Source: Plasmodiophora brassicae (lineage: Eukaryota). From it: DNA of 64,000 bases. The notes beneath the pieces are model-generated. The model was not told where the DNA came from. It made no database searches and worked only from the letters and a program-made list of their open reading frames with translations. Shown here in pieces: positions 1 to 64,000 of the stretch (its first letter is position 1; the number at the start of each line of letters is the position of its first letter). Both the position numbers and the translations under genes were made by a program. The stretch covers positions 1-64,000 of the forward strand of contig CP145413.1 of NCBI GenBank assembly GCA_036867785.1. The letters are read 5' to 3'.

Positions 1-25108: not shown

Positions 25109-27504
25109 TTAGACAATAACTTGGCAGTCGTAGTACTTCTGGTCGTGGCATTTCCTCAGGGCGTCTACGTCGACCCGGAATTGGTGTTCTTCGCGAGCAA
25201 GGTCGGACAACATTGACAGGACCGCCCCATTAGTCCAGCCGAACCCGACCTGCTCGACGTACTCTCCTCCAGATCCCACTACAATGCAATCGCAATAAGT
25301 TTCCTCGTACGACAGTCGCCGGTCTTGTTGCGCCCTGACCTGCCCCAACGCGAGTCGCGTCGTACTTCTCGTGGATGGCGCCGGTCCGCTTGTATGCCAG
25401 GAACACGGTCTGGATCCATCGTCGAGCAATCTCGCGTGCAAGCTGCTTCTCGTTGGTATCTCGGCCTTCTTGGCGTAAGCCCTCGAACAGCAAATGCTGT
25501 ACCGGGGCCCATGCGTTCGGCCAGTCCCATTGGTACTTACCGACGATAATGGGTGGCGTTGAACTTGTCGCAACGCCACCTACTTGAAGCAGGCCGCTGT
25601 TGGCGAACGACTTCAAGAGAGCCGCCTGGGTTTGGGTCTGTCGCGGATGTCCCTGGAAACATTTGCCCCAAAGTGGCAGGAAGTTGGACGCGAGCGCTGC
25701 TTGTCCGTGTGTCTTCGAGTCCATGTTATAATCCATCTACCGGGGTAACGATCAGAGCCATTCGACAAGCACGAGCATGAACTGCCTGTTTACCCATTGT
25801 GAATCGGACTTGGACCAAAGGACAGCAAACATGCCTTCAATCACAGTTAGTTAGCACGGCGATTGCCAGTTCAGCCATGTTATCGCATTACCATCGGCAC
25901 GGTCCCGGCGGGCCTCTGAACGTTACACGGAACGGTTTAGGTTGTGCAAGCGGAGGGGAACAATTGCATGGCATACCGTCGTATGTGGCTGCTTGTTTGG
26001 CACTACCGGCTAGCTTGTGCATTCGATGCAGTGTCGATTCCACGTTGCAAAGGAACAGGTTCAAGTCCACTGGGATAGTGCTACGCGTTGCGAAATCGCC
26101 CAACGCCGATAGCCACCGGTTCGAGAAATCCCATCCGCTCTTCGCCACATTTAGTTGCCTGGAATGACCAAAGGTGATGTACGCCTTACCTCGGCCGTCG
26201 CAGCTATTTCACTGAACAGTTCAGCGCTTCGATTGCCTGCTATGGTGCCCGCCAGGTAGTCTTGCGCGTACATTTCCGGCCTGGGTTTGTCGGATCCGCT
26301 CCAGTACCTGTTGAGGAGATAGCGACGGTCTTGGCCGTCTACCGGAACAGCATGGCACGAGTATTTCATCCACCAGGAATACTCGCCGTCCAGTATGCCG
26401 AGCGAGTAATGCAACAGACTGCCACAACAGGTCAATAAGGTTTCGACACCAAATATCGTCACACGACCGACTTGGCGGCATCGTTTCTTTGCGAGCGACT
26501 CATGAGGGCATCATAAACGTCAGCGACCATGAGCGTAAGCAGCGGCGGTTGTGATCGGCTCAAGTAGTATCGCCGGCCCCCGTTCGGGACGAAATGATTG
26601 TCCTCCGCATGGTCCAGGAGATTCTCAACCACGTGCCTAGCCGTCTCGACCATATCGCATGCGAGCAGGCCGCGAACGATCCAATATGTGTCCCAGTAGT
26701 AGGTCTCCCTGAATCTACCTCCGGGCACGATCATTATCGGATGACGCGTTCGCAGCAGAGTGTGCCGCATCGGGTGCACGTCAACGTCGGCACACGGGCG
26801 GAATGATAACTCTTTCCAGAACCCATGAATCGCACTCGCAAACTCTCTAACGCCCAGACGCGAATGAGATGCAACGAGCGTTACCGAGGGTCACAAGCAG
26901 CCGTTCCTGACCTCAGTATTGGATCCTTGATTTCGCTGACGAGAGGCGGTTCAGGTTTGAAGTCGGACGGCACGGTGGGTTCGATGTCGGATCCGGGCGG
27001 ATCGAAATACCGGTCGACGAAGCGGCGCAACGTCGGCAATGTATGGTCGGGAAGGGCGTTGAATGCGGCCAGCACGTCGGCCGGTGATGCTCTTAAAGGC
27101 ATGTCCACAAAGTCCTTGCTGACGTTGAATAGCCCCGATAACTGAATCGTACGTAATACATCGCCCTACTCCCAACCGTTTTGTTAGTAAATGTCGCATT
27201 GATGGAACCGAATACGGTTCACCTGACAGAAAACGTCGCATGCATCGGGGTCGCTGTCGATGGCAGAGGTCATAGCCGATGTCGTCTTCTGTGTGGACGG
27301 AAGATGTGTGGCAACCAGCGTCATGACAACGACGACCAGGGCGGTGCCGGCGAGCGTCAGCCAGAGCGACGATGCCGCCGGGGCGGACAGCGGTCGTCGA
27401 CGTTGCACGGACGGGCTAATGGGGCAGGGTCGCGGGGCGAGAAGCTCCACGTGGACCTCATCGTCCTCTGCCAACAGGCCACGATGGCAGTCAGCGCCAG
27501 CCAT
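25109..27504 (-). CDS. Alpha,alpha-trehalase (GH37), multi-exon, with N-terminal transmembrane anchor
   Basis: GH37 signatures PGGRFRETYYWDTY, FVPNGGRRYYLSRSQPP, SGWDFSNRW, QWDWPNAWAP, EKYD, GGEYVEQVGFGWTNG. Confidence 0.93.
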
Positions 27505-27931
27505 ATAGATACCGAGGCAGATTGTTCGAACTGAACGAAAAATTGACGACTCAAACGTGGCGATGCAGAACGATGTTGAATGGCGCAAAGTGGCACTCAA
27601 GCGGAGTCGACCACGCCGCAGTGCCGCCGCAAACCCAAAATAATGAGCGGGCCAAATGGGGCACCTACCGCCACCGTGCAGGGCTCGATCCATCTCGTCG
27701 GACGCCGCCGCAACGCTGTCGCCGACGATGGCATCCGTCACCGCCATGTCCGCGTTGACCGTTGTCTGACCTGAACAGTCACTGACAGACGGGCCGCGCT
27801 TGCTGCAATACAGTACCGTCCCGCTACACGCGATCCGGTCACATAGCTCCAACAGGATGACGCCTCCTCTCCTAATATACCTGTCCGTGTATGCATTGTA
27901 CATTCACGATACGGGTTGGCCGCCGGTAGCG

Positions 27932-29098
27932 TCAGATGAGAAGCTCAAAGAAGCCCATCGACTGTCGGTACGTTTCGGGCAGAAGGCGAATGCTGCGACG
28001 CACGAAGACGATGAACGCGCCAATGATGACTAGTCGTTCACGATCAGGTGTCAGTCATGCAACCATAGCCTGTGGAACGTGACCGTATACCTGAGGAGTA
28101 CACGAAGACGAGGACGACGACTACGACGGTGTTAATAGATGCAGTGGCGATCAGGTACAAGCCAATGAAGTGGGCAGCCCGCAACGCGACCGCTAGACAT
28201 ATTGCAATCCAGACGGACGACTGTGACCCATGAAGGATGAAACTGCGGCCCAGTTCGACGCCGAACTGGACGCCCGTCAGGACGTGGATCGGTATGTAGA
28301 GAAGCAGGGTCCAGAACGTGATCAGTAGGCCTACCAGCAGACCGGCCGTCTCAGGGTCACCACCCGTCAACAGAAGGTTCAGAAAAATGGCTACAAACCC
28401 AGGTCAAACGCGTTGCTATTATCAAGCTAACGAGCGGCACAGTACATGTGATTATGGCGTACCCAGACGCAACCGATGCCGACGTGTACAAGCCGGCCCG
28501 AACCTCTCGCATCGCCGTCTCCATGGCCGTCATGGCGCATCGCTGGTAGGTCGACCGAATCACTATGTGGCAGTGGGATTGAATAAAGCAGTTGCACGCG
28601 CGCCAGGTCTGTTTGGATCCTACTCGCGAATTTAACGGCCTCCTCGACGACGACCAAGACGCCAAGTACGACGCATGCGGCTGCGTCGACGTGGTCTTGC
28701 GGTACGACCGTGCTGATGGCTTGGGCGCATAGGAGGGCAGTGAACAGGATTGTGGGTCCCAGAAAGAACCCGAGGCAGAACCTGCGAATGATGGCGCTGC
28801 GATCGATTATGTCTCCATTGCGTTTCGCCCGCAGGATTAACGCGAGAAGCGGTATGAAATTCATCGGATAGATGACGATCATCGACAGCGAGAATCTAAT
28901 AAGGATGAGCCAGACGGCGACCAGGCCGCCGACGGCGAGGCGACCCCAAAGGTCGAGCCTGTTGGCGTCCTGCGTAACAGGAACCAGGCCCAGTCTGCCC
29001 TCCGATGCGCCTGTCTCCAGTGACACTGCTATTGGCGCATCGGGTCTGGGTGCCGGCTCCGTTGCTGTCATTGGGTGGTGCTCTACCGCCTGCGCCAT
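27932..29098 (-). CDS. PrsW-like multi-pass intramembrane protease homologue, multi-exon
   Basis: Hydrophobic helices with VVEEAVKF (EExxK), a GYA helix, PIHVLTG and a later His; GT-AG introns join the frames. Confidence 0.6.
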
Positions 29099-29147
29099 GC
29101 ACGCAGCCGACGATGGGACACACCTGTAGCCGCCGATTAGCGCTAAA

Positions 29148-30766
29148 TTACGAGTGATCGTCACCGTACTGCATCGTGAGCAGCATGAGGACAGACCTCG
29201 GACTGTCGGCCCGGCAACGCTTAAGGACCGTCCGACAACAGACAGCAGCGGTCACCTGGATGGCACCCTCGTGCCAGCGGCAGATTGCCTGGCGCGCCAC
29301 AGTTCCCGTGCGGTTCATTGTCTGAACCGGCAGGTCGTTGTCGGTTTTGTTACAGCGGATAGTCGGATGTATATTCTTGTTCAAGGATGTCAGACAGGGC
29401 GATGGGTATCGAAGCCATTGACGTTCGGGCCGACGTCCGCTCGCTGCGAGGTGTTTCCAGTGGTGTCCAGCGCCGTGCCGTCGTACCGCCATTTGATGTT
29501 TGGTCCATATTGCCCGCGTTACCCGCTTGCCCTGGTCGGGAAGATTTAACAGGTATGCCTGGCAGTCCACTGCAGCGAGGGCAACGTGTCAGGAGCGCCT
29601 CAGTGGAGATTTACGTTGATTATGACGTACTAGATAAAGCGCTGTCGCTGTCTCACCATGTCATGGACACTGACCCGCGGCAGCATGCTTGACACCAACG
29701 GTGAGCATTTCGACAGGACGTCTCGAATGCGCTGTCGTGCGTGCTTGGTGGTCGCAGCCGGCATCGCTTTGCTGGCCTTGTTGACGTGCTGGCTGTGGTG
29801 GCGGCGGCTGGCAGTGAACGACCCGTCGAACTGATCAGTGAACAGGACGCGTCGCAATTCGCGATTCAGCATTGGCAAGATGGCAGGCTCGGACGCGAAA
29901 CCAGCACGCAAGCAGCGCTCTACGAAATCCACTAGTAGGCCAAAGAACTGATTCGCCTCCGCCTGGGACTCGTGGCGTGCATATCGAAGTAACAGCAGGG
30001 CATACCTACAGATGTTGGATTAGACGCTTTGAAAACTATCTGACGCGTCACTGACCTCCTGGCCATGGTGCCCAGCGCCTGCTGGAGGTCGGCCCGCAGC
30101 TTTGCATTTCGTTTCCATAGGTCTAGGATTCTGCGGGCGATTAGTTTGGCATAGTTCACATGAACGGCAATGGGGCACCGTACTGAGCATCGCTGGGCTT
30201 TTCGAATGTAGAGGAGGTGGATGAAGGCGTGGGCTTGCTGTTTGGAGGCACAGGTGCAGGGACGTGTCGGGCGGCGGAGCATACGCGTTTGTAGGCGAGC
30301 AGGTAGAAGTAGGTGCCCGTGATGAACTGACGGGATTCGGCGCCCGTGGCGAACTCGTGGAATGCGTCTGCCATGGGCAACGTCGGCTCGGCCTGCATCG
30401 ACTTCAACGCGGAATCCATCCAGGTCGACACGTTCACTCGGCAATGATCGGCGTCCTGATGCGCTAGTAGCAATCGACTAACGGCAGAAACGTTAGCCCA
30501 GTGGTTTCCTGCGTAAGGCTTGTTGTGAGCACAACCCACTGCCAGATGATGTTGATCGCATTCGAGGTCGGACTGCTGGGCGCTGGGCTGCCGTTGGCGG
30601 TAGCGCCTCCCCAAGTCGGACAGAGTGCTCCTCTTCGCACGACGTCGCCATTTCGCGATATTGACGATATGATCTTCGACTTAGGGCACGCGATCGCCTG
30701 AACCTACGCTCTCGTATCCGTTGGAATGTGGGAGTGCGATATACGGACGCTTCGTTGGCGCATCAT
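29148..30766 (-). CDS. Hypothetical multi-exon protein
   Basis: Several protein-like minus-strand segments (30156-30614, 29630-29932) separated by GT-AG gaps; no family recognised. Confidence 0.4.
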
Positions 30767-31160
30767 GAATCGCTGTCACAGTTTGTGAGTCCACCTTGGC
30801 GACTACCCAACCGTCGGCAAGACCGATTTCGTCGGTCGAGTCATCGCAACAAACTTGTATATCTGCATGCTGATACGTCCTGATGCATACCTGTTTGTTT
30901 CTGCCTCATGCACTCATGCGCTACCATTCTGCCTTGGAGCATTCGAACCTGGGACTGACTGCCGGACCTGACCGAACGTGTCTAGCGCGCCTTCTCGCTG
31001 TCTGGCTAGCTTCGGTCGCTTGGCGGGCATTTTGGAGCCTGGTGTCGTCTCGTGCGGTGGTCGAGGGGCGCCATTTTTTGTGGAGTGGCGTTGGCAGCGC
31101 GTGCGCGCCCGATTCGTGTTCGCGTTCGGCATCGGGGACCAGGACGAGGCGAAGGAGGCG

Positions 31161-31361
31161 ATGGCGGCCAGCACCAACGCAGTCAAGGTTGTGGCGCGAT
31201 ACGATGACAAGGAGAACGTGGACCCCGAGACGGGCCTGAACGTGCGCTGTGCGGGCCCGTTGAAGAAACGCAAGGAGGCGCGCATCCCGCTTGCAACGCT
31301 GTCACTGACGACGACAAATGCTGCCGGTCTGCCGCCGCTGTCATCTCGCTCTCTACGATAA
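31161..31361 (+). CDS. 66-aa protein with KEN box, D-box-like motif and C-terminal LR
   Basis: MAASTNAVKVVARYDDKENVDPETG...RIPLATL...SRSLR*; GC-ending codon bias. Confidence 0.55.
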   Translation: MAASTNAVKVVARYDDKENVDPETGLNVRCAGPLKKRKEARIPLATLSLTTTNAAGLPPLSSRSLR

Positions 31362-31390
31362 ACGACAAGCGCGTGCCGTACAACGAATGC

Positions 31391-32599
31391 CTATGGTCCG
31401 GGTTTATACCCGGAATGGATCGCCACAATGCCGCCAGACAGGTTCTGCCAGGTGACATTGCTGAACCCGGCGCGGCGGATCATGTCGGCGAGGTCGGCCT
31501 GTGTCGGGAACTGCCGGATGGATTCGACCAGGTACTGGTAGGATGCACGGTCGGCGGCCACCAGCTGCCCCATCAGCGGAATGCAGTGGAACGACCATAG
31601 GTCATACAGCTGCGATAGCATGGACTGCTCGACGTGGCTGAACTCGAGGCACATGAACCGTCCGCCCGGTCGCAACACTCGATGCGCCTCGGCCAGCGCT
31701 GCCTGTAGAGTTCATGCCGGGCAGGCCACTCAGTTGCAATGCCAGAAGCACCACTATCTTCAACGAATTGCACTGTACCTTTTTGTCGGTCACGTTGCGA
31801 AGGCCAAATGCGATCGTGTACAGGTCGACGGATGCATCTGGGATCATAGCCAGAGACTGGGCGTCGGCGCAGAGGAAGGATGGCTGGACGGGGGACTGTG
31901 GCGACAGGTACCCGAGCGACGTGGCGCGTCGCTTCCCGATATCCAGCATTGACTGGTTGATGTCACAGATCGTAACGCGATGCGACAGGCGGGGCTGCAG
32001 AACGGACACGGTCGACCAGCGCGACAGCTCTTCGATACAGCGGAATGCAATGTCGCCGGTACCACCGGCAACATCCAGGATGTGCATCGGGCAGCTTGAT
32101 CGCGACAGTTCGGACAACGCTAGATTCGACACGAATCGCCTAGTGTGCGTCACGTCAGCACGTCCTGTATGTGGACACCGAACGAGAAACATTTGCTGAC
32201 GTTTTCCATAATCGGTGTGTTCCCAACGACATTATATCTGCAATGCGCGAACCTGTGAGCGACGGAATTCACTTGACGAATGCAAATCCGTGCTGTACCA
32301 TTCATGATATCGTACTTGGACGCGACGCGATGGAACACTTCAGCGACCAGATCCGCCTTCTGCTCCACAGGTACCCGAGAGAACCTATACAGAGTAAGGT
32401 CATGGGCAGGGCGGCGGACGCTGAGGTGACTTCCGTACCCGAAGTCAGTAGTGGACGCATCCCCGGGCGGTATCGGCGCGTTGTGCAGCGTGTGGTCTGG
32501 TGATACGTCTGCTGCAGGGGCGGTGGCAGCAGCAGCAGAAGCAGCAGCAGAGGACGCCAATCGCCGGCATAGCATGCGGTGTGTTGCGGTGCGAATCAT
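31391..32599 (-). CDS. COQ5: Ubiquinone biosynthesis C-methyltransferase (COQ5/UbiE), multi-exon
   Basis: [74 protein letters not shown]; mitochondrial-type N-terminus. Confidence 0.95.
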
Positions 32600-33004
32600 G
32601 GCCGGGAGCACAGCGACTGGGCGAGCGGGACCCGTCAGCCTCAGCGGACTCCGGGACTGCAAACTGCAGGAGTGCCGAGATTATAGTTGTGCACTTGTGC
32701 TCCTGCTCAATGGGACGTCCCAGAGATCGCCTGACTTCGACAGAAAATAAAACCAATGCCCTGCCACCCGACGTGGAAAATGTTCTGAAAATGTGTCGAA
32801 AATAAAATTGGTCGATAGTTCGGCCGGGTGATGCAATCTGTTCGTTCTCATTTGATATACTGTAGTAATACCGCCCCGGAGCTGCCGGAACCGCTATTGT
32901 GCCTAGAAGGTTCACGGCTCTCTTGAATGGTGAAGCCGATCATTGTTTGGCCGGAGTCGAGTCGTCACAGCGTTCACTGTACGGTACCAGTACAACACCC
33001 GGCA

Positions 33005-33165
33005 TCGAACGAAAGGTGCAATCCCGCCTGAGTGTGGGAATGTCGCCGGTGACCCTGGAAACATTTGTCGCAAAGTGGCAGGAAGTTGGACGCGAGCAAG
33101 CTTATCCGTGCAACTTGCTGTCGTCGAGTCAACGTTGAAACTCAACTTTCGGGGTATCGTTCAGG
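33005..33165 (-). pseudogene. Decayed trehalase fragment
   Basis: CCCTGGAAACATTTGTCGCAAAGTGGCAGGAAGTTGGACGCGAGC closely matches 25651-25695. It translates LASNFLPLCDKCFQGH versus LASNFLPLWGKCFQGH, with an adjacent stop. Confidence 0.75.
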
Positions 33166-33384
33166 ACATCATCCAAGCGATAGATGCATTTTGGCACGTT
33201 TAGATTAGTGTATACGGCAAGCCTGTTGCACTTAATACCTAGAACGTGTTCATTGTTCAAGCAGTACACAACAAAATTTCACCGTCCGTATCGAACACAG
33301 GCTGAACGTACCGCCGTAGGCAGCCGCGGTGATCTGACTACGCACAATTCCGCCAGTGCGAGCTGCACCACGGTGTCATCAACA

Positions 33385-35245
33385 ATGGAGCCAGGCGCCG
33401 ACTGGACGACATCTGACGCCATCCTGCCCGTGTCGTTTGGTGTGCAATACGATACTGTCGATGATCTTCCAACAATGATCCAGGAGGCGCAGCTGCATGC
33501 CGGCGCGACATTCGTTGTGATTCCGTTAGCCAGCGAGTCGTCGTCGTCGTCGTTCATGCCGTCAACCAAATCAGACCTGTGCCTGACCTCGCAGCAGTGG
33601 TACACGCATGTCGTCGGATGTGTCACTGGGTCGTTCGGAAATGCCCATTTACTACAACAGCTTGACTGGGCCAAGCACTTGGCGCTCACTGCGGTCTTGT
33701 GCGACGGCCCTGGCGACTTGGATCTCATATCGTACGCCTCGACGTTGATGGCGTTGGTACGCCAGTGTCCTACGTTGCAGTGGTGGATCCCTGTCGAGGC
33801 ATCCGCGTACACCAGATGGAACCGATTGATGGCGCTTTGCGACACCGTCACCTCTCACATCAACCCGGTACGTTGTTTTCGTTATTGCAAGCGATGCTGT
33901 TCGGAGTAACAAGATATGTCACATAGGTACCTTTGCTATCCTGCTGTGGAGAAGCGGCGTTACAGTGGCCTGGAGAGCATGTTGGTGCGGTTATCGTCGA
34001 GTCGATCGACGACGTGACCCGCAACCGGGATTTGTTACTGAAGCTTCTCCAACAAGACGTCCGAGTCGTGATTCGCTCGTCGTCGAAGGGCATTGACGAT
34101 ATTGCCAACCACATCCGGCAGATGACGTTGTCGCTAAAGGCGGAGTCGGAGCACACCGTCGCGTTCCGTGATGTCCTTCAGGTGCCTCTGCAACCTCTGG
34201 CCGATAACCTCCAGTCGCAAACTTACGAGGTAATATCCACTTCAATGCTCCAGTATTGCCGTACCATTCTGACCTGTGCCTGTGCGCATGGATATAGATC
34301 TTCGAGCGTGATCCTGTAAAGTATATGCAGTATGAGGAGGCTGTGTTCCGAGTACTGTCAACGAGGCCGGCGGTAGGAAATGCACCTTCATTAGTGATGG
34401 TGGTCGGTGCGGGTCGTGGCCCGCTTGTCAGTGCCGCCCTGCGTGCATCGTCAAGGGCGTCGCACCCGATCTCCGTCGTCGCCATCGAGAAGAACCCATC
34501 GGCATGTGTCACACTTCGAGGAATGAACGCCGACCAGTGGGAAGGTGCTGTTCGCATCGTCGAAGGCGATATGCGTCGTGTCGGGTCCGAGTACGACGGC
34601 CGCGCCCTAATCGTCGTCAGCGAGCTACTGGGCAGCTTCTCCGATAATGAGTTATCACCGGAGTGTCTTCAGGGTGCTATGCGGTTTCTTCTGAACACTG
34701 ACAGCGGTGGCGTGTCGATCCCGTCGTCGTACACGTCCTGGATTGCGCCGATCACGTGTCGGCGACTATGGGCGTCCATGAACTCGCAGCTGGAAACGTT
34801 GCATGTTGTCAACCTGCACACATTCTGGCAGGCTGCCGACCAGCAACCCTGCTTCACGTTCACGCATGATGTCAAGAGATTGGATGTGGAAGAGTCGAAT
34901 GAGCGCCAGGTCACATTGGAGTTTGAAACTCGTGCCGACCACGTTACCGTTCATGGATTCGCTGGGTACTTCGAGGCGGTTCTCTATGAAGGCGACGATC
35001 GCGACGATGATGCGACGACAATCAGCACGGTGCCGGGAAGGGCGACTCCCGGCATGTTCAGCTGGTTCCCGGCCGTGTTCCCTGTGCGGAACCCTGTCCA
35101 ATGGGAAGCCGGGCACTCTCTGACGCTTACCATGCGGAGACGGACGCAGGACAAGCACGTTTGGTATGAATGGGTGGTTGATGCCATGGGCCAATTATCA
35201 CCGATCCACAATGCCAACGGTCAAGCATACGCCATCGGTCTTTAA
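33385..35245 (+). CDS. PRMT5: Protein arginine N-methyltransferase 5, multi-exon
   Basis: LQVPLQPLADNLQSQTYE, FERDPVKY, VVGAGRGPLV, VSELLGSFSDNELSPECL, GMFSWFP, WYEW, IHNANG. Confidence 0.95.
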
Positions 35246-35311
35246 GTGAAACTGTCCCAAATACACAGTGCAGAATGCTTCATAGATGGGCGAACGTTTA
35301 TCAGCGCCATC

Positions 35312-37475
35312 TTATTTCTTAGAACGACGTGTTAGCCCTTCATGAAGCACTTCCTTTTGTTTCGGGGGTTCCGCAGGCGCTGGCTCGGCCTTGTCGCCAT
35401 CCGTCTTCTTGTGGTCGTCCGAGTCGCTCGGCTTCAGGCCATATTCGTTCGTGCGCGTATAGTCAACACGGTAGATCCAGCGTTGGTAAAGGTAGATGAA
35501 GAAGACAATGTCATCGCGAAGGCAGGACAGGCGATGCATCATGGGCATCTTGATGATGAACGCGAACAGATCATCGATGAACGTATTCTGGGACACAGTA
35601 TACAGTCAGGTCTGCACCCTTAAGCGTAGCGCTGGCCACCCACTCACCAATGCCTTGTAGGTCAGCATTCGCCATGGCAGATGCGCAACCGATTTGAGCT
35701 TGTAGTTCAGGTACAGCTGTGGGCACATCAAGATGAATCCGAACATGTACACAAAGCTGGTGGCTGATCCCAGAATCCACGAGTACGTGCTCTTGTGCTC
35801 GTTGTAGACCAGCGAGTACAGAGCGTAACCGACGGCCAGCGGGTACAGCACCCAGGATAGGTACTTGATTGCGACGCGCTCATGCTCGGCCGTTGCTGTT
35901 TCCGTGTACGACGCCTTGTCGTTAAACGTCACATGCGGGAACATCCTGCCTTCAACCTTCTCGACCTTGATGTCCAACGTTTTTGTAACTTTCCAGAATT
36001 CGATAAGCACGCCGACGCCCGCGGACCCCAGCACCATCCATGACGTTTCGTTGTCCAGCAGGTACAGGAAAATAATCAACTGGCAAAAGGAATTGATCAA
36101 GATGGTCCGAATCGATAGGCCTTCCAGAGACTTGTTGTCCTGCTGCCAGAACTGAATGTCGTTCTTGAACGCCAGAACATCAAACACCATATGCAGCATG
36201 GAAACCAAAAACGTTACGACCAACAGCACAGGGTTGGTCTCCATGAGCATTCGTCGAACGCCCTGCACCAGCATGTCAGACCACATTTGCCTTCTGCAAG
36301 TTGCCGAGATACGAACCTCAACTTCTTCCGCTGATGACCCGAACGATTCCTGCTGTTTGAACGAGGCATCCATCTGCGACTGCAGCTGCCATCGCAGGAG
36401 GGATATCGGCGAAAACTGCATCTCGAGCGGTACCTCCTTGACAGTGTCGTTGATGACCGTGCACTGATCTGACAGCAGCCAGAAGTAGTCCAGGTAAACC
36501 GGCGGTAGGTACCCATTCGTCTTCCTGTAACAGTGCCCATGAGAACGAACCCCGACAGGAGCGCCAACATCGATCTGTACGGGTCGATAGTGTACGCCGC
36601 TCTGACTTGCTGCGGAATGGCGTTATTCGGGAATACGGTCTGATCCGTCACGATGCGTATGTGCAGTAGTGGGCGCCACACAGACTGCCACGACGTATCC
36701 TGATCACGTAGCGTCTTATAGGTCGACACCGATTCGATCCCCGACTTCCGAGCCTCATCCAACCCTGGATCACTGAAGACACCTACACGGGGGACATCGA
36801 ACTTTAGAAACGCACTGGCGTGAATGGTTCAAGCCCGATGACGATACCGGATACGAGGTTCAACTTGGTGTTCAGCTTGGGTCGCGGCCGGTACATGTTG
36901 ATGCGATGGGTCAGCGTGAACGCGGGCGCGCCAGTTTCCGGCTGGAACTGGATATGCGCATAGACGCTGGCATTGTGCTGGACTGCCTCCGACAACGTCA
37001 GATTGATGTGACGTGACAGCACTTTATCGGTCGCCCTGTAAAAAGTTGTTAGAGTAATTGGCTGACAGCAGGCAAGGTGGCTGACCAGTCGTAAGTCAGT
37101 GCATGTGGGACCCGCCATGTATCCAAGATATCATCTGGCGACAGAGGGCCATGGTCGCGCTCCGAGATGTGGACAGTGAGTCGGAACGGGGTTTCAGCTG
37201 GCCAAAGGTTGTTGTGCGCAGGTCGAACAGTCCCATCCGGTGACCTAGAAACGTTCCCACCACCGAACATGGACCTGTGAACAAGGCCAATTCAGAGCGT
37301 GAATATCGAAAATGGGCACTGAAACCGACCTGGAGAAGTAGGAGATGAGCGAGTAGATGACGACCATACGAACGGCGGACGTCAGCGTTCCCATCAACGT
37401 TGTCCGCTGTTGAGCATCGGCAGCGGGAGCGGCAGCACCACCGGCCGGTCCAGCCGCTTCGATCACCTGCGCCAT
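35312..37475 (-). CDS. CLPTM1-family membrane protein (lipid scramblase-like), multi-exon
   Basis: ETNPVLL, LHMVFDVLAFKNDIQFW, PQLYLNYKLKSVAHLPWR, NTFIDDLFAFIIKMP, HRLSCLRDD, YLYQRWIYRVD. Confidence 0.93.
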
Positions 37476-37744
37476 GCTCGCGTCGATGCGCAGGCCGCGT
37501 ACGACAGGTGACCGGACGGACTTGCTCACGCAATCGCCGCCGGCCAAAAAACGTCGGCCTTCGCTCCACGTCCACGACGAGTGGCGCCGTACGCCACCAC
37601 CACAGGCGACTGTCGATGAGGTATGCCATATGCGTCATACGTGGTCGCAGCGCATCCAAACAACAATGGCGCAGACATGAAATAATACCCATGCGAAACT
37701 GCTTTATTGCGCGCGAAAGTCCTTTCGCCCACGGTCTTCAGTCG

Positions 37745-38455
37745 TCACCACACAGGACAATTCTGGCAATTCTTCTCCCAGTGAGGCCCCCTACATGTTC
37801 TGCAGGGATAAGGAGGTCGCTCATGGTTGGTGTTATGCACAAAACCGCTCTTGGACTTATAAATCCAGTCGCCCTGCTTATTGAGTTCCCATCCTGGGCC
37901 TGTTACAAAGACCCCCTCCGCCGTTTGTCGGAACACTGCGTGATAGACATCAGAGAATACTTCTGGGCATCGATCCAGTGTTTTGAACACCGCTTGTTCA
38001 GACTTCGCAAAAACACGCGGCATCCCGCGTGATCCCGACAAATGGCCCCGGCTCGTTAAAGCCTCAATAAGCGGTTCGGATAGGTCTACCTCATGGAGGT
38101 CAGGGAGCAACAACATCGTTGTCATCCGCGCTGTCAGCTCGTTGATGTCAGGGCAGTCACGATCCTCCCGATTTGCCCTCAGCGGTGCTCCCTCATTGGC
38201 TTTCACCGGCACCCCCACCAATTGGTTCGTGATCAACTCTTTAATCGTCTGGAGATCCAGCACGAGCGCTGCGACCGTCACATCCGCGGCCACCTTGTCC
38301 TCGTTAACGGCTTCTAAAGTCGCCAGAACCCCGTCCAGGGTCGTCTGGATCTTCCGCATGTCGTCAACCTTGACACTGATGGTCTGCACGTCTCCGACAC
38401 AGCACCCATTCTTCATTTCGCCAGAAGTGTTGTTGAGGACGTGTGTACTGAGCAC
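37745..38455 (-). CDS. Intronless ORF with N-terminal coiled coil and C-terminal CCHC-type zinc knuckle
   Basis: 236-aa ORF ending PPYPCRTCRGPHWEKNC (C-x2-C-x3-H-x4-C); start uncertain. Confidence 0.6.
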   Translation of the reverse strand: MLSTHVLNNTSGEMKNGCCVGDVQTISVKVDDMRKIQTTLDGVLATLEAVNEDKVAADVTVAALVLDLQTIKELITNQLVGVPVKANEGAPLRANREDRDCPDINELTARMTTMLLLPDLHEVDLSEPLIEALTSRGHLSGSRGMPRVFAKSEQAVFKTLDRCPEVFSDVYHAVFRQTAEGVFVTGPGWELNKQGDWIYKSKSGFVHNTNHERPPYPCRTCRGPHWEKNCQNCPVW

Positions 38456-38559
38456 GTGACGCCGCTTATAAGATCGCTTTTGTGCCAGCGCGATACCTCA
38501 AACGATTCCCCTGGAAATCCGCGGTGAAATGTGCGCCGCAGTTTTTGACCTGACCTTGA

Positions 38560-38820
38560 CTGGCGGTCTGGCAGGTTCGGTCGCGCGCATGTCCAAAACC
38601 TACCGGTCACGAGATCCAGGGTGTCCGTTACAGCTTGTTCCGATGTCGCAAATACACGCATCCCGCACGATCGCGACTAACGGCTCCAGCTCGTCGCAGC
38701 CTCGATAGCCGGTTCGAATGGAGTTAGATCATGAAGATCAGTGGGCGATAACGTAGACGACATTAAGTGCTGGACGACGAGTTCGTCGCCACGACCAGGT
38801 CGGTTCGCATTATCCAGGTA
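38560..38820 (-). pseudogene. Decayed tandem paralogue of the central part of the zinc-knuckle ORF
   Basis: DLHDLTPFEPAIEAATSWSR*SRSCGMRVFATSEQAVTDTLD versus DLHEVDLSEPLIEALTSRGHLSGSRGMPRVFAKSEQAVFKTLD; in-frame TAG. Confidence 0.7.
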
Positions 38821-38976
38821 TATAGCCTAGTGTTCGATTCATAGATGCAATGTTGGACATGATCTGCCCCGATGATGGGCAAAGATAACAGCGAGAATTG
38901 TCAGGACACACAGTGCGGTCGCCATTATCAGAGGTTTTGCACTTATGGTCGCCTTGCGGGTACAATTCACGTCTAT

Positions 38977-39049
38977 GCCCGGTTAGCTCAGTTGGTAGAG
39001 CATGCGTCTAATAAGCGCAAGGTCAACTGTTCGAGACCGTTACTGGGCA
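38977..39049 (+). tRNA. tRNA-Ile(AAT)
   Basis: Cloverleaf: acceptor GCCCGGT/ACTGGGC, D arm GCTC/GAGC, anticodon loop CT-AAT-AA, TTCGA T-loop (one T-stem mismatch), TTTT downstream. Confidence 0.92.
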
Positions 39050-39109
39050 GTGTACCTTTTCGCGCACGCTGTTTTTGCATCATCTTGGCCTTCGCCGGTG
39101 CGCGGTGCG

Positions 39110-40775
39110 GATGCCGCTGCCGGGCCGGCAGTCCGCACGGCGCCGTGCGGCAATGCAGGCAATGCAATTTTCCAACTGCATCGGCCTGCAGCTGCAAGGG
39201 GCAGTTACTGCCGGTGCTGACCTGGACAGATTGCTTCTTGACTGGCGGTCGTCTCATAATGTCGATGCGGACATGCCTACCAACTGCCCCGTCGTTCGGG
39301 AGCGACATCCTGTCAGCCCAGTCCCGCCCTCTGTCGACTCGGTTGCCGTTGACCGGTTCTGGGACGATACCACCGTGTGTTGTCACGACCCTGATACCTG
39401 CGTGGATATCGGTGCACTTCCGAACCCTTCCGTAGAGATTTCTCGCCAGCAAGTAGTGCAGACCGCCAACGGTCCTCGTCACGCGTTCGTTGTTCTGACT
39501 GCTGATCTCACTGCAGGCCATCAGCCGGATGCGCTCCTCGCTAAGTAAATGGGTGAAAACGAATGGAAACGGCGACGCTAACGCTGTTCCCGATAACGAG
39601 GTGTTCGACAAATGGATTTTCACGCGTCAGGCGCTTTGCAACCAAGGCGACATGCGGGATCCCATGATCCCCTGTGGACATAATGCTCTCCTGGACGAGA
39701 CCCTTATTGGCGACCTTTCCTACTTTATGGACCCAGAACCAGCAAGCCACATTGCTCGTCGCTTGGGTCAGCTGGGGCGGCAGTCGGTCAACGCTTTGAC
39801 ACGGGTGGCCGATCAGCCATCAGGACAGGTCGCCGTTAAATGTAACCCTGACGGTCATGTCCATGTGAAGTGCGGCCGAACGGTCACCAAGGTGTCCCCA
39901 TCTCATTACGTCAAGCTGAAGTCCATGTACCGAGGGAAACCTTCCGAGTTCAACACCCGCCTGTTCGCATTGCTGGTGAGGACACGTTCTGCATTCGCTG
40001 CTGACCCCCGTTTGACAATGTTTGCTGTAGATGCGGTACGTTGCGTTGTCGGATACTGGCATGCAGGCGGCCTGCAACGAGGATGTCTTTCGGGTGCTGC
40101 TCGCCGACTTCGACGTGCGCATGGAATGCTTCGCATCGCCTATGAATTGCCATTTTACGCGGCAGTATTGCAGCGCGTTCCCTGACGTCGACACCGTGTT
40201 CGGATCACGTGGGTCGTTCTTCGCCTTTCGACCCGTCAGCGGCTCGTTCCACGCCAATCCGCCTTTCATCGACGACATTATTGAACGCATGGCCCGTCAC
40301 ATGGACGAACTGCTGGCCGGCACGTCCCAGCCGCTCTCTTTCATCGTTGTCGTTCCGCATCGCGCGAAAACGTCGGCCTGGAAAGTGCTTTCGTCGTCGG
40401 TGCACAACCGGTACCACCTGCTTTTAAAGGTACCGTACTGTGACCTGAACAGGAACCTCTGGAATGCACCCTTTAACCTTCGTAATTCTGTGAACAGCAA
40501 AAGGCACACGGGTTCTGCGAGGGCGCCCAACACCGTCGTTCGTCACGTTTCAAGGTGTCCTCATGCGACTCGTCGATCATATTCCTTCAGAATGACCCCG
40601 GTGGTTCCATGCTGTCCTCCGCGTTCCGCGTACTGTTCCAGCTGACCCGCTGGCTCCAGGTGCCCATAAGTACAAAGTTACGGATGAACGCATCGAGCGT
40701 CTTCGTTTGGCGTTTGCGTCGCGACAGGCCAGTGAACGAGAACAACAATATCGGAAACGCAAGCGCGGCTTGTAA
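39110..40775 (+). CDS. PCIF1/CAPAM-like adenosine N6-methyltransferase, multi-exon
   Basis: GMQAA, ECFASPMN, YCSAFPDVDTVFGSRGSFF, GSFHANPPF, PLSFIVVVP; start codon uncertain. Confidence 0.85.
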
Positions 40776-41099
40776 AATTGGACCATGTGCGACACTCGCC
40801 CCTGAAATTTACAGTGCCGGTGTAGTTGAAGATCCTATCGCCAACGTGCTTTGGATGACTTTATATGCTCCATGGCTGACGGGGAAATATAGTCCATGTT
40901 GACATCGACGCGATGGTCGTACAGGTTGGGAAACCGAAGCGGTTGCTGTGACGTCATCGGGCAACGCTAAGACAACGCTCAGCCGACTATGCGATGAGTA
41001 ATGGTTCCGTTCGCCAACGCAGCCGTCTAACCATAGATGCAACCACTGTATTATGACGAATAGTTGACAAATAGTCGCATACGTATGCCTCCCGTTGTA

Positions 41100-44000
41100 T
41101 CAGACGCGAGCAGTTTCAATGCAGCCGAACGTGCCAAAGTCGAACGACGCCGCCGAGCAGCCAGGCCGACACGTCCAGGACCCATCGCTGTGCACGCAGA
41201 CGTCGCCGCTGTGTGGGCAGTCGCTGCTGACGACACAGGTCCCCTCGGGCAGCTGCAGGCAGCTGTGCAGGTGGACATGGCCGCGGGCGATCAGCATGTG
41301 GAACGGCAGCAGAAGCGCATGCAGTGGCAAGGTGATCGTGAATTGCACTTCGCGACGGAACACGAGGAACGTGAACGTGACGGCTGGATCGATTCCGGCC
41401 GCGATGTTCGCCGTCGTCAACCGGTCGACGCTGAACGCCACCAGAACGGGAACCCATGAGCTGAGTGCGGACGCGCCTCGTGACAGGCTGCGAGCCTTGT
41501 CGCCGTGCCCGATGGAACGCAGCCAATCGTGCTCGCTGACGCGCCCGACGTTGCAATGGACATGCCAGTCGAATTTCGACGGGCCCAGGTTGACGACGGC
41601 GCCGACCGATACGCCCACAATGCCCATGAGCGTCATGTCAGCCTCGAACGCGAGGCCGCGATCGAACTTGACCATGGTGTGGCCGTCGATGACAATGTCG
41701 GCAGGTTGCGGCGCAATACGAAGCATGACCTGCCCGAACGACCATCCCGATGGCACCTGATCGACATCGATGCGGCGGTCGTCATTCGCGTCGTTGTACG
41801 ACAGGGCCAGGTCCCGCAACGTGGTGCTCTCAGCGTTGCCGTACAGGAACGCGGGCAGGAACGTACCGATCGCCGGCTGTGCGTCCAGGAGCACGTCCAC
41901 CTCCGATACGACCCGTCCGAGTTGAAGCTTGAGGCCACCGCCGACAGCGCTCAGCATGCCGCCCGAGATGACCAGGCGGACGTAGAGATCGTCGAAACGC
42001 AGACCGGCCAGGTCGACGAGCTGACCGGCAGCAACCGAGGGTGATACGGCGCCACCGCTCAGCGTCAACGTGTCGAACCCATCGAGGGCGCCCTCGGCGA
42101 TGATCTCAAACGACACGTTCCTGGCCAGGTATGCGTGAATGCCCACGCCGCAGGACACGTCGATGGAAGGTTGCTGCGCGCGGTACAGGTCGACTTGCAG
42201 CGTGGCATCGTACACGGTAACCGAGTCGGACAGGGGAATAGACGTCAGCGTTGTCAGCTGAACGACGGACGGCGCCATGTTCGCGAACGGGACCTTGACG
42301 CGAACACCAAATCGGATGGCGTGTGACGACCCCGCGAAGGTGCCAATGGAGCGGTGGGTCGGCGTTTCTGGACGTGCGACAGCCAGGTCCACCTCGATCG
42401 AGACGCCTTGGGCATCGACGGTGACCGTCACGCTTGTCGAGACGACGTCCAGGTCGTCCACAGTGGAGTCATGTGGCACTGGCCGGTCCAGGGATTCCAG
42501 GACGAGGTCAACGATGCATCGCAGGTCCGATGTGGCCAACGTCACCGAGTACTGGCGCAAGGTGCCCGCTGCCGCACTGAACATGAACGACATGGAGGCG
42601 GTCGTCTTGGCGATCTTTGCGGAACCGGTCGCAGACAAATGCTCCAGGTGTCGCTCCTGGGACAGGACGGCCGTGACCGTTGCCGATGAGATGTGAAGCC
42701 AGGGAAGGTGCGGCGACAGGCACGTCTGCCCGTCTGTGATCGTCCCACGAAGTTCCAAAGCGTCGTCGCGAGCGCCCACCTTCCACGATGCTTCTAGACG
42801 GATCGGGTCCCACCACGATGCCGAGGCGATACGAACGCGCAGGAAGGCTGATAGCATCACAAGAGCCCCTTCATCGGTAACGTCGATGACCAGCTTGGTC
42901 AGCGTCGCGTACTGGTGAATGTCCACCGACCCTGACGCCGACAGCGTTAACGAGTTCGACGAGGTCAGCGTCATGCGGACGGCAATCGGCGATCCGGCCA
43001 GGGCTCGGAACAGGGAACCTGGACGGGGCGTGAACATGGTGTCGGCTGTGAGACGAACACCTTTGGCGAACTCGCCGTTGATATCATCCGTTGCGACGTC
43101 CAGAGTCGCATCGCATTCGTCTAACAGGTTCAGGACGGACCGGAATGGGCGCGACGCCCGTGAGATGATCGCCGACGGTACGATCTTGACCGACAGCGAT
43201 ACGCCTAGGTGGGTCCCGTCCTCGATCACGCCCGTGAACGCAACACTGGACGCGGAAGCCCTAGGGATGTCGGCATAGCCAGATAGGCGCACGTACTTTG
43301 CTAGGCGATGGGTGGGCGGGTCGATCATGAGTGAGGCGCGCAAGTCAGCCGTACGCAGAACGATCAGGTTCTCGATGGCAGCCGAGGCGCCCTTCAATGT
43401 GCCCTGCAGCATCAGGTGGGTGGAACTCGGATCCCAGTCGGACCGCACGTCGAACGTTAGCCCATGACGATGCCAAGCAAGGTCGAAACGCAGCGTCAGG
43501 GCAGGGCGCTCCAATACGCCTTTGAACGTGATGCGGACGTTCGACGTCAGTAGGTCAGAGGGCGCGGTCGAAAGCGGAATCGCCTTCTTCACACTGATGA
43601 GGCCGTTCCCGTCACCGTACATCGAGATATGCGCATGCAAGTCGCCGCGAACCTCGTGATGGGCCGTTAGCCGATCCACACCCAGGTCGTCGATGATCAT
43701 GTCGCGGGCGGAGATGGTCACACCCTCCACGTAACCGGCGCGGTCGTGAGTTGTGGCAACCACGAGCGCGTCGTATTTGGTGGACGATGCGATGCTGCCC
43801 GCCAGCCATGATAGCCGTGGGAGAAGTCTCGTCCAGGCGTTGTTGGCCACGTGCGCGCGCATCAAGACGCCAAGAGACGCGCTCTGGACATCGGCAATGA
43901 AGAACGCCAACAGCTCCTGGTCGTCGCTGCCCGATGACATGACGTCTAGCTCCAGTGCCGACTCTGGAACGAGCACGTCATGAACGGATTTGTTAAGCAA

Positions 44001-44284
44001 AGGGGTCCCGTGCACGTACTGTTCAGAACCGTATGTGTGAAACGACGGCCGGATGAGAATAAGACAGGAAGCCAGACAGAGAGGGAGGCCCACAGAACGG
44101 GGTTGCGGACGGTAGCCAACGATAGGACGGGTGGCGACGAGATCCGCCTGTCGAGATCGGACAGGGTGGCCAGCGGGTCCCGGCCCGTGAGCAGGTTGAC
44201 GTTGGTGAACAGGACATTGTTAACGATGGCAGCGATAGTGATCAGGGCGATGCCGGCCAGAGGCCACCTCCACGTTCCCACCAT
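41100..44284 (-). CDS. Large (>1000 aa) beta-strand-rich protein with N-terminal signal/anchor and Cys-rich C-terminus
   Basis: 997-codon ORF plus an upstream exon MVGTWRWPLAGIALITIAAIV; alternating hydrophobic pattern; terminal CVVSSDCPHSGDVCVHSDGSWTCRPGC. Confidence 0.75.
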
Positions 44285-44603
44285 CGGTACAATGCCGGAA
44301 ACCTGTACGTGTCGAAATGGCAAGAAAACGCCGTCACTCCCGGGGAGGGGGGAGGCACCTCATGCCCGCCCAGCGCGTCACGCCACGCCAACGGCGCCAC
44401 CCGTCACGCATTGCGTGCCCGGTCGACTGACGAGTGACGTGCCCCGTGCCAGGTCGTCGACTCGGGTCTAAATTTGGTCCACAGACGCACCCAGTCAGGT
44501 CTGCCCAGCTGGCTGCCGGGCACGGTCGGTCGACGGGGGGGAACCACTTGTACTGCATTCATTCATCGCCCTCCATTCGGTATTTTGTTGGCCAGGGTCG
44601 GTC

Positions 44604-45384
44604 ATGTCGTCGTCGTCGTCGTCGCATTCGTTGACGGCGGGGGCGGCGCCGGCGGCCCGGGGCGCTGCGCCAGCGTTCACGGCGGTATCAGAGCGCTGCT
44701 CGCCCATATTGCGGGTCCCTGTGCGTGATGCACGGTCGCGTTAGATGGATCGGGTCGTCGACGAGGTGTACGCCAACGTCACTGACCTGCACAAGGAGCA
44801 TTGCAAAAAGCAGTATCGTATCGCCCACCTGCAAGGCACTCTGGAGAAGATTCAGGAAACGGCCCGTACAGGTATGCCCTTGACTGTCGGGCTGTCCCAG
44901 TTCTGAACTGGTAATCGGTCCATAGCGAATCGCGAATTACTGGCAGCTCAGTCCGCGTATAGTCTAGCCATGGAGAAGCATCGTTCGCTGCTGGAGAAGA
45001 CCGACACTGAGCATTCGCTCATCGAGGAGTATCAAGAGCGTCTGGCAAGGGCAGGCGAAGAATTTGAACAAATCCGGTCGGCAAGGGTAACGCAAGCGTC
45101 CCACTACGATGAGGAAAGGTGCGGTCGGTGCCTATGTTCTGCTATCAAACCAAACTGTAACTGGCTATATATCCCTTACGTATAGCGAACGCCTGAACAC
45201 GATCCGCGAAATGTTCGCCTCTCAAATCGCCGACATCTTGGCGTCGCCTTCATCGGCGAATCGAGGCGGTGGTGCCCAGATTCTAGGTCGCGTCGAAGAT
45301 GTTCGCCGGCAGATAGAGGCCGATCCGTCCGTCATCGAGAACCTGGGCGGCTGGTTTCACTCGATCATGGAGTCCGTACCGTAA
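44604..45384 (+). CDS. Small coiled-coil protein, 4 exons
   Basis: GT-AG introns join MSSSSSS..., MDRVVDEV..., MEKHRSLLEK...EEFEQIR and ...WFHSIMESVP*; Glu/Arg/Leu-rich helical composition. Confidence 0.6.
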
Positions 45385-45881
45385 CGTTCGCAAACCGTCG
45401 TTCTGAGCGTTAACAACGTTGTACCGTGCAGCCACTACTTGTACGCTGTCGCCGTCGCTGACAAGTGCACGTCATTTCTCGTATCGGGATCATGCCGGAA
45501 GTGCCAGGAAGGATAGGGTTGTCACGCAATAAAGCCCCTTCAAGTTCACGCTTCCAGTAGGCCCCCTGAACGGCTACCGGTATTGTGTTCCTTTCGCTCT
45601 GTAGCATAATGAGGACGAGTGAAGAGTGATTCGCGTCAGCAATCCGTAAACCGTTTTGCTGTCCCACTTGATCGCCAGCGACGCCGGCCTTCATGGGTAA
45701 GACCTGTCGAACCTAAGGCCAAATTCTGGTCCGAAGAACATGGCCAGCAACGACAGGCCAACCTCACACGGCGATGCCAGGGGTCGCACCACAAGAAGAT
45801 CTGATCACAGGCGAATGCATGAACGATGATTTATGAGTAGTAGTAGTTTGGGATGTTGTCGATGTTGCCAAACGACATTGT

Positions 45882-46730
45882 TCACTTCCAGGTGGGCGTC
45901 GGGGCCGGTTCGGCAGCCCAGTCGGCGGCCTCCGGGACGGAAGCGCCCCATCCTGCAGCAGCCGCAGCGTCAACCGTCGGCTCCGCAGCGCCCCACTCGC
46001 CCGGGGTCGGCATGGCTTGAGCGATGGCACCGAATTCCTCACCGGCCGTCGCGGTGGACGGGAACAAGGACTTCTCGGCGTGCTCCTCGGCCTGCTTCTC
46101 GGCCTCTTCCGGGTCCCGGTAGATGAACAGGTCGACCATGACGTCCCAGTCCTGTTTGCGGGACAGCTGGCCACGCAGACGCAGGACCTCACGCGCCAGC
46201 AGCCAGTACAGGGTGGCGATCGAGTGCTTGCTCTTGTTGTTGGCCGGGATGCAGACGTCGACGTTGTCCAGGGGGCTGTCCGCGTCGCAGAACGCAATCA
46301 CAGGAATGTTGACGTAGGTCGATTCGGTGATGGGTTGGTGGTCGCTGCGCGGGTCGGTGACGACCAGCAGGCGAGGTTCCATGAACATCTTCTGGATCTG
46401 GTTCGTGAACGTACCCGGGTTCCAGCGGGACGCCACGTATCGCGTGCCGGTGTACTGCGAGAACTTGTATACGGCACGTTGGCCGAACGCTCGGTTCGAG
46501 ATGAGGCAGACGTCATCCGGGTTCTCGATGCCGACGATGATGCGGGCGGCCAGCATGAGCTTCTCCCACGTCTTCTGCAGGTTGATGATGTGGACACCGG
46601 TCGACTGCACCCGCTTGTAGATGTACTGTTCCATGTTAGCATCGCAGTTCCGGGACCCAATGTGGACCTCGGCCGCCAGCATCAGCTGGACGTCTTCGGC
46701 CGTCATGGCCATCGCTGCTGGCGGTGCCAT
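45882..46730 (-). CDS. RPSA: 40S ribosomal protein uS2 (SA)
   Basis: [63 protein letters not shown]; a probable 5'UTR intron lies at ~46743-46859. Confidence 0.97.
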
Positions 46731-47259
46731 CTTTCCCCGTGCTACGACGATTAATCAAGACAAGCGGCGTTGCTACGCCTGGGCCACGGACTCCGCAGCG
46801 GATACCGCCCACGCACTATACGACGTGACGCCCTAATATCCCCGACTCCGGCACTCACCTCCTTCTCAACTATTGCATCTGGTAGAGACCCGTAGTTGGG
46901 CCTCACTGCGTCCACTGACGCCGTCGCCTGACCGGGAGGTCGTGCACTGACCCGCCCAAAATGAACCAGGGGGATCATCTGAAGGAGGCCGGAATACGAA
47001 ATCCGGAACCCAGCCGCGTAGGGTTTGCATACGGTGTCGCCTTCCCAGAACGAGCTTCCCGGAACAGCAACGGCAGCTCTGCTCGTCACGACTATGGAAG
47101 ATTATCAGGTACGGCCCGCCAGGGGCAATACGAAGAGGTATCCAGATGCCCACAAGACCATTGAGTGGGACTATCGGGCGAGTCCGTCTCTCCGAGGCTG
47201 CGCCGTCGGAGTCGAGAGTCGGAGACGGAACGCAGCCAGTCTCGCTCTCTTAATCCCAA

Positions 47260-48497
47260 TATGGACAAACGAACCGCGACCACGACCCGCAAGCTGGCCA
47301 GTGTGGCTGGCTACATCACGTTATGGTCGGCGCAGGCCCTTCTGATACGGGGGTCGGTCAGGCCGATCGACCCCAGTGACCCGACGTCCCCGGTTGCATA
47401 TCCGTACGAGGTACAGGCGCTACCGACCCTGCTCGCCTGTCCAACACACTGAAACGTGGGGCCAAGGTTATGGGAGTGACGCTTGCTGTGGAGCTATTCA
47501 AGCTCGTCCTGGCGCTCGGCATCGTCCTGTTCACGTATGATCACGGGGTGGTTGATCGATCCTGGGGCTGATGCGCCGGGTTTCGATACAGGAACACTGA
47601 ATCGTCCGGTGACGCGTACTTCAAGGCTCGAATGCTGTACCGACGGTTCCCTGACGGCCTGTGGTTCATGATCCCGGCCGCCATCTACACACTGTATAAC
47701 GGTAGGGCATCGTCCGGGGTAACGCTGGCATCCTGGTGATGTTGCGCGTTATGCCAGGCCTTGCGTTCGTGAATCTGCGCCTGTTGCAGCCAGCCACATA
47801 CCGTCTGCTGATCAACGTTCGTATTCTGTTCTCGGGGCTTCTCCTTCAGACCTTTTTCGGCACGTATCTCTCTCGAAGGCAGTGGATCGCCCTTGCAATT
47901 CTCCTATTGGCCTGCGTTATCGAACAGATGGGCGCCTTCCAGCTGGACACGGGCCTGTTCCCTCTGATCACAATGTCCATGCAAGGCCTTTGTTCGAGCC
48001 TAGGTGGCGTCTATTTCCAATGGCTGCTCCAGAAACAAGGCGACGGCGAACCGTTAGGCCTATGGTCCAAGAACCTGTACCTGTACTTCTGGTCCGTTCT
48101 GGCCAACATCTTGGCCATCCTGATATTCCGGGCGGAACTCGCGTCCCCATCCGCCTTGTTTGCGAATTTCGACGTGGGCGTGGCTCCGATCGTACTGGCC
48201 GCCGGCCTAGGTGGCGTCTTCACATCGTTCCTGTTACGGGACCTCGATGTGATCATCAAGGAATATGCGAACTTTGGCGAGATGGTCATCGTGGCCATTG
48301 CTCAATCGTACCTGTTCGGCGCTGAGCTGCGATTGGCGCTCTTCCTGGCCATCCTCGTCGTGTCGTACTCGCTGCACATGTACCAGACGCCTAACGATCT
48401 CCATCCAGAACCGAAGACCCACAAGGTCCAAGACGTCGAGCTGTCCGACATGGACGAGGATGCAGCCGGCCTGCTAGAATGTGCAGCCTCCTCGTAG
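47260..48497 (+). CDS. Nucleotide-sugar transporter (SLC35A-like), copy 1, 3 coding introns
   Basis: VELFKLVLAL, IPAAIYTLYN, PATYRLLINVRILFSGLL, LSRRQWIAL, CSSLGGVYFQWLLQK, DVIIKEYA; a short upstream exon near 47094 is possible. Confidence 0.88.
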
Positions 48498-48602
48498 ATG
48501 CCCGCAGGCTAGATAATAAACCCAGGAAGGCCACGTCGTGGGTGATCATGGGATAACGGAACTTGTGGTGAGTCACAAGGTATGGGGCGCGTGTCCAGAC
48601 CG

Positions 48603-49771
48603 ATGATGGCAGGGAACATCTTCGGTAGCAAGCGAGCCCGGCGGTCGTTCGTCATCGCCGATCGTCGTATCGCGTATATCGCCGGGTACGTGATCCTGTG
48701 GTCGGCCCAGTCCCTGCTAATCAAGGCGTCGTTGCGGGACGCCGCGGGCGCCGATGCATCGCCGGCCACCGACTACCCGTACGAGATCATGGGCGTCACG
48801 CTCTGCACTGAACTTCTCAAGATGGCCGTCGCCCTCGGCCTCATCCTCTTCTCGTCAGCGCTCGTGGCCATATTGCGGCCTTGCACCGGCATCTGAAACG
48901 GTCGGACGATAGGAACGCCGAATGGCAATCGAAGTCTGCGTCGGTGAAGACGCGGAAGCTGGCGGCATCGTTCAGGGACGGGTGCTGGCTAATCGTGCCA
49001 GCAGCGCTGTACGTTGTGTATAACGGTCTGGTGTTTATCAACCTGCGCCTGCTGGAGCCGGCCACGTACCGCATCCTGAACAACATGCGGATCCTGTTCC
49101 TGGGCCTGCTGCTGCAGTGGTTCTTCAGGAAGCGGCTCGCGGCGCAGCAGTGGATCGCATTGCTGCTCCTGGTCACCGCTTGCGTCGTCGAGCAGACGGG
49201 CACATTTTCGCTAGAAGGTGGTGGGCCGCTGGCCTTAGCGATGATGTGCATTCAGGGAATGTGCAGCAGCCTGGCTGGCGTCTACTTCCAGTGGCTTCTG
49301 CAAAAGCAACACGGCTCACGACAGTCGATCGGCATGTGGACCAAGAACTTCTACCTGTACTTCTGGTCCATTGTCACCAACCTGGTTGCCATCGTTGTTT
49401 TCCGTTCGGATCTGCTGACGCCGTCCGCCCTGTTCGTCAACTTTGACGGGGCCGTCGTTCCGATCATTGCGGCGGCCGCTTTCGGTGGCCTGTTCACGTC
49501 GTTGCTGCTTCGGCATCTGGACGTCATCATGAAGGAATACGCCAGCTTCATCGAGATGGTCGTCGTGGCCCTGATGCAGCGGGTACTGTTCGGCACGCCC
49601 TTGCGCATCACAATGCTGCTGGCGATTGCACTCGTGTCGTACTCGATGTACATGTACCAGTCGGCAACGGCGACCGATGCGGCACCAGCGCCGATGCTGG
49701 AACGGGACCCGGCATCGACCATGCCAATGGTGGGGTCGACCAGCAGGCGGTCCAGCCCTCGTTCCCCATAG
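48603..49771 (+). CDS. Nucleotide-sugar transporter (SLC35A-like), copy 2, 1 coding intron
   Basis: TELLKMAVAL, VPAALYVVYN, PATYRILNNMRILF, QQWIALLLL, CSSLAGVYFQWLLQK, DVIMKEYA. Confidence 0.88.
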
Positions 49772-49923
49772 TGGCCCAGACAGGGTACTGCATTGCACAT
49801 CCAATACATTGTATTCGTGGACACGCAGTTGTATTATGATGACCTGGGCCAGGTACAGCATGGCGAATACTTGTCGCCAATCTTGCGCGATTGCAGATTT
49901 CAGGTTGCCTGAGATCAGCAGTT

Positions 49924-49997
49924 GACTTCATGGTGTAGTTGGTTATCACATCTGTCTAACACACAGGAGGTCTCCAGTTCGATTCTGGGTGAAGTCA
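49924..49997 (+). tRNA. tRNA-Val(AAC)
   Basis: Acceptor GACTTCA/TGAAGTC, anticodon loop CT-AAC-AC, T arm TCCAG-TTCGATT-CTGGG, TTTT at 50001. Confidence 0.95.
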
Positions 49998-50554
49998 CTC
50001 TTTTGCAACATTGTTTTGCGTAACAGCACCCCGTGGCGTGATCAGCTGCACACAGATGTACCGAGTAAATGTTGTAAATATTGAAAGTACAATTGAAAGT
50101 ACAATAATCCAATGACCAGGCCCCTGCTTATATGCCTAGATTGGTAACCCTTTCGCCCTGCAGTTCCGAGCGGCGGCAGGCCCCACATTTACACTGGTAA
50201 CTTCGTGGAAACTATGTCGGAAGCACCAGTTTGGTCGGATGAACCCCAGCCAGGTTCGGTCTGTGCCTCGTGCCTGCGCTCTGGGTGGCGCTGGATGAAA
50301 TCGAAACGCCTCATTGGTCTGTACCTGCACCGCTGCTAGAGCAATTGTCAAGGTCGTGCGCGTGCGATACGATGGCTGCTCGTTCTCAGGCAGCCTCGCC
50401 CGACCTGTGACCTGTATCAATACCGTAGGTTCATTGCTGCTGCTGGATGAGGCCGCCTGGCCTATCCACGTCACCCGCGAGATGTGAAGTTGACAGCAAT
50501 TTTAGCAATATGATACAGATAGTGGGACTGGTGGTGACGGCAACGGCCGCGATA

Positions 50555-53500
50555 TTACTGCTGGCCAGGTGCAGGGTAGGCCACGCCGGTGTCGCTGAAG
50601 ATTGCGGGCGTGTCGTGAATGAGACGAGCGACGGCCTGGATTGTACTGCCGACCGCAGATCGCAGGAGCACGGGCGACCACGAGATCGCCAGGTTCGTGA
50701 CGGCCATCTGCATGGACACGGAATCCCTCGTGGCTGAACGCGCCGTCTCCGACAGGAACAGCAGCAGGAGCTTCAGCGTGTTCCTGTTCGCCTCCGGCAG
50801 CTTGGCCAGCCAGACCTGCGCCTTCTCGCAACGTCGACTCGCCGATGCGTTCTTATAGATCGACATGAACTCGCTGGCCATCGTCGACGGGATCAGTGAC
50901 GGGTTCAGCTACGCGCACACGAGGTTAGCTTCCGATAGGGCGGACGCGTCAGGCCAACGGCAGACCTGCGATACGTAGAGCTTGAGGACGGCGGCGACGC
51001 ACTCGACAGTCTGCGTCACCAGCGGAAGGTCCTGGTCGCGCTGGAACGCGCGTACCAGCGCATGGACCTCCTCGGGCGGGGCGCTGTCCCTGAACAGCAG
51101 CTCGGGCGATTGCATGCCTTGGACGGACAGGAACGCGATGCACGCGCTAACGACCTTGGCGACACCGTTGCGCTTCGGGGCGCATTCCAGGCTGCCGCCG
51201 AACGTCGAGTCGTTGCCGGTGGTGCCCGCCGAATGGGTGCTGCCCTCCCTGGCACCGTGCTCGTCGTCGTCGTCGGTGCTCTCGTAGCTGATGGTCAGCG
51301 TCCGCGGTCGGCACAGGCGCGCGTCCTCAGCCGGGTCGCAGGACCAGTCGACGGTCAGCAGGAACGGTGGTGGGGCCACGCCGCTGGAGTTCGCCTTGAT
51401 GAATGCGACGAGGTCGGACGCCCCATTCCAGGTCGCCGACAGGTTCAGCAGCGCCTGGGCCAGCTCGGCGATTTCGCCGCCCTTCGCGTGCGAGTCGTCC
51501 ATCAGGACGGGCACGCACCATTGCAACGACGACACACGGTTGGCCTCAATGTCTTGCAGGCCGCGCTGCACAGGCATCGACGTCAGGGTGGGCCCCCACA
51601 GGCACGCGTCGGGTCGGGACGCCATACCAGAGCGCTCTGGACCGTGGATTCACGGTCGCTGATCGCCTGCGCCAGCTCCTGCATGGACCGCTCCAGGTTC
51701 GATTTCGACGTGTGGACGTCGTGCTCGGTCCTGATCAGCGTCTTGGAGGGATCGCGGGAGAACAGGCGGGCGATTCTGGACGACATGGTCTGGTTGGCCG
51801 ATGCGTCCGCTGGCGGGGCGCCGCTGGCGCTGCCCGCCTGCTGCGCCTTGACGATCTGCAAGCGTTCGGTGGACCTGCGCTGGGCGTCGACGGCGGCGGC
51901 GTGCGCTTGGGTCGCCTGGGTGACGCGGCGGTGCCCGTTCTGGAACCGCTTGCGAATGTCTCGGGCCTGCGCCTTCAGTGCATGGCGCTGCTTGCTGACG
52001 GATGCCATGATCTCGCGGTGCCGGAAACAGTGATCCTCGATGGACTGGCACACGCCTTGTACGCTGGGGCGGACGGTCAGTGCCGGGCCAGGCGTGGGGG
52101 GCAGCAAGTGATCATCCGGACAACACACTTACAGGTGCTGGCACTGGACGAGGGCATCGTGGACCGCCGGCAGCTCCTGGTTGTGGATCGACAGTTTGAA
52201 CCTGGCCAGCGACCGGGTCTGCTCATGGGTCTCGGCGGACGCATCCAGAAGGAGCAGCATGGACTTCATCTGCGCCAGGCCCGACATCGCGTGCGCGAAC
52301 GCAGGATCGAACCCGTCGGCCGACAGCTCGGTCACGTAGTCGCAGGGGGCCGATGGCGACACCGCCCGCGTGCCACCCGGGTACGTCGCCGACACGAACT
52401 GCTGGAGGTCCCGGTCGAGGTCGATGGCCGCGAACGCGGCGATCGTGTCGAGGTCGGCCTGCTCGATCGTGTTGACCAGGTCGCGAATGCCTTGGCCGAG
52501 GTCCCGGATGGCGCTCGCGATCACAAACAGGCGCCCTTGTTCAATGCGCTGCAACTGCTGCAGGAACTGGCACTGCATGATGGCGTACGTCTCTCTCATT
52601 GTCTACAATGGGGGTGGGGCGGGGCCCACGTACCGTTAAACAAACGTGCGGTCCCTTGGTGCTGGCCGAACCAACCCTACCTGCAGGGAATGCAGGGCGT
52701 TGCGCTGAACGAGGTCTGCATGGCGGAAGGCGCGCTCCTCGCGCTCCAGCTGCGCCAGCAGAACCTCCAGCTGCGCCTGCGACTGGCACGTTGTCCCACC
52801 CGGCCCGTACGACGATGCGCCGTCCTGCACCAGGCTCATCGTGGCCGACAGGTCCTTCTCCAGGCGGTCCCGTGTCTCCTTGCATTTCGCCTCATGCTGC
52901 CGGGGCGGATGCGGTCAGAGCGCGAGCACTGGCCGATATCGCAACGGCCCTTACCGCAGTGGCAATCTGGAGCTCCTTCGTGGCGCGCGCCCGCCCTTCC
53001 GCAACGGATCGGCAGACGCGCTTGATGTTTCCCTGGCGTGTCTGCGTTCAGTGCCACCGAAACTCTGACCGGCCACGCCCGCCGGACCGACCTTGTGCTC
53101 GCGAACGGCGACCCCGGCCTGTCGAAGCAAGTTGGCGCACGTCATGTAGCAGGTGGCCTTTGTCTGGGTGGACCGCAGCAGGACCTGCTCCGCGTGGGTC
53201 TGCGTGTCGCCGACGTAGGCAGCGCCCTCGTCGCCGCCCGCCTGCACGTCACGAGCCGCCCTAGACAAGGTTTCCGACTGCGCGTAGAGCGCCGATGACC
53301 AGCTCTTCAGCAGGTTCTGGAGGTTCGACACGGATCCCTTCGTGGCGACGGCCTGCACGCAACGTCGACGTCAGATGGGCACCGAGGAACGAACGTGCAC
53401 AGCCGCCCATTACATGCTCAAGCGCGATGTCGAAGCCACTGCCGGCCCACAGGTCGACCGCATACGATCTAGGGCGGGCGGCGTCGAAGAAGATCGCATC

Positions 53501-55254
53501 TGTCGAGGCATTCGACGCCGACCCGGGTGATGGGACGATGGCCAGCGACAGATGGTTCGACCACGATCGGCCGAGGAGGTCGTCCGCGACGGCATCGTCG
53601 TCACCGACGCAACCGGCCGCGCCCGTCAGCTCGACCAGGTTCTTGAGGTCCTTCTCGACGTCGATCTGGCTGACCACCTCCGTGAGCGTCTGATGGTCGT
53701 CGGCCTACCAAACACGGGTCTCTGTTAACGTCCGCACATCGACGATGCCGTTGGATGGGTGGCTGGGGGCACCTCAGTCTCCAGCTGGCGCTGACGAGAC
53801 GCGACCAGCGTCGTCAGCGACTTCTTGACGATCTTTAGGCGCTGGGCGTTCAGCGTGGCGATGCGCCCGATGATGACCGGCAGGCGGGTGAGGTACTCGT
53901 TGAACACGCGCTTGAACGTGACCTCGGCCTCGATCCGGGCCGTCGACACGCCTTCCTCGCCGCCGACGCTGGCCGCGTCCGACGGTTTCCGCAGGCGACG
54001 GATCGTGGCCGACAGCATGGATCCCTCGGCGTGCGTCGACACGTCCTGCTGGCTGGCGGCATCCTCCCCGTCCGCCGGCCTGGGCATGCACCTGTCGATC
54101 TCCGTCATCGCCTTGATGCACTCGGTCTCCAGGAACACGGCCTCCTCGAACAGCGACCGGATCTCGGTCTCGATCGCGGGGATCGCGATCGCGGCGGGCA
54201 GCATGGCGTCCAGGCGCAGGCGCTGCAGAGCCTCCATGTCCCGCTCGGCGCGGCCCATCAGCTGACCGCGGATCAGCAGCCTACAAGGGCGGCGGGGAGC
54301 GCAGACCGGTCAGCGTCTCCCGGGCGCCGGCCACAAACACGGACGCGACGTTTACCATGGGACGTCGATCGTCAGGCCCGACTTGGAGAAGGCGCGCTGG
54401 TTGATGTCCTCGGCCAGGGCGCGGTGCGCGAACACGGACGCCTCCTGGGCGCCGTGTGCCGCGCGTATGAAGGCGCACAGGTCCTTGCAGCTGACGTCGA
54501 GCTTGGCGGATTCGAGGCGGATCCGGGCGATGCGCGCCGACAGCTGCGGCTGGATCTCGTTCCTGAACTTGCGCACCGTCTCGCTGACCGCGTCGCCGGA
54601 CGCCATCGCGGCCGGCCCGCGAATCGGCGCCGCCGGGTGCGCCTTGCCGTCGTCGAACAGCGGGTGCGCCACCGTGTACGCGATCGGGGCGCTCTTCTCC
54701 GGCGAGTGCTCGCCTTCGCTGCGGTCCGTCTCGCTGGAGGGCGCCACCACGGCGGCGCCCTTGTACAGGGCGCGTTTCGCAACGGGCGACTGGACCTTGC
54801 CGGGCGACGGGAACGCCGGGTGCTTCGACTTCATGAACGAGGCGACCACCGAGGACCTGCTGCCGTTGCCGGCCGCCTTGCTGCTGCCCTCCTGGGCGTT
54901 GCTGGGCGTCGGCGGCGCGCTGTTCTCGTCGTTCGTGTCGCGCTCGGCTTCCATCTCGATCAGGCTGGTGCGCGCCGCCTTGATCAGGTGCGTGTCCAGG
55001 TGCAGGTCCTCGGCCGCCTTCAGCGCCGCGCGAAGCGACCGCGGGTCGTGCGCCAGCACCGCCATTCGAATGTCGCGCGCCAACTTCATCCTGAATCCCA
55101 TGGGCGCGCGTTAACATACACACACGCTGTGCTGACCCTGGACCGGACCGCCGACTTACGATGCGACGTTCAGGCGGCGCGTCTTCGGGCTGACGACGGC
55201 GGGCGTGTTGGGCTCACCCTGGCGATGGGTGATGTCGGCGAACGGCTGCGTCAT
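50555..55254 (-). CDS. Large multi-exon protein with extended coiled-coil (F-BAR-like) regions and C-terminal RhoGAP domain
   Basis: FGGSLE...KVVSACIAFL...ELLFR (Arg finger)...VAAVLKLY...KLPEANRNTLKLLLLFL...MAVTNLAISWSPVLLR. That it is one gene, and its start, are inferred. Confidence 0.75.
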
Positions 55255-56652
55255 GGTGGCGCCGAATGCCAGACAATGGGCGGGCGATGCAATGGCGCGT
55301 GCTGTGTGTCGCGCACCGCCGCCACTGGGGCACGCGGGTACCGGTGTCACACACGCGACGCGCACGCTGCGGTCGTTCCCAGTCACAGGAATTGCAGCTC
55401 GACGGACGGAGCGCTGCAGGCAGACAGCAGCAGCAGCAGCAGCAGCACCAGTGCCGTCTCGCGGGCCGACCGGGGGCAGTCAACGATGGGCGACGACGAC
55501 GATAAAATATGGCAACGGGGGCTGGCCAATGACAATTATTTGTGGCGATGATGGCGAGGGCGCCGCCGCCCGGACCTAGCGTGGCCCAGTCCCAGTGCGG
55601 TAACGGAAACGATTCGGGTCGGCGACGTCGCCCCCCACGAAACCGGCACGTAGCGTTAACGGGCGGTTGTTGTGGGCCGTGGCGGGCGGGCGACTCGGCC
55701 GCGTTCCCGCGTCTGTGGACGTGGTGGGGCCACCGGTGCACGAACCTCCAGACATATCGTCGACCACTTCCCAGCTGTGCGGTGCCGTGCAACTCCCCAA
55801 GGAGTCGTTTCGCCTAAGTAGTTGATGACAGGTTCATTTGGCTGCGCAGCCCACGTCTGCAGCATGCACTCCTGACCAGCACGCAAAGAACGCCCGTCGC
55901 CAGGTGCATCTACCTGTCGACCTGCCCTCGACGCCAACGGCTACATGCCTGGCTCCGGCGACGTCGGCGCCGCCGTCTCACGTCCTGGGCGTCAGAGCTC
56001 TGCGACCTTGACATCGCATGCACCCGACCGTGACCACGCGGCGACCTGTCAGACGTTTTCGTTCTCCTGCACGGACGTGGGCCCCGTCTCTGCAACATGT
56101 ACTCGTCCAGCACGGGAGAGAACAAGCAGTACAACGTGGCGTTGTGCACGCAATGGCAGACGACACGTGCACCTGCCTGTTGAACTGCCTGGATCCGCCC
56201 GTGACGTGCCGTCAACGGCACCGTTGCCGACGCGAGCAGCAGCGCCACTGCCTGGGCCCTTGTGCGAAGGCATGTACGGACACGCCTCCGTTGCTGGGCG
56301 TTCACGAGAGCAGCCGTCACGCTGACATCGGCACGCTGCGCAACTCAATTGGACAGTATCGTTGGACAGCGTGTGAGGGCCACGTCGGATAGTTGCTCAT
56401 TGTTCTCCACTTCGACGGCCGAACCATCTCGTTCATCACGCATCCATGCCGGCACGTTCTCGGTCATCACTGCACTTGCGTTGGCGTTGGCCGGGGCACA
56501 ATGAACCTGGACGCAACCCTTGATCTACATAAATACATACGCGTACGCGTACATGGTCCCCCCGGTCAGCCATCACTCATCGGCGGTCCGTCGCGAAGCG
56601 TTGTGCACCGCGGCGTGGCAGAGCGCCGTGTCATCTGTAGGTGGGGAGTACG

Positions 56653-58746
56653 TTACCAGTAGTCCCGGCACGAGCAGTATCCCTGAACGAAGCAATGTAG
56701 CCGCTGGGTGTCGCGCACGTAGACGTCGCGGATCAGGGACAGGGATTTGGCGGCCTCGTGGCAGTCCTGGCACAGTCGGCCATGCCTGCGCAGGCGAATG
56801 GGATCCTTGGGTCCCAGCACCCGGAGCGCGTACGCGAGCGCAACCTTGGTGCTGTGGTGAGTGACGACGCGGGCCGCCTCGTCGTTCGGCAGGTCGAGTT
56901 CCGTGGTCGCCGACAGATCAGGACAATATCCATGCCTGGCGAGATCGTCCATCATGCGGGCATGCGCGTTCCTCAGATCAGCGTCCGTCGCGTACTGCAC
57001 GTCGCCGAACTGGATGCCCACAGACTGCTTCGGAAGCAAGACCGACGTCTTGTCCACCGGCTCGGGGATGCCCTTGTCCCGCATTTCCTGGCGTATCCTG
57101 CACAGGTCGGGCACACGGCCGGCCCTCGAATAGAGGAACGCCATCACGGTGTACGCTTGCGACACGTTCGCCAACGGCGCGTCGATAGCCAGCGCCGCGA
57201 TGCGGTCGAATACGCGCTCGGCCCGATCGACGTCCCCATGCCTACGACACGCGTGGAGGACGGACATGCACAGGTCCAAGTCGGTCCTGGCATCCGCCAG
57301 CCGTTCGGCATCGTTCAGGGCCCCCGTTCGTCCATGCAGATCCACGATACACTGCAGGTGCCTCGTGTCCAGCTGGATGTTCGGCCACGTACTGGAGAAC
57401 TCGGACAGGATCGCCGTCGCGGATGCGACGTGGCCAGCATTGCTGCACGCCGTCAGCAGGCCGTGCAACGTCACCTGGTCCGGGTCCCGGCCCTCGTACT
57501 TCATGTCCCTGAAGACCTGCAGGGCCTGGTCGAGCAGCCCATGGTGGCCATAGGCGGTGATCATGGCCGAGAAGACGGCGGCGCCCGGCGTGCCCGACTT
57601 GTTCGCAATCCGGAACAGCCGTTCGGCGAGGCCCAGGTGGCCCAGCTGACCGTAGACCGTGATCAGCGCGACGACGACCTCCTCGTTGTCGGCCAGTGCG
57701 ACCTCGCGTGCATGCTGATGGATGCCATAGACGGAGCAGAGGCGGCCCGCCCTGCCACACGTCTCAATGACGAGGGCGACGAGGGCCGGATCGCGGCGCA
57801 TGTTCCTGTGCACCATGATGTGGAACACGTCGTAGGCCAGCTCGGCATGCCGCTCGTCGCTGGATAGCGCCTTGATCACCATGCCGTAGATCGTTGGCGA
57901 CGCGTAGACGCCGGCGAACTCCATCGCCGGCAGCACGTTCACGGCCGACTCGACACGGCCCTGTGCCAGCATCGCGTTCAACAGGTTGACGAACATGCCG
58001 CGGTTGCGGTACGCCGGCATGTGCCTCGACATCATGAGCGCAACGATCTGTTCGGCAACGGACGCGCCTGCCGGCGAGCGCGCCTCGGCACAGCACAGGG
58101 CGAACAGCGACAGCGACTTCTCGCTGAGCGCGACACGCTGGTTGACGGCTTCCAGGACGAGGCCCAGAGCGGCGTCCTGTCGCCCGGCCGACCGGCACAG
58201 CTCGGCCATCTTGTGCAGGGCGTAGTCGGACCCGGCGCCGAACTTGTCGTAGAAGGCGAACGCCTCGCGTAGCATCGGCGGGCGCGCGCTCTGACATGCG
58301 CCCAGGAACGTGCCGAGCAGGGCGTCACAGATGCGGACGCGGCGGGACGCAGCCGCCATCAGGATGACCGGCGCTTTCGTCGGCAGGCACCGCAGGCAGA
58401 ACGTCATCATCGACTGGTAGAAGCGGACGTCCGGGCGAGCGCCGGAGTCGTGCACGCGCCGGAAGACGGCCCAGGCGCGAACCGGGTCGCGCTCGGCCGA
58501 CAGACAGTTAATGGCCCGCCTGACGGAGACGTCCGACGATGTCATGAACTCCTGGAACCTGTGCACCTGCGTCGTCACGGCTGTCGCATTGCCGTCGGCG
58601 GCCAGCGACGCCAACGCTGCATGCCGTCGCGAGCGCAGGCGAACGACGCCGCCCCGGACGACAGCGATCGACATGCATGCGCGGCAGACCCCGCGCAGCA
58701 CCCTGCCATAAACATAGACGCGGGAAACCGCCGTCGACCTGATCAT
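56653..58746 (-). CDS. PPR protein with C-terminal DYW domain (HxE changed to HST), intronless
   Basis: PPR motifs (VFSAMITAYGHHGLLDQALQVFRDMKYEGRDPDQVTLHGLLTACSNAG; CIVDLHGRTGALNDA), GYCPD, HHSTKVALAY, LCQDCH, CSCRDYW*. Confidence 0.95.
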   Translation of the reverse strand: MIRSTAVSRVYVYGRVLRGVCRACMSIAVVRGGVVRLRSRRHAALASLAADGNATAVTTQVHRFQEFMTSSDVSVRRAINCLSAERDPVRAWAVFRRVHDSGARPDVRFYQSMMTFCLRCLPTKAPVILMAAASRRVRICDALLGTFLGACQSARPPMLREAFAFYDKFGAGSDYALHKMAELCRSAGRQDAALGLVLEAVNQRVALSEKSLSLFALCCAEARSPAGASVAEQIVALMMSRHMPAYRNRGMFVNLLNAMLAQGRVESAVNVLPAMEFAGVYASPTIYGMVIKALSSDERHAELAYDVFHIMVHRNMRRDPALVALVIETCGRAGRLCSVYGIHQHAREVALADNEEVVVALITVYGQLGHLGLAERLFRIANKSGTPGAAVFSAMITAYGHHGLLDQALQVFRDMKYEGRDPDQVTLHGLLTACSNAGHVASATAILSEFSSTWPNIQLDTRHLQCIVDLHGRTGALNDAERLADARTDLDLCMSVLHACRRHGDVDRAERVFDRIAALAIDAPLANVSQAYTVMAFLYSRAGRVPDLCRIRQEMRDKGIPEPVDKTSVLLPKQSVGIQFGDVQYATDADLRNAHARMMDDLARHGYCPDLSATTELDLPNDEAARVVTHHSTKVALAYALRVLGPKDPIRLRRHGRLCQDCHEAAKSLSLIRDVYVRDTQRLHCFVQGYCSCRDYW

Positions 58747-58986
58747 GGCGCGTTTGGTCAGGCTCAGCGCGTTCGTCGACTGCGCCTATGGTACGTAGGT
58801 AGGTACCGATGGTGCGCAACCGGCGTCGGGACAGTGGGACAGTCGCACGCGAAGTTCGCGCATCGCCGGGACGGCGGCGCCCCCCTCCCCTGCCGCGCGG
58901 TTTGTGCGCATTTTGGGGGGGCTGCCAGTGCCGGACATTGTCACGTTGGGCAGAGCTGCTGTCGAGAGTTCGTCGTGCGGCGCAAC

Positions 58987-60747
58987 ATGACGACGACCAG
59001 GCCGATCGATATGGTCGTGTTCGGGGCGACCGGGTTCACAGGGCGGCACGTCGTCGCGTACGTGAAGTCGCTGAACGACGCGTCGCTGACCGTCGGCATT
59101 GCTGGGCGCTCCCTGGCCGCCCTGCAAGGTGCGGGGCGCGCGCAGCCGCCGCGCCCAGCCCGCGTTGCTGACCGGCCTTGTTGCTGTAGGTGTTGCGAAG
59201 CAGGTCGGTATCGACTGGCCTGTTCTCGTTGCAGATGTCAACGATCACAAGGCGCTGGTGGCAATGGCACGGCAGGCCACAGTTGTCGTCAACTGTGTGG
59301 GCCCGGTATCGTCCCGCGTGACGCCACCTCCCGGCGCCCCGCTCTGATTCCTCGACTGCGGTCAGTTCCGGTTCTCTGGGCGTCAAGTGGTCGCCGCGTG
59401 TATCGAGGCGGGCACACACTACGTGGACATCAGCGGGGAGCCCGAGTTCCTCGAGTCGGTCCAGCTGGAGTTCGACGAGGAGGCGCAACGACGCCAGGTC
59501 GTCGTGGTCGGATCGTGCGGGTTCGACTCGGTGCCCAGTGACATTGGCGCTCTGTTCGTGCGCCAGGAGCTTGCGAAGCGCGGTGCCACGACCGTCGCTT
59601 CGGTATCCCCATAATCCTCCTCGCGCTTTCCTGCGGGTCGCGTTCTGCTGATACCTCGACCAGATTGAATGCTTCATTGCGTTACGAAGCGGGCCGGCCG
59701 GCTACGTAATCAACTTTGCCACTTACGAGTCGGCCGTGTTCGGGATCGCCAATGCCGGCAACCTTCGCAAGGTTCGCTCGTGCGAGCGCCTCGTGCGGCT
59801 CCACGTTTGCCCATCTGTGTGCCAATTCAGATCCGTCGGGCGTCGTCCGCCAAACCGTCGTACGCCAGGTTGGATATCGTTGGCCCAAAGGTCCCAGTCC
59901 GGTCGCCGTACTATTTCGACGAGCGCGTTGGCCACTGGGCCGTCCCGTCCGTATTGTCGCCCGTCGAGGGCCCGCCTGCATCGCGTTTCTGACGACGACC
60001 GGTGCTAGGTTCGTCGGATCCGATGCGTCTGTTGTGCGTCGAACGGCAGCGTCTGGCGCGTGGGCTGCTAGCGGTATCTGCATTGCAGAGCGGGGGTGCT
60101 CCACGTATCATTGACAGTGGCCCGGTTGGCAGATTCGGCGCCGCCCTGCGCTCAGTTCGTCCCGTACCTGGCGATATCGTCCACGGTCTGGCTGTGCCTG
60201 TACCTGCTGCTCGGTTCCGTTTTCAGCGTCCTCGCCAGGTTCCGCTGGGGGCGGTACCTTCTCCTGAAGGTCCGTTCACAGGGGGCGAACGGGTTGTGCC
60301 CCGGCGAACCCATCTGACGTGTCGGCTGGAAGTTCCCCTCCGTTTTCTCGGCCGGCCTGGTGTCGCGCCAAGGTCCAACGGAGCAGCAGGTCAAGGGCAC
60401 GCGATTCGCCTTGACGTTCTTCGGCAAGGGCTACTCCAAAGACGCCCCGACGGGCAACCCTCCGGACGTTGACGTCAAGGCCGTTTGTGAGGGGCCGGAT
60501 CCCGGGTTCGTGCGATCACCGGCGCGCGCGTTCGCATCGTGTGCACCATCGCCTGACACGGTTGCCCCCGGGCAGGTACCGCGCCACGTCGATCGCCGTC
60601 GTCCAATGCGCTCTGGTGATCTGCCGCGAGAAGGCCACCATGCCGACCCAAGGCGGCGTCCTGACGCCCGGGGCGGCCTTCCTCGGCACGTCCCTGATCG
60701 ACCGCCTCCACCGGAACGGCATCACGTTCACGACCGCCTCGAAATGA
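58987..60747 (+). CDS. Saccharopine dehydrogenase-like oxidoreductase (SCCPDH family), multi-exon
   Basis: VVFGATGFTG, IAGRS, VVVNCVGP, ACIEAGTHYVDISGEP, SCGFDSVPSDIG, GGVLTPGAAF. Confidence 0.92.
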
Positions 60748-61018
60748 CCGGTCAGGGCTCGCGACGCAGGGTCGTACTACTGCTGCCACTGCTACTACTA
60801 CACCTGAGGGGCGTCAGCACACCTTGCTAGATGGACGTTATCGTGGTACATTGGCGTCCCCCGGGCGCGAACCTACCCAGGTGGCTCTCCAGCGCTCGCT
60901 CGGGGGGAGGGGGGCGCTGCCGATCGCCGTGTGGTGGTGGACCTTTCGGTGCGCCGACGAGCGCTCGCCGCCAAGCGCCCATTCGTTCGGTCCGCGTTCG
61001 GCCGCGCCGTCACCCGAT

Positions 61019-64000
61019 ATGCGCGCGCTGAACGACGACGACGACGTGTCCGCCGTCCGCCGATCCTGGCAGCACAAGGCCCTGTCGCGTTGCACCGGTC
61101 GTGGCGGTGCCGTCGTGGTCGTGGCGGCGGGCGTCGCGACCATTGCCGGGTGCCTGCTGCTGCTGCTGTGGATGGCGACCCCGTGTCGATTCGCGCCGAC
61201 GGCGACCGCATCTGGAACGCGCGTGCTGTCGCTGGCGTACACGACGACGACGACGTCCAGGGCGCGTCTGGTGACCGCCGAGCACCTGGCCGTCGTACGG
61301 GACATCGAGGCGCGCATCCGGCGGCATCCCGCCTGCGCCTGCGACGCGGACCCGTGCCCGGCGCCGCCGCCCGCCACGATCGTCAACTACGCGTACCCGA
61401 CCGTGAACGGCACGGCCGTCGTGTTCGACGGGCGTGGCGCCGCCCCGATCCCGATCGCGACCCTCGACGGCATCGTCCAGGCCGGCAACCGCACCGACCT
61501 GTTCGACCGGGCCTGGGCCTCTAACGGGTACACGGCGTCGGCGCTCGTCTCGCGGTTCCACCTGTCGCCATCGACGACGACGACGACGACGTCGCTGATG
61601 CCGCTGGCGGCGCTGGCCAGGTCGCGCGCCACGCCCGACCTGGCCGTCCACGTGACCGGCGGCGACGTCGCGTCGTCGTCGGCGCGCTCGGCCCTGCTCG
61701 ACGACCTGCGCCTGGTCGCCGTCGTCGCCGCCGTCGTCCTGGCCGCCGTCGCCTGCACCGGGCGCCGCCTCCCGCAGATCGCCGCCCTGTCCGTCCTGCT
61801 CGTCGTCGTCGTCGCCCTGCCCATCGTCGGCAGCGTCGTCGGTCGCGCCGACCCCGTCGCCCTCGTCACCGCCCTGTGGATCGCGGCCGCCTTCGCCGTC
61901 GCGTCCCAGGACGCCCTGCTGGCATTGGGCGACGTGCCGGCGTTCACGCGGGCGAACGCGCGCCTGTCGCCCGTCGATCGCATGGCGGCGGCCCTGCGCC
62001 CGCTGCCGTCGCCCGTGCAACGCGCCGCCGCCCTCGCCACGCCGCTGGCCGCCGTCGCCCTGGCCAGCGCCGACCCGCAGACGCAGCGCATCGCCCTGGC
62101 CGCCCTCGCCTGCCTGCCCGTCGTCGGCGTCGTCGCCTGCGTCGTCGAGCCCGTCGCCGTCGTCGTGCTGTGCGGCGGCGGCGGCGCCCGCGCGTCCTCG
62201 TCGCGTGCTCGCCGGGCCTGGCGCCGCGCCATACACCGGACGATCGCCACCAGCAGCAGGCGCCGGTCGGTGATCGGCGCGCCGCTACCCGACCGGTCGT
62301 TCGTCGACCTGCTCGACGCGTTCCTGCCGGACGCCGACGAGTGCCGGCGGCGCCCGGTCCGGCGGCGACGACGTCGCGTCAGGCCCGCGACGACCATGAC
62401 GGTGCGCGTCCTGCGCCGCCTGCACGTCGTGGCCGTCGTCCCTGTCGCGGTCGGCGTCCTGGCCGCTGGCATCGCCCTGACCGACGTCGAGCGGGCGGCG
62501 CGCCCCACGACGTTGCCCGTGACGACGGCCGACCTGGAGGCGGCGCGCGACGTGTTCGACGGCATCGCCGACCCGCCCCCGTCGTCGTCGTCGTCGCGCC
62601 CGGTGCTGGCGACCGTCCTGCAGCAGCCGCCGGGCGACGACGACCATCGGCTGCCGGTGGCGGTGGCCGCGTCCGTCGACGACCTGATCGTGCGGCCCGG
62701 CGCCCCGACGTCCCTGTCGGCGATCCCGGTCGGGACGACGGCCGTCGAGGCGCACTGGTCCTGGCCCGCCTACAACGGGTCGTCGCCGATCGCCTCGTTC
62801 GCCCTGCTGTACCGCGACGACGACGGCGGCGGCGGCGGCCCATGGCGCGTGTACGACGCCGGCGACGCCGACAATGACGGGTCGCTGGCGCGCATCGTCG
62901 GCGGCCTGCGCCCGGCCACGTCGTACGCGTTGCGGGTCGTGGCGCGCAACGCGGCCGGCTTCGGCGTGCCGTCCGACGCCGTCCCCGTCGCCACGTTCGG
63001 CCTGGCGCGACCCGCGCCGCCCGCCCCCACCGGCCTGCGCGTCGCGTACGACGCCGCCGCCAACGCCGTCAACGTCACCTGGGCGCCGGGCGCCGCCAAC
63101 GCGTCGTTCACCCTCGAGATGCGGTCGGCGGCGGCGGCGGACGACGACGACGACGACAAGTACAGCGTCGTGTACGCCGGGTCGGCGCCGGGCACGCGCC
63201 TGACGATGCCGGCCTGCACCGGCCGGGACGCCGTCCGGTACTGGTTCCGGGTGCGCGCCAGCCCGAACGCGTCGTCGGCGGCGTCGGCGCCGTCCGCCCC
63301 GGTCGCCGTCGTCGGCATCCCCGATCGGGTGCCGCTGGCGCCGCCCCGCCCGCGCCTGCTGTCGGCGCCGGGCGACGCCGCCGCCACGCCGATCCGCATC
63401 GGGGCGGGGCGGCCGGCGTGCTGGGCGCCCGGCGACCGCCTGCGCGTCTGGGTCGGCGGCGATGACGACCGGTGGGACGCGCACGACGTCGACGACGACG
63501 GTGGCGTGTTCGCCGACAACGGGACCGGCGGCGCCGCCGCCCCCCGGTCGTACAAGACGGCGAGCGTGAACCGGGCCGGCACCGGGCCCTTCTCCGCCGT
63601 CCTGACGGTGACGCTGGGGAACGCGACGGCGAACGCGACGGTGGCGGCGGCGCTCGAGGGGGAGGCGGCGGGCGGGCGGTTCGACGTGGACGACGGGGCG
63701 GTCCTGCCGCGACGGATCGTGGTGGGCGGGGCGGGCGGCGTCGTCGCCGCCGTCCTGCTGCTGGGGGCGACGCGGCGCTTGTCGCGCGGCGAGCTCCTGG
63801 TCGTCCTGGGCAACGGCGTCGGCGTCGGGGCGGTCGGCGTCGGCGCGGTGCACGCGGCCGGGTACCCGGTCGACCAGGTCAGCGGGACGGTGCTGCCCGC
63901 CGTCGTCGGCATCGCGCTGCACGCCTCCGTCCTGGGCCTGCGGCAGCGCACGGCCCGCCTGGCGCTGGCGACGCTGACGACGACGGCGCTGTCGGTGGCG
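61019..64000 (+). CDS. Patched/Dispatched-like (RND superfamily) membrane protein with fibronectin type III domains; runs off the window
   Basis: Frame from ATG 61019 is consistent to the window end and absent from the ORF track. Layout: TM1, luminal loop, VHVTGGD...LLDDLRLVAVV plus further TMs, FN3 segments (WSWPAYNGSSPI...GLRPATSYALRVVARNAAGFG; YWFRVRA), then a second TM cluster. Confidence 0.7.
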   Translation, partial: MRALNDDDDVSAVRRSWQHKALSRCTGRGGAVVVVAAGVATIAGCLLLLLWMATPCRFAPTATASGTRVLSLAYTTTTTSRARLVTAEHLAVVRDIEARIRRHPACACDADPCPAPPPATIVNYAYPTVNGTAVVFDGRGAAPIPIATLDGIVQAGNRTDLFDRAWASNGYTASALVSRFHLSPSTTTTTTSLMPLAALARSRATPDLAVHVTGGDVASSSARSALLDDLRLVAVVAAVVLAAVACTGRRLPQIAALSVLLVVVVALPIVGSVVGRADPVALVTALWIAAAFAVASQDALLALGDVPAFTRANARLSPVDRMAAALRPLPSPVQRAAALATPLAAVALASADPQTQRIALAALACLPVVGVVACVVEPVAVVVLCGGGGARASSSRARRAWRRAIHRTIATSSRRRSVIGAPLPDRSFVDLLDAFLPDADECRRRPVRRRRRRVRPATTMTVRVLRRLHVVAVVPVAVGVLAAGIALTDVERAARPTTLPVTTADLEAARDVFDGIADPPPSSSSSRPVLATVLQQPPGDDDHRLPVAVAASVDDLIVRPGAPTSLSAIPVGTTAVEAHWSWPAYNGSSPIASFALLYRDDDGGGGGPWRVYDAGDADNDGSLARIVGGLRPATSYALRVVARNAAGFGVPSDAVPVATFGLARPAPPAPTGLRVAYDAAANAVNVTWAPGAANASFTLEMRSAAAADDDDDDKYSVVYAGSAPGTRLTMPACTGRDAVRYWFRVRASPNASSAASAPSAPVAVVGIPDRVPLAPPRPRLLSAPGDAAATPIRIGAGRPACWAPGDRLRVWVGGDDDRWDAHDVDDDGGVFADNGTGGAAAPRSYKTASVNRAGTGPFSAVLTVTLGNATANATVAAALEGEAAGGRFDVDDGAVLPRRIVVGGAGGVVAAVLLLGATRRLSRGELLVVLGNGVGVGAVGVGAVHAAGYPVDQVSGTVLPAVVGIALHASVLGLRQRTARLALATLTTTALSVA

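What the first reader, a model, noticed from the sequence alone, without database searches (positions are those of the whole stretch)
56653..58746. Plant-type PPR-DYW RNA-editing-factor gene in a rhizarian plant parasite, with the catalytic Glu replaced
Seen: an intronless 697-aa ORF with an Arg-rich N-terminus lacking acidic residues, a PPR array, and a DYW tail with CxxCH and CSCRDYW. The deaminase motif reads HHSTK, not HSE(K/R); the Thr codon ACC at 56848-56850 differs from GAR at all three positions, so it is not a single-base error. The PG box is also degenerate (PEPVDKTSV). Known: PPR-DYW proteins are the C-to-U editors of land-plant organelles, the HxE Glu is essential for catalysis, and outside plants the family is patchy (e.g. 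Naegleria, Physarum, some rotifers and fungi). Inference: this is a mitochondria-targeted pseudo-deaminase acting in RNA processing or as a partner of an active paralogue. It hints at an organellar PPR-DYW system in phytomyxids, acquired laterally or anciently retained. A host-directed role is more speculative.
Basis: partly seen in the sequence, partly recalled or inferred. Interest (0 to 1): 0.85.

Follow-up and report, generated by a model that had tools for sequence, protein, structure and literature searches.

The report
Dead-deaminase PPR-DYW gene in clubroot pathogen
This is a real, transcribed gene of the clubroot pathogen for a plant-style RNA-editing-type protein whose catalytic residue is missing, and it is one of at least 27 related genes, which suggests an unreported RNA-editing or RNA-processing system in this parasite's mitochondria.

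Summary
Window 56653-58746 (-) is an intronless 697-aa ORF, 664/673 identical to Plasmodiophora brassicae PBRA_003878. It has PPR repeats and a full-length DYW_deaminase domain (PF14432, 5.9e-20). The deaminase motif reads H-S-T where plant proteins have H-S-E. The Thr is also present in the second isolate's protein. Spliced RNA contigs of 4 runs from 3 studies cover the gene with no differing letter.

It is not a lone gene. I found at least 27 P. brassicae PPR-DYW paralogues. Sixteen have an intact HxE...CxxC core and 11 lack a core residue. Their DYW domains, together with 5 unnamed sequences, sit on one side of a well-supported branch. All 27 share an N-terminal module that did not align with the plant-like rows.

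Best reading: a catalytically dead but still constrained, probably mitochondrial, sequence-specific RNA-binding factor. Mitochondrial C-to-U editing itself was not tested. A 2026 survey already counts 31 DYW domains in Rhizaria without naming species in its main text. The scan earlier noted Naegleria DYW genes on other DNA. Interest is moderate.

The parts
56653..58746 (-). Intronless ORF of 697 aa plus stop. It corresponds to P. brassicae PBRA_003878, which is annotated from Met25 as 673 aa.
55832..58891 (-). Extent of a stand-alone RNA contig (run X16, 3060 nt) over the gene. It implies a 5' leader of up to 145 nt and a 3' region of about 821 nt. Contigs do not prove transcript ends.
   Evidence: table 8
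58633..58746 (-). Residues 1-38: Arg-rich, no acidic residues, modelled as disordered (pLDDT below 50). Presequence-like. Mitochondrial targeting is inferred, not tested.
58672..58674 (-). Alternative start, Met25, which is the start used in the PBRA_003878 gene model.
58003..58524 (-). Residues 75-248: family-specific N-terminal module of five PPR-like helical hairpins. It is colinear in all 27 P. brassicae DYW paralogues, in the DYW-less PBRA_000736 and in two unnamed environmental relatives.
57280..58002 (-). Residues 249-489: PPR repeats. The last six align as P1-L1-S1-P2-L2-S2 with a plant-consensus PLS protein.
57070..57279 (-). Residues 490-559: two TPR-like hairpins in the position of E1 and E2. 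Pfam E_motif scores only 16.9 bits, below its cut-off of 27.3.
56656..57069 (-). Residues 560-697: DYW-type deaminase-fold domain.
57040..57066 (-). Residues 561-569, PEPVDKTSV: the degenerate equivalent of the PG box (plant K.PG.SWIE; family consensus K.PGRT(S/T)L).
56848..56856 (-). H631-S632-T633: the HxE position, with Thr (ACC at 56848-56850) in place of the catalytic Glu.
56758..56772 (-). C659-Q-D-C662-H663: the CxxCH zinc-binding motif, intact.
56656..56697 (-). H684...C691-S-C693-R-D-Y-W697: the C-terminal zinc-site residues and the DYW tripeptide, intact.
58786..58863 (-). Short upstream ORF in the leader: ATG at 58863-58861, in frame with the main ORF, closed by TAG at 58788-58786. 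It matters only if transcripts start upstream of it.

Best explanation
The gene encodes one member of a lineage-specific family of at least 27 PLS-class PPR-DYW proteins of Plasmodiophora brassicae. The architecture is: an Arg-rich presequence, a family-specific N-terminal module, PLS repeats, E1/E2 and a DYW domain.

The DYW domain keeps its fold, both sets of zinc ligands and the DYW tail. It has Thr where the proton-shuttling Glu of every active cytidine deaminase sits, so it most likely cannot deaminate cytidine by itself.

I infer that the protein is imported into the mitochondrion and binds a specific RNA through its PPR tract, with the DYW domain serving a non-catalytic (structural or nucleotide-holding) role. 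Two uses are possible. It could mark a site that a Glu-bearing paralogue edits. Or, as I think slightly more likely, it could help splice, cleave or stabilise a transcript of the intron-rich mitochondrial genome.

Shown: the gene, its transcription, its motifs, the family and the predicted fold. Inferred: loss of activity, mitochondrial location and RNA target. Untested: whether editing occurs in this organism.
For: Gene and domains.

Glu replaced by Thr:
- Seen in the window DNA and in a second isolate's protein that differs at 9 of 673 residues.
- RNA contigs of 4 runs from 3 studies show no differing letter.
- Its position at the Glu is fixed by alignment to 9kfx and to 26 paralogues plus plant rows.

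Need for the Glu: the DOT4 paper, citing Hayes et al. 2015, calls it of unequivocal importance for editing (passages of PMC6424221).

Constraint on the rest of the domain:
- The query keeps 26 of 37 columns that are at least 85% conserved in 105 plant-like DYW domains.
- These include H631, C659, C662, H663, H684, C691, C693, D695 and W697.

Fold:
- AlphaFold2 mean pLDDT 90.4, pTM 0.82.
- Best PDB match is 9kfx_A, E 1.7e-23.

Family:
- 25 of the 30 clusters I looked up carry P. brassicae names.
- Adding the query's own cluster and PBRA_008312 gives 27.
- 16 of 27 have an intact HxE...CxxC core.

Precedents:
- Dead DYW domains retained in working proteins: Poaceae DOT4 has HSS with a conserved PPR array.
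- Non-editing DYW proteins: PpPPR_43 in cox1 intron 3 splicing and CRR2 in RNA cleavage (passages of PMC9459714).

Possible substrates: the P. brassicae mtDNA has 54 introns (section 7 of PMC6823432).

Presequence-like N-terminus.
Against: - No measurement of activity, location or RNA binding exists.
- Mitochondrial C-to-U editing in P. brassicae was not tested, and I saw no report of it. In the mt genome paper the term occurs only in the reference list.
- I could not compute dN/dS, so constraint is argued only from retained motifs.
- The members with a broken core keep fewer conserved DYW columns than the intact ones (mean 25 against 29.4 of 37). That fits slow decay as well as a change of role.
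- Inter-isolate protein divergence (1.34%) lies inside the family range of 0-3.1% and says nothing either way.
- No short DYW-only helper protein of the plant DYW1 kind turned up among the clusters I named.
- Residues at the PPR specificity positions of P1 and S1 look non-canonical by eye. No PPR-code tool was run.
Confidence: 0.65

Rival explanations
1. Decaying relic. The protein was an editing factor whose target C became a genomic T. It is still transcribed but no longer needed, and it is on its way to loss, as described for plant DOT4, RARE1 and CRR28 lineages.
For: - Catalytic Glu lost, PG box degenerate, and the KNLR motif before CxxCH changed to RHGR.
- Members with a broken core keep fewer conserved columns on average (25 against 29.4 of 37).
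- The nearest paralogue in the tree, PBRA_008080, has also lost a zinc His and the CxxC.
- Stepwise degeneration after target loss is documented in plants (PMC6424221).
Against: - The 697-codon frame is fully open in two alleles that differ at 9 residues.
- All other zinc ligands and the DYW tail are kept.
- The model is confident along the whole length beyond the presequence.
- The gene is transcribed in 3 studies.
- About 40% of the family shows core loss with the C-terminal half intact, which looks like a tolerated state rather than a brief step to loss.
Confidence: 0.2
2. Still an active C-to-U editing enzyme, with another residue or a water network taking over the role of the Glu.
For: - Zinc ligands, fold and DYW tail are intact.
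- One other paralogue, PBRA_002194, also has Thr at this position (HCT).
Against: - The Glu is required in the plant DYW proteins tested (cited in PMC6424221).
- The replacements in the family are chemically unrelated (T, T, V, V, P, P, C, D, D), which argues for loss rather than a new catalytic solution.
Confidence: 0.05
3. Host-directed effector: secreted into the plant cell to bind host organellar RNA.
For: - The parasite lives inside plant cells and the protein is of a plant-like type.
- Clubroot changes the expression of host PPR genes (PMC13247141). That paper concerns host genes only.
Against: - The N-terminus is Arg-rich and lacks a long hydrophobic stretch, so it looks like a presequence rather than a signal peptide (by eye; no predictor was run).
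- It belongs to a family of 27 with the usual organellar architecture.
- Two unnamed environmental relatives share that architecture.
Confidence: 0.03

Closest known systems
Land-plant PLS-class PPR-DYW RNA-editing factors (consensus design 9kfx; DYW domains 7o4e of At3g63370 and 7w86 of DWY1)
   Same: - P1-L1-S1-P2-L2-S2-E1-E2-DYW order over residues 284-697.
- DYW domain with CxxCH, H..F...CSC.DYW and the first zinc His.
- Sequence match to 9kfx 1.5e-73; fold match 1.7e-23.
   Different: - Catalytic Glu is Thr and the PG box is degenerate.
- An extra N-terminal module of about 175 residues is conserved across all paralogues and did not align with the plant-like rows.
- DYW identity to plant-like rows is only about 31%.
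Poaceae DOT4 (natural HSE to HSS change in a retained PPR-DYW protein; PMC6424221)
   Same: The catalytic Glu is lost while the PPR array and the rest of the protein stay conserved. The authors judge that DYW domain to be non-functional.
   Different: DOT4 is a single plant chloroplast factor whose history is tied to a known lost target. Here no target is known, and 11 of 27 family members share the condition.
Protist PPR-DYW proteins (Naegleria, Acrasis, Physarum; paradinid Ascetosporea, PMC11946409; 31 DYW domains counted in Rhizaria, PMC13386178)
   Same: A plant-type DYW protein in a non-plant eukaryote. Paradinids are, like phytomyxids, endomyxan Rhizaria, and they do show mitochondrial C-to-U editing.
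   Different: - The paradinid and fungal sequences keep the His, Glu and Cys residues.
- The paradinid paper reports only one and three such sequences in its two strains, against a family of at least 27 here.
- I had no paradinid sequences to place in the tree.
- Neither paper names Plasmodiophora in its main text.
DYW-type proteins with non-editing roles: Physcomitrium PpPPR_43 (cox1 intron 3 splicing) and Arabidopsis CRR2 (rps7-ndhB cleavage), PMC9459714
   Same: PLS-DYW architecture used for splicing or cleavage rather than editing. P. brassicae mtDNA has 54 introns.
   Different: No functional data exist here. I did not check whether those plant proteins keep the Glu.
ADAT3/Tad3, the non-catalytic partner of the ADAT2 tRNA deaminase (recalled from general knowledge; not checked in any call)
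   Same: A deaminase-fold domain that keeps its zinc ligands, lacks the catalytic Glu, and works as the substrate-holding partner of an active paralogue.
   Different: It belongs to a different deaminase family. No evidence here shows that DYW domains pair.

Membership tests
PLS-class PPR protein with DYW-type domain (structural family, Pfam PF14432 plus PPR) | Tandem PPR repeats | tested here: met
   PPR_2 2.2e-23, PPR 1.3e-21, PPR_3 and PPR_1 above their cut-offs. The model shows 15 helical hairpins between residues 38 and 558.
PLS-class PPR protein with DYW-type domain (structural family, Pfam PF14432 plus PPR) | P-L-S motif order ending in P2-L2-S2-E1-E2 | tested here: inconclusive
   Residues 357-697 align end to end with residues 277-612 of the PLS-consensus protein 9kfx (167.8 bits). 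Pfam E_motif reaches only 16.9 bits against a cut-off of 27.3. No dedicated PLS motif caller was available.
PLS-class PPR protein with DYW-type domain (structural family, Pfam PF14432 plus PPR) | Full-length DYW domain at the C-terminus ending in DYW | tested here: met
   PF14432 at 71.3 bits against a cut-off of 24, covering profile positions 1-93 of 93. The protein ends in CSCRDYW.
Active DYW cytidine deaminase (C-to-U editing enzyme) | Zinc-binding His and two Cys of HxE(x)nCxxC | tested here: met
   H631, C659 and C662 are aligned with the plant and family residues.
Active DYW cytidine deaminase (C-to-U editing enzyme) | Catalytic Glu of HxE | tested here: not met
   Thr633 (ACC) in the DNA, in a second isolate's protein, and in RNA contigs that show no differing letter. 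Aligned to the Glu.
Active DYW cytidine deaminase (C-to-U editing enzyme) | PG box | tested here: not met
   PEPVDKTSV lies under K.PG.SWI. The motif is loose in several paralogues too.
Active DYW cytidine deaminase (C-to-U editing enzyme) | Second zinc site and C-terminal H..F...CSC.DYW | tested here: met
   H663, H684, C691, C693, D695 and W697 are present.
Active DYW cytidine deaminase (C-to-U editing enzyme) | C-to-U editing present in the organism's organelle transcripts | not tested
No report of editing was found.
Organelle-targeted PPR protein | N-terminal targeting presequence and mitochondrial location | not testable with these tools
   Composition only: 10 Arg and no acidic residue in the first 50 residues, and residues 1-38 modelled as disordered. 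No targeting predictor or experiment.
Phytomyxid PPR-DYW family (defined here) | Conserved N-terminal module, and a DYW domain with CPDCH-like and R(H/Q)HHF-like signatures that groups with P. brassicae paralogues | tested here: met
   N-module identity to 26 paralogues averages 39.5% without large gaps. The query lies within the group of 27 P. brassicae rows plus P0042 (SH-aLRT 91). That group and 4 further unnamed rows are separated from 107 other rows by a 98* branch. The query itself has CQDCH and RLHCF.

The most novel reading that the evidence does not exclude
Plasmodiophora brassicae mitochondria run a large plant-like PPR-DYW machinery of about 27-31 factors. About four in ten of these are pseudo-deaminases that have been kept as site-specific RNA adaptors. 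They would either hand their site to a Glu-bearing paralogue or serve in splicing the 54 mitochondrial introns. The family-wide N-terminal module would act as a shared docking surface for a common partner. This would be a second, independently elaborated 'editosome' outside plants, in a major crop pathogen, and mitochondrial C-to-U editing there has so far gone unnoticed.
Probability: 0.25. Interest if true: 0.7.

Novelty: new variant of a known kind. Interest (0 to 1): 0.45.

Why it matters
PPR-DYW proteins are the enzymes of plant organellar C-to-U editing, and outside plants they occur patchily. A family of at least 27 in the clubroot pathogen predicts an RNA-editing or RNA-processing layer in its mitochondria. 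The two mitochondrial genome descriptions I could consult or see cited do not mention one.

That layer could affect how the pathogen's unusually intron-rich, hard-to-annotate mitochondrial genes are read.

The many members that keep the zinc site but lack the catalytic Glu give a natural series for asking what a DYW domain does besides deamination.

The conserved N-terminal module is an architectural feature that did not align with the plant-like rows I examined. I found no description of it in the literature searches I ran.

The gene itself is already annotated, and DYW domains in Rhizaria have been counted in a 2026 survey. The advance is therefore one of description and hypothesis, not of a new kind of system.

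Tried and rejected
- Whole-genome HMM tally: no genome is held for this window. I used protein databases instead, so 27 paralogues is a lower bound. Only hits I picked by eye from the top 150 were name-checked (30 clusters).
- Word-index search with the query's DYW region found only itself and one plant protein, because the domain is too divergent for shared words.
- Word-index search with PBRA paralogue P0043 returned mostly plants. It added PBRA_008312 and a Balamuthia protein, but no Spongospora or Polymyxa name. This does not show that they lack the family.
- The look-up of sequencing runs listed no holder on record as RNA. The RNA nature of 4 runs was shown instead by spliced joints. Contig depths were not used to rank expression.
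- Complex prediction of the query DYW domain with the Glu-bearing DYW domain of P0043 gave 'no answer' (score 0.00 against a mark of 0.34, controls not run). This is no evidence either way.
- Inter-isolate divergence as a sign of relaxed constraint: 1.34%, inside the family range of 0-3.1%. Uninformative.
- ESM Atlas on the N-module returned only generic PPR clusters.
- Earlier scan notes: nothing on this genome. Two Naegleria DYW notes exist on other DNA.
- The Knoop 2023 review and the Schallenberg-Rudinger 2013 survey are not held.
- Searches 'Plasmodiophora + DYW' (2 irrelevant papers), 'Plasmodiophora + pentatricopeptide' (the two papers I opened, use PPR only as a differential-expression label or for host genes), 'DYW + Rhizaria' and a phytomyxid/PPR-DYW search found no description of this family.
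- A PPR-code target prediction was not attempted, because there was no mtDNA and no motif caller.
Full report
**Observation**

The window holds an ATG-started ORF of 697 codons at 56653-58746 on the minus strand (translation). Pfam gives PPR_2 at 2.2e-23 and PPR at 1.3e-21. It also gives a full-length DYW_deaminase match: PF14432, 5.9e-20, 71.3 bits against a cut-off of 24, with residues 606-697 on profile positions 1-93 of 93.

The E_motif model reaches only 16.9 bits, below its cut-off of 27.3.

The DNA reads cac cac agc acc aag, giving HHSTK. The ACC lies at 56850-56848, three changes away from GAA or GAG.

In the HMMER alignment to the crystal-structure sequence of a synthetic plant-consensus PPR-DYW protein (9kfx, 1.5e-73), residues 357-697 align with its residues 277-612:
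- 'hhsTKvAlay' lies under 'yhsEKLAiaf'.
- 'pepvdktsv' lies under the PG box 'kkepgcswi'.
- CQDCH and the C-terminal H..F...CSCRDYW match.

**Identity, and whether the Thr is real**

The protein is 664/673 identical to 'hypothetical protein PBRA_003878 [Plasmodiophora brassicae]', which UniRef calls a DYW domain-containing protein. That model starts at Met25. Its allele differs at nine residues but also reads HHSTK.

No whole genome is held for the window.

Contigs of four public runs from three studies were laid on 50000-61000.
- In all four, the contigs skip 57-78 nt segments with CT..AC ends in the gene at 50.5-55.5 kb, and 59-70 nt segments with GT..AG ends in the gene from 59.1 kb. They therefore derive from spliced RNA.
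- The same or sister contigs run unbroken over 55832-58870 or further, with 0 other letters.
- The gene is thus transcribed, has no intron, and no contig differs from the window at the ACC codon.
- One contig (run X16, 3060 nt) covers just 55832-58891.
- Contigs cannot give expression levels or true transcript ends.

**It is one of a large family**

A full HMMER search with residues 540-697 found 1481 proteins at E up to 1e-3. After the query's own cluster, the best hits were 39-47% identical.

I picked 30 clusters by their motifs and looked them up. Twenty-five of the 30 carry P. brassicae names, and five are unnamed Logan, ENA or JGI sequences. Adding the query's cluster and PBRA_008312 gives at least 27 paralogues. 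This is a lower bound, because only part of the top 150 was name-checked.

An alignment of the C-terminal 175 residues (PBRA_008312) gives this tally:
- An intact H-x-E plus CxxC core in 16 of 27.
- The Glu replaced in 9 of 27: Thr in the query and PBRA_002194; Val in two; Pro in two; Cys in one; Asp in two.
- PBRA_008080 lacks the zinc His and the CxxC.
- PBRA_007282 lacks the second Cys.

The PG box is loose across the family (consensus K.PGRT(S/T)L), so its degeneracy in the query is less telling than the lost Glu.

**Tree of DYW domains**

An IQ-TREE 'quick' tree used 139 DYW domains. Of 152 candidates, 13 were dropped for lacking a C-terminal C(S/T)C or being short.
- The 27 P. brassicae rows and five unnamed rows fall on one side of a branch with SH-aLRT 98. 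The other 107 rows lie on the other side.
- I call those 107 'plant-like' by motif. Only Calypogeia, Selaginella and Balamuthia are named among them.
- The P. brassicae rows plus P0042 form one group (SH-aLRT 91). P0042 is a fragment nearly identical to PBRA_008312.
- The query's nearest row is PBRA_008080 (SH-aLRT 81).
- The tree is unrooted and built from 140 columns. It shows a radiation within this lineage and argues against a recent gift from the brassica host. It does not tell direction or age.

**Architecture**

AlphaFold2 with a 50-row alignment gives mean pLDDT 90.4 and pTM 0.82.
- Residues 1-38 are below pLDDT 50.
- Thirty helices between residues 38 and 558 form 15 hairpins.
- An alpha/beta domain spans 566-697.
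- Foldseek's best PDB match is 9kfx_A (E 1.7e-23, 634 aligned columns).

The first 50 residues hold 10 Arg and no Asp or Glu. This looks like a mitochondrial presequence, but no predictor was run.

Residues 75-248 form a module that is colinear in all 26 other paralogues, with mean identity 39.5% to the query and 41.0% among the paralogues. That is as high as the DYW domain at 40.7%. The module also occurs in:
- the DYW-less paralogue PBRA_000736 (39% identity over residues 74-449);
- two unnamed environmental relatives.

Only 4 of 19 plant-like rows overlapped the module at all, at 15.8% identity. The ESM Atlas sees generic PPR features in it. A non-repeating module shared by all paralogues suggests a common function rather than site recognition. 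That is an inference.

**Is the dead domain decaying?**

I used the 37 columns that are at least 85% conserved in 105 plant-like DYW domains.
- The query keeps 26 of 37.
- The 17 Glu-bearing paralogues keep 29.4 on average.
- The ten I grouped as 'lost' (nine without Glu plus PBRA_008080) keep 25.
- The plant-like rows keep 35.4.
- Losses cluster around the PG box, the HxE and the KNLR stretch before CxxCH (RHGR in the query).
- The C-terminal half (CxxCH...S..R.IRD.R.H.F..G.CSC.DW) is almost untouched in every member.

This pattern fits a domain kept for structure or binding after catalysis was given up, but slow decay is not excluded. Protein divergence between isolates (1.34%) lies within the family range of 0-3.1% over 20 pairs. 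I could not obtain the other isolate's DNA, so there is no dN/dS.

**Mechanism**

The Glu of HxE is described as of unequivocal importance for editing (Hayes et al. 2015, as cited in passages of PMC6424221). All Poaceae DOT4 proteins carry HSS in place of HSE while keeping, and even extending, the PPR array. Those authors judge that DYW domain likely non-functional.

DYW-type proteins can serve other ends. PpPPR_43 is needed for cox1 intron 3 splicing and CRR2 for RNA cleavage (passages of PMC9459714).

The P. brassicae mitochondrial genome has 32 protein genes and 54 introns. Its annotators found the exon borders hard to define. RNA editing appears in that paper only in the reference list (section 7 read in full; term search).

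My best reading (0.65) is a mitochondrial, sequence-specific RNA-binding factor whose DYW domain is non-catalytic. I lean slightly towards a processing or splicing role over acting as a site marker for an active paralogue. No short DYW1-like helper appeared among the clusters I named.

Rivals:
- a relic on its way to loss (0.2);
- an enzyme that is still active by other chemistry (0.05);
- a host-directed effector (0.03).

**What is already known**

Passages of PMC11946409 report PPR-DYW sequences with intact His, Glu and Cys, together with C-to-U mitochondrial editing, in paradinid Ascetosporea. These are endomyxan Rhizaria, like phytomyxids. The paper does not mention Plasmodiophora or Phytomyxea.

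Section 7 of PMC13386178 (July 2026) counts '31 DYW in Rhizaria' in a survey and reads non-plant DYW clusters as transfers from plants. The species are in Table S10, which I could not open. The word Plasmodiophora is not in a paper that also holds 'DYW', apart from two irrelevant ones.

Searches for Plasmodiophora with pentatricopeptide, for DYW with Rhizaria, and for phytomyxid names with PPR-DYW found no description of this family, its dead members or its N-terminal module. The Knoop 2023 review and the 2013 survey are not held, so a mention there cannot be excluded.

Earlier notes of this scan concern Naegleria DYW genes on other DNA and did not change my reading.

**Verdict**

This is one of at least 27 paralogues, of which 11 have a broken catalytic core.

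The gene is annotated, and the presence of DYW domains in Rhizaria is in print. I therefore rate it a new variant of a known kind, with moderate interest (0.45).

The decisive test is an RNA-against-DNA comparison for the mitochondrial genome. It could not be run here.

Noticed in passing
window 58786-58863 (-): A 25-codon upstream ORF lies in the leader of the PPR-DYW gene. It is in frame with the main ORF and closed by TAG 42 nt before the main ATG. It falls inside the region covered by the RNA contig that reaches 58891.
   Followed up: partly
window 55832-56652: RNA contigs continue about 821 nt beyond the stop codon of the PPR-DYW gene. This is either an unusually long 3' UTR or a small unannotated transcript. 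Only short, probably spurious ORFs were seen on the other strand.
   Followed up: no
window 50483-55530 (-): A neighbouring minus-strand gene has at least 10 short introns of 57-78 nt. CT..AC ends were listed for 8 of them on the plus strand. One exon region gives a borderline RhoGAP hit (2.9e-05, 24.4 bits against a cut-off of 24.5).
   Followed up: partly
window 58987-60575 (+): A head-to-head neighbour starts with MTTTRPIDMVVFGATGFTG at 58987, only 240 nt from the PPR-DYW start codon. It has at least 7 GT..AG introns of 59-70 nt. This is a very compact divergent promoter region.
   Followed up: partly
window 60698-64000 (+): An open frame of more than 1100 codons runs off the window end in DNA of 70-78% GC. 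It has one fibronectin type III domain hit (8.4e-13).
   Followed up: no
window 8001-12000 and 20001-24000: Two blocks with raised GC (0.61-0.66), strongly positive AT skew (up to 0.39) and negative GC skew stand out from the 0.50-0.54 GC around them.
   Followed up: no
proteins P0045, P0057, P0058, P0059, P0061, P0070, P0075, P0091, P0133, P0145 (P. brassicae paralogues): Ten further P. brassicae DYW paralogues lack a catalytic-core residue: Glu replaced by D, V, T, P, C, P, D or V; one lacks His and CxxC; one lacks the second Cys. All keep the C-terminal zinc-site motif.
   Followed up: partly
protein P0103: A Balamuthia mandrillaris protein named 'DsRNA-binding protein 3' is a 609-aa PPR-DYW protein. 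Its DYW domain groups inside the plant-like rows next to P0149 (SH-aLRT 98).
   Followed up: no
proteins P0049, P0127, P0051, P0054 (unnamed metagenome sequences): Four unnamed environmental proteins lie on the same side of the 98* branch as the P. brassicae family. P0049 and P0127, the two I examined, also share the N-terminal module. They may come from other soil or water endomyxans.
   Followed up: partly
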